Source: Nitrospirota bacterium (lineage in GTDB: Bacteria > Nitrospirota > UBA9217). Taken from it: a DNA stretch of 64,000 nucleotides. The notes beneath the pieces were generated by a model. The model was not told the origin of the DNA. It worked only from the letters and a program-made list of their open reading frames with translations, and ran no database searches. This document shows positions 1 through 64,000 of the stretch, piece after piece. The position numbers and the translations under genes were made by a program. Position 1 is the first letter of the stretch; every line of letters starts with the position of its first letter. The stretch covers positions 608,001 through 672,000 of the forward strand of contig OY760142.1 in assembly GCA_963663225.1 (NCBI GenBank), given 5' to 3'.

Positions 1-2627
1 GAGTAACCATCCGCATCAGGCCAGAGCGCATCAGTAAGCTCCGCTTCTGGAACGGCCCTGCCCCCGAATGCAATTAACGCTTTCAGCAATGCAATAGGTT
101 TCTGCTGGACTTTCCGGGAAAAAACAATTTTCTTTCCATCTTTTACAAGCTCAAATCTTCCCATCGTGTATATCCGGAGCGGATATGGCCAGTTGTCAAG
201 GAGCAACACATCCTTATCCGGAAGAAGCTTTCGCTTTTTGATAATATTCTGAACATACTCCACTTCGATTCCCGCCCCGAGCGCCTTTGCACAAAGAAAA
301 CTCATAACGGAGGGCCGCCACCATAACATGTTCATAAATCCGTTTTCACGTCCCAGTTTCATGGCGCTTTGCAAGGGTGCCAGCGCTTTCTGCTCATCTG
401 CACAGTTGAGTCTTACATAGGACTCCGAGACGAGGCACAGATACTTCATGAAGCTGCTTTTCATGTCATCGGCAATTTGGTGTGCATGAGCAAGATGATA
501 TTCGGCCTCCTCTGTTCTTCCCTGTTTGCTGAAAATTTCGTAAATCATGACGTGAGAAATCATTGTGAAGGGAATGTCGCCGACCAGCTCCGAAATATTT
601 CTTAACTCTTTACAATGCAGGTGTGCGGTAACGTTATCATCATCGAGCATGGCTTTCCAGATTTTTGCAAAATGATAGTAGCATCTATCGAGGCGCTCCT
701 TTCCCTCTGTGCCGGATTCCATTCTTTTGAATAATATGTCTGCGGTTGAGATGTCGCCGTTGCTCAGCGCAGCAGCAATACTGTACCCGATGACATGGGC
801 TTCCCAAACGTATACACCCAGTTTATCGGCCAGCTTGATCATTTCAAAAACCAAGTTCTGGCTGTTTTCACCGGCTACCGTAAAAATATCATGAATCGTT
901 TCCAGGCTTTTGAAAATGAGCATTACAAAATCAGGAGCGTTTGTAGAATGCATCGCATTTCGGAATAGGCTCAACGCAAAGCTTGCCTTGGTAAAATTAC
1001 CGTGGCGCAGGTAGTGCGCCACAAGATAGGAACCGGCTTTGCAATGTAGGACCGGGTTATAGTTGGTACGGAGAATATTCAAGGACCGATTTTCCCAGAT
1101 GCTGATGTCGGGATGGTGCGGCTGCCTGCGACAGAGGGCTCCAAACATGCTTATCGTTACCGACGCCTCAATTTCCCGGGAGGGAAACCTAGTATCCTTA
1201 GCAAGCATCCTATTAAGCAGTGAGATCATGTGATCCAAGGGACGGAAATCACTGCTGTAAAAAGCATCATCAACCGCACCGCCCCAGGCCGAAAACATCC
1301 CTGCACGATCATTCTGAGATTCGAACAGCTCAAATGCATGATCGAAATCCTTTTTGCTATCAACTGGATTGGACGTCATTGTACAAGCGCCGCGCCAGTA
1401 GAACAACCAGGGATAATTTTCGATTACCTCCCTGGGGAATTTATCTATCCAGCCCTTTACAACAAGGACCCGGCCCTGGGAAAACATGTCTTGCGCAAGT
1501 TTACAGATCAGTTTTGCCGCTTCTGAAAAATCTTCCGACTGAAGAAAAAGAATTACGGCATCTTCACTCTGGCTGTTCTCCGCAAGAACACGCGCTGCCT
1601 TTTGCTTAAGCGCTTTTATTTCGTCGTTCGGGCAGGTCTTCTCAAAATATGTCAGCAGGAATTCCCGGAACAGAGGATGATACTGGTACGCTTCTCCATG
1701 CATACCATACTTGTTTGTAAAAAAATGACGCTGGTGCATTTCAGCCAGGATCTGGCCGGCCTCTGCCATGCCGGTCAGATTGCAGGCCGCGTCGGCGGTT
1801 ATTCTGGGAAACAACGATGTTTTCGTGAGAAGCTGCCGCGTTTCATCCGGCAGCCCTTCAAACAGTTCTGTTGCGAAGTAGTTGAAAATCTCCTGCCTGC
1901 TAAAGCTTGCCGTCTTTTGAAGGATCGGTAATGCCCCGCTGCCTTTTTCAGTGATAAGAACCAGACCTGCAGCCCATCCGTCCGTTTTTTCATGCAATTG
2001 TTTTATTATTGCATGGCCGAGCTTTTTGTGAATACGTGAGTAAACGAATGTTTCGGTTTCTGCAAGCGTCAGTTTCATATCGTTCCAGCCGATGTAACTG
2101 ATCGCGTTGTTTGCGCGAAATCTTGTCAATGTCGCAGGAGGCTCATGGCGGCTGATGAAAATAATCCGCAGATTATCGGGAAGGACGGCCAGCCCATCGC
2201 AGATGATTTTGTGAAACAGGGAATCAGAGGGGATATGATGATAATTGTCGAAGACCAGTACTGAATGAGTTTTTAAGCTGCTATAGAGTTTCTCGAAAAA
2301 TCTTCGGGTGAAAACATTGATGCCGGGAAGATACACAGGTGTCAGAAGGGGCAACTGTTTCCGGCTTTTGGGATTGGCGTTCCGCGCAGCATGTCCCAGA
2401 TAGTAAAAAAACGTGGGAAGATCGGCGTCACCTTCGTCCAGCTGATACCAGAGGTACGGCAGTTTGCGTCTGCTCAGATAATCGGCAACCAGGGTCGTTT
2501 TTCCCGCCCCCCCGGGTCCGGCTATCCATGTAACAGGCTTCCTGCCGGCGGCATCGAGAAGAGAGTGAAGTCTCTTCCGCTGGATAACATCGATAACTTT
2601 TGGGCAAGTTATTTTTGATATCGGCAT
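1..2627 (-). CDS. MalT-like STAND ATPase / TPR / SARP-BTAD transcriptional regulator (3' end runs off the window)
   Basis: Absent from the ORF track because there is no stop in the window. I translated the ends by hand from ATG 2627: MPISKITCPKVIDVIQRKRL...WIAGPGGAGKTTLVADY...WYQLDEGDADLPTFFYYL (Walker A, MalT-type N-terminus). The window edge reads DNWPYPLRIYTMGRFELVKDGK...QQKPIALLKALIAFGG...DALWPDADG (SARP winged-helix start). The middle was not fully translated. Confidence 0.88.
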   Translation of the reverse strand, partial: MPISKITCPKVIDVIQRKRLHSLLDAAGRKPVTWIAGPGGAGKTTLVADYLSRRKLPYLWYQLDEGDADLPTFFYYLGHAARNANPKSRKQLPLLTPVYLPGINVFTRRFFEKLYSSLKTHSVLVFDNYHHIPSDSLFHKIICDGLAVLPDNLRIIFISRHEPPATLTRFRANNAISYIGWNDMKLTLAETETFVYSRIHKKLGHAIIKQLHEKTDGWAAGLVLITEKGSGALPILQKTASFSRQEIFNYFATELFEGLPDETRQLLTKTSLFPRITADAACNLTGMAEAGQILAEMHQRHFFTNKYGMHGEAYQYHPLFREFLLTYFEKTCPNDEIKALKQKAARVLAENSQSEDAVILFLQSEDFSEAAKLICKLAQDMFSQGRVLVVKGWIDKFPREVIENYPWLFYWRGACTMTSNPVDSKKDFDHAFELFESQNDRAGMFSAWGGAVDDAFYSSDFRPLDHMISLLNRMLAKDTRFPSREIEASVTISMFGALCRRQPHHPDISIWENRSLNILRTNYNPVLHCKAGSYLVAHYLRHGNFTKASFALSLFRNAMHSTNAPDFVMLIFKSLETIHDIFTVAGENSQNLVFEMIKLADKLGVYVWEAHVIGYSIAAALSNGDISTADILFKRMESGTEGKERLDRCYYHFAKIWKAMLDDDNVTAHLHCKELRNISELVGDIPFTMISHVMIYEIFSKQGRTEEAEYHLAHAHQIADDMKSSFMKYLCLVSESYVRLNCADEQKALAPLQSAMKLGRENGFMNMLWWRPSVMSFLCAKALGAGIEVEYVQNIIKKRKLLPDKDVLLLDNWPYPLRIYTMGRFELVKDGKKIVFSRKVQQKPIALLKALIAFGGRAVPEAELTDALWPDADGY

Positions 2628-3049
2628 ATTTGCATACAACTTAAGTTATGAAATAGTAACAATTACAAGGAGTGCTGTCAAATGAAATATTATGCAACAA
2701 ATAGGTGATTCAGATATGTCATCCTGCACACCTCTACTGTAATTTCAAAAAAATGTCATTTTTTTGTGAATATTCAGGAAGCAGCAGATGAACAGTTCCA
2801 TAACAGGTAAGTCTGTAGCTAATGCAGGATATACCGCTCAGCAATCCGTGCGGCAGTTGCCAGAGAAAGGAAAAGTAACGTATATAAATACGAACGTCAT
2901 TACTTGGTCTTTCTTGTCCACTTGCGGGGAAAATACTCGGAAGATCCAGACAGGAAGCCCGCTCTCGATTCAGAGAACGAATGCAAAAACCCGGCAGCTT
3001 CAGGTTTTTATCACTCCTTGAGCAAAGCATCCGATGTTCGACGAGGGAG

Positions 3050-3316
3050 TTACTTCAACTGACTGTCTTTACTGCCACTTCGATTGTACAAGGCAACCGT
3101 CTTCTGCCTTTTTTCGAGTTCTGACTGGCATTGGACACAATAACGGACTCCGGGCATCGCCTTCTGTCGCGCCTCAGGGATAACCGCCTCGCATTCTTCA
3201 CAGTGAGTCAGGCTTTCACCATCCGGCATCCGGCTTCTGGCTAACTGGACTGCCGACTCCACCGTGGCATCTATTTGTTCCTGCACCGCCCCATCGCGGG
3301 ACCAACCGACTGCCAT
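3050..3316 (-). CDS. DksA/TraR family C4-type zinc finger protein (YbiI-like)
   Basis: MAVGWSRDGAVQEQIDATV...CEEC...IPEARQKAMPGVRYCVQC...YNRSGSKDSQLK; start reassigned to ATG 3316. Confidence 0.92.
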   Translation of the reverse strand: MAVGWSRDGAVQEQIDATVESAVQLARSRMPDGESLTHCEECEAVIPEARQKAMPGVRYCVQCQSELEKRQKTVALYNRSGSKDSQLK

Positions 3317-3379
3317 GACAGACTCCCGTTGTTTCTGATAATTAATTATACGATTATTGGGGAAAAAATCAACCCGGGG

Positions 3380-3618
3380 CAATAATGTCCAAGAGAATCG
3401 AGTGGAGTCCCCTCCGGGAGGAGCCGGAGATCCCTCGATAGACACGACCTCCTGCTTGTACCCAGCGCTAACGAGTGCGATAGCGCAAGTGCAGGGTACG
3501 ACTTACTGCATCCCTCCCCCGACAAGAGTCGGGGGATTCCATGTCGCAGGGATTAAACAAACTAACCAGCTTACGAAAGTCATCATGTCTGTTTTACTGC
3601 TCTCTACCCGCCTATACG
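3380..3618 (-). mobile_element. Structured non-coding element, putative internally deleted IS110-family remnant (non-coding end RNA without recombinase)
   Basis: Three stem-loops (3397-3439, 3458-3499, 3510-3553), an orphan AGGAGG-GTG (3453-3443), and minus-strand motifs GTATAGGCGGGTAG / TAAGCTGGTTAG / AATCCCTG / ATGGAAT / GAGGGATGC that I recall from IS110 non-coding ends. Family assignment and boundaries are unverified. Confidence 0.45.
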
Positions 3619-4011
3619 CTATATTAGGGCAGGAAAAAATTTGGCCAGCAGAATTAAACCATTTTTACCCGCTATCACTTTGTGATTCATCCTTTTTGGA
3701 ATCAGTGCCATGCGCCCTGGGTAGTATGCATTTTTCTTTGTGTTTAAGAGGAATACTCCATCACCGGATATCACTTCATGCAATTCCCACTGGACATCGT
3801 GAGTGTGCTCGTCTAAAACGGAACCGGGATCAATTCGGACCATATGGCAGCTTAATTTCCCTTCAGTATCCGCGCCTTTTATAAGATGTTTCAAACAGAC
3901 TCCATAAAATTTGGGATGCTTTTCCCAGGGAATTTCCTTGGATGCATCTTCTCTATTCAGATAGATTGTGGAACCATTTTCCATACGAGTTGCAATCTCT
4001 TCGCTTTTCAT
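3619..4011 (-). CDS. Cupin domain protein
   Basis: Cupin motifs HTHDVQWELHEVISGDG and PGRMALIPKRMNH; AGGAG RBS before ATG 4011. Confidence 0.85.
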   Translation of the reverse strand: MKSEEIATRMENGSTIYLNREDASKEIPWEKHPKFYGVCLKHLIKGADTEGKLSCHMVRIDPGSVLDEHTHDVQWELHEVISGDGVFLLNTKKNAYYPGRMALIPKRMNHKVIAGKNGLILLAKFFPALI

Positions 4012-4218
4012 AATGTCTCCTATTGCTGTTTGATCAGGTTTTGAATTTCCCAAGGAGCATACATCCCGGCGAAATGAATGTCTTGTATAATATTGCTATC
4101 TATTAGTCGACGACGAGGTCACACGCCGTGAAGAGAATTAATGATGAGCGGTTTTACAGGACGATTATCCGGCTAAAAAAATTTAACGGCTTTCATTCTG
4201 CTCTATTCTGTCCAACAG

Positions 4219-4806
4219 TTACAGGCAAAACGGCCCTTCGCAAACGGTCTGCGCGAGAGGACGACGATTATTCGGCGTTTCGATTTCCCGCAAATCTTCA
4301 GGAAGGGATTCGCGTGAACCCGGTTTCCCCACAGCTATCATTGCTTCCACTTGATACTCGTCAGGGATTCGAAGTGTTGTCTTCGCCCGAATGTAGTCAA
4401 ATCCCTGCATTCCGTGCGCGATATAGCCGCGCATGTTTGCCTGCAGCGCCAGATTCTCCCACGCCGTGCCGGCATCGAACGAGTGCGTTCGGGCGGGCTT
4501 GCCATTGTGGTCGAAGGTCATTTTCGATATGAACAGCAGCAATGCCGCAGCGTTTCCAGCCCATCTCTGGTTCGATTTGGCCAGCAGATCCAGAAACACC
4601 GGCCAATGCACCGTGTCGCGCCGGGCAAAAAGAATGCGCCACGGCTGATTGTTGAACGACGATGGCGCCCATCGCGCGGCTTCAAAAAGCACCATAAGAT
4701 CATCCAGATCGATCGGTTCTCCGGACATTGCCCGGGGCGACCAGCGGTCCAAAAACAGTTTGTCAACCGGGTGGTCAGCCCGGCGTTTTTCGCTCCCCTT
4801 GATCAT
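4219..4806 (-). CDS. Nitroreductase family protein
   Basis: RWSPRAM, EAARWAPSSFNNQPWR, FDAGTAWENLALQA, HGMQGFD. Confidence 0.93.
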   Translation of the reverse strand: MIKGSEKRRADHPVDKLFLDRWSPRAMSGEPIDLDDLMVLFEAARWAPSSFNNQPWRILFARRDTVHWPVFLDLLAKSNQRWAGNAAALLLFISKMTFDHNGKPARTHSFDAGTAWENLALQANMRGYIAHGMQGFDYIRAKTTLRIPDEYQVEAMIAVGKPGSRESLPEDLREIETPNNRRPLAQTVCEGPFCL

Positions 4807-4873
4807 TGTCCATCTCCCCTAAAAGTCATTCAAATATAAGTTGAGCAAAGCAAATGCAAAATCCAATTCAAAG

Positions 4874-5191
4874 TCACAGGTAGTCTTTTCTTGGAGGGGT
4901 GAAGAAATCCAATACTTCCCCAGGTTCCATGATTAGCATGCAGTGCTCTACGTCGCGGGGAATAGAGTATGAATCACCCGGACCAATTTCATGCCCGACA
5001 TTATTAATGATAATTTTATATTTACCGGAGATCACATATCCACTCTGTTCATTCGGATGCTTATGCAATGGAGGAGCATCCTCTTTCTTGTAAAGCATTT
5101 TCGTTACCATAGATTCCGGACCATGAGAGAGCAAAACAAAATCAACACCCAGGAAGTTTCTCTTCTGTGCATCGTTCGAATTCACGATCAT
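4874..5191 (-). CDS. Cupin domain protein (Cupin_2)
   Basis: PLHKHPNEQSGYVISG...PGDSYSIPRDVEH...DFFTPPRKDYL; GAGGAG RBS. Confidence 0.9.
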   Translation of the reverse strand: MIVNSNDAQKRNFLGVDFVLLSHGPESMVTKMLYKKEDAPPLHKHPNEQSGYVISGKYKIIINNVGHEIGPGDSYSIPRDVEHCMLIMEPGEVLDFFTPPRKDYL

Positions 5192-5336
5192 GTCATCTCC
5201 TCGTATGTCCGGCTATCATGTTACCCGATATGGATTAAGTTCCGTAAGCACTTTTTTATTTATATTTAATGTTTACCGTGACCTTCAACGGTCTCAATAG
5301 AGAACAGCGACGTTAGTGCCCGAGCGCAAAACATGG

Positions 5337-5789
5337 CTAGACGCTCTTCCGGGGTGGGAAATTAAGAGCCCCTGTTTGAAAATAAAATTTCCACTCGCCC
5401 GTCGATAGTTTTGTGTAAATCTTGCAGACCCTGCCTTTCCAATGAGAAACTTCCTTCGTGGCCTTATGCCGCCAAAGAGTGTCTATATCAACAACCGCGA
5501 ATGCTGCATCTTCTTCTGTGGAGATTTCAATCTTTACGGTATTGCGGCAATTATGGATCAAGTCATGTGAATCAAAGAGGTCCTGCCAGCTCTTACGCCA
5601 TCGCTCCCTGTTAAATCGTCCCATTACAAAAATCCAATCAATGGGATCATGGGCATCGGACGTTGGCGGCCATGGCCAGGCCATATCCGGGTGGATCATG
5701 GATAGAAAAAGGTCTGGATTCTTCGTGTTCCACCCTTCGGTTTCGAGATCTATCATCTCTTGAATCGCTTGTGCGACCTCTCTGCTCAA
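5337..5789 (-). CDS. NTF2/SnoaL-like protein
   Basis: NTF2-like pattern (ETEGWNTKNPDLFLSMIHPD...AFAVVDIDTLWR...GEWKFYFQTG); TTG start after AAGGAG. Confidence 0.75.
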   Translation of the reverse strand: MSREVAQAIQEMIDLETEGWNTKNPDLFLSMIHPDMAWPWPPTSDAHDPIDWIFVMGRFNRERWRKSWQDLFDSHDLIHNCRNTVKIEISTEEDAAFAVVDIDTLWRHKATKEVSHWKGRVCKIYTKLSTGEWKFYFQTGALNFPPRKSV

Positions 5790-5899
5790 ACAAATTCTCC
5801 TTTCATACTACCCCGCGTCTGGTCAAACCTAAATTTCAGGCAGAATACAGCACACAACAAGCCTGACAGGCTCCGATGATGCCTGAGAAGGTTGGTCCT

Positions 5900-6067
5900 C
5901 TATGCTGCTTTTGTAAAAAACAGAAACGCCATGGTCGGCCTGCGGGACGAAACAGAGACAACGAACTGAATGCTCTCGAACGTGTACCCTTTCATGGTCC
6001 ATTCGTTCAGTATCCGTTCAATCTCTTCATCGGTCACCGTGCTCGTTTCGACAACTTTGTAAGGCAT
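5900..6067 (-). CDS. Small DUF4177-like protein (55 aa), not in the ORF track
   Basis: Hand translation MPYKVVETSTVTDEEIERILNEWTMKGYTFESIQFVVSVSSRRPTMAFLFFTKAA; TTGAAA-17-TATAAT promoter ends 6 nt before the ATG. Confidence 0.8.
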   Translation of the reverse strand: MPYKVVETSTVTDEEIERILNEWTMKGYTFESIQFVVSVSSRRPTMAFLFFTKAA

Positions 6068-6166
6068 GTTGATATTATAGAGAAAGAACTGCTCTTTTTC
6101 AATATTTGTGTATTAAACTGGGAAATTTTCTGTTGCTATTCACGGTTGTCGGCAATATAATCGGGC

Positions 6167-7354
6167 ATGCGTAAAAAACGAACAAGTGTGCTCACCGGTC
6201 TCGACCGCGCGGAAAAGCTCTGGCCCAGGGACCTGCGGGGCGCACGCGTGGGACTCGTGGTGCATCCCGCATCGGTAAACCGTGTGCTCGACCACGCAGC
6301 AACGATCCTGCACAAATCAAGGAAACTGAAGGTCACCGCGCTGTTCGGCCCCCAGCACGGCATTCTGGGCCAGACCCAGGACAATATGATCGAATGGGAA
6401 GGGTTCCGCGACCCGGTATCCGGCGTGCCCATTTACAGTCTGTACGGAAAGACCCGAAAACCCACGCCGAACATGCTGTCTGATATAGACGTTCTGGTCA
6501 TCGACGTACAGGATGTGGGCGCGAGATACTACACCTTCATCTGGACGCTGGAGCTCTGCATGCAGGCCTGCAAAGAGCTGAACAAAGCGGTCATCGTGCT
6601 CGACAGGCCCAATCCGATCAACGGGCGCACGACCGAGGGACCGCTCCTTAATCCGGATTATGCATCATTCATAGGGCTCAGGCCGCTGCCCATCCGGCAC
6701 GGCATGACCATCGGCGAGATAGGATTGTATCTCCGGGACACGTTCCATCCCGGTTTGGATTACCGCGTTGTTCCGCTGCAAGGATGGAAACGGTCGATGT
6801 GGTTCGATGAAACGCTTCTTCCGTGGGTCCTTCCCTCTCCCAATATGCCCACGCTCGATACGGCCCTTGTATATCCCGGCATGTGTCTCCTAGAAGGGAC
6901 CAACATTTCGGAAGGCCGGGGAACAACGAGGCCCTTTGAAATATTCGGCGCTCCTTTCATTCATGCGGAAACCATTGTCGGAGTACTGGATGAGTTCAGA
7001 CTGCCGGGCGTGGTGTTCCGTCCGCTTTCATTCCAGCCAACGTTTCAAAAACACACCGGCATCCTCTGCGGAGGCGCGCAGATTCATGTGATCGATAGGG
7101 AGAAATTCAAGCCGTTCAAGACAGGCGTGGCCGTCATCAAGGCGGTTCACAATACCTATCCGCGCGACTTTGCGTGGAATCAGCCTCCATACGAATATGA
7201 AGAGATAAATCTTCCCTTCGACGTCCTCGCGGGCGGCAACAGACTGCGAAAAGACATAGAGTCATGGAAAAACCTCGGAGAGATGGAACACTGGTGGAAG
7301 AAAGAAACAAAGACTTTTGAAAAAACCAGGAAAAAATACTTGATCTATAAATAG
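6167..7354 (+). CDS. namZ: Exo-beta-N-acetylmuramidase NamZ family (DUF1343)
   Basis: ALFGPQHG, YSLYG, DVQDVGARYYTF, LDRPNPING, RHGMTIGE, PSPNMPT, SEGRGTTRPFE. Confidence 0.92.
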   Translation: MRKKRTSVLTGLDRAEKLWPRDLRGARVGLVVHPASVNRVLDHAATILHKSRKLKVTALFGPQHGILGQTQDNMIEWEGFRDPVSGVPIYSLYGKTRKPTPNMLSDIDVLVIDVQDVGARYYTFIWTLELCMQACKELNKAVIVLDRPNPINGRTTEGPLLNPDYASFIGLRPLPIRHGMTIGEIGLYLRDTFHPGLDYRVVPLQGWKRSMWFDETLLPWVLPSPNMPTLDTALVYPGMCLLEGTNISEGRGTTRPFEIFGAPFIHAETIVGVLDEFRLPGVVFRPLSFQPTFQKHTGILCGGAQIHVIDREKFKPFKTGVAVIKAVHNTYPRDFAWNQPPYEYEEINLPFDVLAGGNRLRKDIESWKNLGEMEHWWKKETKTFEKTRKKYLIYK

Positions 7355-7445
7355 GGCTACCGTGCGGCTGTTTCACGATTCCTGCCGGTTTTTGTTTTTT
7401 TGCTGCCAGGAAATTCGTTTTACCGCGTCGTCTCGAATAAAAAAT

Positions 7446-9458
7446 ATGTCCACATTCCCCGTCAACATTTTTCTTCCAGCCGCCGGCCTCGGCGAGCGGC
7501 TCAGGCCGATCACGAGCCATCTTCCGAAGCCGCTCCTCCCGGTCCTGGGCAGGCCGATTATTGAAATGATCCTCGAAAAAATCGCGCCTGTCTGCTCCGG
7601 AACAATCGGCATCAATCTGCATTACAAACCGGAGTTGCTCCGCGAATGGGCAGAAAGATCACCGTACGCCGATCGAATACATTTTTTCGATGAGAACCCC
7701 ATTCTCGGTACAGGCGGCGCACTCAAGAACGCCGAACCGTTGCTGTCCCGCGCGCCGTTCATCGTGCACAACTCGGATATTTTGCTCGACATAGATTTTC
7801 AGGGTCTGATAGCCGCGCACATCTCGTCAGGAAACATAGCGACCCTCGTCTGCCACCGCATTCCTGAACTCAGCAACGTGGTCATAGACAAAAAAAACCA
7901 GGTGCTCGATGTCGAGAACGCAGGGACATCCAGACCCGACCCGGCGACCAAAGCGGACAAGATTGCCTACACCGGCATTGCCGTCTATTCGCCGGAAATC
8001 CTGGGATTTCTTCCTACAGGTGTTTCGCATGCGACGGTCGCCTGGATCGCCGCGTCCAGAGCAGGTTTTAACGTGCGGGCCGTGGACGTTACCGGCTGCT
8101 CCTGGCATGACATCGGCAATCCCGTAACCTACTCAAGAGCGATGCTTGACGCTCTGCGGAATACCGGAGAAACAGTTTACGTCTCACCGTCCGCCCACTG
8201 CGGCCGCATCTCGATCGACGGCTACATCGTGCTGGAATCGGGAAGCACGGTCGAGGATGGGGCGCGCCTCAGAAACTGCGTCGTGATGCCGGGCGCACGC
8301 GTATCTGGTGAACAAGAGAACATGATCCTCGGTCCGGACTACGCTATAAGTCTTTCGGAAACGGACATGCAACCGTCACTTCACGCCGTGGAGCAGAAAC
8401 AGATTTCGCTGACGGAGCCGTTCTTTTCGGGATATTTCACGGAGACATCCTCTGAAACGACCGGCCTTGATGTTTCCCGTCACGGACATCCGGCGATTCA
8501 GCAGCAAAAAACGGGAATCTGGTCGAATGCCATCCTCATCGGCCTCGGCGGTTCAGACCGGCGTTATTTCCGTGTGCGCAACGACCACACCAGCGCGGTG
8601 CTGATGGAATGCAGCCCGGACGACCCGGATTACGAACGTCATATCATGTATACCCGTTTTTTCTCGGCCCATACCATGCCGGTCCCCGGACTTCTTGCCA
8701 CGGACTCCGCGCATAAATGCGCCTTGTTTGAAGATCTGGGAGACGCGAGTTTGTATGCGTGTATGAAGCCTCCCCGTGATTCCGGGTACATCAGCGATGT
8801 TTACTCCCGTGTGCTGGACATTCTGCTCAAACTCCATACCCGCATCACAAACCACGTGCATGAATGTCCGATGCTTCGGGAACGCATATTTGACTATGAA
8901 TACCTGCGGTGGGAAACGAGCTATTTTCTGGATCGGTTCGTCATCGGATTACGCAACACTCCCCCGAAAAACCGAAAAGACCTGGAGCAGGAATTCCATC
9001 ACCTTGCGCACAGAACAGACTCGTTCCCCAAGAGCGTGATCCACCGCGATTTTCAATGCCAGAACATCATGATGACGCGCAACGGCATTCCTCGCGTCAT
9101 CGACTTCCAGGGCGCACGCATGGCGCCGGCTGCCTATGATGTGGCATCGATTCTCTGGGACCCATACCATCGACTTGAGGACGGCGTCCGGGAAAAGCTG
9201 CTTGCATATTATGTTCAGGAAAGAAAAAAAGACTCTCCAGAATTCGATGAAAAAATATTCATGGAAAGCCTTGCTTTGTGCCGACTTCAGCGCCATATGC
9301 AGGCGCTCGGCGCGTACGGTTTTCTGTCGGTGGTGAAGGGGAAAAAATATTTTCTGAAGCATGTTCCGGAAGCGCTCCGTTTGCTCAAAGACGACTTGTC
9401 CGGAATGCAGAATGAATATCTCGTGCTCTGCAGGCTTGTGGACCATCTGCAGCGGTAA
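7446..9458 (+). CDS. MurU-like nucleotidyltransferase fused to AmgK-like anomeric sugar kinase
   Basis: N-terminus AAGLGERLRPITSHLPKPLLPV, ILGTGGAL, NSD; C-terminus GGSDRRYFRV, FEDLGD, IHRDFQCQNIM, IDFQGARMAPAAYDVASILWDPY. Confidence 0.88.
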   Translation: MSTFPVNIFLPAAGLGERLRPITSHLPKPLLPVLGRPIIEMILEKIAPVCSGTIGINLHYKPELLREWAERSPYADRIHFFDENPILGTGGALKNAEPLLSRAPFIVHNSDILLDIDFQGLIAAHISSGNIATLVCHRIPELSNVVIDKKNQVLDVENAGTSRPDPATKADKIAYTGIAVYSPEILGFLPTGVSHATVAWIAASRAGFNVRAVDVTGCSWHDIGNPVTYSRAMLDALRNTGETVYVSPSAHCGRISIDGYIVLESGSTVEDGARLRNCVVMPGARVSGEQENMILGPDYAISLSETDMQPSLHAVEQKQISLTEPFFSGYFTETSSETTGLDVSRHGHPAIQQQKTGIWSNAILIGLGGSDRRYFRVRNDHTSAVLMECSPDDPDYERHIMYTRFFSAHTMPVPGLLATDSAHKCALFEDLGDASLYACMKPPRDSGYISDVYSRVLDILLKLHTRITNHVHECPMLRERIFDYEYLRWETSYFLDRFVIGLRNTPPKNRKDLEQEFHHLAHRTDSFPKSVIHRDFQCQNIMMTRNGIPRVIDFQGARMAPAAYDVASILWDPYHRLEDGVREKLLAYYVQERKKDSPEFDEKIFMESLALCRLQRHMQALGAYGFLSVVKGKKYFLKHVPEALRLLKDDLSGMQNEYLVLCRLVDHLQR

Positions 9459-9461
9459 AAA

Positions 9462-10880
9462 TCATTTCAATCGCGCGAGATGCGCCAACGCCTCCTGCCT
9501 GTCCTTGATCGTCCCGTCTGCCTGCAGTTCCCTGATCTCGTCGAGAATCACCCGGAACCGCGGCCCCGGTTCAAATCCGCGCTGGATCAAATCCTGTCCG
9601 TTCACCAGCGGTCTGGCTGCGGCTTTCAGAAACTTCTTATAATAGTAATCCAGCACCGTTGCCATGGTCTTTTCCGTGTCGGTAAACTTGTCGCCGGGCA
9701 TTATTTCCTGTGTAGCCCGGGCGTCGGCTTGCGCAAGGAGGAGACTTTCGGGCAGGGCAGTGCGCGCGTCCCGGCAGTAGCGGTACATTGCATTGTTGCT
9801 CACTCCTGCCGCGGTGGCCAGATTGAACAGCCGCATATGGTCCCTGATCACCCTCTCGACCACTGACTCCGATTCCCGGGACAGCTTAAGCCGGCGGCAG
9901 AGAAGTCCGGCTTTGCGCGCTCCGAGACTGTCGTGGCCGTGGAACCTCACGCGGCCGCCGACGTCGGTAAATGTTTCAGGTTTGGCCATATCATGCAGCA
10001 AACAGGCGAGCTTGAGCACGGCCTTCCGGGGCGCCAGACGCTCCAGCGGCTCTTCCAGGTGAACAAGCACGAGCTCTGCATGCTCCGGAGATATTTTCAG
10101 CAGATCGTCCAGCACGCTGTCGATATATTCAGCCGTCTTAATGGAGTGAGTCAGGACATCATGCGCCTGATATCTGCCCGGCGCAAAACCGCGGAGAGGA
10201 TCAAGCTCCGGCAAAAGCGGCGACAGCAGTCCGAGCGATTCCATCATATGCAGATGTTTTCCGGCATTTCGTTCCGACAGGACAAGCAACAGTTCGTCGC
10301 GCACCCGCTCAGCGGAAGGAAGCGCGATCAGGTTTGAGCGTTCCCGGATCTGCCGGATCGTTTTTTCCTCCAGATCGAATCCCAGAGTTGCCGCGAACCG
10401 CACGGCGCGCAAAAGCCGGAGCGGGTCTTCATCCAGCACTTCCGGCTTCACCGTGCGGATCAGTTTGTTCGCAAGGTCTTCCCTCCCGTGAAACGAATCA
10501 ATCACCGTTGCTGAAAGTTGTTCTGTAAGAAACTCCCGCACGAAAACGGCCATGGCATTCACGGTGAAATCCCTGCGGCCCAGATCAGCATACAGATCAG
10601 GGCCGTCAAAGTTCGTGAAATCGAACTGCACTGCCCCTTTGTCCGCATATTTCACGACACGCGCAATATCCCGTTCTTCATCGAGGAAAAAGAAACTGCC
10701 GCCGATTTTGTCGGCAAATGCGCGCGCCGCGGGCACTGAACCTGCCGGAAACAAGAGGTCGATATCATTGATGTCCTGCTTCCCGATCAGCAGATCGCGC
10801 ACAGAACCGCCGACAAGATAAACCGGTTGCGTGGTGATCGAAAGAAGGTCTGAGAGGCATGAGAGTATGAAGGGGTCCAT
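9462..10880 (-). CDS. CCA tRNA nucleotidyltransferase / poly(A) polymerase family with HD domain
   Basis: YLVGGSVRD, DIDL, RRDFTVNAMA, EDPLRLLRAVRF, LLHDMAKP. Confidence 0.9.
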   Translation of the reverse strand: MDPFILSCLSDLLSITTQPVYLVGGSVRDLLIGKQDINDIDLLFPAGSVPAARAFADKIGGSFFFLDEERDIARVVKYADKGAVQFDFTNFDGPDLYADLGRRDFTVNAMAVFVREFLTEQLSATVIDSFHGREDLANKLIRTVKPEVLDEDPLRLLRAVRFAATLGFDLEEKTIRQIRERSNLIALPSAERVRDELLLVLSERNAGKHLHMMESLGLLSPLLPELDPLRGFAPGRYQAHDVLTHSIKTAEYIDSVLDDLLKISPEHAELVLVHLEEPLERLAPRKAVLKLACLLHDMAKPETFTDVGGRVRFHGHDSLGARKAGLLCRRLKLSRESESVVERVIRDHMRLFNLATAAGVSNNAMYRYCRDARTALPESLLLAQADARATQEIMPGDKFTDTEKTMATVLDYYYKKFLKAAARPLVNGQDLIQRGFEPGPRFRVILDEIRELQADGTIKDRQEALAHLARLK

Positions 10881-10932
10881 GATTGTGAATACTCAGGGTA
10901 CGTTCAGGAAAGGAGTGATGTGCGGCACGGCG

Positions 10933-12018
10933 TCAGGGTTTCTCCAGCACCTCCTGCAACACCCGTTCTTCCCATTCCTTTGTGACGATTACCTCGCCCA
11001 TTTTCTTCGGCAGCACGAACTTTGTTTTTCCGCCTTCCGCTTTTTTGTCGATCTGCATGGTGTTCATGAGTTCCGCCGCAGACGGTGTTCTGCTGAGGGC
11101 CGCAAAATGAGCAGGCAGTCCGTACGCGGTGATGAGCCGTTCGACCCGCGACGGCACCGAGGCAGCACACAGTCCCATGCGGTGCGCAAGCCGGGAAGCA
11201 TACACCATGCCGAGTGCGACCGCGTATCCGTGGCGCATCGTATAGTGCTCCGCGGTTTCAACGGCATGGCCCACGGTATGGCCGAAATTGAGGATCGCGC
11301 GGATGCCGTTCTCGCGCTCGTCCCTGCTTACGACATCCGCCTTGATCTCGCAGGAGCGCCGGATGACTTGCTCAAGCGCGCCGGGGTCACGCGCGAGCAG
11401 CTTTTCACGATTGGCGTCGAGATAGTCAAAAAACGGTTCATCCCAGATCACGCCGTACTTGATCACCTCGGCCATGCCCGCGAGGAACTCTTCCTTCGGC
11501 AGTGTAGCGAGAACGCCGCCGTCCATCAGCACTTTTTTCGGCTGATAGAATGCCCCGATCATGTTCTTTCCCAGCGGATGATTGACGCCGGTCTTGCCGC
11601 CCACGCTGCTGTCCACCATGGCAAGGAGGGTGGTCGGAATCTGGACGAACGGGATCCCCCGCATGAAGGTGGCCGCGGCAAAACCCGTCAGGTCGCCGAT
11701 CACGCCGCCTCCAAGGGCGACAAGCGCGGATCTTCTGTCAAACCTGTTCTGCAGAAGTTCCGAGTAGATGTTGTTCGCGGAGTCGAGTGTTTTGTACTGC
11801 TCGCCGTCCGGGATTTCAATCGTGAGGACGAGGAAGCCCGATCCGGTGAGGCTGTCGGCCACCCGGCGGCCGTACAGACCGCCGACCGTGGGGTTCGTAA
11901 TAAGGGCGATTTTATTTCCGAGTCCGAGTTTGCTGAGCCGCTCTCCCGTCTGCTCAAGGGCGATGCCGATTTCTATATCGTAGCTTCTGTCTGCCAGATC
12001 TACTCTAACAACGTGCAT
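10933..12018 (-). CDS. aroB: 3-dehydroquinate synthase
   Basis: ALGGGVIGDLTGFAAATFMRG, PTTLLAMVDSSVGGKTGVN, LNFGHTVGHAVE; start ATG 12018. Confidence 0.96.
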   Translation of the reverse strand: MHVVRVDLADRSYDIEIGIALEQTGERLSKLGLGNKIALITNPTVGGLYGRRVADSLTGSGFLVLTIEIPDGEQYKTLDSANNIYSELLQNRFDRRSALVALGGGVIGDLTGFAAATFMRGIPFVQIPTTLLAMVDSSVGGKTGVNHPLGKNMIGAFYQPKKVLMDGGVLATLPKEEFLAGMAEVIKYGVIWDEPFFDYLDANREKLLARDPGALEQVIRRSCEIKADVVSRDERENGIRAILNFGHTVGHAVETAEHYTMRHGYAVALGMVYASRLAHRMGLCAASVPSRVERLITAYGLPAHFAALSRTPSAAELMNTMQIDKKAEGGKTKFVLPKKMGEVIVTKEWEERVLQEVLEKP

Positions 12019-12520
12019 ACCGCACCTTTTCCTTGATCTCGTGCACCGCCTCGTCCACGGTTTTTTCAGAAGTGTCGACAATAAGATCGGCTTGCTGGTA
12101 GAAGTGCGCGCGGATGTCAAGGATGTCCTTGATCGTTTTCAGAGGGTCCGCGGTCTGGAGCAGCGGCCGGTGGGTCTCCTGTTTGATGCGTTCAAAAATA
12201 ACTTCCGGACGGGCGGCAAGGCAGATCACCATGCCGGCCTTTTTGAACAGATCCCGGTTTTCATCACGGATCACGGCGCCGCCTCCGGTCGAAACCACCT
12301 GGCTTTCGCCTTCCAAAATCCTTTTGATAATTCTTGCCTCGACATCGCGAAAGTAGGGCTCTCCGTGTTTTTCAAATATCGACGGAATGTCCGTGCGTTG
12401 ATCGGCTTCGATGCATGCGTCCGTGTCTACAAACGTGTATCCAAGGTCCTTCGCGAGCTTTTTCCCCACGCTTGTTTTGCCGACTCCCATGAATCCGGTA
12501 AGGATGATATTTCTTAACAT
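12005..12520 (-). CDS. aroK: Shikimate kinase
   Basis: GFMGVGKTSVG, GEPYFRDVE, STGGGAV, RPLL. Confidence 0.95.
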   Translation of the reverse strand: MLRNIILTGFMGVGKTSVGKKLAKDLGYTFVDTDACIEADQRTDIPSIFEKHGEPYFRDVEARIIKRILEGESQVVSTGGGAVIRDENRDLFKKAGMVICLAARPEVIFERIKQETHRPLLQTADPLKTIKDILDIRAHFYQQADLIVDTSEKTVDEAVHEIKEKVRYARC

Positions 12521-12524
12521 ACCA

Positions 12525-13748
12525 TTATGTCCGCGACGGTTTTTCCTGAACGGTGCCGCTGTTCTTTCCCCGTGTTTCCTCAACTTCCATCCGGGTTTTC
12601 AGATAGGCGCCATACCCTTCGTAGTTTCGCTTCATCTCGTCCATGCTGTCTCCGCCGAACTTCTCGATGAGAAGGGACGCCAGTTCGAAAGCGACCGCGG
12701 CCTCGGCCACCACGCCCGCCGCGGGCACCGCGCAGACATCGGAGCGCTCCACACTCGCTTTGAACGGTTTTTTGCTCGCCATGTCCACCGAACGCAGCGG
12801 TTTCATAAGCGTCGGGATCGGCTTCATGGCAGCGCGAAGCGTAATGGTTTCGCCGTTGCTCATGCCGCCTTCGATGCCGCCCGCCCGGTTGGTCTTGCGG
12901 TAAAAGCCATCTTTTCTGCTCCAGTAAATCTCATCATGCACCTGTGACCCGGGGCGGTTCGACACGCCGAATCCCGCGCCGACCTCGACCCCCTTGATGG
13001 CCTGAATGCTCATGAGCGCCGCCGCGAGCCTGGCATCGAGTTTCCGGTCCCAGTGCGTGTGGCTCCCCAGACCCGCGGGAACGCCCGTGACCATCACTTC
13101 GAACACGCCGCCGAGCGAATCACCCGCCGATCTCGCGTCATCGATCTTCCGCATCATGCTTTTCTCGGCTTCCGCATCTGCACAATGGAGCTCTGAAGCC
13201 TCTGCTTTCTTTTTAATTTCCTTCGGTAATGATTTCGGGACTTTGGCAAAGACCCCGCCGATGGAAAGCACGTGGCTGATGATCTCAATGTTGAACTCTT
13301 CCAAAAGTCTTTTCGCCACCGCGCCGACCGCGACACGCATGGCGGTTTCCCTTGCGCTTGATCGTTCGATAATATTCCGGATGTCCGCGGTACCGTATTT
13401 CAGCGCGCCCGCAAGGTCTGCATGTCCCGGACGGGGACGGGTAACCGGGCCGGTGGAATTCAGAAACATGGGGTCCGACGACATTTTATCGCGCCAGTTA
13501 TCCCAATCTCTGTTGCGGACAACAAGACCGATGGGGCTTCCGAGCGTCTTACCCCAGCGTACACCGGTATAGATCTTGACCGTGTCTTTTTCTATTTTCA
13601 TCCGGTTGCCCCGGCCATATCCTGTCTGGCGGCGCCCAAGGTCACGGTCAATATCAGTCACCCGTATCAAAAGTCCCGCGGGCATTCCCTCGATGATTCC
13701 CATTAGAAGTTCTCCGTGAGACTCTCCGGCTGTCAGAAAGCGTAGCAT
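12525..13748 (-). CDS. aroC: Chorismate synthase
   Basis: [52 protein letters not shown]. Confidence 0.97.
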
Positions 13749-13976
13749 CCTCAGCCCTCCCTATCTATTTAATAATAAAGGGGAAAAATAGCATTCCGGC
13801 GCTTCTGAGGGCGGCCGATACCCGAAAAAGCTAAAAACTCCCGCAAAATCGCGATTATCATAGCAAATTTACAGTAGAAGTGCAATCAAAAGTATGTTAC
13901 TATTCAGGGTATTTTTTAGGTATTTTACCGTTTTTTCAATAAAAATCTGATGTTTCATTCATACAAGGAGATGGCT

Positions 13977-14411
13977 GTGAAGTATAAACAGGGGTCATTA
14001 GGGCGGGTTTTCGTACTTAAATTTGAGGACAAAGACGATATCCTTGAGGAAGTCAAAAAAATAGTATGCCAGGAAACAATAAAGGTCGGTACCATCATGC
14101 TGATCGGCGGCATGCGTTCTGCAGAAATGGTCTCCGGCCCGAAAGAGCCGGTGGTCCCTCCGGAATCGCTTTGGGTAAATTTCAATGACGGCCGTGACAT
14201 GCTGGGAATCGGCACCATCTTTTGGAAAGACAATGAACCGGTCATCCATATTCATGGAGCCATGGGGCATGAAAAAGACATCCTGACGGGGTGTCTTCGC
14301 AAAAACAACTCTGTGTTCATCGGGATCGAAGCGATCATCACGGAAATCCTCGCTGTTGATGCCCGAAAAGCATTGAACGAAAAAACCGGGCTCGTAATGC
14401 TGGAGCTGTAA
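13977..14411 (+). CDS. PPC domain (DUF296) putative DNA-binding protein
   Basis: GRVFVLKFEDKDDILE...GIGTIFW...IHIHGAMG...GCL; start is GTG 13977 or ATG 13971 after AAGGAG. Confidence 0.85.
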   Translation: MKYKQGSLGRVFVLKFEDKDDILEEVKKIVCQETIKVGTIMLIGGMRSAEMVSGPKEPVVPPESLWVNFNDGRDMLGIGTIFWKDNEPVIHIHGAMGHEKDILTGCLRKNNSVFIGIEAIITEILAVDARKALNEKTGLVMLEL

Positions 14412-14497
14412 AAAATATCACCAGAACGTCGTTCCAAAAACCCGGAAATTTGAACGGTTGGTAAACCGTCAACGAACGTGGCCAAGGGAGTATTTGC

Positions 14498-15223
14498 ATG
14501 ATCGCCCTGCTCTGTTCCGTACAAGCTGAAGCCCAACTTCTCCTCAGTCGCACTAAGGCAACGAGATCGAAACTGCTGGGAACCAAATCCATAATCGAAG
14601 GAACGCTCGGCGGCAAACAGGTGCTGCTTTGCGTCGGAGGGATGGGCAAGGTGAATGCGGCACACGCGGCAACGCTGCTGCTTTCACAGTTTACACCCAG
14701 CGCCCTGATCATCTTCGGCATCGGAGGAGCATACCCTTCTTCCGGCGCTCAGATCGGGGATATCGCCGTTGCAAAGGAAGAAATTGCGGGTGATGAGGGA
14801 GTGTTGACCGGGGACGGCTTCAAAGACGCCGAATACATCGGCATCCCGCTCGTCAAAACAACTTCTTCCGTGGTGTATACGACGTATCCTGCACCGGATG
14901 ACCTGTTGAAATGTACCTTGCATGTGCTGAAATCGCGGCAAAACGCAGCAACAGTGCATGCCGGCACCTTTGTCACGCTGTCGACCTGCACCGGGACAGC
15001 GGCCCGTGCGGCCGAACTGGAACAACGGTATCACGGTTTGTGTGAAAACATGGAAGGCGCGGCAGCAGCCCAGGTCGCGGAATTGCATGGTGTTCCCTGG
15101 CTAGAACTGCGCGGCATATCCAATATCGTTGAAGACCGGAACCCGGCAGCGTGGGACATCCCGCGCGCGGCGAACGCGGTGCAGAACGCGGTGCTTCAGG
15201 TATTGGATTTTTTCGGGACGTAA
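14498..15223 (+). CDS. mqnB: Futalosine hydrolase
   Basis: PNP/UDP fold (GGMGKVNAA, FGIGGAY, TLSTCTGT, CENMEGAAAAQVA, ELRGISNIVEDR..WDI); adjacent to mqnD. Confidence 0.88.
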   Translation: MIALLCSVQAEAQLLLSRTKATRSKLLGTKSIIEGTLGGKQVLLCVGGMGKVNAAHAATLLLSQFTPSALIIFGIGGAYPSSGAQIGDIAVAKEEIAGDEGVLTGDGFKDAEYIGIPLVKTTSSVVYTTYPAPDDLLKCTLHVLKSRQNAATVHAGTFVTLSTCTGTAARAAELEQRYHGLCENMEGAAAAQVAELHGVPWLELRGISNIVEDRNPAAWDIPRAANAVQNAVLQVLDFFGT

Positions 15224-15261
15224 TCTCAACCAATGCGGAGCTTCCGGGTTTTCATTCGCGT

Positions 15262-16110
15262 ATGACCAGAACACTGACCATAGGTTATTCCCCCTGTCCG
15301 AACGATACGTTCATTTTCTACGCGCTGGTTCATGGCAAAGTGCAAATACCGGACGTTGTCTTTCGCGAACAGCTTGAAGACGTCGAGACGCTGAACCGGC
15401 TGGCGCTCGACGGAAAACTCGATTTTACCAAAATATCATATCACGCCCTGGGCCGTCTGCGGGAACAGTACGCGCTGCTCCGTTCCGGCGGCGCGCTCGG
15501 CAGAGGATGCGGACCTCTGCTTGTGGCAAAACCGGGGACCAACCTTCAGGACCTCAAAAACGGGACCATTGCCGTGCCCGGAAAACTTACGACGGCATAT
15601 CTGCTGCTTCGTCTTTTTGAGCCTGCACTCGAAAACGTACTTGTCATGCCGTTTCATAGCATCATGGACGCGGTTGTGCGCGGGCAGGCAACGGCAGGAC
15701 TGATCATCCATGAAAGCCGTTTCACCTACCAGCACTATCATCTCGAAAAGCTGCTGGATCTCGGTGAATGGTGGGAACGCCGAACCGGCCTGCCGATTCC
15801 CCTCGGCGGTATCCTCGGCCAACGCGTTCTCGGACAAGACCTCTTAGTACGCGTGCAAACAGCCATCCGCGAGAGTCTGCTGTATGCCTGGGCCCATCCC
15901 CGGGAAGTCCTGGAATACTGCAGAAAGTACAGTCAGGAAATGGACGAAGAAGTAATGTTGAATCATATCAGCCTCTACGTAAACGACTTTTCCCTCGATA
16001 TCGGAGAGCAGGGGCTTGCCGCCATCCAAAAACTTTTTTCGGAGTCAGAAGGTCGGGGCCTCTTCCTGCTTTCCGGGAAACCTCTCCTGGCTGAACAGGA
16101 AAGCAACTGA
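15262..16110 (+). CDS. mqnD: 1,4-dihydroxy-6-naphthoate synthase
   Basis: GYSPCPNDTFIF, DVETLN, GGALGRGCGP, IIHESRFTY, LPIPLG, HISLYVN. Confidence 0.95.
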   Translation: MTRTLTIGYSPCPNDTFIFYALVHGKVQIPDVVFREQLEDVETLNRLALDGKLDFTKISYHALGRLREQYALLRSGGALGRGCGPLLVAKPGTNLQDLKNGTIAVPGKLTTAYLLLRLFEPALENVLVMPFHSIMDAVVRGQATAGLIIHESRFTYQHYHLEKLLDLGEWWERRTGLPIPLGGILGQRVLGQDLLVRVQTAIRESLLYAWAHPREVLEYCRKYSQEMDEEVMLNHISLYVNDFSLDIGEQGLAAIQKLFSESEGRGLFLLSGKPLLAEQESN

Positions 16111-16260
16111 TCGATGAAGACCCGGAGTGGCACTGAACGCAACATCGTACCGTCAAAAAAAAATTATTTTACTACAATAAAAAATGTTTCATGGTATAAT
16201 ATCGGCACAATGCGTCACTATTTCGCAGGCTGCTTGCCCGCGTTACGGTAAGGAGGAAGC

Positions 16261-16821
16261 ATGGTCGGTTGGATTCTACTTGCGGTGCTCGGTTTATTCT
16301 TGGTCTGGATCATCATGATTTACAACGGTCTGGTTACCCGGCGCAACGATGTCCAGAGCGCGTGGAAGCAAATCGATGTCCAGCTGAAGCGGAGGCACGA
16401 CCTCATTCCAAACCTGGTCGCAACCGTGAAAGGGGCGATGGAGTTCGAGCAGGACACTCTTGAAAAAGTCATTTCTGCGAGGGCGAAGGCTGTGTCGGCC
16501 CCGACACCAGCTGCAAAAGCGGAGGCCGAGAATATCCTGACGCAAACCCTTGGGAAACTTTTTGCCCTCATGGAAAATTATCCGGCCCTGAAAAGCAACC
16601 AAAACGTGATGCAATTGCAGGAGGAACTCACCTCCACGGAAAACAAGATATCTTTCGCCCGCCAGTTCTATAATGATCTGGTTGCGAACTACCGGACACG
16701 GATTCAAATATTCCCCAACAATATCGTTGCGTCAATGTTCAATTTTAACAGTGAAGAATATTTCGGCGCTGAGGAAGCGGACCGTGCCGTTCCCGCTGTC
16801 AATATAAGCCTGAAAAAGTGA
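16261..16821 (+). CDS. lemA: LemA family protein
   Basis: YNGLV, AWKQIDVQLKRRHDLIPNLV, ENYPALK, TENKISFARQFYN, FPNN. Confidence 0.95.
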   Translation: MVGWILLAVLGLFLVWIIMIYNGLVTRRNDVQSAWKQIDVQLKRRHDLIPNLVATVKGAMEFEQDTLEKVISARAKAVSAPTPAAKAEAENILTQTLGKLFALMENYPALKSNQNVMQLQEELTSTENKISFARQFYNDLVANYRTRIQIFPNNIVASMFNFNSEEYFGAEEADRAVPAVNISLKK

Positions 16822-16877
16822 GCCAGGAGCCAGAGCAGCAACCCCTGCTGTGCATCTGATTTCCTGATTATTGCCGC

Positions 16878-18467
16878 ATGCCATTGACTTTTATTGATAT
16901 AGAAAAACAGAAGACCTGGCGTATCTGGATTTTTCTGCTCGTCCTCATAGTCTTGTACTTTGCCGTCATCCTTGCATGCGCGTTGCCGTTTTTCCCTCAT
17001 GCGGCAGCAATTTCAACTCAATTCCTGTTCTCCGCACTTCTTATAGCCCTTGCCGCGGCCGGAACACATTTTTGGTTCTCTGCTTCCGATACCGTTGCCA
17101 CGGTGCTTCAGGGACTTGACGCCCAGCCTCCTGATTCAAAAGATGCCGTTCACCAAGTGCTTATCAACGTCATGCAGGAGATGCATACGGTCACCGGCAA
17201 CAAACGCCGCATCCGGTGCGCGGTCATACCGACGCTTTCCCTGAACGCACTGGCCGCTGCGGACTTGAAGGGAAATGCCGTTATTGCGATCACGGAAGGC
17301 CTCCTCTCAAAGTTGAGCCGACCGCAGCTTGAGTCCGTCGTCGCTCATGAAGCGAATCATGTTCTGGCGGGAGACTGCCTTGAGACCACCGTGGCCGCAA
17401 GCCTGTTCGGCACACTGTCCGCTTTTGTGGATAAAATCACCGATACCTCGCGCGGCCGCTCGTTTTTTCATCCCGCATTTTTCCTCGCCTGGCTGCTGCT
17501 CTTTCTGAGCAATCTCCTGAATATGTTCATCTCACGGGAGCGGGAGTACCGCGCAGACGCGGCCGCCGTCCGCATGACGAGAAATCCGATAGCGCTCGCC
17601 GAAACGCTCCATCTCCTGTCGCGAGGATGGCGCGGGGCAGGTTTTATCGGAAGCGGATACGAAATGCTTTGCATCGTAAATCCGAACGCGGCCATGCTCG
17701 ACGAGTCCGAGGGTTTCTGGGCCGACCTCATTTCCACCCATCCGCCGATCCGGAAACGGATCGATATTCTGCTTCGCATGGCTCATATGAGTATCGCGGA
17801 ATTGAAAGCCAGAACAGCCGTGAAAACAAGTCAAATCACCGAATCTTTCCCCCCTTCCTTCTTCGCCATGAACCCGCAGCAGCAATGGCAGGGCCCTTTT
17901 ACCCTGCCGGAGCTTAGCGCTTTGCCGTGGCTGTCTCCGCTCACCTGGATCACAAACGGTGACAAGCAGGCCGCGGAACGCGCATGGAAACAGCCGCTCA
18001 TCAATGCTATTTTTGTTTCCCAGCTTTCCCAGGACGACAAAACGGCGTCTGATTTTACCTGTCCGGTTTGCCGCCAGCCGCTCCGGATGGAAACGTATGA
18101 AGGCACCCAGATATACCAATGTCTTTTCTGCGCGGGCACACTGGTGGACACACCAAAAATCCCGAGAATTCTTGCGCGAGCAGGACGCGACCAACCCTGC
18201 TCGGAACGGATAAAAGCGCTTGCCTGCTCTGTGCAGAAAGAAAACCAGATCAGGTTTACCCGCCAGAAGCTGACGGGAACCGGGAAAAGCCCCGTACCGC
18301 TTTATCCCTGCCCCAAATGCAAAAATCCCATGTATCGGGGCTTTTACAGCGGCGCGTATCTTGTAGAGATTGACCGCTGCAGCCTCTGCGGCATTACCTG
18401 GTTTGATCAGGACGAGCTGAACATGCTGCAATGCCTGACAACACCAGCCGATCCCCAGACGTCCTGA
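16878..18467 (+). CDS. HtpX-like M48 zinc protease with C-terminal GYF_2-like segment and two TFIIB-type zinc ribbons
   Basis: AHEANH, SREREYRAD, STHPPIRKRI; then WQGPFTLPEL, CPVC...CLFCAG and CPKC...EIDRCSLCGITWFDQDEL. Confidence 0.85.
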   Translation: MPLTFIDIEKQKTWRIWIFLLVLIVLYFAVILACALPFFPHAAAISTQFLFSALLIALAAAGTHFWFSASDTVATVLQGLDAQPPDSKDAVHQVLINVMQEMHTVTGNKRRIRCAVIPTLSLNALAAADLKGNAVIAITEGLLSKLSRPQLESVVAHEANHVLAGDCLETTVAASLFGTLSAFVDKITDTSRGRSFFHPAFFLAWLLLFLSNLLNMFISREREYRADAAAVRMTRNPIALAETLHLLSRGWRGAGFIGSGYEMLCIVNPNAAMLDESEGFWADLISTHPPIRKRIDILLRMAHMSIAELKARTAVKTSQITESFPPSFFAMNPQQQWQGPFTLPELSALPWLSPLTWITNGDKQAAERAWKQPLINAIFVSQLSQDDKTASDFTCPVCRQPLRMETYEGTQIYQCLFCAGTLVDTPKIPRILARAGRDQPCSERIKALACSVQKENQIRFTRQKLTGTGKSPVPLYPCPKCKNPMYRGFYSGAYLVEIDRCSLCGITWFDQDELNMLQCLTTPADPQTS

Positions 18468-18487
18468 ATCGTCGAGAGGAAGGCATC

Positions 18488-19162
18488 ATGATTACCGTCA
18501 AATTTTTTGCGATACTGAAAGATAAAGCAGGCGCGTCCGAGCTAAAGCTGGCCGTTGTCCCGGCAACCGTCTCTGACCTGCTTCAGCAGATATCACGGGA
18601 ACACCCCGCAATCTCGGATATCCTTTCACGGGGAAGCGTACTGGTCGCGGTGAACCAGGAATTTGCAAAACCTGATGCACGGCTCAAAGAGGGAGATGAA
18701 GTGGCCCTTATGCCTCCTGTTTCCGGCGGCGCGGAACCGTCCCGCAATGTCCGGATTCAGGCAGGACCGTTCTCGCTCGATGATGAAGTGGAACGCTTAA
18801 AAAAAACATCAGCGTCGATCGGCGCAATCGTCACGTTTCTGGGAACTACGCGCGACATTTCGCAGGGCAAACAGGTTGCCAAACTGGAATTCGAGCATTA
18901 TCCCGGCATGGCGGAAAAGAAACTGCAGGAAATCCGTGACAAGGCGATTCGGGATTATGGAGCGATTGACGTGTGCATCATACACCGGACAGGAACAATT
19001 CCCGTGGGAGAAAATATCGTGCTGATCGCGGCGGCGGCAGAACATCGCGACGCGGCCTTTAGCGCATGCCGTTTTTGCATTGATGAATTGAAGCGAATCA
19101 CTCCGATCTGGAAAAAGGAAACCACCGCTGAAGGAGAACTCTGGGTGGAAGCGCATCCATAA
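18488..19162 (+). CDS. MoaD-MoaE fusion molybdopterin synthase
   Basis: MITVKFFAIL...VAVNQEF...DEVALMPPVSGG continues in frame into GAIVTFLGTTR, EHYPGMAE, HRTG, IDELKRITPIWKKE. Confidence 0.93.
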   Translation: MITVKFFAILKDKAGASELKLAVVPATVSDLLQQISREHPAISDILSRGSVLVAVNQEFAKPDARLKEGDEVALMPPVSGGAEPSRNVRIQAGPFSLDDEVERLKKTSASIGAIVTFLGTTRDISQGKQVAKLEFEHYPGMAEKKLQEIRDKAIRDYGAIDVCIIHRTGTIPVGENIVLIAAAAEHRDAAFSACRFCIDELKRITPIWKKETTAEGELWVEAHP

Positions 19163-19211
19163 ATTTCAGAATACGAACAGCCCCTGTTGTTTCACTTCGC
19201 ACAGCCAGCGT

Positions 19212-19940
19212 TTAGTATGTATTCCATCCCGGTATTAAAATCGTCAGTTTGTCCATAATCAGCAGCACGCCCATGACAATCAGGACAACTCCGCTTATTA
19301 TTTTAATGACCTTGAAGTGTTTTCTGACGATGTTGAATGAAGTCAGAAACGTGCTGATGGCGATTGACGAAAGAATAAACGGAATACCGAGGCCCAGCGA
19401 GTAAAACGTCAACAGCACCATGCCTGTGCCCACCGTGCGCGTTTCCATGGCCAGCGCCAGTACCGACCCCAGAAACGGTCCGGTGCACGGGGTCCAGCCC
19501 GCGGCGAAAACCATCCCGATAACAAGCGTTCCCGCATATCCCGCAGGCCTTGTTTTCAGATGCAGCCTTGCTTCCTGCTGAAGGAAAGGGATCTTTACCA
19601 CGTCCATGACAAAGATACCCATGAGTATGACAAAAACTCCTCCTGCAATCCGGATGTTCTCCAGGTGCTGTGACAAAATGCCGCCCGCCATGCTTGCTGT
19701 TGCCCCTAAAAGCACGAATATTATCGTGAACCCTGCAACGAAAACACCGGTATGCAACAGTGAAATTCTCATGTTTCTGCCGCGTGAGCCGGGGCTCACC
19801 AGATCATCGTAGCCGATTCCCGTGATATAGGAAACATAGGAAGGGATCAGGGGAAGAATACAGGGGGACACAAAGGACGTGAGCCCCATAAAAAGAGAAA
19901 ACAGCAGCGTGTACAGTGTCAGTCCCTGTGCAGGGTCCAT
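19212..19940 (-). CDS. ccdA: Cytochrome c biogenesis protein CcdA
   Basis: SFVSPCILPLIP, GWTPCTGP, YSLGLGIPF; multiple TM segments. Confidence 0.93.
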   Translation of the reverse strand: MDPAQGLTLYTLLFSLFMGLTSFVSPCILPLIPSYVSYITGIGYDDLVSPGSRGRNMRISLLHTGVFVAGFTIIFVLLGATASMAGGILSQHLENIRIAGGVFVILMGIFVMDVVKIPFLQQEARLHLKTRPAGYAGTLVIGMVFAAGWTPCTGPFLGSVLALAMETRTVGTGMVLLTFYSLGLGIPFILSSIAISTFLTSFNIVRKHFKVIKIISGVVLIVMGVLLIMDKLTILIPGWNTY

Positions 19941-20102
19941 GGATGTCACCTTGTAAGTAATATAAAACATCATAACAAAGCATTTATAATCTATCAAGAT
20001 AAAGTTTTCTCATTTCTGTGTATGGTATGGAGGATTATTCTGTTGACAAAAACAGCCAATTTCATTAACGTTATGCATCTTCAATCAGGAGGATGCAGCT
20101 TC

Positions 20103-20726
20103 ATGTATATCAAGCAACCGATGCAATACTTTTTGGACAAGCTGGCAAGCAGTTCTCCCGAACCAGGGGGCGGCAGTGTGGCGGCATTAGTAGGGGCACT
20201 GTCTGGAGCGCTCGTGAGCATGGTTGCAAACCTTACTCTCGGCAAGGAAAAATACAAAAACGTCCAACCGCAGATCGAACAACTTCTCAAAGAGTCCGAA
20301 AAACTTCGGGCCGAGATGCAGGACCTGATCCAGAAGGACACCGAGGTCTACGGCACCTTATCCGCCGTGCATAAAATGCCGAAGAACACCGACGATGAGA
20401 AAACCGATCGCACTCTGAAGATGCAGGCCGCGCTCAAAGAGGCATGCCGCGTCCCGTTCGAAATCGGGCAAAAATCCCTCGAAATAACCAGACTTGCAGA
20501 ACGCGCGGCTGTTCTCGGCAATACCGGAGTAATAAGCGATGCCGGTGTCGCAGCAGTTCTGGCCCGCGCGTGCGCGCAAAGCGCCGCTCTCAACGTAAAA
20601 ATCAATATCAACAGCATTAAAGACGAGGCATACAACCGAACAACCTGGGAGCAGATGCAACGCGTATTGGAACAGGCGTCTGCCCTTGAAAAAACTATTC
20701 TCGAGACAACATACTCGAAAATGTGA
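20103..20726 (+). CDS. Cyclodeaminase/cyclohydrolase family (FTCD_C, FchA-like)
   Basis: LASSSPEPGGGSVAAL, SMVANLT, GNTGVISDAGVA, AALNVKIN; directly upstream of folD. Confidence 0.9.
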   Translation: MYIKQPMQYFLDKLASSSPEPGGGSVAALVGALSGALVSMVANLTLGKEKYKNVQPQIEQLLKESEKLRAEMQDLIQKDTEVYGTLSAVHKMPKNTDDEKTDRTLKMQAALKEACRVPFEIGQKSLEITRLAERAAVLGNTGVISDAGVAAVLARACAQSAALNVKININSIKDEAYNRTTWEQMQRVLEQASALEKTILETTYSKM

Positions 20727-20750
20727 TTCCACGCGTGTGAGGAATGGAGA

Positions 20751-21611
20751 ATGCCGGCAAAGCTTTTGACAGGAAAAGAAGTCGCACACCACATTGAACA
20801 GTGCCTCCAGCGTGAAGTCCAGTACCTGAAAGCTCAGGGAATTGCTCCCGCTCTCAGGATATTGATCGTTGGGACTGCTGCTGAATCGCTAGCGTATACC
20901 AAAAATGCGGTAAAGATAGCCGAAAAACTGGGTGTTTCCTGCGCTATCGAACAATTGCCGTTCGATACGAGCGAGAATGAATTCATCAAGACACTGAGTG
21001 AGCGAAACAGCGATCCAGGCATTCACGGGATTCTCATTATGCGGCCGCTTCCGAAGCATATCAGCGAAGATGTGGTCAAATACGCGATCGATCCGGAAAA
21101 AGACATGGACTGCCTCAACCCGGTGAATGCCGGAAAAGTCATGGTCGGAGACTTAACCGGGTTTCCTCCCGCGACCCCTCAGGCCGTAATGAAAATTCTC
21201 CGTTTTTATGAAATCCCGCTCAGCGGCAAAGAAGTCGTGGTTGTCGGACGCTCCATGGTTGTGGGAAAACCGCTGTCAATGCTGCTGCTGCATGAGAATG
21301 CCACGGTGACTGTCTGCCACTCAAAAACGCATGATCTGCCTGCTGTGTGCAGAAGGGCCGATATTTTGATCGTTGCCATCGGCAAAGCCAGAATGGTAAC
21401 ACCTGAGTACATAAAGAGCGGTGCAACGGTTATAGACGTGGGCATTAACGTAGAAACAGGCAAGCTTTGCGGCGACGTTGATACGGAGCAGGCCATAGAT
21501 ATGGCCGGGGCTGTCACCCCTGTTCCGGGAGGGGTCGGGGTTGTAACCACACGAGTATTGCTTGAGCATGTGGTCCGCGCAGCGAAGATGCAAAACGCTT
21601 TAATAAAATAA
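20751..21611 (+). CDS. folD: Methylenetetrahydrofolate dehydrogenase/cyclohydrolase
   Basis: PEKDMD, PATP, GRSMVVGKP, ATVTVCHSKT, VIDVGIN, TPVPGGVG. Confidence 0.95.
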   Translation: MPAKLLTGKEVAHHIEQCLQREVQYLKAQGIAPALRILIVGTAAESLAYTKNAVKIAEKLGVSCAIEQLPFDTSENEFIKTLSERNSDPGIHGILIMRPLPKHISEDVVKYAIDPEKDMDCLNPVNAGKVMVGDLTGFPPATPQAVMKILRFYEIPLSGKEVVVVGRSMVVGKPLSMLLLHENATVTVCHSKTHDLPAVCRRADILIVAIGKARMVTPEYIKSGATVIDVGINVETGKLCGDVDTEQAIDMAGAVTPVPGGVGVVTTRVLLEHVVRAAKMQNALIK

Positions 21612-21636
21612 GCTGAAATATCATTTGGGAAAAAAT

Positions 21637-21668
21637 AAAAAAGCCCCGGAGAAATCCTCCGGGGCTTT
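21637..21668. terminator. Bidirectional intrinsic terminator between folD and the porin
   Basis: AAAAAAGCCCCGGAG-AAATC-CTCCGGGGCTTT between convergent genes. Confidence 0.85.
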
Positions 21669-21706
21669 GTGTTTCCGAACATCAGCACATCGCTGTGCTT
21701 TTTATA

Positions 21707-22987
21707 CTAGAACTTGAGGGAAAGAATTCCCTGAATTGCATAGGCATCGGAATTGATTCCTGCGGCAGTGCGGTAGCAACCACCGGTCGCAAACCAACCA
21801 GCCTGCCAGCTCCAGGAAAGGTTCGGGCTGATCTGCCAGTTAAGTTTGAGGTCTGTTTCAAAGCCGAGGTCCTTGGAGGGGGTGCCGCCGTTCAGAGCGA
21901 TCCACTCAGCTGCCTTGAACCAATAGGCATCGAAGCCAACTGCAAGGCTCTTTACAACCTGAACCATTGCGCCAGCATTAACCATCATGGTGTTCTGGAA
22001 ACCACGGTTTGTTGCGTTTGCAGCACCTCTTAACCGATATTCATAGATCAAGGAATAGTGCTGGCCGATGTCGAGCAGGTTAACTACCTGTGATACGTTG
22101 GAAGAACCAGGGCGGTTGCCGCTGCCGTATGCTGCACCGGCGTTGAAGGTCACGATGCTGACCGGTACGGTAGCCTGAATGATGCCCTGGAAGCCGTCAT
22201 AATCGATGCCGCCAGCCGCTGCTGTAGTCTGCACTCTACCCTTCTGTACATCAACTTCACCCTTGATCGTTGCAACGCCGACCTTCGCGTTCCAGTTGGC
22301 GCCAAAGTTCATCAAATAGCCGCTGCCGCCAGCAGTTGGTGCCGCAAGTACGGAACCATTGTTGTCCAGGAGATAGGACACATCAACACCGAGAGTAATT
22401 CCATCTGTCGGCTTCACAGTTACGAGTGCGGTGTAGAGATCCACATCATCATGGTTCACCGTGGTGGTGCCTTCATTGATTTTTACATCCTGAAGAGCAA
22501 CTGTGGCTTTGCCAAGGTTAGCATACACAATCCATGCATCCTGACCGCCATAGGTTGAACGCTCGAACCAGCCCTGGCCGATCTGGCCAAGCTGACGTCC
22601 GGCTTTCACGCCGACCGGAAGGCCAGGGATCATGAAATCAATCCATGCTTCACGGATGAGCGTCGTGCTTGTTGTACCATTCGTACCTCTGTTTGCTGCG
22701 CCGTCACTTACCCCTCTGCCAATCCATGTATCATAATCGTTCCAGAGGGCCAGTTTTCCCTTGATATTATTGTCTGCCTTGATGTTCACTTCGAGCAAGA
22801 ACCGTGTCTGGGTATAATTGTCATTTGTTGCATCTGCGTGGCTGTTCGGCTGCGGTGATGCGGCAATATTATAGAACATCCTGCTTCGCACCGCGGCTTC
22901 TCCGCTCAGCGTTACGTCGAGCGCAAAGGCCACGCTGCTGATGCAGAGCGCTGCGAGTACTACAGCTACTACCAAAAACTTCTTCAT
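21707..22987 (-). CDS. Outer-membrane beta-barrel porin (alginate-export/homotrimeric porin-like)
   Basis: Signal peptide MKKFLVVAVVLAALCISSVAFA, amphipathic strands (EAWIDF...VKAGRQ), C-terminal Phe (LSLKF). Confidence 0.8.
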   Translation of the reverse strand: MKKFLVVAVVLAALCISSVAFALDVTLSGEAAVRSRMFYNIAASPQPNSHADATNDNYTQTRFLLEVNIKADNNIKGKLALWNDYDTWIGRGVSDGAANRGTNGTTSTTLIREAWIDFMIPGLPVGVKAGRQLGQIGQGWFERSTYGGQDAWIVYANLGKATVALQDVKINEGTTTVNHDDVDLYTALVTVKPTDGITLGVDVSYLLDNNGSVLAAPTAGGSGYLMNFGANWNAKVGVATIKGEVDVQKGRVQTTAAAGGIDYDGFQGIIQATVPVSIVTFNAGAAYGSGNRPGSSNVSQVVNLLDIGQHYSLIYEYRLRGAANATNRGFQNTMMVNAGAMVQVVKSLAVGFDAYWFKAAEWIALNGGTPSKDLGFETDLKLNWQISPNLSWSWQAGWFATGGCYRTAAGINSDAYAIQGILSLKF

Positions 22988-23503
22988 CGTTTATCCTCCC
23001 TTGATATTAATTTTGCTCCGATTTATCCGAAGCACTGACTGACTTCCGAATTTTTAATGAAGCAATGTTTCTTTATACTTATACGACAGTGTTTCTTTAC
23101 AATAAGATACCGACTCATCCCCCCTTTCACGGTAAAATATGACTCTTATAATCAACCGAAAAAAAAACGGACAAACCGTTTACATCCGTACGTTGGCATT
23201 ATTGCTTCGAGATAATAACGGCTGGATTGCGCGCCTAGAGAGAATCCTTGAAGAGATGCTGCTGGCTGTTTAACGGCGTGCATTTCAGCTGGGATCGAGG
23301 GACAATCGTGATATGTAGGTCTGTTAGTGGTTATCATAGACAATTTAAATCGCTTAAATCCGCCACTATTACAAACTGCTACAAACTACGGTCATTCAAT
23401 ACTACCGACTGCAAAAGAACATGCCGCTAATGAAGGCATTGAGAAACTTATGGCAAACTATAGCAAAGTAGCATATCCAAGTCAAGCGTTTTTTACCTGA
23501 TAG

Positions 23504-23555
23504 AAAAAGGCATAATTCCCCTCTCTTTCTGTAAATTACGAGAGGGGAATTATGC
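23504..23555 (-). terminator. Intrinsic terminator after the FadL-like gene
   Basis: GCATAATTCCCCTCTC...GAGAGGGGAATTATGC inverted repeat preceded by an A-run. Confidence 0.75.
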
Positions 23556-23571
23556 TGTCTGACACTAATTT

Positions 23572-24777
23572 TTAGAATTTATACGCTACCGACATGCCGA
23601 AAATCTGCACGTCAGTATTATATGTTCCGTTCAGAGTGCTACCGTACAGGCTGTCGCTGACATTTCTGGTCTCGAACAGCATATAAAGATAGGCAACATC
23701 AATACTCAGGTTGCCTATAGTATATCCTGCCCCGATTGTGAAGCCGTGCCTGTCGGCATCAGGGACTCTTGTTTCGAAATAATGGTCAGGGACCGGGTTT
23801 TTGTCATACTGGTATCCTGCGCGCAGTTTCCAATTGTCGTTCAACTTATATTGTCCGCCGACCCGTATGTTCAAGACGTCATTCCATTGTTTTTCATAGG
23901 TATGATTATACGCAGAATTGGCCGCGGTAGTCTGGATTTTATCATAGGTTGACCACCAGGTATAGCCAAGATCCAGGTTCAGTGTCAGCTTGTCCGTGGG
24001 CTTTACCGAGATACCCCATGACAGAAGGTCCGGCAGCGTAATTGAAGTGGTAACTGTTGAAGGTGCCGGGAACGGCGGGGTTGGTCCGACAACCTGCGCT
24101 ATGCCGTCCAGATCCACCCGGACGCGGCTTCTGTACGAAATTCCGGTCTTAACCGTATCTGAAACTTTATACATCGCGGCAACATTGCCTCCCCATCCCT
24201 CTCCGGACCCTCGCAACTGAGAGACATACGTTGTGGTGGGATACATATTCGACAACGTTGCGGTCATGTACACATAAGCAAGGCCAGCGGAAACAGAGAG
24301 TTTGTCATTTATCTTATAGGCAATATTCGGGTTGAATTCGGTCGTAAGCACCTGTGATAACAGGGCAACTTCACGGGTCGTACTGCCGAAGTGCCAATCC
24401 GTGCCCATGCCGAAGGGGTTGTTCACGCCGAACCCCAGTGAAATACTGTCGTTTACTTTATGCGTGACATACAGAAGAGCGGGAACATGGCTTGCGCGGG
24501 AAGCAGTGTCCGTGGTCCCGTTCGTGTTTTCGTGCGAAAACGTCGGAAGAATTACAACGAATCCGCTCATCACATTGGTCCCGTTCAACTGGGTGATGCC
24601 AGCGGGATTGTACCACACTGCCGAGGCGTCATCGGCCTGAGCCGCGAAAGCGCTCCCCATACCCATTGCAGCTGCGCCCTGCTCCGGAAGCGCGAATCCG
24701 GCAGCTGACGCATGTGTCGAAATACCCAGACATAAGGCGACCAAAGTTACCACAAGAAAACACAAGTTTTTTTTCAT
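23572..24777 (-). CDS. OmpP1/FadL/TodX family outer-membrane transporter
   Basis: AAGFALPEQGAAAMGMGSA...DDASAVWYNPAG, NNPFGMGT, LRAGYQYDKNP, PDADR, C-terminal YKF. Confidence 0.92.
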   Translation of the reverse strand: MKKNLCFLVVTLVALCLGISTHASAAGFALPEQGAAAMGMGSAFAAQADDASAVWYNPAGITQLNGTNVMSGFVVILPTFSHENTNGTTDTASRASHVPALLYVTHKVNDSISLGFGVNNPFGMGTDWHFGSTTREVALLSQVLTTEFNPNIAYKINDKLSVSAGLAYVYMTATLSNMYPTTTYVSQLRGSGEGWGGNVAAMYKVSDTVKTGISYRSRVRVDLDGIAQVVGPTPPFPAPSTVTTSITLPDLLSWGISVKPTDKLTLNLDLGYTWWSTYDKIQTTAANSAYNHTYEKQWNDVLNIRVGGQYKLNDNWKLRAGYQYDKNPVPDHYFETRVPDADRHGFTIGAGYTIGNLSIDVAYLYMLFETRNVSDSLYGSTLNGTYNTDVQIFGMSVAYKF

Positions 24778-25005
24778 ATCTGCCCCCCCCTGACTGAAAT
24801 AGATCTTTTTTCGAGACAAAGATGGCGCGTAGTATAGAGATAAAACAAGAGCAGGTCAAGATATAAATTACTATATTTTTTTGTCGAAAATACCGATTGG
24901 GTGGAGAAGATTTACTGAAGTGAAAAATGATTATCAGGCTTCGGCAGGCTTCTTTTTTTTCAAACAGTTACCAATATTTTGCCCCTCAAATTTCAAAATT
25001 CAGGC

Positions 25006-25746
25006 TCAATATTCCCGCAGCCGTTTAAAAAAATCCCTGATCCTGTGCGCGTTCTTGCCCACGTCGGTCCGCCCCATGCGGGAAACCGAGCGCAGATCAA
25101 TCCGGCTTCGCTCCCCGTCCTGGGTTATTCTGATAATGATATCGTCCTTAAAACCGAACCAGAACGTGGTGTCCACGGCCTCGATCCGTCCTTCGTGCCG
25201 GTTCACGGCAATAAGGTTCCACTTCTTGCTTCGTACGACCTGCAGCGCTTTGTCGAATGCCGCCTCAGTCGGCAGGTTCATCATAAATGGTTTTATATCC
25301 GGATATGCTTTAAGCTGCTGGGCGGCAATGGCCGGTCCCCCGTATTCAGCCGGGTTTTCAGCGCCCTTTCTGAGCGGCAGGATTGAGACAAATTGCGGCG
25401 GGTTCTGTGTGTCGGTTGTAATATCATGAATCGGCGGGGATGCTACTATCGATTGTTTCCAGTTCCAGGTATTGCCTGACGTAACCAACCCGACAAGCAT
25501 GCCGAACACCGCCAGGATGACGCCGTCATAGAGCTTTTCTTGCAAGGATGCGATAAGTCCTATACCTGCTATCACAGCGGCAAGCACGCCTGCATACGCA
25601 GACCATCTCAGGATGGCAAATCCGGTGCGAAAATGCCACCATTTCCAGCGGCTGCCAAAACCCGCTAGCATGGAAATAAAACCGCACATGAGCGCGAACA
25701 AAAACCCGACTAAAACAAATATTGACACTGATGCCGCTGCCGCCAT
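25006..25746 (-). CDS. DUF1499 domain membrane protein
   Basis: PPIHDITTDTQNPPQF, QQLKAYPDI, IEAVDTTFWFGFKDDIIIR, RSVSRMGRTDVGKNAHRI. Confidence 0.9.
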   Translation of the reverse strand: MAAAASVSIFVLVGFLFALMCGFISMLAGFGSRWKWWHFRTGFAILRWSAYAGVLAAVIAGIGLIASLQEKLYDGVILAVFGMLVGLVTSGNTWNWKQSIVASPPIHDITTDTQNPPQFVSILPLRKGAENPAEYGGPAIAAQQLKAYPDIKPFMMNLPTEAAFDKALQVVRSKKWNLIAVNRHEGRIEAVDTTFWFGFKDDIIIRITQDGERSRIDLRSVSRMGRTDVGKNAHRIRDFFKRLREY

Positions 25747-25815
25747 GGTTTCCTCCTGCTTTTTGCCGATAATTCTCGGAGTTTATTTGCAAGAATCAAC
25801 AAAGACTGCTGCATA

Positions 25816-26847
25816 CTAATAGTCATTAACTGCATCAATAAAAGCCCGCAACCGTCCGAAATCCTTGCGGTTAAAATCAATCAAGAGCCGGGGTAATTGA
25901 AGCGTTTCCGGATCGTCGCGCTCTGCTTCCAGCGGTCCTGAAGGAATAATGCGTCCCCCTCCAAGCAAGATATCATGAAACTCTTCCACAAGACGGTGCA
26001 GGGCGTCGTCACTGAGTTGAGAGGCAAGCCGCATCACAAGCTGTCCCTCCACATACCGTATGCTGTGGTAGCGACGGTAAAAACGCTTGATTTTTTCAAG
26101 GGCGGCGTCAACGGAACAGACCCGTTCGAAAAACGAGAAGTCCGAGGAACTGATATAGCCGCGCTCTCTGAGTTCCTCATCGAGAAATTTGATCAGGCGG
26201 GTCCAATACGGGCAGGCAGGATCGTCCACCAGCACAAGCGGAAGCGGGTTGCGTTTGCCAGTCTGCACCAGCGTGAGGGTCTCCATCGCTTCATCAAGCG
26301 TGCCGAAACCGCCCGGGAAAAGCGCCACCGCATCGGACTCCTTGAGAAAAGCGACTTTGCGGTTGAAAAAATATTTATAGGTAATAAGTCTTGGGTTCCC
26401 TTCCACCACAGGGTTTGGCTTTTGTTCGAACGGAAGCCGTATATTCACTCCAAAGGAATGATCGGGGCCGGCGCCCTCATTTGCTGCCTGCATAATGCCC
26501 GGCCCGCCCCCGGTGATGACCATATAATCCGCCTGGGCGAGCTTTCTGCCGAACTCTTTTGCCATTTCATATGCCGGTTCTCCCGGCTGCGTGCGCGCGG
26601 AACCGAAGACCGTGACTTTTCGTATATTCCGGTAGGGACCGAAAATTTTTGAAGTGAAGCGCATTTCCTTGAGCGTTGTATTCATCAGCTTCAGGTCTGC
26701 GCTTGCGTCATCCTCCTGGCCTGCCTTGAGCGCAGCAATAATCATTTCGCGGACATACTCCGGCCTCTGTATCCCTTGAGCGGTCTCCATCAGACGTTCG
26801 ATGCGTTCGTCTATTTCTCCGTTGTTTTTTGTAAAACGAATCTTCAT
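25816..26847 (-). CDS. LOG family (TIGR00730-type) nucleotide phosphoribohydrolase
   Basis: VFGSART, ITGGGPGIMQAANEG, YFFNRK, FPGGFGTLDE. Confidence 0.9.
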   Translation of the reverse strand: MKIRFTKNNGEIDERIERLMETAQGIQRPEYVREMIIAALKAGQEDDASADLKLMNTTLKEMRFTSKIFGPYRNIRKVTVFGSARTQPGEPAYEMAKEFGRKLAQADYMVITGGGPGIMQAANEGAGPDHSFGVNIRLPFEQKPNPVVEGNPRLITYKYFFNRKVAFLKESDAVALFPGGFGTLDEAMETLTLVQTGKRNPLPLVLVDDPACPYWTRLIKFLDEELRERGYISSSDFSFFERVCSVDAALEKIKRFYRRYHSIRYVEGQLVMRLASQLSDDALHRLVEEFHDILLGGGRIIPSGPLEAERDDPETLQLPRLLIDFNRKDFGRLRAFIDAVNDY

Positions 26848-27115
26848 GGCTTTTCGGTTTCCCCATTATCCTGGTGCGGCATCAGAATAATATGAAATAG
26901 TAAGCTATTTCAAGCTGTTTGTCGAGAGCGAATAAACACGGCTTGTTGAAACACAAAAAAATTAGCGCTTTTATGCTCAAAATGGTGTATAATAAAAAAG
27001 TGGCGTTAGCAGACACAACCGTTTTTCAGCAGTGTAAAATAGATCCCCTTCTTGAAGCCCCAGCGAGTGTATATTTTCTACTCCTGTCAATTTCAGCCAT
27101 CAGCGAGGTGACATC

Positions 27116-27535
27116 ATGGAACAAAATTCAGCCGGGAAAAATATTGAATCGTATTGCACAAAATGCAAGTTAAATCTCGACCATATTATTATAGCAATGG
27201 ACGGCGAAACAATCGCCAGAGTGAAGTGTAAGACGTGCGGGAGCAACCATAAATTCAGAAGACCGGCTGATCCTCAGAAGGCCAGAAAACCGCGGATCAA
27301 AAAAGGCGCGGACGCCGCAGCAACAGCAGCAATACTCTGGGAAACCAGCATTGCGGAAGCTACCGGCAGAGAGTATGAATATACCATGACCGCCAAATAC
27401 CGCGTCGGCGACATTGTCAACCACCAGATATTCGGCAAAGGCGTGGTGCTGAAGCTGTACGCAAACAAGTGCGAAATGCTGTTTAAGGACAAAGAACGCC
27501 TGATGGCATCCGCCAATGAATACAGACGGGCATAA
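27116..27535 (+). CDS. Hypothetical zinc-ribbon protein with Tudor-like C-terminus
   Basis: CTKC...CKTC, then YRVGDIVNHQIFGKGVV; GAGGTG RBS. Confidence 0.75.
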   Translation: MEQNSAGKNIESYCTKCKLNLDHIIIAMDGETIARVKCKTCGSNHKFRRPADPQKARKPRIKKGADAAATAAILWETSIAEATGREYEYTMTAKYRVGDIVNHQIFGKGVVLKLYANKCEMLFKDKERLMASANEYRRA

Positions 27536-27686
27536 TTTCCAGCAGATACTCTCCTGCCGACTCAAGACATCCTCCCCGGCATACATTCATTTTCCGTATC
27601 ATTGCGAAAATAAGAAATCTTTCGCTGTCCTTGTCAGTGCAGGCGAATATCCTTGTCATGCATCGTTCCATCCGGCATAATGTCGC

Positions 27687-29201
27687 ATGCTGCTTATCCA
27701 CCCGCCCATCGCGAAGCCTTCAGAACCTCCCGCCGGCATTGCAAAGCTTTCCGGCGCACTGCGTGCACATACTGTCCCTCATCAGATTCTTGACGCAAAC
27801 ATCGAAGGCATGCTTCATCTTGCGGCGCATGCGGAGACCGGAAACGATACCTGGACCCGCCGGGCGAGAAAGAATCTGGACAATAATGTTTCCGCGCTCC
27901 GCAGTCCGCGACTATACGACTCGTTTGACAGCTACTGTCGTGCGGTACGGGACTTAAACCGGGTTCTTTCTGTTTCAGCCCGAAGTCTGAACACGGTCCC
28001 GGGGCTTGCAGACTACAGCCATCAACATCTTTCCCCGGTAAGGAGCGCAGACCTTATAGCCGCAGCCGAATGTCCGGAGCAAAATCCTTTTTATCCCTAT
28101 TTCAAAAGACGACTGGCTGAAATCATAACCGAGAAAAAGACCGGCATGCCTGTTGTCGGATTTTCGCTCAATTATCAGAGCCAGGCATTGTGCACTTTCA
28201 GCATGATCGGCCATATCAGGAAAGAGTTTCCTGAATTGCGGATTGTACTCGGAGGCGGGTTGGTAAGCTCATGGGTAAAACAGCCCACTTGGAAAAATCC
28301 CTTTGCAGGTCTTGTGGACCATCTGATCGCAGGCCCCGGAGAACGGCCGATGCTCGGCCTGGCCGGGATAACCAATGGCACGCATGAGCACTACCTTCCG
28401 AATTACCAGTCAATGCCTCTCCATGATTACCTGTCGCCCGGCCTTGTGCTTCCGTACAGCGGTTCGAACGGCTGCTACTGGCATCAATGCTCTTTTTGTC
28501 CTGAGACAGCAGAAAACAACCCCTATACTCCCATTCCGGTCCGGCAAACGCGAACAGACCTTTCATGCCTTATCGGAGAAACAAAGCCTGTGCTTGTCCA
28601 TCTTCTCGACAACGCGATCAATCCGGCGCTTATGCGGTCACTTGCGGACGATCCTGCCGGCGCGCCATGGTACGGGTTTGCACGGATCAACAGCGAGCTT
28701 GCAGATCCGGATTACTGCCTGCAGCTGAAACAATCCGGCTGCGTGATGCTGAAGCTCGGATTGGAATCCGGGGACCAGGGAGTGCTGGACGCACTGGGAA
28801 AGGGAATTGATCTTTCCGCCGCGTCGCGGGTTTTGCGAAATCTTCGGAAAGCCGGGATCGCCTCGTACGTGTATCTTCTTTTCGGCACTCCGCCTGAAAC
28901 AATGCAGGAAGCGCGCCGAACGCTTGATTTTATCGCAGCGCATCATGATGCCATCAGTTTTCTGAATTTGGCGATTTTCAATATGCCGCTTTGCAGACAG
29001 GGGGCCGGAGAGTTTCAAGCAAAGCAATTTTATGAAGGGGACTTGTCGCTCTATACTGATTTCAAGCATCCACGCGGATGGGACAGAATGCTGGTACGGC
29101 ATTTTCTGGATGACGAATTCAGGCGCCATCCCGCGGTAAAACCTATCCTGAAGAACAACCCGCCTTTTTTTACTTCCAATCATGCCGCGTTTTTTGCCTG
29201 A
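27687..29201 (+). CDS. B12-binding-domain radical SAM protein
   Basis: MLLIHPP...PPAGIAKL, VVGFSLNY, IVLGGG, GCYWHQCSFC, GLESG, YLLFGTP. Confidence 0.88.
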   Translation: MLLIHPPIAKPSEPPAGIAKLSGALRAHTVPHQILDANIEGMLHLAAHAETGNDTWTRRARKNLDNNVSALRSPRLYDSFDSYCRAVRDLNRVLSVSARSLNTVPGLADYSHQHLSPVRSADLIAAAECPEQNPFYPYFKRRLAEIITEKKTGMPVVGFSLNYQSQALCTFSMIGHIRKEFPELRIVLGGGLVSSWVKQPTWKNPFAGLVDHLIAGPGERPMLGLAGITNGTHEHYLPNYQSMPLHDYLSPGLVLPYSGSNGCYWHQCSFCPETAENNPYTPIPVRQTRTDLSCLIGETKPVLVHLLDNAINPALMRSLADDPAGAPWYGFARINSELADPDYCLQLKQSGCVMLKLGLESGDQGVLDALGKGIDLSAASRVLRNLRKAGIASYVYLLFGTPPETMQEARRTLDFIAAHHDAISFLNLAIFNMPLCRQGAGEFQAKQFYEGDLSLYTDFKHPRGWDRMLVRHFLDDEFRRHPAVKPILKNNPPFFTSNHAAFFA

Positions 29202-29299
29202 CGGCGTTTTTAAAAACTGCTTCCAGGGCGTTACAAATCAGGTCCTTGCAAATAAACAGCAGCACCGTCATAAAAACTCCGAACGTTCATGCCTGTTTG

Positions 29300-30820
29300 T
29301 TAATGCTGAGGAGGCGAGCTTCCGGGCGATTCGGCCCGCTGCATCAGAAACACCAGCGGGAAAATGCTCAGAATCAGCAGGCAGATGATCAGAAACGCGT
29401 CGTTAAAAGCAAGCGCCGTGGATTGCCGTATCAGCTCCTGGTAGATCACTCCATCGGCCCCTCCGGTCGGCTGCCCTTTGCCAGCGAGAAACTCTGAAAT
29501 TCTGGCGTGATAAAAAGGATATGTAAAATCAAAGGGAGACAGATGCTCCACAAGCCTGGATTGATGAAACTGTGCGTGACGCGATACGATGGTCGCCGAC
29601 ACGGCGATTCCCACGCTCCCTCCCAGGTTGCGGATCAGGTTATAAAAAGAAGTCGCCTCAGTCATATTCTCGCGGTGGATATGGGAAAGCGTCATGGTTG
29701 TCAACGGGATAAAAGTCATTCCCATGCCGAGTCCGAGGGCAACGCGGGGCCACACGAACGTCCAGAAATCCGCGGTAAGATTGAACCGGGACATCATAAA
29801 GGTGCTGAGGGCGCATATACTTATGCCTGCGATGAGAATGCGCTTGGGATCGACTTTGCTGACCAGTTTTCCCACGACAGGCATGGCGAGCAAGGTGGCT
29901 ATTCCGCCGGGTCCGAGCACCAGTCCCGCGTACAGTGAAGTGTATCCCATAAGTATCTGCAGAAAGATGGGCAGCAGGACAATGCTTCCGAACAGGTTCA
30001 AAAAGACAAAGAACATTACAACGCAGCCGCTCGTAAAGGTCCGGTCTTTCAGCAGCTTCAGATTGATAATGGGGCGATCTGAATAATACTCATTGATCAT
30101 CAGCAGAACAAGCGAGACCACGGAGATGACCGCAAACGTGGTGATCAGATCAGACGCAAACCAGTCTTCCCGCTCTCCCTTGTCCAGAACGAACTGGAGC
30201 GACCCGAGCCCTACGGCAAGAAACGCCAGGCCCCAGTAGTCTATCTTCATTTTCTGCCGTTTCATGTACGGAGGGTCATGAATGACGTACATATTCAGGA
30301 CTATGGAAAGAATCCCGATGGGAATGTTAATATAGAATATCCAGCGCCAGGACCAGGTGTCCGTTATCCATCCGCCGAGCAAAGGGCCGATGATGGGCCC
30401 CAGCATGGCGCCCATGCCGAAAATAGCCATGGCCGTGCCGTGCTTTTCACGGGGAAAGCTCTCGAGCAGAATGGATTGTGAGAGCGGCACCAGTCCTCCC
30501 CCGCCGATGCCCTGGATAACTCTGAAAAAGACCAGGCTCTGGAGGCTCCAGGCAGAACCGCACATGAACGAACTGAAAGTAAAAAGCGCTATGGAGCCGA
30601 GAAGGTAATTTTTTCTGCCGATGAGCCGCGAGAGCCAGGCGGCCATGGGAATCACGATGGCATTCGACACCAGATAGGCGGTAATGCACCAGGTTGACTC
30701 GTCGAATCCCGCGGAAAGCGACCCTCTGATGTGTTCGAGCGACACGTTCACTACCGACGTGTCGATGATCTCGATCAGCGTGGGAAGCATCACCGTTAAT
30801 GCGACAAGCCACCGGTTCAT
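29300..30820 (-). CDS. emrB: DHA2 (EmrB/QacA) MFS efflux permease
   Basis: IDTSVVNVSL, FRVIQGIGGG, GPLLGGWITDTWSWRWIFYINIP, RNLGGSVG. Confidence 0.93.
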   Translation of the reverse strand: MNRWLVALTVMLPTLIEIIDTSVVNVSLEHIRGSLSAGFDESTWCITAYLVSNAIVIPMAAWLSRLIGRKNYLLGSIALFTFSSFMCGSAWSLQSLVFFRVIQGIGGGGLVPLSQSILLESFPREKHGTAMAIFGMGAMLGPIIGPLLGGWITDTWSWRWIFYINIPIGILSIVLNMYVIHDPPYMKRQKMKIDYWGLAFLAVGLGSLQFVLDKGEREDWFASDLITTFAVISVVSLVLLMINEYYSDRPIINLKLLKDRTFTSGCVVMFFVFLNLFGSIVLLPIFLQILMGYTSLYAGLVLGPGGIATLLAMPVVGKLVSKVDPKRILIAGISICALSTFMMSRFNLTADFWTFVWPRVALGLGMGMTFIPLTTMTLSHIHRENMTEATSFYNLIRNLGGSVGIAVSATIVSRHAQFHQSRLVEHLSPFDFTYPFYHARISEFLAGKGQPTGGADGVIYQELIRQSTALAFNDAFLIICLLILSIFPLVFLMQRAESPGSSPPQH

Positions 30821-31821
30821 TTCACGAGCACCGTCGGCTCCACGGACATGCCGATGCGCAGGATATGGTTTTTGTCCGCCCCTTCGTCAAGGACGATCTT
30901 GACCGGTATGCGCTGCACGACCTTGACATAGTTGCCGGTGGCGTTTTCAGCCGGGAAAAGGGAAAAGGTCACGCCCGTTCCCGCCATGATGCTGTCAACC
31001 TTTCCGTTGAACGTCCTGCCGGGGTAGGAATCCACGCTCAACTCCACGGCCTGCCCCGGACGGATGTTTTCCATCTGGGTTTCCTTGAAGTTGGCGGTCA
31101 CCCAGATTTCGCCCAGCCCCACGACGGCCATCAAGGGCTGGCCCGCCTGTATCTGATTGCCGATCTGGACCGATTTTTTCGTCACATATCCGTCAATCGG
31201 GGCGACAATCTTTGTGTATTGATAGTTGAGTTCGGCCATGGCTGCCGTTGCCTCTTTCTGCTGAATGGTGGACGTCTGCGTCCGTTTCTGGGATTCCGCT
31301 GTTCGAAGCTGTTCCGCAGCGGCCTTCACCTGCGCCTGGGCCACCTCGTATGCCGTTATTGCCCGGTCATACTGTTCGCGTGAGAAAACCTCCTTCTGAT
31401 ACAGGTTTTCCGCACGGACCTTCTCGATCTCCGCAAGCTTGAAATTTGCTTGCTGCAAATCGAAGTTTGCTTTTGCCGCTGCGATCCGCGTTTCCGCTTC
31501 GGACAATTTCGCCCGTTCCGCGCCCACGGCAGAGGACGCTTCCCGCAGCCGGACCGTATAGTCAACGGGATCGATCTCGACCAGCAGGTCGCCTTTTTTT
31601 ACCGGCTGATTGTCCGCAACGGCAATCGCCTTCACGGTCCCGTTGATCTTCGCTGCAATGGTGTGTATATTGCCGTCGATAAAAGCATCGTCCGTCGTAA
31701 TGTGCGTCTTGCGGTACGACGTGTAAAAATACGTCCCTATCAGTCCTAGTATGACGATGAGGCCGACGATTATGAAGGCCTTCTTTTTCTTCCGCGCGTT
31801 GCCGCTCTGTTCTTCAACCAT
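30817..31821 (-). CDS. emrA: HlyD/EmrA membrane fusion protein
   Basis: TDDAFI, VTANFKETQ, FSLFPAENATGNYVKVVQRIPVKI. Confidence 0.93.
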   Translation of the reverse strand: MVEEQSGNARKKKKAFIIVGLIVILGLIGTYFYTSYRKTHITTDDAFIDGNIHTIAAKINGTVKAIAVADNQPVKKGDLLVEIDPVDYTVRLREASSAVGAERAKLSEAETRIAAAKANFDLQQANFKLAEIEKVRAENLYQKEVFSREQYDRAITAYEVAQAQVKAAAEQLRTAESQKRTQTSTIQQKEATAAMAELNYQYTKIVAPIDGYVTKKSVQIGNQIQAGQPLMAVVGLGEIWVTANFKETQMENIRPGQAVELSVDSYPGRTFNGKVDSIMAGTGVTFSLFPAENATGNYVKVVQRIPVKIVLDEGADKNHILRIGMSVEPTVLVK

Positions 31822-31845
31822 ATGCTCTCCCGCTCCCCTCCCGGG

Positions 31846-33150
31846 TTATTTTCCACTCCCCTGAACCCCATACACGCCCTGAAGATCTTTCCCCATGGAG
31901 TACAACAGCCCCGCCTCTGCCCGCTCCGCGTCATACCGCGCCCGCCACCAGTTCGTCTGGGCCGTGGACATGAGCGTGACCGCATCCAATACTTCAATGG
32001 CTGTTCCGACTCCCTCCTGGTACCGCAGCCGCTGCAGCCGGAGGTTCTCCTCTGCCTGTGCCACCGATGTCTTCATGACCTCGATCCGCTGCTCCGAACT
32101 CCGCAGATCCTGATGCGCGTTCTTTACATCCAGCCGGACCGCGTCAATGATCTTCTCTCTCGTGATCCGGAGCGAATGGAGTTCCGCTTTGCCCGCGGCC
32201 ACCCTGGCACGGGTCCCTCCGCCGGACGACAGGTTGATGCTGATCCCGGCAAGCAAAGACCAGTTGTCCTGGTGCACGACGTATTGGTTCTCCTGGTACT
32301 GGTATCCTCCCTGCAGGAAGAGGTTCGGCAGATATTCCGACCGGATGGACTTGATGCTTTCCTCCTGGCCTGAAATCCCGGCGTCTATTACCCCGATTTC
32401 CGGACTCTCCGCCTCTGCCGTTGCCCAGGCCTGTTCGAGCGTTATGGCCGGTATCGGGCTTTTGGCGACCTCCTCCGGCTGTACCGGGTCATTTAACGGC
32501 CGGAGCAGCTGGCTGTTCACCCGGGACGCCCGGAAGGACCGGAGGTTCTCTGCTAAAAGCAGCCGCTGGCGGGAATCCGCCAGCTTCACATCCGCTTCCA
32601 GCACTTCGTTCCGGGTGACCACGCCCGCGCTATACCGCGCGTCGGCGTCTTTTTTGTGGCCTTCGTACCGCTGGACGTCTTCCCCGGCCACCTGGAGCAG
32701 CTTGTCCGCTTCCAAAAGGTCATAATATGCAATGATAAAATCCAGGGCTGACCGGTTTGCGGCCCGCCGGGTCTCGATCTCTTTTGCTTTGAGTGCGTAT
32801 TTTGCCGCGTCTATGGAAGAATAGGTCTTGCCGAAATCGTACAGTATCTGGGTGGCGCTCAGACCGTAGGCGTAATACCGGTCATTGGATGTGGGCATGG
32901 TACCGAAGGGGGTTTTGGCCGCGGGCTGGTTTGCGAGCCACGTCTGGTTTGCGTAGACGTCGATCCTGGGAAACAGGCCGGAGCGCGCCGCCCATACGCT
33001 GCTCTGGGCAGACTCCTCGCGGGTCCGGGCTATCCGGATGTCCCGCCCCGTCTCCAACACAATCCGAAGACCCTCTCCCAAATTCAATGCCTCCGCTCCC
33101 AGTGGAAACAGAAAAACTATACATAGAAGTAAAAAAAATAGCTGCGGCAT
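31846..33150 (-). CDS. TolC family outer-membrane efflux protein
   Basis: Signal peptide, two OEP repeats (FPRIDV...LYDFG; YLPNL...RYQEGVGTAIEVLDA); first gene of the emrAB operon. Confidence 0.9.
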   Translation of the reverse strand: MPQLFFLLLCIVFLFPLGAEALNLGEGLRIVLETGRDIRIARTREESAQSSVWAARSGLFPRIDVYANQTWLANQPAAKTPFGTMPTSNDRYYAYGLSATQILYDFGKTYSSIDAAKYALKAKEIETRRAANRSALDFIIAYYDLLEADKLLQVAGEDVQRYEGHKKDADARYSAGVVTRNEVLEADVKLADSRQRLLLAENLRSFRASRVNSQLLRPLNDPVQPEEVAKSPIPAITLEQAWATAEAESPEIGVIDAGISGQEESIKSIRSEYLPNLFLQGGYQYQENQYVVHQDNWSLLAGISINLSSGGGTRARVAAGKAELHSLRITREKIIDAVRLDVKNAHQDLRSSEQRIEVMKTSVAQAEENLRLQRLRYQEGVGTAIEVLDAVTLMSTAQTNWWRARYDAERAEAGLLYSMGKDLQGVYGVQGSGK

Positions 33151-33325
33151 AAAGGGCCCTCGATAACAAGTAAAATGTAAGTAAGTACTATACTACACTA
33201 AAACAAGGGAAAAAAGTGAAGGTTCCGTCAACAATCATCACGTATATTCTGTGTATTTTTTCGCTTCACTCATCCACCCGGGCGGTTTATAGTGTCTCCA
33301 GCAGAGGTTGTGTAACGTGAAAAAC

Positions 33326-34252
33326 ATGCCGCTCGTAATTTCCGCCAGCAGAAGAACAGATATTCCGGCGTTTTATGCAGACTGGTTCGTAAACCGGCTG
33401 AAAGCAGGACGCGTTTTCGTTCTGAACCCGTACACGCACAAGCCGTTTTTGGTCTCGCTGCATCCCAAAGACGTCAGCGCAATCGTCTTCTGGTCAAAAA
33501 ACTATTTTCCTCTCCTGAATAAGCTGGAGGCTGTGGAACAGACAACAAAAAATCTGTTGTTTCATTTTAGCATAACCGCAAACAAAGAGCTGGAATCCGG
33601 CACTCCTGATATAAAAGACGCAGTGCGCGACTATCTGTTTCTTGCCAGGCGATATTCTCCAGAACAGGTCATCTGGCGGTATGATCCGGTCTGTATAACT
33701 GATGAACTGTCTTTTGCGGTATTTCAGGAACGGTTTGTTCACTGCGCTGAACTGCTGGGAGGATATGCAAAAAAAAGTTTCATAAGCTTTGCCCATCCTT
33801 ATAAGAAAGTCATCAGGAATCTGCATCAGCATTCCAAACAGACATTGGTTGATTTGTCCCAGGATAAAAAAAAGGAATACGCATTCCAGTTGGCGGAACT
33901 GGCAGAAAAGTGCGGCATCCGCCTTTTTGCCTGCTGCAATGATTATCTGGTTACCGGCCCCATACAAAAGGCCCGCTGTATAGACGGGCAGTATCTGTCC
34001 ACGCTCTTCCGGACTGCCATTGATACGCGCCCAGCCCATTCACGTAAAGAATGCACCTGTACAAGGAGCATGGATATCGGCGCATATGACACGTGCGCTC
34101 ACGGATGCTCGTACTGCTACGCGACCACGAACCACAAAAAAGCGGCTGACGTGCTTCGCCGGCATGATCCGGAATGGAATTCACTCACACGCCAAATCGA
34201 AGAATCCGAACTGCCAGCAATTGGTGAACAGACTATTCAATTTTTTCTGTAA
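33326..34252 (+). CDS. DUF1848 family protein
   Basis: ISASRRTDIPAFYADWF, IVFWSKN, WRYDP, DIGAYDTCAHGCSYCYA. Confidence 0.92.
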   Translation: MPLVISASRRTDIPAFYADWFVNRLKAGRVFVLNPYTHKPFLVSLHPKDVSAIVFWSKNYFPLLNKLEAVEQTTKNLLFHFSITANKELESGTPDIKDAVRDYLFLARRYSPEQVIWRYDPVCITDELSFAVFQERFVHCAELLGGYAKKSFISFAHPYKKVIRNLHQHSKQTLVDLSQDKKKEYAFQLAELAEKCGIRLFACCNDYLVTGPIQKARCIDGQYLSTLFRTAIDTRPAHSRKECTCTRSMDIGAYDTCAHGCSYCYATTNHKKAADVLRRHDPEWNSLTRQIEESELPAIGEQTIQFFL

Positions 34253-34285
34253 GACATCCTATCCGAGCGTTTTTTAAACGGCATA

Positions 34286-34330
34286 AAATAGAAAGAGAGC
34301 AGGAACGGCATCCCTGCTCTCTTTCTATTT
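34286..34330. terminator. Bidirectional intrinsic terminator
   Basis: AAATAGAAAGAGAGCAGG...CCTGCTCTCTTTCTATTT between convergent genes. Confidence 0.85.
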
Positions 34331-34350
34331 ATATTTCTCTGGAAAAATGT

Positions 34351-35919
34351 TTATTTCAAAAGAGGCGGCACACTTGCCGGGAGGCGGCGAAGTTTTGTTG
34401 CCTGTTCAAATGAATAGGCCAGTTTGAAAAGAGTATCTTCGCTCCACGGCCTGCCGAAAAAGTCAAGTCCGATAGGAACGCCCAGCGGCGCGTTTTTCGT
34501 CGGCGACGAAAATCCCGCCGGAACGTCTATGGCGGGGAAACCCGTCAATGCGGCAAGGATTCCATTCCGATCCGCCTGGTTATACTCCCCGACCGGAACA
34601 ACAAGGCGTTTTTGCAGGGGATACACGATCGCGTCAAGCCGGTTGTCGGCCATCAGGCTCATGACTGTCTGCTGAAGCTTTGCATTCCGCAATAGCCGGT
34701 CTTTGTAATCAGGCTCATTGAGCGGGTTCTCAAAGTGCTGCGCGTCCGTCAGAAATTTTTCAAGAGTCGGCTTATGGTACGTGCCAACAGCAAGAAATTC
34801 CGCCAGGTTCTTGACTGGCGCTTTTGGGCCCAAACCCGTCAGATAATTGTTAAAAGCCGTCTTGAACTCATAGCGCTGGACATCGCCTTCCGCGTTTAGT
34901 TTGCCTGCATCGAAAGCGGGGTCGCTTATTTCAATGACGACCGCACCCTGTTTTTTCATGGTCTCGATCGCTTTTGCCATGACGCGGTTGACCTCTTCAT
35001 GCTCGGGTTTTGTTCCGAAAAGCGTTTTCAAAACCCCTATTCGCGCCCCTTTGAGTCCGTTCTTGTTTAAAGAAGCTGCATAGGATTTTGTCCGGCCGAT
35101 GCTCCAGGCAGTCACCGGATCTGCCGGATCATATCCCGTCATAACGTCCATCATCAGGGCTGCATCTTTTACCGTGCGGACGATGGGACCGGTTGCGTCC
35201 TGCCACATTGAAACAGGGATAACCCCCGCCCTGCTCAGCAGTCCTTTGGTGGGACGCACTCCTACGGCATTGCACGCTGATGCGGGAGACCGGATCGAAT
35301 TGACCGTATCGGAACCCATTCCCAGAGTGCCGAAATTCGCGGCAATAGCAGCTCCCGTTCCGCCGCTTGAGCCACCCGGCGTCCTGGTGAGATCGTATGG
35401 ATCAAGCGTCTGCCCTCCGAGCGAACTTACCGTCGTCCCGGACAGGGCCATCTCATGCATGTTGGCTTTTGCGAGAATTAACGCGCCTGCAGACTTCAGT
35501 TTTTTCACCAGAAAACCGTCTTCGAGTGGCACCGATTTCTCGAGGACTTTAGATCCATCGGTCGTCGGCATGTCAGCTGTATCATAATTGTCTTTCAAAA
35601 TAGTCGGAATGCAGTGTAACGGCCCAACGAACCCGGATTTCGCGTATGCCTTATCAAATCCGTCTGCAATTTCCAGCGCCTTCGGATTGACCAAAAGAAT
35701 AGAGTTAAGCGCGGGGCCCTTTTTGTCATAGGCGTCTATCCGGGCAAGATACATCTCTACAAGTCCGCGGCAGGTCAATTTCCCCGATTTCATTGCAGAA
35801 TGAATACCGGTAACAGTCGTTTCCTCCAGCGTAAACTTCCTGTCTTGCGCCACACTATTGAGAGCAAAAGCGAATAACAGTACAATGACAAATCCAAAAA
35901 TCAATTTTCTCTTACTCAT
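34351..35919 (-). CDS. Secreted amidase-signature family enzyme
   Basis: Signal peptide; LKDN, PGGSSGGTGAA, GSDTVNSIRSPAS (Ser-cisSer-Lys triad). Confidence 0.92.
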   Translation of the reverse strand: MSKRKLIFGFVIVLLFAFALNSVAQDRKFTLEETTVTGIHSAMKSGKLTCRGLVEMYLARIDAYDKKGPALNSILLVNPKALEIADGFDKAYAKSGFVGPLHCIPTILKDNYDTADMPTTDGSKVLEKSVPLEDGFLVKKLKSAGALILAKANMHEMALSGTTVSSLGGQTLDPYDLTRTPGGSSGGTGAAIAANFGTLGMGSDTVNSIRSPASACNAVGVRPTKGLLSRAGVIPVSMWQDATGPIVRTVKDAALMMDVMTGYDPADPVTAWSIGRTKSYAASLNKNGLKGARIGVLKTLFGTKPEHEEVNRVMAKAIETMKKQGAVVIEISDPAFDAGKLNAEGDVQRYEFKTAFNNYLTGLGPKAPVKNLAEFLAVGTYHKPTLEKFLTDAQHFENPLNEPDYKDRLLRNAKLQQTVMSLMADNRLDAIVYPLQKRLVVPVGEYNQADRNGILAALTGFPAIDVPAGFSSPTKNAPLGVPIGLDFFGRPWSEDTLFKLAYSFEQATKLRRLPASVPPLLK

Positions 35920-35994
35920 TGCAGACTCCTTCCTTTCTGGCAAAATTTCCGGACTTTCCCGAACAGAATCCAGGTTTTAGACAGAATAAGCGTG

Positions 35995-36726
35995 TCATTT
36001 CTTCAGAAACCTATTGATAAACAGAAAATGTTTCTCCATCATTTTTACCGCTAAATTTTCATCTCCTTTCATAAGCGCGTTATAAACGTTTTTATGAACC
36101 TCGATAAACTGCTTTCCGATGTTAGGAACGGACAAAACGCCCGCACGCCGCTCATAATGGCTGTGTCGCAAAAAAGCGTCAATGATCTCGTAAACAAACA
36201 CGAACAAATCATTATGCGTGGCGCGCATGATTGCGAGATGAAACTCAACGTCTGTTTCCACTCCCAACTGATTTCTCGTAAGGTTTTTGGGCATGCGCCC
36301 GATTATCTCTTTAATATAGGCCAGTTCCTGAGGGGTCGCCCGTTTGGTTGCGAGCCGTACGGCTTCGCACTCAAGCGTGAGCCGCAATTCCAGAATGTTC
36401 TCGGAAATGGTCGGTTTCAGCATCAGCATCAATTCAAAGAAAGAAGCGAGCGAGTGTACGTTCGGGGGAAGTATATACGATCCCTGCCCCGGCACACTGA
36501 CGATAATGCCGATCATTTCAAGAGCCCGCAAAGCCTCCCGGAGACTTGCACGGCTTACACCGATACGGCTTCCCAGTTCGCGTTCCGGCAGGAGCCGGTC
36601 TCCCGATTTCAAGCCGCCTTTCAGAATTTCTTCCTTAAAATGCCGCAGGATGGTATCGAATGGCTTCGACTTGATAAGTGCAAGTGAAAGGCTCGTTTTG
36701 TCTTTGTCTGTTTGCGGTCTGTTCAT
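35995..36726 (-). CDS. GntR/FadR family transcriptional regulator
   Basis: GDRLLPERELGSRIGVSRASLREAL...GQGSY; FCD domain (DVEFHLAI). Confidence 0.93.
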   Translation of the reverse strand: MNRPQTDKDKTSLSLALIKSKPFDTILRHFKEEILKGGLKSGDRLLPERELGSRIGVSRASLREALRALEMIGIIVSVPGQGSYILPPNVHSLASFFELMLMLKPTISENILELRLTLECEAVRLATKRATPQELAYIKEIIGRMPKNLTRNQLGVETDVEFHLAIMRATHNDLFVFVYEIIDAFLRHSHYERRAGVLSVPNIGKQFIEVHKNVYNALMKGDENLAVKMMEKHFLFINRFLKK

Positions 36727-37085
36727 GGTTTATTGTGGTCTGCTCCTGGTCTGTTTTAGATACCATACTATGATGCCAATTACTCTGTCAAGCAGAAATA
36801 TTCTTCTCTTTCCGGAAAACTCTTCTCCAGTTGACAAGTTTCCAGGAATATCCTACATTATTAAAAATTACCAGCCGCGGCTTTCGCGAAAACCCAAAAA
36901 AAAAGGTTTTGTCATCAAGAGCACAGTGCAAAGAACCTGGCCGCTCCGATGCAACAGCTTATATTTTGTCGCGATTTTTTATATTGTCACCGGCCAGCCT
37001 CAGGATTAGCATGGCAATGCACACTGCGGAGAGCATTTTTTTACGTCTTAAGTAACTATAAAGCCAGGGTGGAGGAATTCGATAC

Positions 37086-37796
37086 ATGCAGGACAAAAGG
37101 CGACACAAACGGTTCAAAGTTGATCTGATGGAAATAAACGGCAAAATGAGCCTGGCAAACAGCGTGAAAATCATCGACATCAGCTATGGCGGCATCGCCA
37201 TTAAAGCGGACAGAAGGCTGAACATTTCCAAGGAAGTTGTCATCAAGCTCGGCGAAAAAGCAAAATCCATCGATGTTCGAGGCATTGTGGTCCGCTCCGA
37301 ACTGACCGGTATGGAGCCGCGGTCTGATGGAGAAAAGGTCTTGTTTTATACGGCAGGCATCATGTTCAAGGAAGGCCAGGCGAACATTATTGAGGATTTC
37401 CTCGGTTCGATCGAACAGCACAAGCATACAACCGTGCCGATCATGGTTGACCGCAGGTTGAGCATCCGGTTTCGTATCACCGATTCACACCAGAATATTT
37501 TAAGCTATCCCGCGCAGTTCAAGTTGACGGAAATCAGTCTGAGCGGCATGCGCATCCAGTCCGAGCAACCCTTGGACAAAGAAAGCCTGATCCCCATGGA
37601 ACTGTCCCTGAATGCAGACAGCTCCGTAACATTTATCGGCCGGGTCGCTTCCTGCACGATGATCAATACAGAAGGGCAGACGTATTACGAAACCGGTGTG
37701 GAATTCAGGAACCTGACCGATGAGGATACAGAGCTGCTCAAAATGTTTATAGACTACCTGGCGGATTCACAATCAGCGAGCACCGGAAGTCAATAA
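37086..37796 (+). CDS. Tandem PilZ-domain protein
   Basis: RRHKRF...DISYGG and RRLSIRF...EISLSG motifs; GGAGG RBS. Confidence 0.85.
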   Translation: MQDKRRHKRFKVDLMEINGKMSLANSVKIIDISYGGIAIKADRRLNISKEVVIKLGEKAKSIDVRGIVVRSELTGMEPRSDGEKVLFYTAGIMFKEGQANIIEDFLGSIEQHKHTTVPIMVDRRLSIRFRITDSHQNILSYPAQFKLTEISLSGMRIQSEQPLDKESLIPMELSLNADSSVTFIGRVASCTMINTEGQTYYETGVEFRNLTDEDTELLKMFIDYLADSQSASTGSQ

Positions 37797-37872
37797 AAAA
37801 ACCGGATGCGGCGCTTCATGACACACCAACCCTTCGCATGCGCATCCGCTTCAATATTCCGGGCATACCCGT

Positions 37873-39060
37873 ATGAAAAAAATCTTTTTTGCCATTATAT
37901 TGCTTTTCGTGCTCATTTCCTGCACTTCAAAACCATTGCCGGTAACAGATCCGCGTGACGCGCTCACGCCTGTCTCCTGGTGGAAGGCGGCAGAGCCCGG
38001 CGATGATATGGTTTTCGAAGGCATGGCCGCCGCCATACGCCAGAACCTCGAATATTTAAAGAAACTCCCTCCGGATACCGTCATGCAGACCGGACAAGAA
38101 ATGTCCACGGCACTTGAAATGACGGTGACGCTTCAGAACTTTCTTCTGATCATTGAAAATGACTCTCTTTCCTATGGCCAGAAAATCGAGCACATCAAAA
38201 AAAATTTTATACCATATCAAGCGGCAGGCAAGGATGGGCGGGGAACGATGCAGTTTACCGGCTATTACGAACCGATGATTTCCTGCAGGCTGAGGTCGGA
38301 CGAGACATTCCGGTACCCGCTGTATAAAAAACCGGATGACATCATAGAGGTAGACCTCTCTCTTTTCGGCAACGGCTTTCCTCAGAATAAGCTTTTGGGC
38401 AGACTGGAAAACAAAAAAATCGTTCCCTATTACTCCCGCGATGACATCGACCAAAAAAAGGCCCTCTCCGGAAAGGACCTCGAACTGCTCTGGTGTAAGA
38501 ACCTCGTTGATATTTTTGTGTTGCAGGTCCAGGGGTCGGGCAGGGCCGATTTGGGAAACGGCACGGTCATAAGCGTGCTGTACAACGGACAAAACGGCAG
38601 GCCGTACAAAAGTATCGGCAAATACCTGATAGATTCCGGCGCTATAAGCAAAGAGAAGATGTCGATGCAGGCGATCCGCGCATATCTGCGCGACCATCCG
38701 GATGAAACGACCTCGATCCTTGGCCGGAATCCCAGTTATGTTTTCTTCCGGACGGACTCAGCACCGTCAATCGGCAGTATCGGCGTGCCGCTCACTCCCG
38801 GACGCTCCATTGCAACGGACAGCAGGCTTTTCCCGAAAGGCGCTCTCGGTTTTCTGGTTTCACAGAAGCCGGTCTTTGAAAACGGGACGATCATATCCTG
38901 GGCGCCGTTTACCCGGTTTGTGCTGAACCAGGACACCGGCGGTGCGATCAAAGGCGCGGGCAGAGCGGACCTGTTTTGGGGACAAGGACAGGAAGCGGAA
39001 CTCGGCGCCGGATCAATGCAGCATGAGGGAAAATTGTACTTTTTGATGCGGAAAAAATAA
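37873..39060 (+). CDS. mltA: Membrane-bound lytic murein transglycosylase A
   Basis: Lipobox LISC; FTGYYEP, LQVQGSG, NPSYVFF, QDTGGAIKG, RADLFWG. Confidence 0.93.
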   Translation: MKKIFFAIILLFVLISCTSKPLPVTDPRDALTPVSWWKAAEPGDDMVFEGMAAAIRQNLEYLKKLPPDTVMQTGQEMSTALEMTVTLQNFLLIIENDSLSYGQKIEHIKKNFIPYQAAGKDGRGTMQFTGYYEPMISCRLRSDETFRYPLYKKPDDIIEVDLSLFGNGFPQNKLLGRLENKKIVPYYSRDDIDQKKALSGKDLELLWCKNLVDIFVLQVQGSGRADLGNGTVISVLYNGQNGRPYKSIGKYLIDSGAISKEKMSMQAIRAYLRDHPDETTSILGRNPSYVFFRTDSAPSIGSIGVPLTPGRSIATDSRLFPKGALGFLVSQKPVFENGTIISWAPFTRFVLNQDTGGAIKGAGRADLFWGQGQEAELGAGSMQHEGKLYFLMRKK

Positions 39061-39298
39061 CGAAAGAGACAGCATAACCGCTGTGTGCACTAATAGCATC
39101 CGGTAGTTGTAATGTCATTTTCCACGTGGTCATGCGCGTGGATCTCCTGATAACCATCTGTTTCCCCTCTCTGGCGCTGCAACTGCCGGTCTTGTTCGTG
39201 TTGATGTAGTCGGAATATTATACTGTACATTTGTCATAACGACCGCAGCGTATTATCCCTCCCTGTTTTCTCCTGACGGACGCCGCTCTGTAGCAAAA

Positions 39299-39643
39299 CT
39301 ACTTTTCCTGCGTAAGTGAATAATGCGGATCATGAATGGATTCGCTGCGGCAGACCGGACACCTCCCCGGTTTTTTGAGCCGTTCCCGTTTCTGAAAAAG
39401 AAATCCGCACTTCACGCATTCCGCAGGCTGTATTGCAAGGCGTCTGCCGGTATGATGGAGCATCGCACGGATATGCTCCAGATGTTCGTATATATCTTTC
39501 TCCGGAACGCCGATTCTGCCGGAAAGCTCCAATGCCGACACAGGCCCTTCTTGCAGTTCAACAAGCAGCTTGCGTCGGATGGTATCGCTTGCGGCAACGG
39601 GTGAGCGCAATCCTGATTCATGCTTTTTTTTAACGTTGTCCAT
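39299..39643 (-). CDS. HTH plus zinc-ribbon transcriptional regulator
   Basis: SALELSGRIGVPEKDIYEHLEHI, CVKCGF, KPGRCPVCRSE. Confidence 0.85.
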   Translation of the reverse strand: MDNVKKKHESGLRSPVAASDTIRRKLLVELQEGPVSALELSGRIGVPEKDIYEHLEHIRAMLHHTGRRLAIQPAECVKCGFLFQKRERLKKPGRCPVCRSESIHDPHYSLTQEK

Positions 39644-39734
39644 GGAGAAAGCATATCCTGTCTTCGTATTTTAGTCCAGAGAAAGCAACTGCACGACGGA
39701 CAGTGATCCTCTGGTCTTCCGGGATTTCGGACCG

Positions 39735-39763
39735 TTGACAAGCTCCTGCACTTCTTGTAGTAT
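39735..39763 (+). promoter_or_regulatory. Sigma70 promoter of the FMN riboswitch-ribB transcript
   Basis: TTGACA (39735-40), 17 nt, TAGTAT (39758-63), just upstream of the aptamer. Confidence 0.75.
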
Positions 39764-39770
39764 ACGGTCA

Positions 39771-39920
39771 CTTGTTCTCAGGGCGGGGTGAAATTCCCCA
39801 CCGGCGGTGTCCCGCGTTTCGGCGGGGAGCCCGCGAGCGCTCCTTCCATGCAGGAAGGAGGTCAGCAGATCTGGTGAAAAGCCAGAGCCGACGGTCACAG
39901 TCCGGATGAAAGAGGACAAG
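39771..39920 (+). ncRNA. FMN riboswitch (RFN element)
   Basis: CAGGGCGGGGTGAAATTCCCCACCGGCGGT...AGCCCGCGAGCG...AGCAGATCTGGTGAAAAGCCAGAGCCGACGGTCACAGTCCGGATGAAAGAG, upstream of ribB. Confidence 0.97.
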
Positions 39921-40033
39921 GCGGTTGCCTGTCACAGACGGCATGCCTTGCACACGGTTGCCCTCACGCGTGGGGGAAACTGCCTGCCCTTCGCCCTGGT
40001 TCTGGTACATAATACTACAACAGGAGGATTACC

Positions 40034-40741
40034 ATGAATCAGAATCTGCTTGCGCAATTCGGAGATGCCGAACAACGCGTACAGAAAGCCTTGGACTCAC
40101 TTCGTAAAGGCAGCGGCGTGCTGGTCGTTGACGATGAACAGCGCGAAAATGAAGGCGATTTGATTTTTGCCGCCGAGTTTCTTACCAAACCCCAGATGGC
40201 CATGATGATCCGCGAATGCAGCGGCATCGTATGCCTCTGCCTGCCGGGAGAAAAAGTGCGGTCACTTGCCCTGCCCATGATGGTGAGCAATAATTCCAGC
40301 CGCTATCAAACGGCATTCACGGTTTCCATCGAAGCAGCCCGGGGAGTCACAACCGGCGTATCGGCAGCCGACCGTGTTACAACAATTCGAACAGCCATTG
40401 CCGACAACGCGCAGCCGGGTGACCTTAACCGGCCGGGTCATATATTCCCGCTCAGCGCCAGACCCGGCGGGGTCCTCGAACGCCCCGGCCATACGGAAGC
40501 AACCGTAGACCTGATGCGTCTTGCCGGATTGAAACCATACGGGGTGCTCTGCGAGCTCACAAACCCGGATGGCAGCATGGCCCGTCTGCCGGAAATCGTT
40601 AGCTTCGCCAAAAAGCACTCCATGGCCCTGCTCTCCGTGGAAGATTTGATAACCTACCGCCGCACGCAGGACGTGGTGCCAGTCTGTTCACTCACCCAAA
40701 ACGCATCGGCTCGCAATTTCAACCACGAGGACATAGGGTGA
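40034..40741 (+). CDS. ribB: 3,4-dihydroxy-2-butanone-4-phosphate synthase
   Basis: [47 protein letters not shown]. Confidence 0.96.
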
Positions 40742-40850
40742 CCGCCGCGAAGAGCGCGCCTTGACAACCCTGGAAGAAAAGAGTAACATACGCCGTTCTC
40801 GAAAGAATACGAACGTATTAAGGACGTAGAAAAAAGGAACGCACATAACC

Positions 40851-41555
40851 ATGACAACAGGAACAAGAGACCGTTTTGTACATAAAATTTTTACCACGGT
40901 GGCGCCGTATGTGGATTTGCTGACCCGCAGCTTCAGCCTCGGAATGGACCACTATTGGCGGAAACGCGCAGTGGCCATATCAGGCATAAAACGGGGAGAC
41001 CGCGTGCTCGACGTATGCGCGGGTACGGGAGAACTCTCCTTTATTCTTGCACGCACCGTGGGAAACGAAGGCTCCATTGTAGGGTCCGATTTCTGCGAAA
41101 ACATGCTCGAACTTGCGCGGAAGAAACAGGGTGACAAGTACGCCAACATCACGTTTTTGTTTGCCGACACGAAGAAAGTCCCCTTCCCAGACAATAGTTT
41201 TGATGCGGTAACCGTTGCCTTCGGAATGCGGAATATTCCGGACACCATTCTCGCGCTGAAGGAAATCCGCAGAGTGCTGAAGCCCGGAGGAAAATTTCTC
41301 TGCCTTGAGCTGACCAGACCGCAGAACCGCTGGTTTCTCGCAATTTATAAATGGTATATTTTTCGGATCATGCCGTTCATCAGCAATCTTGTGATGAAAA
41401 CAGCCGAGCCGTTTCTCTATCTTCCCCGCTCGATCGAGGAATTCTACCAGCCGCCGGTGTTTCGCGAGATCATCATGAAGAACGGCTTTGCCGACGTGCG
41501 CGTGAACTCCATGACCATGGGAATCGCAACGATATACCGGGCCTGCAAACCGTAG
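40851..41555 (+). CDS. ubiE: UbiE/MenG family quinone methyltransferase
   Basis: VLDVCAGTG, FDAVTVAFGMRNI, RVLKPGG, YLPRSI. Confidence 0.9.
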   Translation: MTTGTRDRFVHKIFTTVAPYVDLLTRSFSLGMDHYWRKRAVAISGIKRGDRVLDVCAGTGELSFILARTVGNEGSIVGSDFCENMLELARKKQGDKYANITFLFADTKKVPFPDNSFDAVTVAFGMRNIPDTILALKEIRRVLKPGGKFLCLELTRPQNRWFLAIYKWYIFRIMPFISNLVMKTAEPFLYLPRSIEEFYQPPVFREIIMKNGFADVRVNSMTMGIATIYRACKP

Positions 41556-41597
41556 CATCCAGGGCTCTCCCCATTGCTGTTTTGCTGCCAGATGAAA

Positions 41598-41635
41598 AAT
41601 AAAAGCCACCGGTTATTATCGGTGGCTTTTTTATT
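41598..41635. terminator. Bidirectional intrinsic terminator
   Basis: AAAAGCCACCG...CGGTGGCTTTT between ubiE and ntrC. Confidence 0.85.
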
Positions 41636-41678
41636 GCCGTGCTTCGAAAGACTACGACGGCACAACGTCAAACCGCGA

Positions 41679-43130
41679 TCATCTATCCGTGAATTCCTCG
41701 TCCTCTTCGCCGCTAAACGGACCTTTGATGCCAAGCTCCTTGATTTTTTTCCGGAGAGTATTTCTGTTGATCCCGAGAAGATTCGCTGCGCGCACCTGGT
41801 TTCCTTCCGTCTTCTTGAGGACCAGGGTAAGAAGAGGCTTTTCGACACGCTGCAGCACCATGGAATAAATGTCCCCTTGTTCGAGACCGCCCATGCGCTC
41901 CACGAGATCGGCGAGTTTTTCTTCCAAAAAATTTTCGAAGGAAAGCGGCGCTCCCTGGCTGGGTCTGAAAACCTGGGGCGGCAATGCGTCCGGGAATACC
42001 TTATCCCCCTGTGCAAGGGTCATCGCGCGCTGAATTGCATTCTCCAGTTCCCGCACGTTTCCCGGCCAATCATAGGCACGGAGAATCTTGAGCGTCTCCG
42101 GAGTGAGAATCTTCGCCTTGCCCGAGACTGACTGGTGTTTTTGCACAAAATATTCCGCAAGAGGAATAATGTCATCCTTGCGTTTTCTGAGCGGCGGAAT
42201 ATTGATCTGAATGACGTTCAAGCGGTAAAAAAGATCCTCCCGAAACTGCTTTTCGCGCACGGCTTTGTCCAGGTCCTGGTGTGTGGCCGCGATCACCCGC
42301 ACATCGGTCTTGATTGATTCGGTCCCGCCGACCCGCTCGAATTCACGTTCCTGCAGCACCCGGAGAAGCTTGCCCTGCAGCGGAAGATTCATATCGCCGA
42401 TTTCATCAAGAAACAGCGTCCCGCCCGCGGCTGCCTCAAATTTTCCGATCTTTCTGGCCACCGCGCCGGTAAAAGATCCTTTTTCGTGGCCGAAAAGCTC
42501 GCTTTCAAGAAGCTCCGACGGAATGGCTGCGGAATTCACTGCCATAAACGGACGCCCCGCTCGCTTGCTGTGATAATGAATAGCCCGGGCAACAAGTTCC
42601 TTGCCGGTGCCGCTCTCCCCGTGGATCAGGACTGTTGCGTCGCTTTCCGCAACGCGTCCGATCGTTTTGTATATTTCCTGCATGGCAGGCGTATTGCCGA
42701 CCAGTCCTCCTTCATATTTTCCCCTTACTTCGGCCCGGAGCGCATTGACCTCGAGTGAAAGGCGTCTGACATCCATCGCTTTTCGTACAAGAATGCTTAC
42801 TTCATCAAGATCAAAGGGTTTGGTGATGTAATCAAACGCCCCGCGCCTCATCGCTTCGATCGCGTTCTGCATGGTGGCCTGGGCAGTCATAATGATAACC
42901 GAAATATTTTTCCCGGCTTCTTGTATCTTTGCCAGCGCTTCGAACCCGGACATCCCCGGCATGCGGATATCCATAAGCGCAACGGCGATGTCTCCCTCGT
43001 TGATACGGTCAAGGCCTTCCTGGGCATTCCTCGCAAGCACCGTTTCCATCCCGTCTTTTTCGAGCGCTTTTTTAAGCACCCAGCGGACGCTCTCATCATC
43101 ATCAACGATCAGAATTTTTTCATTCATCAT
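41679..43130 (-). CDS. ntrC: Sigma54-dependent response regulator NtrC
   Basis: Receiver (VDDD...DIRMPG), GESGTGKE, GSFTGA, LFLDEIG, WPGNVREL, HTH AANLLGINRNTLRKK; next to amt/glnK. Confidence 0.9.
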   Translation of the reverse strand: MMNEKILIVDDDESVRWVLKKALEKDGMETVLARNAQEGLDRINEGDIAVALMDIRMPGMSGFEALAKIQEAGKNISVIIMTAQATMQNAIEAMRRGAFDYITKPFDLDEVSILVRKAMDVRRLSLEVNALRAEVRGKYEGGLVGNTPAMQEIYKTIGRVAESDATVLIHGESGTGKELVARAIHYHSKRAGRPFMAVNSAAIPSELLESELFGHEKGSFTGAVARKIGKFEAAAGGTLFLDEIGDMNLPLQGKLLRVLQEREFERVGGTESIKTDVRVIAATHQDLDKAVREKQFREDLFYRLNVIQINIPPLRKRKDDIIPLAEYFVQKHQSVSGKAKILTPETLKILRAYDWPGNVRELENAIQRAMTLAQGDKVFPDALPPQVFRPSQGAPLSFENFLEEKLADLVERMGGLEQGDIYSMVLQRVEKPLLTLVLKKTEGNQVRAANLLGINRNTLRKKIKELGIKGPFSGEEDEEFTDR

Positions 43131-43166
43131 ATCAACTCTCTCGGTTTCCAGCTGTGGATGCGCGTA

Positions 43167-44276
43167 TCATCCCGCCAGCGGTAAATACACACTGAATGTG
43201 GTGCCCTCATCCGGCCGGCTGTCCACTTTGATCGTGCCCAGATGATCCTGCACAATCTGATAGGAAAGCGCCAGGCCAAGGCCTGATCCTCTGTCTTTGG
43301 TCGTAAAAAAAGGCGTAAAAATATCCGCCAAGTGTTCCTGTTTTATGCCGGGGCCGGTGTCGCCAATCTTAACGACCATGAGCCTGTGCTTTTTCCCATC
43401 CGTCTGCACGCTCGTAAAAAAATCGGACATCCTCGTGATCACGGTCAGCTTTCCTCCACCAGGCATCGCCTCAATCGCATTCTTGATGATATTCAAAAAC
43501 ACCTGAACCAGCTGGTCCTCATTTCCGATAATATCCGGAAGGCTCGGATCATATAGCCGGGTAAGAACAGTGCCGGTTTCCCGCACGTTTCCCTCTTGCA
43601 GCAAAAGAACGCGGTCCAGAATGCTGTGAATATTATGGGCGCGCATCTCCCGGGGCTTCAGGCGCGTAAAATCGAGAATCTCTTCAAGCACGCTGTTCAG
43701 GCGGTCGGCCTCCTTGAGAATCACATCAAGATATTCTCCAAAATTTCCCTTGACGGCAGCCGCTGCCGAACGGAGTTCCGACTGCAGAAGCTGAGCTGCT
43801 CCGCGTATGCCGACCAGCGGATTTTTGACTTCATGCGCTATCCCTACCGCAATCATTCCCAGAGTTGTCAGGCGGTCGGAGCGGCGCATGCGTTCTTTGA
43901 GGTCCCGTACACTCTCCTGATCGCGGATAGACAGGATAAGTCCCGTCGGCCGTCCCTCACGGTCCGTGAGCACGGATGTTACAAAACCCACGGGCAGCGG
44001 GGACCGGTGTTTTGACACCAGTTCGGCTTCATAATCAGAATAGGACCTGCCGCTCGAAAACGTTTTTTCTATCTGTTTTTTGACGGCAGGATTATCGGGA
44101 AATATTGCATAAACACTTGTTCCTATCGCGTCCGCTGCAGCAATGCCGGTCATTTCTTCCGCAGCACGGTTCCAGATCAAAACCGTACCATCCAAATCCG
44201 TTACGACAACACCGTCAACAATGCCGGCCAGAATATCAGCAGTAAGATCGGGTATGCGTGTTGAAATAGGAGTCAT
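43167..44276 (-). CDS. ntrB: PAS sensor histidine kinase NtrB
   Basis: PAS domain, AHEVKNPLVGIRGAAQLL, QVFLNIIKNA, DTGPG, FTPFFTTK, GSGLGL. Confidence 0.9.
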   Translation of the reverse strand: MTPISTRIPDLTADILAGIVDGVVVTDLDGTVLIWNRAAEEMTGIAAADAIGTSVYAIFPDNPAVKKQIEKTFSSGRSYSDYEAELVSKHRSPLPVGFVTSVLTDREGRPTGLILSIRDQESVRDLKERMRRSDRLTTLGMIAVGIAHEVKNPLVGIRGAAQLLQSELRSAAAAVKGNFGEYLDVILKEADRLNSVLEEILDFTRLKPREMRAHNIHSILDRVLLLQEGNVRETGTVLTRLYDPSLPDIIGNEDQLVQVFLNIIKNAIEAMPGGGKLTVITRMSDFFTSVQTDGKKHRLMVVKIGDTGPGIKQEHLADIFTPFFTTKDRGSGLGLALSYQIVQDHLGTIKVDSRPDEGTTFSVYLPLAG

Positions 44277-44393
44277 ACGTAATTGATAGCACAATATATT
44301 TGATGATTCAAGTTAATTTGTGGTATAGTGCCGCTCACTGCTGATATCCGGCCGGCTGTCTTTTCGGAAAGCGGCGCCGCAACGATTTTTGCC

Positions 44394-45257
44394 ATGTTTA
44401 ATATCCGCCTTCTTCTCGTCGCCTTAATATGGGGCGTTAATTTCGCCGTTGTAAAATTCGCGCTCGCGGAGTTTCTGCCCCTGAGTTTTACGGTCGTCCG
44501 GTTCTTTCTGGCGGCGCTCTTCCTTATCACCGTCATGGTTTTGAACAAGGAGCCGCTTTCGGTCGACCGTCAGGACCGTGCCGCGCTTGTTCTGCTCGGC
44601 ATTATCGGCATCACCCTGTATAACCTGTTCTTCATGTACGGACTGAACTATACATCAGCCTCAAATTCCGCGCTGATTATCTCCCTCTCGCCGCTTTTTG
44701 CGGTATTCATTCAGTCCCTCAGTGGGAACGAGCGAGTCACTGCCCGTATCATCGCCGGCCTGGCACTGGCTTCCGCAGGCGTATTTCTGATCATCAGAAG
44801 CCATTATGGTGAATTCAGTTTTTCCTCGTCGGGTTTTTTCGGCGATCTTCTGACTCTTTGCGGCGCTGTGCTTTGGGCATTCTATACGCTCAAGGCAAAA
44901 CCGCTGCTCCTGAAATATTCGCCGCTGAAAGTCACGGCATACAGCATTGCGGCAGGAACCATCGTGCTCCTTCCCGTCAGCGCGTACGAACTGGCACAGC
45001 AATCATGGTCGGGCATCTCGCTGCAATCCTGGTTCGCACTCGGCTTTTGCGCTTTCATCGCCGCCGGCGTGGCCTTCACGCTCTGGTACCAGGGAATACA
45101 GCAAATAGGCGTCACCCGCACCATCGTATATCATTATCTTATGCCGTGTGTCGCAGTGGTATTTGCGGCACTTTTTCTCGGTGAACGCATCACTCTTCTC
45201 CAAGTGATAGGAGGCACCGCCGCCCTTATCGGCGTATTGATTGTCCAGCGGCGGTGA
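44394..45257 (+). CDS. EamA/DMT family transporter
   Basis: IWGVNFAVVK...VRF, two EamA repeats, LGERIT; start uncertain (44328 or 44394). Confidence 0.9.
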   Translation: MFNIRLLLVALIWGVNFAVVKFALAEFLPLSFTVVRFFLAALFLITVMVLNKEPLSVDRQDRAALVLLGIIGITLYNLFFMYGLNYTSASNSALIISLSPLFAVFIQSLSGNERVTARIIAGLALASAGVFLIIRSHYGEFSFSSSGFFGDLLTLCGAVLWAFYTLKAKPLLLKYSPLKVTAYSIAAGTIVLLPVSAYELAQQSWSGISLQSWFALGFCAFIAAGVAFTLWYQGIQQIGVTRTIVYHYLMPCVAVVFAALFLGERITLLQVIGGTAALIGVLIVQRR

Positions 45258-45269
45258 ACAGGTTTATTT

Positions 45270-46622
45270 CTATGAAGAATATCCTGCCTCTCCATGCTGC
45301 GTTATATCAAGTCCTTCCGTTTCCTGATCCGCATTCACCCGCAGCCCCCCGACCGCTTCAATGACCTTCAGCACAACCAAACTGACAACGAACGAGTAAG
45401 CGGCAACGACAACCACGGCCCCTGCTTGAATAAGCAACTGCTTTGCATTGCCGAAAAACATTCCGTTCGCACCCGCCGCATTTACCGCGAGGGATGCGAA
45501 AAGCCCTGCCATCAAGGTTCCGACCATCCCGCCGACACCGTGCACGCCAAAAGCATCGAGAGAATCGTCATAGCCATACTTTGTTTTTGCGTTCAGGGCA
45601 ATGTAGCATACAATGCCGGCTGCCATCCCGAACAAGAGGGCCGGAAGGGGTCCCACAAATCCGGCCGCTGGCGTAATCGTCGCAAGACCGGCGATTGCCC
45701 CTGTAGCAGCGCCGAACATGGTAGGTTTGCCGCGATGGATCCACTCTACTGCGATCCAGGCGATCGTGGCTGCGGAAGCAGCTGCGTGCGTTGAGATGAA
45801 TGCGGAAGCGGCAAGGGCGCCGGAGGATAGAGCGCTTCCGGCATTGAATCCAAACCAGCCGAACCAGAGCAGCCCCGCACCGAGAACCGTCATTGGCAGA
45901 TTATGCGGGGGCATGGATTCGCGCAAAAAACCTTTTCTTCTGCCGATAAACAGCGCCGCGGCCAGCGCGGAAAAACCCGAAGTAACATGGACGACGATGC
46001 CGCCGGCAAAATCAAGCGCCCCCAGATTCCTGAGCCACCCTCCTGTCCCCCAGACCCAATGAGCAACAGGGTCATACACCACGGTTGTCCAGACGATCGT
46101 AAAAATCAGGAATGCGGAGAACTTCATGCGTTCCGCGAACGCTCCGCTGATCAACGCAGGGGTGATTACCGCAAACATCATCTGGTACAGCATAAAAACC
46201 ATATGCGGTATGGTGGGCGCATAATCTGCGTTCGGCAAAAAATCCACGCCGCTCAGTCCCGCCCAGCCCAGACTGCCGATAATGCCTTTGATGTCAGGGC
46301 CAAACGAAAGCGAGTAGCCGAACAAAATCCATTGAACGCTGACCACTGCAATGGCTATGAAGCTGTGCATGATCGTGCCGAGCACGTTCTTTCTGCGGAC
46401 CATGCCTCCGTAAAACATGGCAAGACCCGGCGTCATGAGCATCACCAATGCCGTTGATACCAGCATCCAGGCTGTGTCTCCTGTGTCGATCTTTGCAGCC
46501 GATGCGCCGGTCGGCGCAGCAGCAGCTGACAGAGGGCTCTCCTGTGCTGCGGCAAAGGGTGCAAATACCAGAAAACAGAGCAGCACAACTGCCGTTATTT
46601 GAAGTAAATCTTTTCTAATCAT
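45270..46622 (-). CDS. amtB: Ammonium transporter (copy 1)
   Basis: [44 protein letters not shown]. Confidence 0.96.
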   Translation of the reverse strand: MIRKDLLQITAVVLLCFLVFAPFAAAQESPLSAAAAPTGASAAKIDTGDTAWMLVSTALVMLMTPGLAMFYGGMVRRKNVLGTIMHSFIAIAVVSVQWILFGYSLSFGPDIKGIIGSLGWAGLSGVDFLPNADYAPTIPHMVFMLYQMMFAVITPALISGAFAERMKFSAFLIFTIVWTTVVYDPVAHWVWGTGGWLRNLGALDFAGGIVVHVTSGFSALAAALFIGRRKGFLRESMPPHNLPMTVLGAGLLWFGWFGFNAGSALSSGALAASAFISTHAAASAATIAWIAVEWIHRGKPTMFGAATGAIAGLATITPAAGFVGPLPALLFGMAAGIVCYIALNAKTKYGYDDSLDAFGVHGVGGMVGTLMAGLFASLAVNAAGANGMFFGNAKQLLIQAGAVVVVAAYSFVVSLVVLKVIEAVGGLRVNADQETEGLDITQHGEAGYSS

Positions 46623-46671
46623 GTAGCTAAATCCTCCCTGAGTTTATACATACGATTACACGCTTATCAAT

Positions 46672-47067
<396 letters not shown>

Positions 47068-47073
47068 TTATTT

Positions 47074-47089
47074 AGCAAGGCGTATGCCA
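47074..47089 (-). promoter_or_regulatory. Sigma54 (-24/-12) promoter of glnK-amtB
   Basis: Minus strand TGGCATACGCCTTGCT; IHF-like AATCAAAGGATTT at 47115-47127. Confidence 0.85.
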
Positions 47090-47181
47090 CAGACAGCCAG
47101 AAAAAAGAAAGAATAAATCCTTTGATTTTGTGCTGTTTTTTATCTTTTCATTTTTGCGAACGGGAATTTTATCCATCTCGC

Positions 47182-47217
47182 AGTCTATTTGTTAGGCATG
47201 TGTATAATTAGTAGGCA
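47182..47217. promoter_or_regulatory. Putative tandem NtrC-type enhancer sites
   Basis: AGTCTA-N5-TAGGCA and TGTATA-N5-TAGGCA, about 95-130 bp upstream of the sigma54 promoter. Confidence 0.5.
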
Positions 47218-47280
47218 TGACATAACAGCACCAGGTCTTTGCGAAGCATGGACAGGAGGAGCAAAGCAATACGTCTACAT

Positions 47281-47319
47281 AATAATTATTATTGACAAAT
47301 AATTATTATTAACTATAAT
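47281..47319 (+). promoter_or_regulatory. Promoter with two PerR/Fur-type boxes
   Basis: AATAATTATTATT at 47281-93 and 47298-310, flanking TTGACA (47292-97); TATAAT at 47314-19. Confidence 0.8.
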
Positions 47320-47326
47320 GAAACGT

Positions 47327-47737
47327 ATGGACAAATATAGAAACATCGGCTTTAAACTCACCCCGCAGAGACTGGCTATTCTGGATTACCTGGAAGGAAA
47401 TCTACAGCATCCTTCTGCTGACGATATTTACCAGGCGGTACTCAAGGAATTCCCGACAATTTCCTTTGCAACGGTCTATACGACTCTTGCGGAGTTGAAA
47501 CGGAGAGGCAGACTGCTTGAACTCACGACCAATCCTAACAAAAAACACTACGATCCTGAAACAAGTGAACACAGCCATCTTCTCTGCACGCGTTGCAACC
47601 GGATATTCGATATTCCTGTCGAGTACACGCTGGTGCTGCCGGAAAGCGTTAAAAGAAATTTTACTATTACGAGAAGCCATCTTGATTTTCACGGTCTCTG
47701 CCCGAACTGCAGAAAAAATCGTCCGGAAAAAAAATAA
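47327..47737 (+). CDS. perR: Fur-family peroxide regulator PerR-like
   Basis: TPQRLAIL, HPSADDIY, ATVY, YD...HSHLLCTRC...DI, CPNC; followed by SOD and rubrerythrin. ATG 47318 lies inside the -10 box, so 47327 is preferred. Confidence 0.82.
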   Translation: MDKYRNIGFKLTPQRLAILDYLEGNLQHPSADDIYQAVLKEFPTISFATVYTTLAELKRRGRLLELTTNPNKKHYDPETSEHSHLLCTRCNRIFDIPVEYTLVLPESVKRNFTITRSHLDFHGLCPNCRKNRPEKK

Positions 47738-47853
47738 TAGTGCAGCAACGGGCACCGGAGCAGCTGATTTTCCCCGTTTTTCGAACGCCACGAAAAACAT
47801 TTTGTCTGCTATACTATAGCAATCGGACTAAATATTAAAAGGAGGAAGCAGTT

Positions 47854-48432
47854 ATGGCTTATACAGCAAAAGAGTATTCAAAACTTATCGGGATGGCCGG
47901 GTTCAGCGAAACCCTGCTCAAAAATCATTTTACGCTGTATCAGGGGTATGTGACCAATACAAACAAGGTGCTTGATACTCTCGATCAAATGGCCAAAGAC
48001 GGCAAGACAGCAACACCGGAATTTGCAGAGCTCAAACGCCGTCTCGGCTGGGAATTCAACGGAATGCGGCTTCATGAATATTATTTCGAAAATCTGGGCG
48101 GCAAAAGCGGCATTGATAAAAGCGGTTCGCTGATCAAAAAAATCGCTGAAAGTTTCGGCAGCTATGAAGCATGGGAAAAGGATTTCAGGGCAACAGGCGC
48201 CATGCGCGGCATCGGTTGGGTTGTTCTATACCAGGATGCTCTGTCCGGAAGGCTTATCAATTTCTGGATCAATGAACATGATGTTTCCCATCCTGCCGGG
48301 TGCAACCCTCTGCTTATCATGGACGTGTTCGAGCACGCCTTCATGCTTGATTATGGGCTCAAACGCGCAGATTACATCGAATCGTTCTTTAAAAATATTA
48401 ACTGGACTGCTGTTGAAGCGCGAATAAAATAA
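47854..48432 (+). CDS. Fe/Mn superoxide dismutase (ChrC-like subgroup)
   Basis: NHFTLYQGYV, EFNGMRLHEYYFENL, GIGW, DVFEHAFMLDY. Confidence 0.9.
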   Translation: MAYTAKEYSKLIGMAGFSETLLKNHFTLYQGYVTNTNKVLDTLDQMAKDGKTATPEFAELKRRLGWEFNGMRLHEYYFENLGGKSGIDKSGSLIKKIAESFGSYEAWEKDFRATGAMRGIGWVVLYQDALSGRLINFWINEHDVSHPAGCNPLLIMDVFEHAFMLDYGLKRADYIESFFKNINWTAVEARIK

Positions 48433-48472
48433 AACACAGGATCAATTGGAAAAAGAAAGGAGATTGTTAATA

Positions 48473-48970
48473 ATGCCAACATCAGAGAAAAACCTGCAGG
48501 ATGCCTTTGCCGGCGAGTCCCAGGCCAACAGAAAGTATCTTGCGTTTGCAAAGAAAGCGGAACAGGAAGGCTACACCCAGGTGGCGAAACTGTTCAGGGC
48601 TGCGGCTGCGGCAGAAACCATCCATGCACATAACCACCTGAAGGAACTCGGTGGCATCAAGTCTACGGCGGAAAATCTGCAGGAGGCCATCAATGGAGAA
48701 TCGTATGAGTTCCAGAAGATGTATCCGCAAATGATCGCCGACGCCAAGGCAGAAAGCAACGACAGGGCCCTCAAAACATTCAATTACGCGAATGAAGTGG
48801 AAAAAATCCATGCAGCGCTGTACCAAAAGGCACTGAACAAACTTGGCAAAACAAAAGAAACCTTCGATTATTATGTCTGCAGAGTATGCGGATATACCGC
48901 TGAAGGTGAAGCTCCTGATACCTGCCCGGTCTGTAAATCAGGCAAAGTTGCATTTATGAAAGCAGAATAA
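48473..48970 (+). CDS. rbr: Rubrerythrin
   Basis: AFAGESQANRKY, AETIHA, GESYE..MYP, EKIHA, CRVCGY...CPVC. Confidence 0.95.
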   Translation: MPTSEKNLQDAFAGESQANRKYLAFAKKAEQEGYTQVAKLFRAAAAAETIHAHNHLKELGGIKSTAENLQEAINGESYEFQKMYPQMIADAKAESNDRALKTFNYANEVEKIHAALYQKALNKLGKTKETFDYYVCRVCGYTAEGEAPDTCPVCKSGKVAFMKAE

Positions 48971-49004
48971 CGGTCACCTGTTTCCCGGAAAACCATCGGT
49001 CCCT

Positions 49005-49040
49005 GAAAAGGAGGCAAGCTCCGTCTTTGCCTCCTTTTTC
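49005..49040 (+). terminator. Intrinsic terminator after rubrerythrin
   Basis: AAAAGGAGGCAA...TTGCCTCCTTTTT. Confidence 0.85.
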
Positions 49041-49262
49041 ATCAAAATCATCCATGCAATAACGGCCTCCACCCGTTGAGTCACGTTGTTCCTGTTGTTG
49101 ACTAATCCGGTTTTTTTTTGTAAAATCATTCCTAAAGTTGTGTCTGCTTATCAGTGCAAGCGATTTTTTCCTGAACCCTTTCCTTCACTGCGCTATCGGA
49201 GTATCAACTTCACCACGACTATCCGTTATGGTCTGAGGAGCTTTCAGTAACCATGGCCATAC

Positions 49263-50216
49263 ATGAAAGGTTTGCATATGCCTATTACGCTTGAACCCCG
49301 ATCCTTCTTAGACAAACTCTTGTCGCTTTATGGCAAAAAACGTGCATTTTACACATTGGAGCACGAATCGACACCGGCCTATTGCATCATCAGACGGGAA
49401 GGATTTCTTCAGGCATTGTTCAGAAAAAAAACCAGTCCACTGCCCGCGGGATGGCTGTATTCTGATGCACCCGCTTTTCGAACCGACGCAGAATACATCG
49501 CTGATTATACGGACGCGCTGTTCGGTAAAGGCCTCGGTCGTCAGCACAAGCTGGAACAAGCTCTTGCAGATTTCGACAGGGTGGTGGCACGCTGCAGCAA
49601 AAAGGAATCACCCGAGTTTAAAAAATCCGTTGCAGGGGCTCTGCTGCACAAAGGGTTCATTTTATACAAAATGTATAAAGAACCTGAGGCCAGAGCTGCG
49701 TATGAAGAAATCATTGCGCGCTACGGCAACGAGCAGGCCATTGAACTCAAGCAGGCGGTCGCCGAGGCGATGATAGGAAAGGGTAATACGTTCGAATGGG
49801 ACGACCTGTCAAAAGCTGTCTCCGCTTACGATGATGTCGTACGGCGCTTTTCCGGCGAGCAGTCAACTGAACTTAAAAAATGGGTAGCCGGCGCTTTGAT
49901 ACGAAAAGGCAACACACTCAAGTGCAACAATCCCGAACGTGATCTGGCCCCGGCAATACGTGCGTATGATGAGGTAATCGAACGTTTTGGCAATGAACAG
50001 TCCGTAGAGCTCAAAAAATATGTAGCCGAAGCGCTGATAAGCAAAGGAAATCTGTACAAAATGTATGACAAGCTCCCGGAAGCCCTGGCGGCCTATGAAG
50101 AAGTGACCAGGCGCTTTGAGGGAGAAGAGTCGGCCGAGATGAGGCTGTTTCTTGCCGAGGCGCAGTGCTACCACGATTTAGACCATCGAAGTTTAACAAA
50201 ACGAAAGAAACCGTGA
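49263..50216 (+). CDS. TPR-like helical repeat protein (five ~43-aa repeats)
   Basis: Repeats of AxxAYDEVxxRFGxEQSxELKKxVAxALIxKGN. Confidence 0.8.
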   Translation: MKGLHMPITLEPRSFLDKLLSLYGKKRAFYTLEHESTPAYCIIRREGFLQALFRKKTSPLPAGWLYSDAPAFRTDAEYIADYTDALFGKGLGRQHKLEQALADFDRVVARCSKKESPEFKKSVAGALLHKGFILYKMYKEPEARAAYEEIIARYGNEQAIELKQAVAEAMIGKGNTFEWDDLSKAVSAYDDVVRRFSGEQSTELKKWVAGALIRKGNTLKCNNPERDLAPAIRAYDEVIERFGNEQSVELKKYVAEALISKGNLYKMYDKLPEALAAYEEVTRRFEGEESAEMRLFLAEAQCYHDLDHRSLTKRKKP

Positions 50217-50304
50217 GTTCTTTACGACTAGTTGCTATTTGCGTGACGTATACGCCCCCTTCCCGTTCATGAGCAGTCTGTGACGGCGTCCCGCTTTTCG
50301 GCAC

Positions 50305-50339
50305 AAAAAAAGGTTGGCATGTAATACAACATGCCAACC
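50305..50339 (-). terminator. Terminator of the porin-amt-P-II operon
   Basis: AAAAAAA-GGTTGGCATGT-AATACA-ACATGCCAACC. Confidence 0.85.
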
Positions 50340-50361
50340 CAGGGAGGATCACAGCGATCTG

Positions 50362-50769
<408 letters not shown>

Positions 50770-50787
50770 TTACGACATCTCGCTTCA

Positions 50788-52143
50788 TTATGAATTGTAC
50801 GCATGCTCTCCATGCTGGCTTTCATCAAGACCGACCGTTTCCTCTTCCGCATCGACACGCAGACCAACGATCAGTTTTACAATCATGAATATGACAAATG
50901 TCACGACTGCGCAGTAAACAGCGGTCACCAAAATCGCTTTTATCTGGATCCACACCTGGATCGGATTGCCGTAGAACAATCCCTTGCCTGCATCATTGAT
51001 TGCGGGGTCAGCAAAAAATCCGGTAAGAAGCGCGCCAATCGTCCCGCCAACACCGTGAATCCCGAATGCATCAAGAGTATCATCGTATCCCAATTTCCGT
51101 TTTACGACGGCAACCGCATAGAAGGGAATAACGCCTGCTGCGATGCCGATGACCAGTGCTCCGATGATATTTACAAAACCTGCGGCCGGCGTGATGGCAA
51201 CAAGACCTCCAACCGCACCGGATGCAAGACCCAGCATGGTCGGCTTGCCGGAATGTTTCCATTCGACGAACATCCATGATAATGCAGCCATGGCAGTAGC
51301 CGTGTTGGTGTTGATGAACGCCGCACCGGCAAGGCCGTTCGCAGCAACCGCAGAACCCGCATTAAAGCCGAACCATCCGAACCAGAGCAATCCCGCTCCG
51401 GTCACCACCAGCGTCAGATTGCTCGGAAGAATAGGTTTGGTTTTTCTATTTCCGAGAACGAGGGCGCCGACAAGGGCCGCGATACCGGCGTTAATATGCA
51501 CAACCGTGCCGCCCGCGAAGTCCAGTGCTCCTGCCTGTGCCAGAAATCCTCCGCCCCAGACCCAGTGCGCAATCGGAACATATACAAAGCTGAACCAGAG
51601 TACGCAGAAAAGCAGCCACGCGGAAAATTTCATTCTTTCGATGTAGGCTCCGCTTGCCAGTGCAACGGTGATTGCAGCGAATGTCAGCTGGAACACCACA
51701 AATATCTGCTCTGGGATCGTCTTGGCAAGATCCGTTATGCTGTTCACACCGACTCCGCTCAGGAACAGTTTGTCCGCTTTTCCTATCCAGCCGCTTACAT
51801 CCGTACCAAATGCAAACGTGTATCCATAGAGAACCCAAAGAACGCTCACAATGCAGAAAGCAACAAAACTCATGGCCATAGTATTGAGCGAATCCTTGCG
51901 CTTTGCCAAACCGCCGTAAAACAGCGCCAAACCAGGCACTGTCATCAGCATGACGAGTGCCGTTGCAACAATCATCCAGGCTGTGTCGCCTGTATCAATC
52001 TTAAGCGGCGCTGCGGGAACCGCAGCGGCAGCAGCCGCAGGTGCCGCGGCCTCTTCCGCCAGAACGATTGCGGGAGCCGCAAGTACTGTCATAGCAAAGA
52101 ACAGTACAATCAAAACAATTGATTTAAGAAATGGACCTTTCAT
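50788..52143 (-). CDS. amtB: Ammonium transporter (copy 2)
   Basis: [44 protein letters not shown]. Confidence 0.96.
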
Positions 52144-52184
52144 TGTAACCTCCTGTCTTATGCATTACTGTTGCTATTGCCGGT

Positions 52185-53300
52185 TTACCACGTGTACATA
52201 ACACCCAGCGCCAACGTGTCCTGCTGCTTTTTCGTATTACCGTCAAACGAGTTTCTGTTCGACCAGTCATGCCGGTATTCCGGTCTCAGAATCAAGCTGT
52301 TGAGCAGCCGGGTTTCACAGGTAAGTGTTATTTCCTTCATTTCCTGGGCAGTACCGGTTCTGGCACCGTTGCGATCGTTGAAGTATTCACCCCTGAGCGC
52401 GATGCTGTGCATATCAGTGATGTCGTATTTCACAATCGTGGAAATGCCATGCCAGCTTGCATTCAGGTCGCCCGCGCCTTTTTCTTCATACCCAAGATCA
52501 GCGTTCAAAATGATTGCAAGCGGTTTTATTGGTTTAATCGTGGCCACTAGGTCGGCCAGTGATCGTTTGTTGCTGTTATTGTTGTTCTGCTCCGGACCGG
52601 TTATTAAATTGAGGCTGCTGGAGAAGTGATCAGCCGGCGCAAAACCGATGCTGAGGCCGTAGGATTTTCCTTTGTTGTTGTCGCTTGCATTGTCCCATCC
52701 ATTGACTGCCAGAATTGCAGCTGATACAGCATCGGTAAAATTGTAACCAATTTTAATTCCTGTGTGCGTAAGCGGTTCAGCGTAGTTGAACAGGAATGAA
52801 CGGGAATAATTCGGATTGTCACGTGCTTCGATGACTTCCGCTCCGATGAAGGTCGCCATTTTACCGAAATCTATCCGAACTCCCTTGCCGAGTGGTGCAA
52901 GATAGCTGATATAAACCTCCGTTAAATCAAAAGGTTGATCGGATGTTCCGAGCCCAGTAGCATGAATATATTTTGCTGTCTCTCCTGCCGAAAGCTTCAC
53001 TTTAAAACCGAGACTGTTCGCTGTCGCGGGGTCCTTGGCAAAAACAATCTGTGCCATATCCAGCATGAAGCTGTTTGCTTTTTGATCGAATATTCTAAGA
53101 TCATTTACGCCGGAATCGGGACTATTGAAATTGTAATTATAACTGCCCTGAAGATAGATGCTCAAACCGAGTGCTTTTTTAATTTCATCTACATTTGGTC
53201 CGGATGCCGGTTTTGCATCTTCTGCAAATACCGGAGAACCGAACATCGTTGCGCCCGCAAGAAGCAGCGCTGCACACAAAGCCTTAACTGTTTTACTCAT
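52185..53300 (-). CDS. Outer-membrane beta-barrel porin (BBP2/DUF1597-like)
   Basis: Signal peptide; GKMATFIGAEVIE..DNPNYSRSFLF..PLTHTG, NGWD, LRGEYF, RPEYRHD; C-terminal YTW. Confidence 0.88.
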   Translation of the reverse strand: MSKTVKALCAALLLAGATMFGSPVFAEDAKPASGPNVDEIKKALGLSIYLQGSYNYNFNSPDSGVNDLRIFDQKANSFMLDMAQIVFAKDPATANSLGFKVKLSAGETAKYIHATGLGTSDQPFDLTEVYISYLAPLGKGVRIDFGKMATFIGAEVIEARDNPNYSRSFLFNYAEPLTHTGIKIGYNFTDAVSAAILAVNGWDNASDNNKGKSYGLSIGFAPADHFSSSLNLITGPEQNNNNSNKRSLADLVATIKPIKPLAIILNADLGYEEKGAGDLNASWHGISTIVKYDITDMHSIALRGEYFNDRNGARTGTAQEMKEITLTCETRLLNSLILRPEYRHDWSNRNSFDGNTKKQQDTLALGVMYTW

Positions 53301-53414
53301 ATGTTCCTCCCCCCTCTTTCTTATTCTCCTGTTCTTTTACAACAGGATATTTTTATGAAAGCCTCCGGAGCCTTCTGAAAGTTGTGTATGAACAACTTCC
53401 TTGCTAAGATATTT

Positions 53415-53430
53415 TGCAAGGCATATGCCA
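53415..53430 (-). promoter_or_regulatory. Sigma54 promoter of porin-amtB-P-II
   Basis: Minus strand TGGCATATGCCTTGCA; IHF consensus TATCAATCTGTTA at 53458-53470. Confidence 0.85.
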
Positions 53431-53576
53431 CAATGGAGAGGCAGGTACTACAGGGGATAACAGATTGATAATGTTGAAGAGATTAGACAGTGTGATGAGT
53501 GCAGTATTGAATGAGGATTTTTTGCAGAAGATATATTTTAATCATCTGATTAAAAATAATGCAGGATTGTGAAGCG

Positions 53577-54428
53577 TTACACGCTGATTCTGAAGCCGGC
53601 ATAACCAGGCTTCACCATTTCCCCGAGTGAAGCGCGCAGCGATTCCACGGCCGTGTCTCCGGTGCAATGGCAGGGCACGACTACATTCATATTCAATGTT
53701 CTCAGTACTGCGTTTGTTTTCGCCAGACGTTCCGCGGAAGAACTTCTAAGATGCAAACCGCCGATAATAGCTGCAATAGTCGATTCACCCGACGCATTAC
53801 GGACAGCGGCAATGGTATTAATAATGCCGGAGTGGCTGCAGCCGGAAATGATGATGAGCCCTTGGGGGGTCTTCATCCACAGGGCCTGGTCGTCATCAAT
53901 AAGGTCGCGAGTCCGGGCTTCAGCGTCCAGAAAAAACGGCCCGCCGGTGTCCTCAAAATCTGTTTTTCTCGGAATGGGGCCGGTCAGGCCGATACCCGGC
54001 GCGACAAACACCGGCTGCGTCGTTACGTGCAGCCGGTCTGATGGCACTCCCGCCAGGGCGGCTTGCGCATCCTGCGGCATGTGGACTGCTTTGGCTTTGT
54101 CTGGCGACGGAATACTGTAACGCAGTATCCCTGCGGCCGGATGAACATAAACGTGTGCTTTTGCATTTTTCCTGAGGATATGGGAAATTCCACCGGAGTG
54201 GTCGTAATGGCCGTGGCTCAATATAACTGCATCGGCATCTTCAAGCCGGATACCGAGTTTTTCTGCGTTATGAGCCAGGGCTTTTTCATGACCGGTATCG
54301 AAAAGGATGCGACTGCCCCCCATCTCGATCCAGAGGGAAAACCCGTGTTCTGTGATCAGGCCTTCACCGGCTTTGTCATCCACCAGTACGGTAATCGTTG
54401 CAGTAGCGTCCATTTCATCATGCCGCAA
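53577..54428 (-). CDS. MBL-fold metallo-hydrolase
   Basis: EHGFSLWIE, ILFDTG, LSHGHYDHSGG, DDQAL, SGCSHSG, IGGLH, PCHCTG. Confidence 0.9.
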   Translation of the reverse strand: MRHDEMDATATITVLVDDKAGEGLITEHGFSLWIEMGGSRILFDTGHEKALAHNAEKLGIRLEDADAVILSHGHYDHSGGISHILRKNAKAHVYVHPAAGILRYSIPSPDKAKAVHMPQDAQAALAGVPSDRLHVTTQPVFVAPGIGLTGPIPRKTDFEDTGGPFFLDAEARTRDLIDDDQALWMKTPQGLIIISGCSHSGIINTIAAVRNASGESTIAAIIGGLHLRSSSAERLAKTNAVLRTLNMNVVVPCHCTGDTAVESLRASLGEMVKPGYAGFRISV

Positions 54429-54809
54429 TTAATGCGCGCACCCTCCGCCATGACTGTGTCCGCCACAGCACTGGGAAAGCGTCAACTCGGCAAGCGTCCC
54501 GTTCCGGAACATCTCGATATTCTGCCGCACCGTGCCGCCCTGGGAGCGGTATACTTTCAGCCCCATTCTATTCAAGCCGTTCAGCGCGCCTGCGCCGATG
54601 CCGCCCACGACAATCGCATCCACCTGCCGGTTGTCGAGCGCTTTCATCGGGCTGCACATGCCGTGCGCATGGTGCTGGTCGCGGTTGTTTATTACGTCGA
54701 CCGTGTTTGCATCGATGTCGACAACCAGAAACATCGGCGCTGAACCAAAGTGGTTGTACACCGTGCTGTCCATCCCTTCTTCATTTTGTACCGGAAAACA
54801 AATCTTCAT
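54429..54809 (-). CDS. NifB/NifX family Mo-Fe cluster-binding protein
   Basis: MKICFP, HFGSAPMF, VVGGIGAGA; His/Cys-rich tail CCGGHSHGGGCAH. Confidence 0.9.
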   Translation of the reverse strand: MKICFPVQNEEGMDSTVYNHFGSAPMFLVVDIDANTVDVINNRDQHHAHGMCSPMKALDNRQVDAIVVGGIGAGALNGLNRMGLKVYRSQGGTVRQNIEMFRNGTLAELTLSQCCGGHSHGGGCAH

Positions 54810-54838
54810 ACTAAATCTCCTTTTTTAATGAAATATTA

Positions 54839-55114
54839 TTACTCAAACACAATCGCCCCGCCCTGCGTCAGGGCCATGGCAACTTTTTTTCTCGCCGCGG
54901 CAAGGATTCTTTGAACGGTCCCGCGTGATACACCCATACGAACGCCTGCTTCCTCCTGGGTCAGCCCATCAAGATCACAAAGCTTCAAGGACTCGAGTTC
55001 ATCCCGGGAAAGGGTAATCCGCATAACCTCACTCATCGGGATACCGGTAGGCTTGAACGCTTTACCGCGGAATTGACATCCGCAGAATCTCGGTTTTTTA
55101 CATCGAGGAGACAC
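54839..55114 (-). CDS. DUF134 DNA-binding protein
   Basis: PRCKKPRFC...FKPTG...ELESLKLCDLDGLTQEEAGVRMGVSRGT..ARKKVA; GTG start. Confidence 0.92.
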   Translation of the reverse strand: MSPRCKKPRFCGCQFRGKAFKPTGIPMSEVMRITLSRDELESLKLCDLDGLTQEEAGVRMGVSRGTVQRILAAARKKVAMALTQGGAIVFE

Positions 55115-55133
55115 TACACCACCCCCAGCATTC

Positions 55134-55178
55134 TGTGCATATGCACAAAATGATACTCGAAACATCTCATGTTGTCAA
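55134..55178 (-). promoter_or_regulatory. Promoter plus palindromic operator of the DUF134 operon
   Basis: TTGACA-17-TATCAT followed by the perfect palindrome TGTGCATATGCACA (55134-47). Confidence 0.75.
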
Positions 55179-55229
55179 TATCTTTTTGTCGAAACACGAC
55201 GCCTAGCATTACAGTCCTGATAAGCGAAT

Positions 55230-55263
55230 AACACAAAGGCGCCATGTGGCGCCTTTGTGTTTT
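55230..55263. terminator. Intrinsic terminator closing the YeeE operon
   Basis: ACACAAAGGCGCCA-TG-TGGCGCCTTTGTGT. Confidence 0.8.
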
Positions 55264-55306
55264 CTAAATCAGTCGGTTTTCTTAGAGATAACGAAGATAT
55301 CTGTAA

Positions 55307-55408
55307 TTACTTTGCTCCACCTTGTCGTGGGTCCCCACGGTAGCCCAAAGCTTTCCAATCAAGCCGCCCTTTCGCACCGTGGCAATCATTGCACTTGGGC
55401 GCAACCAT
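55307..55408 (-). CDS. 33-aa CxxCH micro-ORF (possible remnant of an octaheme cytochrome c C-terminus)
   Basis: GAGGGAGG RBS, then MVAPKCNDCHGAKGRLDWKALGYRGDPRQGGAK*; not in the ORF track. Confidence 0.6.
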   Translation of the reverse strand: MVAPKCNDCHGAKGRLDWKALGYRGDPRQGGAK

Positions 55409-55471
55409 GCGTGCCTCCCTCTGTGAATTGACTTCTGTATATGTCAGCTCGCATTCACACGGAATTTATAC

Positions 55472-55933
55472 TTATCTCCGCCTCCAACCGCTCCAGACAG
55501 GATAACCGTTTTCATCTCGAAGTTTTAACACTTCCTCTCCTTTCTTTATCTCTGCCGCAATAAGAGCGGGACTGCCATTGAAAACAATCCTTGAACCTTT
55601 GGCTTCAATTTTGTCGTTTACGTTTATTTTGACATCCTGATTTTCAAGATACCATGTCGGCCCGAGATGAACGGATATATTTCCTTTGGCGGTTTTCAAA
55701 AGAACATGCATACCATGCGACATTCCCCGCATCGGAGCGATTAGGTCCACTGTTACTACTTCTCCGCTGACAACTTCAACGGTCTTGGGATCATACATCC
55801 GCCCGTATTGGGAGCCCATGCCCCATCCGCCGCTTCCTTTCCACATCATGCCGGGTTGAGCAAAAGATTCCATCGCCAACAAAGGGCACAAGAGAAGCGC
55901 AAACAAAAGTAGTATGATTCTAACTTTTCTCAT
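55472..55933 (-). CDS. Secreted OB-fold-like protein
   Basis: Signal peptide; GWGMGSQYGRMYDPKTVE..SGEV, VHLGPTWYL, GSRI, LRDENGYPVW; AAGGAG RBS. Confidence 0.75.
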   Translation of the reverse strand: MRKVRIILLLFALLLCPLLAMESFAQPGMMWKGSGGWGMGSQYGRMYDPKTVEVVSGEVVTVDLIAPMRGMSHGMHVLLKTAKGNISVHLGPTWYLENQDVKINVNDKIEAKGSRIVFNGSPALIAAEIKKGEEVLKLRDENGYPVWSGWRRR

Positions 55934-55967
55934 ACGCACTCCTTTATTCATAATTGTGTGTAGAACA

Positions 55968-56495
55968 TCAGAGGCCTTTTTTCTCAAACCATCGGAAAAG
56001 CAGCAATGTTCCGACTGTGAAAACGACGATCACCACCCAGTGATTGACGCCAAGCATCTGCGGGACGGTAATCTTCCCGAAGACTCCCCATGTCAGCACG
56101 GTTTCTTTTAACGCAGGATACGCCTCTGCAAAGATGGCAGCACCGGTCAACATGCCCAGAATGCCCCAGACCGCATCCCATCTTCCTTCCCCAAGAGCCC
56201 CCATCTGGGTGCCGGGACAATATCCGAGCACGCCCCACCCAAGCCCGAAGATAAGTCCTCCCAGCACCTGAGCTCCGATGATGGTCGGCTTGATCTGCAA
56301 TTTCACAATCCCAAAGTCCTTCAGAAGATAAACGCCGATCATGGCGACAAGAATGCTCGAAAGCATGAATTTGACAATGGTCATATCCATCAGCCGCAGC
56401 GCGCCGACCTGCTTGTCATATCTGATCACTCTGCCTTTCTGGAGCAGAAATCCGAACATAATGCCGGTCACCAGTCCCAAGAGAAGTATGTTCAT
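55968..56495 (-). CDS. YeeE/YedE sulfur-transport family subunit B
   Basis: GIMFGFLLQKG, GGLIFGLGWGVLGYCPGT; ATGA overlap with the upstream subunit. Confidence 0.9.
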   Translation of the reverse strand: MNILLLGLVTGIMFGFLLQKGRVIRYDKQVGALRLMDMTIVKFMLSSILVAMIGVYLLKDFGIVKLQIKPTIIGAQVLGGLIFGLGWGVLGYCPGTQMGALGEGRWDAVWGILGMLTGAAIFAEAYPALKETVLTWGVFGKITVPQMLGVNHWVVIVVFTVGTLLLFRWFEKKGL

Positions 56496-57016
56496 CGCCG
56501 GTCACCCCCTCCGTACAGAATGCGCGCCATAACAATTCCGCCTACAAAAAAACAAACCAAGGCAATAAATCCGCTCACCGCAAGCTGAAGCGAACCGCTC
56601 AGCCCATGGCCGCTCGGTCAGCCATCAGCCAGACGGGCGCCGAACATCGCCACGGCGCCTCCGAGAAACGCCGCAGCCGCCCGCTTTGGCACACTCGGGC
56701 CGAAACGTTCCATCCACATGTCAGGCACGGCTTTCCATTGGAAACTCCGTGATGCAAAAGCCGCAATCAAGGCACCAATAAATATTCCGACTACAAACAT
56801 CCATTGCCAGTCTATTTTCGGCACCTCTTTGATAAAATACGCCATGGACGCCACGCGTTCTGACGCCACGGTCTGCTCGATCATTCCGGCTGTTTTCACA
56901 AACGTTGTTGATGCTCCGAGAAACTTGTCCGCCGTAAGAACGGCAAACAGCGACACGAGCCCGCTCAATGCGCCTGCCACATACGGGTTCCATCCTGCAT
57001 CTTGTTCAGATTTCAT
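56492..57016 (-). CDS. YeeE/YedE sulfur-transport family subunit A, probable selenoprotein (U133)
   Basis: WNPYVAG...FGARLADG-(TGA 56620-56618)-PSGHGLSGSLQLAVSGFIALVCFFVGG...GGDRR*; hairpin GCTGAGCG-GTT-CGCTTCAGC after the UGA. Confidence 0.88.
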
Positions 57017-57278
57017 TCCGGCCTCCTTTCAAGAAGTAATTTGTATATGCGATTTTATGCAACTATGTAATAAGGGTAGCAAGGAGACTGCGGTCTGTCA
57101 AGAAAACGGGAAAAAATTTGCCGTATTTTATAAATGATGATTCATCGAACTTAAGGAATATATCGCTTTGAGAATACCAGTTGGGGAAATGGCTGGCTCT
57201 GCGGAGAATCTGCGGACTTCACAGTTGTGTGGCAACCGATCCTGCGATCCGAAGATATGGTGAATTTTTTGGTGTCGG

Positions 57279-59285
57279 TTATTCTACTTTTACTCCAATC
57301 GCCATCTCCTGCTGACGCAGAGATCGGATCTTGTCGCGCAGTTCTGCCGCTGTTTCAAAATCCAGCTCCTTTGCAGCAGCCCGCATCTGTTTTTCGAGCG
57401 AGGCAATCAGGGCGGGGATGTTCACCGTGGAGATATACTCTCCGGCATCCTCAGCGGCCAGAGGAACGGTGAAGTAATCTTGCTCGTACACAGTGCGCAG
57501 TGTTGCTTGTATGTTTTTCTTTATGGATTGCGGCGTAATATTGTGTTTCTTGTTGTATTCTTCCTGCATCATGCGGCGTCTGTTTGTCTCAGCAACCGCG
57601 GCGCGCATGGAATCTGTGGTGGTATCGGCGTAGAGTATCACCCGGCCATTTACATTTCTTGCCGCTCGCCCCATGGTCTGAATGAGTGAGCGGGTGGAGC
57701 GCAGAAATCCTTCCTTGTCCGCATCCAGAATCGCGACCAGGGACACTTCGGGAATGTCGAGGCCCTCCCGCAGAAGGTTGATGCCGACCAGTACATCATA
57801 CTTGCCGAGACGCAGGTCTCGAATAATGTCGACACGCTCAAGCGTGTCGATGTCTGAATGGAGATAGGCCACTTTTACATTCAATTCCTTGTAATGCTCC
57901 GTCAGGTCCTCCGCCATGCGTTTTGTCAACGTAGTGACAAGCACCCGTTCCCGCGCCTCTGCGCGCGCCCGGATTTCGTTGAGCAAATCATCCACCTGAC
58001 CCTGCACCGGGCGGATGACGATCTGCGGATCGGTCAGGCCTGTGGGACGGATCACCTGTTCAATGATCCTGGTGCCGCTCTTCTCCACTTCGAAATCTGC
58101 CGGCGTTGCGGAGACATAAACGGTCTGATGCACCCGCTCTTCAAACTCCTGAAAATTGAGCGGGCGGTTGTCGAGCGCCGAGGGCAGGCGAAAACCATAG
58201 TCCACCAGGGTGGTTTTCCGTGCGCGATCGCCGTTGTACATGCCGCCGATCTGGGGAATGGTGGCATGAGACTCGTCCACAAACAGCAGATAGCCTTTTG
58301 GGAAGTAATCAAGCAGTGTGGGCGGCGGTTCTCCCGGCGCCCTGCCTGAAAGATGGCGCGAATAATTTTCTATGCCGTGGCAGTAGCCCATCTCCTGGAT
58401 CATCTCAAGGTCGAACATCGTCCTCTGCTCGATCCGCTGAGCTTCGAGCAGCTTGTTCATTTTCCGAAAGTACTGGAGACGTTCCCTCAGTTCGTCATGG
58501 ATGCCGTCGACGGCGGCCTTCATCCGCGTTTCCGGGATCACATAATGGCTGTTCGGATACACCGCGATTTTATCCAGTTTCCGGATCGCCGTTCCCAGGA
58601 GCGGATCGAACACGGCAATCGAATCGATTTCGTCACCGAACATCTCGATGCGGACCGCCGTGTTTTCGTACGACGCGGGGAAAATTTCGACCACGTCGCC
58701 GCGCACCCGGAACGTCCCTCGCTGAAAATCAAAATCGTTCCGCTCATACTGGATGTCGACGAGCTTTCGCAGCATCTCGTTTCGTTCAATGCGCTGGCCC
58801 TGTTCCAGAAAAAGCAGCATGCCGTGGTAGGCCTCGGGCGATCCCAGGCCGTAAATGCAGGAAACAGAAGCAACGATGATCACATCGCGCCGTTCGAAGA
58901 GCGCAGTGGTGGCAGCGTGGCGCATGCGGTCAATCTGCTCGTTGATGGAGGAATCTTTTTCAATGTACGTGTCCGTGGTCGGCAGGTATGCTTCGGGCTG
59001 GTAGTAATCGTAATAGGAGACAAAATATTCAACAGCATTCTCCGGAAACAACTCTTTAAATTCATTGTAGAGCTGGGCAGCAAGCGTTTTGTTGTGCGCA
59101 ATGACCAGCGCCGGTTTCTGTATTTTCTCCACCACGTTCGCTATAGTGAAGGTTTTTCCGGAGCCGGTGACCCCCAACAGAACCTGGTGCGGCAGTCCTT
59201 TACTGATGCCTTCGGCCAGTTTATCGATGGCCTGGGGTTGATCGCCGGTCGGCTTAAAATCAGATACAATTTTGAACGGAGGCAT
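57279..59285 (-). CDS. uvrB: Excinuclease ABC subunit B
   Basis: [49 protein letters not shown]-terminal UVR domain. Confidence 0.98.
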
Positions 59286-59452
59286 GAAAGAATATTATCC
59301 TTTATAAGCAGCGGTGTCAATGCACGGAAGGTTGCGGTCCAGGACCATTCTGAGACGCGGGGTGCAGGAGGAGCAGAAAAACGAAACCGTGCTGAAAAAC
59401 ATCTCTCACGGGTATTTTGAGAAAATCCGGTTGCACCAATATCGTCCGGATG

Positions 59453-60361
59453 TCATGTGCTTTTTTTCTTTCCACCCGCGCACAGGAGAATATTCAAAAA
59501 TTCACGGCAGAGATGAGAGTGGGTTTTCTTCTTTAACAGAATAGCGTGAAAGTGGCGTTCAAGCGGCACACCCTTGATCCGGACCGCTGCAATGCGGCCC
59601 GCTTCCCTGTCATCACGAAGCGCCCGGATGGAAAGGATGGAGATGCCGATCCCCGCCTTCACAGACTGGCGTACTGCGTCATTGTTCCCGGCGACTGCAA
59701 CAACATTCAGATCGCTGATGCAAAACCCCGCCTTCTCCAGCCGCTCTTCCGTAATACGCCGGGTGCCGGACCCTCTTTCGCGCAGCACAAATGGTTCCCC
59801 GGCCAGGGCCGCAACCGGGACACTTCTCTTCCGCGCCCAGGGATGGCGGGGAGAAACGGCCAGTACCAGTTCGTCTGTAAACAGCGCATGAACTTCCAAA
59901 CGCGGATCAGCAGGACGTGCACCTACAACGCCGATGTGCACATCATTCGTCAGAACGGATTCCGTCACGCTTGCCGTGTCCCCTATTTCCAGATGTAGTG
60001 TTGCGTTTGGATATTTTGCTTTGAACGCGCTGATATACACGGGAAGGACGTATGACCCCGGAATGGTGCTGGCGCCAATTCGTAACATTCCCGTAACGTT
60101 CCCGGAGAGCCCTCTGATCTCCTCCCGGATGTGGTCGCGAAGCGCGAGAAGCTCTTGTCCTGAGCGAAGCAAAATTTCCCCTGCTTCCGTCGGAATGACC
60201 CGTTTTCCGATGCGGTCCAGAAGTTTTACACCGAGCTCCGCCTCCAGGTTTTTAATGTGACCGCTCACCGTTGGCTGGGTAAGATACAGCGCTTCCGCTG
60301 CCCTGGAGAAGCTGCGGAATTTCATGAGAGAACAGAATATTTCGATATGATGTAAATCCAT
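59453..60361 (-). CDS. LysR family regulator, CysL-like / selenium-metabolism-associated type (copy 2)
   Basis: MDLHHIEIF...SFSRAAEALYLTQPTVSGHIKNLE, IGASTIPG, RERGSGTR. Confidence 0.88.
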   Translation of the reverse strand: MDLHHIEIFCSLMKFRSFSRAAEALYLTQPTVSGHIKNLEAELGVKLLDRIGKRVIPTEAGEILLRSGQELLALRDHIREEIRGLSGNVTGMLRIGASTIPGSYVLPVYISAFKAKYPNATLHLEIGDTASVTESVLTNDVHIGVVGARPADPRLEVHALFTDELVLAVSPRHPWARKRSVPVAALAGEPFVLRERGSGTRRITEERLEKAGFCISDLNVVAVAGNNDAVRQSVKAGIGISILSIRALRDDREAGRIAAVRIKGVPLERHFHAILLKKKTHSHLCREFLNILLCAGGKKKST

Positions 60362-60435
60362 AGAAAAGGCGGGCCATCCGCGCGGTAAAAAATCCGCGGC
60401 CTGCCCGGTTTTTGCACCAGCAGGTTTCCGGCTGT

Positions 60436-61332
60436 TCAAGGGACTTTATGTTCGAACAGTTTTTCAAGAAAAGCACGGCAAAGAGGCAAACGGCTTTTCC
60501 CCTTGAGCAAAACGATGAAAAAATTACTTACCAGGGGAAGCTCCTTGATCCGTACTGCCGCCAGATGATTTGTGGCGATATCATTCTGAATCGCCCTGAG
60601 AGAAAGAACTGCGATGCCGAGTCCGGCCTTCACCGCCTGACGGACCGCATCGCTATTGCCTGCTATAACGACCGGATTCAGCTCCGCAAAAGACATTCCT
60701 GCCTCTTCAAGCCGCTCTTCCATAACATGGCGGGAACCCGGTCCTTTTTCGCGCACGATCAGCGGTTCATCCGCCAGTTCTTCCACCGTGACGGTTTTTC
60801 TTTTCACCCATGCATGATCTGCAGGAACGGCAACCACAAGTTCGTCCTGCAGGAACGGGTGGATCTCCAGGCGAGGATCGGTAGAGCGCAAGCCCACAAC
60901 GCCGATGTGCAGATCGCCGGCCAGCACAGACTCGGTCACCCGCGCGCTATTGCCGATTTCAAGGCGAATGAACGCTGACGGATGCTCCTGCTTGAACATT
61001 TTGATAACGGAAGGAAGAACATATCCTCCGGGAATGGAACTTGCGCCGATTCTCAGGCTGCCGGTGACATTTCCGAGAACACCTTCGATTTCCTGCCGGG
61101 TCTGGTCGCGGAGTGTGAGAAACTTCTGTCCGGCACGGTACAACACATCACCTGCTTCCGTGGGGACCACCCGTTTGCCGATCCGGTCGATAAGTTGCAC
61201 TCCGAGTTCGGTCTCGAGGTTTTTGATATGACCGCTCACGGTCGGCTGGGAAAGCCGTAGCATCTTCGCGGCTTTGGAAAAACTGCGGAGTTTTACGAGA
61301 TAATAGAATATTTCGATGTGATGTAAATCCAT
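60436..61332 (-). CDS. LysR family regulator, CysL-like / selenium-metabolism-associated type (copy 1)
   Basis: MDLHHIEIF...SQPTVSGHIKNLE, IGASSIPG, REKGPGSR. Confidence 0.88.
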   Translation of the reverse strand: MDLHHIEIFYYLVKLRSFSKAAKMLRLSQPTVSGHIKNLETELGVQLIDRIGKRVVPTEAGDVLYRAGQKFLTLRDQTRQEIEGVLGNVTGSLRIGASSIPGGYVLPSVIKMFKQEHPSAFIRLEIGNSARVTESVLAGDLHIGVVGLRSTDPRLEIHPFLQDELVVAVPADHAWVKRKTVTVEELADEPLIVREKGPGSRHVMEERLEEAGMSFAELNPVVIAGNSDAVRQAVKAGLGIAVLSLRAIQNDIATNHLAAVRIKELPLVSNFFIVLLKGKSRLPLCRAFLEKLFEHKVP

Positions 61333-61372
61333 GAAAAAACCGGAGTGTAAATTGCGTGCATACCGCTGTACG

Positions 61373-62881
61373 CTACGGTCCTCTTAATTCTTCTTTCTCA
61401 TAGTCTCTCAGAAATTGCGTCAAGAGCCTCACCCCGATGCCCGTAGCGCCTTTTGGCGTATACGGCCGCTCTTTATCGGCCCAGGCCATTGCCGCTATGT
61501 CGAGATGCACCCAGGGATGCTTCTGCACAAATTTGGAAAGCAGCGCCGCAGCGGTAATAACCCCTCCTGCTCGTCCACCGGCATTTTTCATATCCGCAAT
61601 ATCACTCTTGATCAGATCGTAATACTCATCCCACAACGGCAGCTCCCATACGCGCTCCCCGGTTTTTTCCCCGGCTGTGCGCATCCGCGCCTTTAATGCG
61701 TCGCTGGTGCCGAGCATGCCGGTGGCTTCATTTCCCAACGCAATGGAACACGCACCGGTGAGCGTCGCGATGTCTACAATAGCCGCAGGTTTGTACCGGC
61801 ATGCATAGGACAGAGCATCGGAAAGGACCAGTCTTCCCTCCGCATCCGTATTGACGATCTCAATCGTCTGTCCTGACATTGTCCGCAGCACGTCCCCCGG
61901 CTTGTACGCGCGGCCGCCCGGCATATTTTCCGTAGCAGGCAGCAAACCAACGATATTCAGAGGAAGCTTCAATGCTGCAGCCGTCCGCAAGGCACCCAGC
62001 ACGGCAGCCCCTCCGGACATGTCGTCTTTCATCTTGTCCATGTTTTCCGCCGGCTTGATTGAAATGCCACCGGAGTCAAAGGTAATTGTTTTGCCTACCA
62101 ATGCAATGAACGGCTTCTTGCCGCCGCGCCGATATTCAAGAACGATAAACTGGGGTGGCTGCGCGCTGCCGGATGCCACCCCCAGGAGTCCTCCCATGCC
62201 GAACCGCTGCATTTGTTTGCGTTCGAACACCTGGACTTTCAAGCCAAATTCTTTCGCGACCTTTTTCGCCTGTAGGGCAATGGCCGTCGGAGTCATATCG
62301 GCAGGCGGTGCACTCACCAAGTCCCGTGCCATGATGGTTGCATCCGAAATTATTTTTCCAACAGCCGCGCCTTGCCGCAGCCCGCTGATCAGAGCTGGCT
62401 CTCCTGTCACGATGGTACATAGTTCGACAGCACTAGCGGAGCCGTTATCTTTGTCGGTTTTGTATTGCAGGAACCGGTAGAGTCCGAGCATGCTTCCTTC
62501 GACCACGGCCTGGCCCAGCACTTCCGCATCCAGAGCAAGGCCGTCAACAGCGACCGCGATATCCCTTGCTCCGGCCTTTCGCAAAGCAGATGCCGCTTTA
62601 CCCATGGCCTGCCGCAGCCTGTTCTGCGTGAATTCACTTCGCTTGCCCAACCCGGCGAGTACCAGCCGTTCAGCTGCGATCCTGCCGTCTGGATACAGCA
62701 GAGAGACAGCACCGGGCTTCGGTTTAAAATCACCCCGTTTGAGAAGACGCCCGATCATCCCGCCGAGCGCCGAATCCACGCGTCCGGGGACATCTCCCGG
62801 CGTTTCATCATCAAAACACAGAATGACCGCCCCGTTGGTCTTCGTACTCTCTATTGTTCCTGTTGCTACATTGATTTTCAT
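61373..62881 (-). CDS. pepA: Leucyl aminopeptidase (M17)
   Basis: GKTITFDSGG..IK...MKDDMSG, NTDAEGRL, ATLTGA, HLDIA. Confidence 0.95.
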   Translation of the reverse strand: MKINVATGTIESTKTNGAVILCFDDETPGDVPGRVDSALGGMIGRLLKRGDFKPKPGAVSLLYPDGRIAAERLVLAGLGKRSEFTQNRLRQAMGKAASALRKAGARDIAVAVDGLALDAEVLGQAVVEGSMLGLYRFLQYKTDKDNGSASAVELCTIVTGEPALISGLRQGAAVGKIISDATIMARDLVSAPPADMTPTAIALQAKKVAKEFGLKVQVFERKQMQRFGMGGLLGVASGSAQPPQFIVLEYRRGGKKPFIALVGKTITFDSGGISIKPAENMDKMKDDMSGGAAVLGALRTAAALKLPLNIVGLLPATENMPGGRAYKPGDVLRTMSGQTIEIVNTDAEGRLVLSDALSYACRYKPAAIVDIATLTGACSIALGNEATGMLGTSDALKARMRTAGEKTGERVWELPLWDEYYDLIKSDIADMKNAGGRAGGVITAAALLSKFVQKHPWVHLDIAAMAWADKERPYTPKGATGIGVRLLTQFLRDYEKEELRGP

Positions 62882-63031
62882 ACACACCCACCGCCAAGAA
62901 GAAGCTGCCGCTGTTCACTGTGGCGCACAAGAGTTCTGTCCGCAGCTTCGGGATCTCATCCCAGCCACCATGCTCGTTACAGCCCATCGCACCAAGCTGT
63001 TATTTTCATACGCGATGCAACAGTGTCTGTT

Positions 63032-63259
63032 TTATGCAGATGCTTTCTCTTCCGCCGGCTTCGCCTCGGCTGCCTTCTTCCCGGCCGACTTGTATGCTTT
63101 CGCAGCACGGAGCTTCCGCTGGGCGCGCTTTACTTTCTTGCGGGTCTTGCGCACTTCAGGATCGCTTTTTTTGCCGGCTGTTTTTGTGGATGTTTCCGAT
63201 GCTTTTTGCTTCAACTTTTTAATTTTTTCCTGAAGCGCTTCCTGGTTCACTTTGATCAC
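63032..63259 (-). CDS. Small Lys/Ala-rich basic protein
   Basis: GGAGG RBS plus GTG; KIKKLKQK...RKTRKKVKRAQRKLRAAK...KKAAEAKPAEEK. Confidence 0.7.
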   Translation of the reverse strand: MIKVNQEALQEKIKKLKQKASETSTKTAGKKSDPEVRKTRKKVKRAQRKLRAAKAYKSAGKKAAEAKPAEEKASA

Positions 63260-63413
63260 GGTAAATCCTCCTAAAAAAGGCAAAATGGTCTTCTGGTATT
63301 CCTGTGGTACAAAGACACATAATAGACAAAACTTCCCGCAAAATCAAGAGATTTCATCGCCTCACTCCTGTTCGCTGTTCCTTTTTAAGTAAAAACTGAT
63401 TATAATGCCGCAT

Positions 63414-64000
63414 ATGAAAGGGTTTCTGTTCAACGCGCTGCTGGTCGCGGCTGGAAGCATACTCGGGCTCCTCGTGGGGAAAAAAATTCATTCCGCAGTA
63501 AAAGACGCCGTATTCAACGTCCTCGGATTAGTGACCGCCTTCGTCGGCATAAAAATGAGCCTGAACGGGGGAGACATCATCCCCATCGTCTTTTCGCTGG
63601 TGCTCGGATGCTTCGCTGGAAGCATGATGAGACTTGAAGACCGTTTGCATGGGCAGCTGAACCGTCTGAATGAGTCATATCTTTCCGGAAAATATGATAT
63701 AGAAGGCTTTCTGGTGGCGAGTACGCTTTTTTGCGTAGGGTCCATGATGATCATCGGCTCGCTCAAAGACGGATTGTATAATGACAGCACACTCATCAAA
63801 ACGAAATCAGTTCTTGACGGCTTCGCGGCCTTTGTCTTTGCGTCCCGATACGGGCTTTCCGTACTGTTCTCAGCTCTCACGGTTCTGGTTGTACAGGGCA
63901 CATTAACAGCCTTCTCCAGCGCGCTTACGTTTCTCGCAACAGACCGCATGATGAACAACATCGACGGAGTAGGCGGCATTATCGTTCTTGCCATCGGCCT
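63414..64000 (+). CDS. DUF554 family membrane protein (partial)
   Basis: Hand translation MKGFLFNALLVAAGSILG...ASTLFCVGSMMIIGSLKDG...KSVLDG; runs off the window. Confidence 0.88.
   Translation, partial: MKGFLFNALLVAAGSILGLLVGKKIHSAVKDAVFNVLGLVTAFVGIKMSLNGGDIIPIVFSLVLGCFAGSMMRLEDRLHGQLNRLNESYLSGKYDIEGFLVASTLFCVGSMMIIGSLKDGLYNDSTLIKTKSVLDGFAAFVFASRYGLSVLFSALTVLVVQGTLTAFSSALTFLATDRMMNNIDGVGGIIVLAIG

Follow-up and report, generated by a model that had tools for sequence, protein, structure and literature searches.

A probable gene-less IS200/IS605-type element family (PATEs) at the cupin-ybiI spacer and other intergenic sites of a Nitrospirota genome

The closest described systems to the element reported here are the "peel-and-paste" transposons of the IS200/IS605 type. 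As set out in the excerpts cited from PMC3201880 and PMC5934647, IS608 enters 3' of TTAC with no sequence gained or lost, has its left hairpin 19 nt and its right hairpin 10 nt away from the cleavage sites, and uses the guide/cleavage pairs AAAG/TTAC and GAAT/TCAA, while the cited portion of PMC5027513 has members of IS200/IS605 inserting in an orientation given by the lagging-strand template. Gene-less elements of this kind, the PATEs, were first described in Haloquadratum and were defined by Dyall-Smith et al. 2011, in the section cited from PMC3119063, by the absence of inverted terminal repeats, by near-terminal palindromes, by the absence of target duplication and by a non-coding length; the same section includes 52-bp forms consisting of the termini only, attributed to deletion between the palindromes. 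PATE-like elements have also been reported in Geobacillus stearothermophilus (PMC10055086).

The window analysed here is a stretch of 64,000 nt from a Nitrospirota bacterium (contig OY760142.1, positions 608,001 to 672,000), within which a sequence-only reading had singled out the interval 3380-3618 as an orphan structured RNA resembling a non-coding end of an IS110 element. The stems quoted in that reading are all present in the letters where it placed them, namely ATCGAG (3397-3402) with CTCGAT (3434-3439), CTCCGG (3412-3417) with CCGGAG (3424-3429), GTACCC (3458-3463) with GGGTAC (3494-3499), GCGCTA (3465-3470) with TAGCGC (3481-3486), the hairpin TCCCCCGAC-AAGA-GTCGGGGGA (3515-3536), and ATCCC (3510-3514) with GGGAT (3549-3553). 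It was also correct that the interval abuts the cupin stop codon, the interval ending at 3618 and the stop codon of the minus-strand ORF occupying 3619-3621, and that no recombinase ORF follows the feature, none being present in the ORF list. The interval does contain the structured core, but the real unit is the 151 nt from 3401 to 3551 (Table 1), with a one-base T ambiguity that makes 3402-3552 equally allowed as its bounds; positions 3380-3400 and 3557-3618 are unique flank, which is also kept in the empty site of a sister species. Likewise the ATCGAG stem exists, but four of the six bases of its ATCGAG arm are flank and are not common to other copies. Folded as single-stranded DNA, the minus strand of 3396-3562 reaches -36 kcal/mol (z = -4.52, equalled by none of 200 shuffles), as against z = -1.97 (equalled by 7 of 200 shuffles) for the whole 239-nt interval folded as RNA, which indicates that structure is confined to the core and does not extend over the entire interval.

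Table 1. Features of the element and its neighbourhood, in window coordinates.
Feature	Position	Strand	Basis
Mobile unit, 151-nt "long form" copy, 5'-CCCTGCGAC...CTCCACT-3'	3401..3551	-	Absence at the sister locus; family boundaries
Pentanucleotide target TTAAT (TYAAT in the family consensus), directly 5' of the element, top strand	3552..3556	-	Kept in empty sites
Left-end single-stranded leader CCCTGCGACATGGAA	3537..3551	-	Best-conserved block among family copies
Left subterminal hairpin (IP_L-like), TCCCCCGAC / loop / GTCGGGGGA	3515..3536	-	Covariation
Optional internal hairpin module, GTACCC...GGGTAC enclosing GCGCTA...TAGCGC	3458..3499	-	Present in "long" copies
Right subterminal hairpin (IP_R-like), inner CTCCGG/CCGGAG plus loop, outer GGAG/CTCC with bulge	3404..3434	-	Covariation
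Right terminal oligonucleotide CTCCACT	3401..3407	-	Conserved at the end of copies
Upstream neighbour, cupin-domain gene	3619..4053	-	ORF; Pfam Cupin_2, E = 1e-6
Downstream neighbour, 88-aa DksA/TraR-type zinc-finger gene (ybiI-like)	3050..3316	-	ORF; Pfam zf-dskA_traR, E = 5e-10
Promoter-like TTGATT-16-TATAAT for the zinc-finger gene	3345..3372	-	Consensus scan, 10/12 matches, pattern match only

The boundaries of the unit follow from sites that lack it. The orthologous cupin/ybiI spacer in the sister species (genome G004, locus L050) is without exactly these 151 nt, and the spacer is also empty in three metagenome contigs, from runs X7, X9 and X6, of which those from X7 and X9 join 3399 to 3551 and skip 151 nt; the empty sites joining cupin to ybiI that the sequence-only reading had proposed to look for were thus found. 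The empty site here reads ...TTAAT|CGCT.... Five further filled/empty pairs and 42 aligned copies set the boundaries of the family, and all six pairs fit TYAAT|element|flank versus TYAAT|flank with a single ambiguous T and no target duplication, every junction having the form TYAAT | CCCTGCGAC ... CTCCACT | flank. TYAAT precedes 18 of 24 left-end matches (14 TCAAT and 4 TTAAT), where the expected frequency at any one position is 0.2%, and the flanks are near random at -12 to -6 and +2 to +12, leaving these 5 nt as the only conserved part of the target. The ends, CCCTGCGAC... and ...CTCCACT, form no terminal inverted repeats, their sole complementarity being offset, subterminal and 10 nt long (TGGAATCCCC / GGGGACTCCA). 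Among the 19 copies examined in the sister species, 11 are common to both genomes and five occupy sites that are uninterrupted here, while one is core-deleted here, one is replaced and one is not assessable; these filled/empty differences were compared without an outgroup and may reflect insertion or precise excision.

Far from being an orphan, the segment at 3401-3551 belongs to a repeat family. A 301-nt query returned 29 BLAST matches in the genome and nhmmer found 33 loci at E < 1e-3 in its 3.26 Mb, all of them in the gaps that separate the long ORFs of a crude map. At 107-151 nt the copies are too short for a transposase gene, and at 72-93% identity to one another within this genome they give no sign of current activity. 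Beyond this genome, 14 of the 24 others searched within its bacterial family carry the repeat and none of 16 taken from the phylum's other families does, and exact 20-mer scanning returned 28 stretches, with 24 in MAGs labelled Nitrospirota or Nitrospiraceae. Four congeners (G001-G004) carry it, and G005 is the one congener in which it was not found.

Both subterminal hairpins covary. Over the hairpin stems, 88.9% of cells are paired, compared with 42-56% when the partners are slid, and 10 pairs are changed on both sides, giving a covariation score that none of 500 shuffles reaches; the covariation support whose lack the sequence-only reading had named as counting against it is therefore present. 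These figures rest on explicit pair counting, as an RNAalifold-type consensus of a MAFFT alignment of 17 short copies was uninformative on both strands from gaps. The left hairpin has 90.7% of its cells paired and both-side changes at six of nine pairs, one pair being GC in 17 copies versus AU in 14, and the right hairpin has 87.6% (inner) and 94.3% (outer) of its cells paired, with three pairs changed on both sides. The first hairpin begins 16-17 nt from the left end and the last ends 2-10 nt from the right end, which at 3401 lies 10 nt past the inner stem, the flank beyond being unrelated among copies. Within the stem cells G.T (52) and A.C (44) are nearly equal, such that neither strand shows the wobble tolerance expected of an RNA.

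The orientation of the copies is tied to replication. Cumulative GC-skew has its minimum at 1.21 Mb and its maximum at 2.80 Mb, with dnaA at 1.219 Mb, and element orientation tracks the direction of replication in 31 of 33 copies, including 20 of 20 full-length ones; the top strand, which bears TYAAT, is the lagging-strand template. The five insertions specific to the sister species all have this same orientation of the top strand on the lagging-strand template. An element linked to transcripts was considered and rejected, since copies share the orientation of their neighbouring genes in only 20 of 33 cases on either side. The orientation bias could in principle also stem from selection and not from the mechanism of insertion.

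We propose that the minus-strand unit at 3401-3551 is probably a gene-less, non-autonomous IS200/IS605-type element, that is, a PATE, since precise filled and empty sites, TYAAT junctions, subterminal hairpins and a replication bias are the hallmarks of "peel-and-paste" elements and of PATEs. The analogy of IS608 and ISDra2 suggests that a Y1 (HUH) tyrosine transposase acting in trans would bind both hairpins on the single-stranded top strand as this becomes exposed in the template of the lagging strand. The four bases 5' of each hairpin foot would pair with the cleavage sites and thereby choose them, GAAT at the left end presumably pairing with TCAA or TTAA. The transposase would then cut the strand out as a circle, with precise resealing of the donor, and the circle would be pasted at a fork, 3' of a further TYAA(T). 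At this locus the cupin stop codon lies 62 nt ahead of the target site, the promoter-like site lies outside the element, 29 nt beyond its right end, and the element simply occupies the spacer between the two.

The element has several features in common with IS608 of Helicobacter pylori and ISDra2 of Deinococcus. All three insert 3' of a set tetra- or pentanucleotide, which is left standing on the left flank, leave precise empty sites, place the top strand on the lagging-strand template and have a similar spacing, with cleavage sites 16-19 nt from the left hairpin and about 10 nt from the right one; at the left end of our element the distance from cleavage site to hairpin foot is 16-17 nt. There the leader CCCTGCGACATGGAA together with T3536 ends in GGAAT/GAAT immediately 5' of the hairpin foot, which is the position occupied by the guide tetranucleotide of IS608. 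By eye, GAAT with TCAA/TTAA is the same pair as that at the right end of IS608 and at the right end of the TnpB elements of this clade, the difference being that GAAT/TCAA is a right-end pair in IS608 and a left-end, or target, pair here. No clean guide/cleavage pairing was found by eye at the right end (GGAG with CCAC/CACT). In contrast to IS608 and ISDra2, the element holds neither tnpA nor tnpB. With PATEs it shares the lack of terminal inverted repeats, mutually similar near-terminal palindromes, the lack of target duplication, the non-coding length, strain-specific insertions, and survival where few or no intact transposase genes are present. It differs from them in its phylum, its relatives being labelled Nitrospirota, in its unrelated sequence, and in the lack, among the loci scanned, of a parent IS605-type element whose ends match. 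As a probable PATE it opens no new mechanism.

The model requires a transposase in trans, and this 99%-complete, single-contig genome has no match to PF01797 (Y1), nor any match, even at E <= 10, to a 333-aa Y1 protein of the sister species. TnpB genes were not found in this genome, nor a TnpB or omega-RNA context in this genus; PF04986 (Y2/IS91) gave no match here and none in control genomes either, hence that search is uninformative. Because the genome encodes no Y1 transposase, its copies, including the one at 3401-3551, are most likely stranded relics. Y1 genes occur in 51 of 60 other genomes of the bacterial family. Scans for the element ends at 41 Y1 loci (best E = 0.013) and at 10 IS200-like plus 30 TnpB loci (best E = 0.22) found none, the hairpins of genus-level IS200 elements in G001 and G002 do not match them, and in 10 metagenome stretches with 2-kb flanks no element ends surround a gene. 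The TnpB-carrying IS605-type elements of the bacterial family end ...GGGAAT-hairpin-AGGATGTCAA|, where GAAT pairs with TCAA 10 nt from the foot; their start lies 3' of TTAT, and AAAA precedes the left hairpin at a 17-nt spacing. Their GAAT/TCAA ends indicate that the rule fitting the left end of our element operates in this clade. The left hairpin of the element looks like their right-end hairpin (GGAAT-CCCC..GGGG-AGGA(A)TG), a likeness without statistical support: the nhmmer E is only 0.2-5, and the reciprocal profile of TnpB-element right ends gave no significant match to the element in this genome.

The sequence-only reading had itself allowed for a miniature, non-autonomous mobile element without its own recombinase, and this part is supported, whereas the IS110 identity that it attached to it is not supported, a miniature IS110 derivative or a stand-alone bridge or seek guide RNA being extremely improbable. 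IS110 elements are likewise without inverted repeats and target duplications, and their non-coding ends resemble our element in both respects and in being structured non-coding segments; IS110 genes, moreover, occur in 35 of 60 other genomes of the bacterial family. IS110 targets are long, programmed and read by an RNA loop, whereas here only the 5 nt of TYAAT are conserved, and the element further differs in lacking a DEDD recombinase, in its replication-strand bias and in hairpins that covary equally for either strand. PF01548 and PF02371 have no match in this genome, and PF01548 has none in the four element-carrying congeners while matching in G005, in which the element was not found. A search for copies beside DEDD recombinase genes gave none here; across 30 IS110 loci of the bacterial family no element ends surround a gene, and the one locus with a match at E < 0.01 has a minimal copy of 50 nt, which lies at a distance of 1.1 kb from the gene. 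The lagging-strand orientation bias is documented, in the portion cited of PMC5027513, for IS200/IS605. A functional structured RNA, be it a ybiI-like leader, a stabiliser or terminator in the cupin 3'-UTR, or a multi-copy small RNA, is very improbable too. The hairpins are stable in folds, the element at this locus has a stop codon on one side and a promoter-like site on the other, and E. coli REPs are reported, in the cited part of PMC3479197, to affect mRNA turnover. Against this, relatives keep the cupin-ybiI pair without the element, such that the fallback of the sequence-only reading, a novel ncRNA or ybiI leader, is contradicted by the very synteny on which it was to be judged; no U-tract follows either hairpin, orientation is set by replication and not by neighbouring genes, and the balance of G.T and A.C speaks for RNA on neither strand. 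Rfam 15 at the gathering threshold returned, for the whole window, only an FMN riboswitch that lies elsewhere and nothing in the region, and at E <= 10 over 3000-4100 two chance-level matches, snoU36a and SraB, both outside the core.

A reading closer to our own is that of a REP/REPIN-like element served by a domesticated, single-copy RAYT, which would use the same Y1/HUH chemistry and be host-associated as opposed to a decayed IS. The REP, BIME and REPIN sequences of Enterobacteria and Pseudomonas are, like our copies, short intergenic hairpin repeats with modular, "mosaic" copies and a presumed Y1/HUH mobilisation, and a 50-nt single-hairpin form exists here. The sister species has a RAYT-like gene, the intact 333-aa Y1 protein (Pfam Y1_Tnp), whose best NCBIfam match is "REP-associated tyrosine transposase", and similar Y1 genes of 290-350 aa occur at low copy number across the bacterial family. 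We nevertheless regard this reading as quite unlikely, as that match scores 68.8 bits, below the NCBIfam curated cut-off of 80 bits, and the element lacks the symmetry of an inverted REP doublet, its two hairpins following each other in direct order and its sequence-specific target lying on one side only, and is present in tens, not hundreds, of copies. The passages cited from PMC2817692 and PMC3116915 describe RAYT genes with their REPs in the flanks, whereas the element does not flank the RAYT-like gene, the flanks of which, and those of 10 other genus-level Y1 loci, have no similarity to it. Furthermore, this genome has 33 copies and none of these genes, and G003 has six such genes and a single element match. 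That some other single-strand-specific enzyme moves the repeat, or that the host keeps it as a replication-polar sequence, would account for a very strong orientation bias in a genome without any Y1, TnpB or IS110 gene and for the absence of a partner at any scanned Y1, TnpB or metagenome locus. This is decidedly improbable, in that every measurable property matches the IS200/IS605 paradigm and it is simpler to suppose that this one genome has lost its transposase, given the frequency of Y1 genes in the bacterial family. It is unlikely that the family, in place of being a decaying IS relic, is either a substrate of the low-copy 290-350-aa Y1 proteins (REP/RAYT-like and host-associated, with a Y1 domain followed by a long C-terminal extension) or moved by a non-Y1 enzyme. 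Were the Y1-substrate reading true, host-associated elements could be asymmetric, restricted to sites 3' of TYAAT and strictly replication-polar, and a non-Y1 enzyme, if real, would explain 33 ordered copies in a Y1-less genome.

The IS200/IS605-type reading removes the lead of an orphan IS110 guide RNA and puts in its place a well-delimited, probable new gene-less family in a poorly studied phylum. It provides a clean natural data set for single-strand transposition, in which a TYAAT target, precise filled/empty pairs and a near-complete replication polarity occur together, and a closed genome that has apparently lost every Y1 transposase yet retains polar copies. For annotation, it would explain about 33 hairpin-rich intergenic segments in this genome, plus more in relatives, which might otherwise pass for riboswitches, small RNAs or terminators. 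The GGGATTGA end is similar to the ends of some CRISPR repeats; a CRISPR link was dropped because a k-mer scan of the genome showed no CRISPR-like array. GGGATTRA proved to be the element end plus its target.

The copies are modular. The internal hairpin module is carried by 12-13 of 41 distinct aligned copies and is absent from the "short" copies of about 107 nt, in which query positions 62-116 abut 160-215, and it occurs alone in G010. The loop and stem of the right hairpin resemble some variants of the left hairpin. Finally, 50-nt forms at 818538 and 1983516 are reduced to a single hairpin, the same kind of terminal-only short form as is seen in PATEs.

We conclude that the feature most likely belongs to a family of gene-less, IS200/IS605-type elements resembling the palindrome-associated transposable elements (PATEs), and that the window copy is probably stranded in a genome without a Y1 transposase. 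The sequence-only reading had described an orphan structured RNA at 3380-3618; the feature itself is real and every stem listed for it was found at its position, but the boundaries were misplaced, the unit being the 151 nt at 3401-3551, and it is no orphan, with 33 loci of the repeat in the same genome. A narrow literature check found no published description of the family.

Layout of the window copy and its neighbours (top strand is, by convention in this analysis, the minus strand of the window)
Feature	Window position	Strand	Place
Cupin-domain ORF	3619-4053	minus	neighbour of element
DksA/TraR-type zinc-finger ORF, 88 aa, ybiI-like	3050-3316	minus	neighbour of element
Target TTAAT	3556-3552	top (minus)	first
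Conserved leader, 16 nt, ends in GGAAT	3551-3536	top (minus)	second
Left hairpin	3536-3515	top (minus)	third, then linker
Optional internal hairpin	3499-3458	top (minus)	between two linkers
Right hairpin	3434-3404	top (minus)	after second linker
Terminal CTCCACT	3407-3401	top (minus)	last

The element is, or was, mobile, with exact boundaries. Only one of 40 relatives searched, the sister species G004, carries the cupin gene (95% amino-acid identity), and its cupin-ybiI spacer is alignable on both sides of the element while lacking the element itself. On the top strand, with a slash marking the junction, the empty site reads ...GTTTAAT/CGCTTC... and the filled site in the window ...GTTTAAT/CCCTGCGAC...GACTCCACT/CGATTC.... 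Metagenome contigs of runs X7 and X9 place window 3399 next to 3551 ('skips 151'), and one contig of run X6 goes from 3385 to 3581 through 43 other letters; none is counted as independent of G004, since the same population may be sampled. In the reverse comparison, 19 G004 copies were fetched with their flanks and compared to the window's own genome, where five of the sites are uninterrupted, two of them inside the window at ~19,231-19,234 (locus L052) and ~26,890 (L051), both occupied by the long form in G004. Eleven copies are common to both genomes, one is a full short form where the own genome has just the 50-nt minimal form, one has unrelated sequence in its place, and one, at a contig end, was left out of the filled/empty assessment. 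In all six filled/empty pairs the top strand of the filled site runs from TYAAT into the element (CCCTGCGAC...CTCCACT) and on into the flank, and in the empty site TYAAT adjoins that flank directly; one T at the junction could belong to either element or flank, and there is otherwise no duplication. Genome-wide, TYAAT, whose background is 0.2% per position, precedes 18 of 24 left-end matches (14 TCAAT, 4 TTAAT); four of the other six look like chance matches, and the flanks beyond these 5 nt are near random. A 19-nt indel relative to G004 also lies in the unique sequence that separates the window copy from the cupin stop codon (3563-3600), own ...AAAGTCATCATGTCTGTTTTACTGCTC... vs ...AAACTGCTT....

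A 301-nt query around the element gave 29 matches in the own genome (3,255,001 bp, single contig), and a profile made with seven short copies as input identified the 33 loci, each distinct, at E < 1e-3. Set against a rough map of ORFs of at least 100 aa, all copies are intergenic save for one overlap, with a 175-aa plus-strand ORF at the window copy; this ORF in turn overlaps the cupin gene and is probably spurious. The short form is ~107 nt; the long form, to which the window copy belongs, is ~151 nt and has the extra internal hairpin, and minimal forms of ~50 nt have one hybrid hairpin each. The element occurs in 4/5 other genomes of the genus, in 14/24 others of the taxonomic family and in none of 16 genomes searched outside that family but within the phylum. 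When one genome per species was scanned for an exact 20-mer, 28 stretches came up, of which 24 belong to MAGs with a Nitrospirota or Nitrospiraceae label; the remaining four are single matches in unrelated taxa, three of which align around the 20-mer alone, and by our own arithmetic about four chance matches are expected. Three G004 copies at other loci match the window copy at 90-92% identity, compared with only 80-83% for the best copies in the window's own genome. Two tandem long-form copies, 297 nt apart and 88% alike, lie at 14999-15455 of the own contig (L002, 1216-1654), and the G004 orthologue of this region (L059) has three, which suggests local duplication or repeated hits. On several contigs of the 5.7-Mb relative G010 the module of the internal hairpin and that of the right end are each found alone many times, so the two may have separate histories.

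Copy orientation tracks the direction of replication. The cumulative GC-skew curve bottoms out at ~1.21 Mb and peaks at ~2.80 Mb, dnaA lies at 1,218,934-1,219,413 (minus strand), and the origin was placed at 1.22 Mb for the count. In 31/33 copies the top strand lies on the strand with leading-strand sequence, that is, the lagging-strand template (binomial p = 1.3e-7 for an expectation of 0.5, and 3e-4 if the 67% co-orientation seen in the crude gene set is taken instead); all 20 full-length copies obey this rule, the two exceptions are fragments, and the five G004-specific insertions, mapped onto the own genome, follow the same polarity. The polarity is not a by-product of transcription units, because agreement in orientation between the element and the adjacent gene is limited, on either side, to 20/33 cases.

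As single-stranded DNA the element core folds at -36 kcal/mol (z = -4.52; 0/200 shuffles as good); the whole 239-nt interval as RNA is not clearly above shuffles (z = -1.97; 7/200 as good), and an Rfam search of the element returned no family. Across 42 aligned copies from the own genome and seven other sources, standard pairs fill 88.9% of the structure's cells vs 42-56% with partners slid 1-3 columns, a control that somewhat flatters the structure, alignment and structure both being derived from the same sequences. Ten pairs show changes on both sides, with a covariation score reached by none of 500 shuffles; the left hairpin is clearest (both-side changes in 6/9 pairs, e.g. GC 17 vs AU 14) and the optional hairpin has a weak inner stem (73% paired). 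The hairpins are maintained, without sign of being kept as RNA on one particular strand, because G.T and A.C cells are about as numerous (52 and 44). A cis-regulatory leader of ybiI does not survive the check on synteny set out in the sequence-only reading, the G004 cupin-ybiI spacer being without the element. The reading as a guide RNA or non-coding end of an IS110 element is not supported: IS110 is present in 35/60 other genomes of the bacterial family, and the locus scans gave a single match at E < 0.01, to a minimal copy at a distance of 1.1 kb from an IS110 gene (L147), but the four element-carrying species of the genus lack IS110, and in G005, the sole species of the genus with IS110, the element was not found.

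PATEs are defined by the lack of inverted terminal repeats, near-terminal palindromes, no target duplication and a length too short to code (PMC3119063), and the element shows all four features; the same source describes 52-bp 'terminal-only' forms arising by deletion between both palindromes. In target, empty sites and strand bias the element likewise bears the hallmarks of IS200/IS605 transposition; the lagging-strand template is used for excision and insertion, and other family members are oriented likewise in genomes (PMC5027513). IS608 enters 3' of TTAC with neither gain nor loss; its cleavage falls 19 nt to the 5' side of the left hairpin and 10 nt to the 3' side of the right one, at sites picked via pairing with four bases that lie 5' to each hairpin foot (PMC3201880), the pairs being AAAG (GL) with TTAC (CL) and GAAT (GR) with TCAA (CR) (PMC5934647). 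By analogy, the element's left end would correspond to the GAAT/TCAA pair, since GAAT precedes the hairpin and 17 nt upstream stands TCAA (or TTAA), but its right end is no clean fit. The guide/cleavage rule would appear to operate locally, in the element's bacterial family, because TnpB-carrying elements (1.5 kb) of that family fit it: they start 3' of TTAT, have AAAA before the left hairpin at 17-nt spacing, and end GGGAAT-hairpin-AGGATGTCAA/. The resemblance of the element's left hairpin to their right ends is not significant. Such IS605-type elements were seen in genera g3 and g19 (L174, L197, L198, L183, L181, L188 and others), and G047 has at least 85 TnpB-domain matches. A tnpA-only IS200-like element of 562-567 bp (L161-L164 in G076; L169-L170 in G053) has matching subterminal hairpins and a right end ...TAATTCACT; G076 holds at least 12 identical tnpA matches, of which four copies were compared, and its 565-bp element, present there in many identical copies and of the same architecture, has no sequence similarity to ours.

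No autonomous partner was found among the Y1, IS110 and IS200/TnpB loci and metagenome stretches scanned. The own genome, 99% complete in one contig, has no match to the DEDD_Tnp_IS110, Transposase_20, Y1_Tnp or TnpB zinc-ribbon domains, nor, even at E <= 10, to the 333-aa Y1 protein of G004. Among 60 other genomes of the family, Y1 transposases occur in 51 (147-aa IS200-type and 290-350-aa genes) and TnpB in 10, exclusively of two genera. The intact G004 Y1 gene has as its best NCBIfam match 'REP-associated tyrosine transposase' (RAYT), at 68.8 bits, under the curated cut-off of 80. Its locus (L105, contig C63) has short direct repeats bracketing the gene, CGTCCCTTTCCACC twice upstream and GGCCTTATGGGGA twice downstream, and another Y1 gene, a broken one, is found at a distance of 1.5 kb. 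No element ends surround a gene in the 41 Y1, 30 IS110 and 40 IS200/TnpB loci. A metagenome scan for the left end gave 10 stretches, seven with the right end 110-127 nt away; one of the other three ends early, at its contig end, and the remaining two would be ordinary short copies, judging by the matched contigs and the alignment of the corresponding loci, with a one-base deletion in the right end that would escape our substitution-only pattern. PATEs persist where most transposase genes are broken (PMC3119063), and PATE-like elements of Geobacillus are mobilised in trans (PMC10055086).

A short array of a ~21-nt unit (CGAGATTCGCCCCTCCGAGAT-like; 4-6 occurrences in the genome) lies at 3250835-3250982 of the own contig and is no CRISPR array. 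The top strand of the window copy carries GGGGAGGG at 3516-3523 (-), fitting the E. coli KOPS consensus GGGNAGGG; this is probably coincidence, because most other copies have GGGGAGGA there. Elsewhere in the window, a full-length FMN riboswitch (RF00050, 113.4 bits) lies at 39770-39921 (+).

Follow-up and report, generated by a model that had tools for sequence, protein, structure and literature searches.

A split YeeE/YedE-type transporter gene pair with a probable selenocysteine at the substrate-binding cysteine position of one subunit

Introduction

The locus described here raises the question of whether a TGA codon on the minus strand of a 64-kb window, by which we mean the whole stretch of DNA that was analysed, ends a short gene or is read as an amino acid within a longer one. 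The open reading frame at 57016..56618 on this strand encodes 132 amino acids and ends in ...ARLADG at the TGA 56620-56618. Past this codon, the same frame reads PSGHGLSGSLQLAVSG... for 41 codons until the TGA at 56494-56492. An earlier, sequence-only reading of the window had noted both the stop and the 41 further open codons, and we confirmed the former in the sequence and the latter by read-through translation. TGA is otherwise used as a stop in the window, as 16 of the 43 family-assigned genes end in this codon. The features of the longer, putative selenocysteine (Sec) gene are as follows.

56492..57016, minus strand: putative Sec-containing subunit gene, 174 amino acids plus stop, resembling the C-terminal half of YeeE/YedE and PmpA/YedE1-like in position
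56618..56620, minus strand: in-frame TGA, the putative codon for selenocysteine U133 of the motif ADG-U-PSGHG
57022..57026, minus strand: Shine-Dalgarno sequence GGAGG, separated by 5 nt from the downstream ATG at 57016-57014, read from the sequence
57017..57278, minus strand: intergenic region separating uvrB from the Sec gene, presumed promoter region

The protein database holds the 132-residue product of the window itself, together with a second 132-residue record from another contig that is 91% identical. This agrees with the earlier expectation that annotation pipelines would call the gene short, since the full product would have 174 residues. If the TGA codes for selenocysteine, it follows that the gene looks truncated.

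Results

Two halves of a YeeE/YedE protein

The putative Sec gene is followed on the same strand by a partner gene, with which it shares four bases.

55968..56495, minus strand: partner subunit, 175 amino acids, resembling the N-terminal half of YeeE/YedE plus DUF6691 by Pfam matches
56492..56495, minus strand: ATGA overlap between the Sec-gene stop and the partner start, in which TGA 56494-56492 shares bases with ATG 56495-56493

Both subunits exceed the Pfam gathering cutoff for YeeE/YedE (PF04143, Sulf_transp; cutoff 27). The Sec subunit scores 85.5 bits over profile positions 174-309 of 310 and the partner 50.1 bits over positions 18-149 of 310, with the partner additionally matching PF20398 (DUF6691) at 30.1 bits. 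The two genes therefore cover complementary halves of the profile, which upholds the earlier proposal of a split YeeE/YedE transporter. The alignments also reveal which residues correspond to those of Spirochaeta thermophila YeeE (6LEO). U133 aligns with Cys293 (E = 1.1e-5), and Cys93 of the partner, encoded by TGT 56219-56217 within the motif LGYCPGT, aligns with Cys91 (E = 1.9e-6), so that the partner does retain the cysteine of its GYCPGT motif, as had been pointed out. Cys22 of 6LEO is matched by Ile24 of the partner, a position at which relatives all have Leu or Ile. According to PMC7449682, Cys293 contacts thiosulfate in the S. thermophila YeeE crystal, the YeeE mutants C91A and C293A are inactive, and the mutant C22A is active.

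The ATGA overlap, which the sequence-only reading had likewise recognized, implies translational coupling of the Sec gene and its partner. The codons of the conserved YGGG tail contain an internal GGAGG, 11 nt ahead of the partner start. Coupling of the gene pair is observed directly across genomes: among the matches listed, 110 of the 111 loci with a match have the partner after the Sec gene on the same strand, and the ATGA overlap is present in 96 of the 111 related loci that include the 3′ end. In all 73 loci covering the Cys93 position, again among the matches listed, the residue is Cys, and Sec was never seen at this position of the partner. A consensus scan of 55200-57400 yielded no minus-strand promoter upstream of the Sec gene, and the promoter and terminator counts in this region were no higher than those of shuffled sequence. 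Near 57095, in the stretch that separates the Sec gene from uvrB, the sequence contains a TTGACA hexamer.

Recurrence of the in-frame TGA

Protein homologues number 6074, and the full-length ones are 172-178 amino acids long and 63-83% identical. In the protein alignment, a Cys stands opposite the TGA in 23 of 23 full-length rows, in agreement with the earlier assignment of the TGA to the conserved transport cysteine, while 2 truncated rows end at the TGA position. The sequence-only reading had offered conservation downstream of the TGA in relatives as a test of its claim. Such conservation is very high, as the 41 residues past the TGA are highly conserved throughout this alignment and PSGHGLSGSLQLAVSG is nearly invariant.

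The TGA itself can be followed directly through the relatives. The recurrence scan used a TGA-specific pattern on one genome per species, with the loci reported being the matches listed and hence a lower bound. The same in-frame TGA is present in at least 115 loci (115 of 120 among the matches listed). The 115 loci listed are distributed over Thermodesulfobacteriota (72), Synergistota (9), Nitrospirota (7), Myxococcota (7), Bacillota (5), Pseudomonadota (3) and Acidobacteriota (1), with 11 unplaced. The downstream frame is open and conserved for about 40 codons in these loci, except for four that are cut by a contig end and one, L070, in which ORF1 is without its usual stop. An apparent fusion of the two genes in L070 was rejected, because ORF1 runs out of frame over the partner. 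On the tree, the Cys/Sec state at the U133 position changes at least 22 times.

A conserved hairpin downstream of the TGA

The region immediately 3′ of the TGA can fold into a compact structure.

56583..56604, minus strand: SECIS-like hairpin predicted by folding, with a 9-bp core, one bulged U and the apical loop GUU (56595-56593)

The hairpin reads GCUGAGCG-GUU-CGCUUCAGC, its loop is separated from the UGA by 22 nt, and it corresponds to the hairpin with a G-led loop that had been described at this distance. Two or three weaker outer pairs are possible and would extend it to 56581-56606; ViennaRNA gives 10-11 pairs and one bulged U. The bacterial SECIS model in PMC13188914 has a loop of 3-9 nt with a G in the initial two loop positions, a spacing of 16-37 nt and an energy of at most -7.5 kcal/mol. 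The window's hairpin fits this model with its GUU loop, its 22-nt spacing and its energy of -11.8 kcal/mol over a 33-nt stretch.

The energy of the window's hairpin is unexceptional (z = -1.1 against dinucleotide shuffles), and 7.5% of synonymous recodings of the window's gene fold as well as the native sequence. Because a single-sequence z is too weak on its own, comparative tests were used, in which synonymous recodings drew on each gene's own codon usage. Across the 110 distinct family sequences among the matches listed, the energy was -11.9 kcal/mol for native sequences versus -8.3 kcal/mol for recoded ones, with a median z of -1.46, and only 38 of the 110 were stabler than 95% of their own recodings. 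The hairpin in its exact register is present in 98 of these 110 sequences versus 912 of 22000 synonymous recodings (4.2%), the other 12 Sec-form sequences being without the full register. Against synonymous recodings, counting hairpins in the exact register separated native from recoded sequences far better than the energy did.

Covariation of the hairpin is also observed directly. Among the matches listed, 90.4% of cells are paired in the hairpin register versus 25.5-49.3% in slid registers. Pair 18-37 occurs as all four Watson-Crick types (GC 71, AU 14, UA 8, CG 6) and pair 19-36 as two (CG 82, UA 23), and in 500 shuffles the covariation score always stayed below the observed value. The Ser140 codon is AGC in 109 of 110 sequences in the same set. 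Rfam returned no SECIS or other family, either at the gathering threshold over the whole window or at E <= 10 over 56450-56720, a null of little weight, since no matching general model of bacterial SECIS elements is available in Rfam.

As a control, we considered genes of the Cys form. Among three distant plasmid genes, a comparison restricted to distant sequences, one can draw a hairpin in the same register after its TGC, and the pairing may therefore be in part a by-product of the peptide. There was no Cys-form paralogue within the fetched loci. The peptide GLSGSLQL may be encoded in such a way that Cys forms already contain a SECIS-like hairpin. If so, a single-base change from TGC to TGA would suffice for a working selenoprotein gene.

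Genomic surroundings

Within the 64-kb window, we found no selA, selB, selD or tRNA-Sec. A scan for TGA-joined open reading frames found no other selenoprotein gene in the window; it returned 116 pairs, nearly all spurious, and four that adjoin real genes were read through against Pfam. All four were rejected: three gave no Pfam match, and in the fourth the match to VitK2_biosynth was confined to the part before the TGA. The neighbours in the window are a MamS/MamX-like ORF, DUF134, a NifX-like gene, an MBL gene, UvrB and two LysR genes, and among the matches listed they recur elsewhere only in one close relative or sporadically. Pfam analysis of 126 nearest-neighbour ORFs from 67 loci identified neither a recurrent neighbour family nor a YeeD/TusA-like gene next to the pair. 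The neighbours in these loci are heterogeneous and occasionally include sulfur genes (rhodanese, sulfur oxygenase reductase and an MBL-rhodanese fusion). In one related locus, a neighbouring peroxiredoxin has a TGA at its peroxidatic Cys.

Discussion

If the TGA were a true stop, whether through nonsense mutation, sequencing error or gene decay, only the 132-residue fragment would be made. Gene callers do end the gene at this codon, as in both 132-residue database records, and the window is devoid of Sec machinery. However, the same codon is found in at least 115 genomes from several phyla with about 40 conserved open codons beyond it, most of these loci end in the ATGA overlap with the partner, and the hairpin is conserved and covarying. 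Moreover, the fragment would be without the last helix and the loop equivalent to that of Cys293, a residue that is essential in YeeE (PMC7449682). We consider a true stop highly improbable. Cys-charged selC-like tRNAs are known from some bacteria, and recoding of the UGA to cysteine through the same hairpin would be compatible with both the TGA and the hairpin, with nothing specifically in its favour. This reading is at odds with the two selenium-associated LysR regulators in the window and with the peroxiredoxin of the related locus, which is what one usually sees in a genome that uses Sec. In addition, PMC13188914 includes the family in its catalogue of selenoproteins, and we regard recoding to cysteine as even less probable than a true stop. 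Selenocysteine is the reading that we prefer: the TGA at 56620-56618 almost certainly encodes selenocysteine at the substrate-binding cysteine position and, judged from its sequence, the locus is a genuine selenoprotein gene and a further member of the catalogued family.

The substrate of the transporter calls for a separate weighing. The earlier proposal of a thiosulfate/selenium-compound transporter stands as regards the YeeE/YedE family and is tentative as regards the substrate; the scores fall far below the cutoffs of both specific groups of models. The NCBIfam TsuA models NF052577 and NF041049 gave 53.3 against a cutoff of 400 and 38.8 against a cutoff of 645. Given these scores and the lack of a YeeD/TusA neighbour in the 67 loci, thiosulfate uptake in the manner of TsuA is not supported. 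Alternatively, the pair could be a dedicated selenium-compound transporter under the neighbouring LysR regulators, in which Sec would handle selenide or selenotrisulfide. There are weak matches to selenium-linked YedE models, namely NF033796 for the Sec subunit (E = 7e-7) and TIGR04112 for the partner (E = 7e-9), and PMC9312934 describes a co-occurrence of YedE proteins with selenophosphate synthetase. Two LysR_Sec_metab genes also lie 2.4 kb upstream of the operon with only uvrB intervening, and both score above the curated threshold of 250 bits for NF040786, a selenium-metabolism model (295.6 and 275.4 bits). However, the selenium-linked YedE scores are far from their cutoffs (28.7 versus 350 for NF033796, 35.3 versus 200 for TIGR04112) and TsuA-type models score higher. 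The LysR genes are beside the pair in none of 114 other loci (tblastn, about 2 kb, among the matches listed), and the neighbours elsewhere are heterogeneous with their occasional sulfur genes. Deletion of yedE in Methanococcus maripaludis is described in PMC11097638 as giving no clear selenium-transport phenotype. A dedicated selenium transporter is thus unlikely, though less remote than either alternative to selenocysteine.

The two genes very probably form an operon encoding a heterodimeric membrane transporter of the YeeE/YedE type, in which the first subunit is a selenoprotein. We infer the following scheme, including the actual insertion of Sec, heterodimer formation, topology, substrate and direction. 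Ribosomes on ORF1 would meet UGA133, where the hairpin beginning about 13 nt downstream would act as a bacterial SECIS and recruit SelB with Sec-tRNA(Sec), leading to insertion of selenocysteine and translation of 41 more codons. Termination at the UGA that overlaps the partner AUG would then couple synthesis of both halves, which may assemble into the pseudo-symmetric hourglass fold of single-chain YeeE/TsuA. In such an assembly, Sec133 would occupy the outer, periplasm-facing constriction in place of Cys293, and partner Cys93 would sit a step deeper, at the site of Cys91, with Ile in place of the third, cytoplasm-side YeeE cysteine (Cys22). The cargo would most likely be reduced or sulfane-type inorganic sulfur, such as thiosulfate or polysulfide, moving into the cell, with the selenolate as the first substrate contact before hand-over to Cys93.

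A tentative and rather doubtful extension of this scheme is that the outer-site chalcogen in YeeE-family transporters acts as a nucleophile and not as a hydrogen-bond donor. At physiological pH a selenolate carries no proton, and would therefore be unable to donate an S-H...S bond as proposed for Cys293. If the outer-site chalcogen is indeed a nucleophile, sulfane sulfur or selenium would cross by a covalent Se-S and then S-S relay, which would be group translocation rather than simple transport.

The same short-ORF misannotation probably affects well over 100 species, and the essential binding-site loop, missing from the 132-residue call, is part of the predicted 174-residue product. The natural Cys-to-Sec swap would fall precisely on the thiosulfate-contacting residue of the YeeE crystal structure. 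This makes the Sec/Cys position a ready-made probe of whether the conserved cysteines guide the anion or react with it.

Comparison with known systems

Sec-containing YeeE/YedE proteins had been mentioned by the sequence-only reading as noted bioinformatically, and they are indeed present in the tables of two reviews, those of PMC13188914, with PF04143, the motif GUxSG, one Sec and the example WP_012471001.1, and of PMC9312934. The main text of PMC2398784 and PMC5029168, which are cited for the family, contains neither YeeE/YedE nor COG2391 or a similar term. The putative Sec subunit of the window resembles the catalogued proteins in its Pfam family, in its motif (DG-U-PSG in the window) and in having a single Sec that replaces the conserved Cys, and it is not known to differ from them. 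The thiosulfate importer YeeE/TsuA of S. thermophila and E. coli (6LEO, 6LEP, 8J4C, 8K1R) belongs to the same fold family by sequence. However, it is a single chain of about 330-350 amino acids, has a linking helix at its centre and contains a third Cys (Cys22), whereas the window encodes two chains without Cys22. YeeE/TsuA requires an adjacent YeeD/TsuB according to PMC11073785, unlike the window pair and the 67 loci, which have no YeeD/TusA neighbour.

The earlier statement that no functional work on the split form was known has to be narrowed, as Cys/Cys split forms have been described and partly assayed (PMC11582611, PMC10812762). A heterodimer has been proposed for PmpA/PmpB of Serratia sp. 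ATCC 39006 (PMC11582611), and YedE1E2 of Cupriavidus pinatubonensis and Sinorhizobium meliloti is reported as a zero-valent-sulfur importer in which both subunits and both Cys are essential (PMC10812762). Like the window pair, PmpAB and YedE1E2 are encoded by two adjacent genes, one per half, with the Cys293 equivalent in the C-terminal half, the Cys91 equivalent in the N-terminal half and no equivalent of Cys22. Their proteins have about 130-145 amino acids and four helices, compared with 174 and 175 amino acids in the window. A tblastn search of plasmids at E <= 1e-3 gave only two matches (31-33% identity), and on a Cupriavidus campinensis plasmid the long pair (175 + 199 amino acids) was matched while the short pair of the same plasmid was not. 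This result, together with the difference in length, suggests that the window pair belongs to a distinct, longer subgroup. Published work already covers the selenoprotein family, the split architecture and the part played by both cysteines. The window pair has a probable Sec at the Cys293 position, where PmpAB and YedE1E2 both have Cys.

A split YeeE/YedE gene with an in-frame UGA

The sequence-only reading had described a split YeeE/YedE transporter whose first gene stops at TGA 56620-56618, stays open for 41 more codons into an ATGA overlap with its partner, and carries a hairpin with its loop 22 nt past the UGA. Each of these elements is present in the window:

GGAGG, 5 nt upstream of ATG 57016-57014, minus strand: sequence motif
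57016-57014, minus strand: start ATG of the Sec gene, opening 132 codons up to TGA 56620-56618, C-terminal ...FGARLADG
56604-56596 pairing with 56592-56583, minus strand: hairpin core stem, one bulged U
56595-56593, minus strand: hairpin loop GUU, separated from the UGA by 22 nt
56495..55968, minus strand: partner ORF, 175 aa, ATG at 56495-56493

With the TGA read as U, translation past it gives PSGHGLSGSLQLAVSGFIALVCFFVGGIVMARILYGGGDRR. These 41 codons end at TGA 56494-56492 (minus strand), which overlaps the partner's ATG 56495-56493 (recorded as three bases common to both, two by these coordinates), and the partner's own GGAGG sits within Sec-gene codons of the conserved YGGG tail. The database entry for the window's product is 132 aa long, the truncated calling that had been anticipated. 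TGA otherwise serves as a stop in the source organism, as the 43 family-assigned window genes with a stop end in TAA (21), TGA (16) or TAG (6). In homologues, the residue opposite TGA 56620-56618 is Cys, not Trp or Gly.

Scored against the 310-position Pfam profile Sulf_transp (PF04143), the read-through protein reaches 85.5 bits and covers positions 174-309; the partner reaches 50.1 bits over positions 18-149 and matches DUF6691 as well. These ranges indicate that the adjacent genes each encode one half of a YeeE/YedE transporter, the first gene resembling the C-terminal half. The best score against NCBIfam TsuA (thiosulfate transporter) is 53 bits versus a curated cutoff of 400, and the selenium-linked YedE families score 28.7 versus 350 and 35.3 versus 200. 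By these profile scores, both subunits are superfamily members but orthologues of neither TsuA nor selenium-linked YedE.

Cysteine opposite the UGA and structure mapping

Homologues of the Sec subunit number 6074 proteins in our search. A 26-row alignment contains 23 full-length homologues of 172-178 aa and 63-83% identity, and every one carries the expected Cys at the TGA position. Non-conserved sequence past the TGA had been named as grounds for rejection; instead, FGARLADG-C-PSGHG and the following 25 residues hardly vary. The two rows cut short at 132 aa come from the window itself and from a different contig, whose protein is 91% identical.

A PDB sequence search aligns the Sec subunit to residues 237-328 of the Spirochaeta thermophila YeeE crystal structure 6LEO (E = 1.1e-5), placing U133 on Cys293. 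The partner aligns to residues 4-116 (E = 1.9e-6), with Cys93 on Cys91 and Ile24 on Cys22. According to PMC7449682, Cys293 lies in a periplasmic indentation, where it touches the thiosulfate bound at position I, the three YeeE cysteines are spaced about 7 Å along the proposed path, and the C91A and C293A mutants are inactive, with C22A still complementing.

The hairpin as a candidate SECIS element

The window hairpin satisfies every constraint of the bacterial SECIS model published in PMC13188914, and Rfam has no match at the hairpin site. An ungapped alignment of 63 nt from the TGA joins 112 loci among the matches listed to the window, giving 113 rows (110 distinct); three more true loci were too short and were left out. 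Across these rows, the nine-pair structure has standard pairs in 90.4% of cells, versus 25.5-49.3% for registers in which the 3' arm is shifted 1-3 columns, and its covariation score is reached by 0 of 500 column shuffles. Pair 18-37 occurs in all four Watson-Crick types (GC 71, AU 14, UA 8, CG 6, with GU 3 and 8 unpaired), and pair 19-36 as CG (82) and UA (23). Since pair 18-37 joins base 3 of a Gly codon to base 1 of a Leu/Ile/Val codon seven codons later, keeping it sometimes costs an amino-acid substitution. About a quarter of the sequences among the matches listed have a six-base-loop variant, GGUCUG, with the outer register unchanged. RNAalifold recovers the five outer pairs only.

Because the peptide itself is conserved, we used a synonymous-recoding control, with 200 synonymous versions per sequence, their codons sampled according to the codon usage of the gene concerned. 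All five outer pairs together with three or more inner pairs, counted as the full register, are found in 98 of the 110 native sequences among the matches listed versus 912 of 22000 recodings (4.2%). Folding energy gives a weaker separation in the same set (mean -11.9 native versus -8.3 kcal/mol recoded, median z -1.46), with 38 of 110 sequences under the 5% tail of recodings and the window at 7.5%.

Recurrence and evolution

Scanning a species-representative genome collection with a degenerate DNA pattern for A-D-G-TGA-P-S-G-H-G returned at least 120 loci. The in-frame TGA lies in this protein in 115 of 120 loci among the matches listed; L052, L077, L080, L096 and L097 are chance pattern matches in unrelated frames and were dropped from all later counts. 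By record label, these at least 115 loci among the matches listed comprise Thermodesulfobacteriota (72), Synergistota (9), Nitrospirota (7), Myxococcota (7), Bacillota (5), Pseudomonadota (3), Acidobacteriota (1) and unplaced records (11), several Myxococcota and Pseudomonadota labels resting on records named merely Deltaproteobacteria or Proteobacteria bacterium. Named isolates among them include Malonomonas rubra DSM 5091, Syntrophorhabdus aromaticivorans UI and Hydrosulfovibrio ferrireducens CB1MN.

Among the matches listed, the read-through frame is closed by the ATGA overlap in 96 and by a TGA stop in 104 of the 111 loci with a 3' end, and of 111 loci where tblastn finds the partner, 110 have it downstream in the same orientation. 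The partner's Cys93 position is Cys in 73 of 73 listed loci covering it, so of the two central positions only one carries Sec in this set. The Cys22 equivalent is Leu in 60, Ile in 51 and Cys in 0 of the 111 listed tblastn-hit loci. In one uncultured delta proteobacterium (L070, CAWASK010000008.1), the Sec gene has no usual stop and its frame extends 233 codons; a domain fusion was rejected because this extension crosses the partner out of frame, and the missing stop is either a true stop loss or an assembly error.

A FastTree phylogeny combined 73 complete Sec forms among the matches listed with 118 Cys forms, which came from the homologue search with the window protein and are thus skewed to its relatives; L070 and truncated rows were left out. 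No fewer than 22 Sec/Cys changes are required on the tree, and well-supported branches force at least 4 of these. The window and its relative L001 (91% identical) fall within a supported clade of 12, 10 of them Cys forms. Gains and losses of Sec are not separable because the tree is unrooted. A same-register hairpin can be drawn after TGC in 1 of 3 distant plasmid Cys-form genes, too few to interpret, raising the question of whether the hairpin pre-existed in Cys forms. This gene is the long-pair Cys form of a Cupriavidus campinensis plasmid (L121, NZ_CP043439.1), which has short and long split YeeE/DUF6691 pairs at 20-898 and 2486-3612 (144 + 144 aa, and 175 + 199 aa behind a rhodanese gene).

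Selenium context and neighbourhood

59453-60439 and 60436-61332, minus strand: tandem, overlapping LysR genes, NF040786 at 295.6 and 275.4 bits (cutoff 250)
55472-55933, minus strand: 153-aa ORF with a signal-peptide-like N-terminus, beginning 35 nt past the partner gene

The 64-kb window has no tRNA genes, and the 59 window ORFs scanned include no selA, selB or selD. NF040786 denotes a 'selenium metabolism-associated LysR family transcriptional regulator', and the LysR pair, which precedes the Sec-YeeE operon with uvrB alone in between, lends indirect support to a selenium-using genome. Elsewhere, genes of this type stand beside the Sec-YeeE pair in 0 of 114 loci among the matches listed. A DsbD/CcdA-type membrane protein (PF02683; 19212-19997, minus strand) partially matches the NCBIfam model for the selenoprotein TsoB (62.9 bits, cutoff 805).

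In the Synergistales locus L004, an AhpC/Prx peroxiredoxin gene (900-1532, plus strand) directly upstream of the Sec-YeeE gene has an in-frame TGA at its peroxidatic Cys (FTFV-U-ATE), making it a predicted second selenoprotein gene, likewise called truncated. L005, from a second Synergistota MAG, likely has the same arrangement (1119-1532).

The pair's neighbours vary between genomes (126 nearest ORFs of 67 loci among the matches listed); they include no TusA/YeeD and occasionally a rhodanese, sulfur oxygenase reductase, Mrp/ParA ATPase or C_GCAxxG_C_C protein. In this respect the two genes act as a cassette that stands on its own. The 153-aa ORF may be co-transcribed with it and recurs, among the matches listed, in L001 only. 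It has no match in the Pfam copy searched, an NCBIfam MamS match at E = 7e-4, and ESM Atlas features at 0.97 to MamS/MamX-domain clusters (PF26390). This ORF, a partial MamQ match (NF040966; 16261-16821, plus strand; E = 3.6e-25, 88.7 bits, cutoff 250) and a run downstream of the operon (53577-55165, minus strand) of DUF134, NifX/NifB-type FeMo-cofactor-binding domain and MBL-fold hydrolase proteins hint that this Nitrospirota bacterium may be related to magnetotactic lineages. At 39770-39921 (plus strand), an FMN riboswitch (Rfam RF00050, 113.4 bits) precedes a ribB-type 3,4-dihydroxy-2-butanone-4-phosphate synthase gene (40034-40741).

Discussion

We propose that the hairpin would direct SelB-dependent Sec insertion at UGA133, and that the ATGA overlap would couple synthesis of both halves, the partner also having its own GGAGG. 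The halves would pair as in YeeE, Sec133 occupying the outer site and Cys93 the one after it, and this heterodimer may import reduced inorganic sulfur species. The heterodimer is suggested by the coupled genes, by the homology of each subunit to a different half of a single chain, and by published work. In PMC11582611, a heterodimer is proposed for PmpA/PmpB, PmpA resembling the half with Cys293 and PmpB the half with Cys91; in PMC10812762, zero-valent sulfur uptake requires YedE1 and YedE2 and is abolished by C104S or C101S.

Sec-containing YeeE/YedE proteins are already tabulated in two reviews (PMC13188914, PMC9312934), one of which notes that Sec is predicted in several transporter subunits, bearing out the earlier statement that such members had been noticed bioinformatically. 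The companion claim, that the split form lacked functional work, fails for Cys/Cys pairs, as YedE1/YedE2 were assayed (PMC10812762), and stands for the Sec form in open-access full texts, where further analysis, structure mapping or a test of that form was not found. Because the reviews list the Sec form and split pairs are published, we regard the window gene as a further member, wrongly called until now, of an already described selenoprotein family, with a known split architecture. Its chief use lies in correcting annotation and in providing a natural Sec/Cys pair to probe YeeE cysteine action. Compared with the assayed PmpAB and YedE1E2 pairs, the window pair belongs to a longer-subunit subgroup, at 174 and 175 aa.
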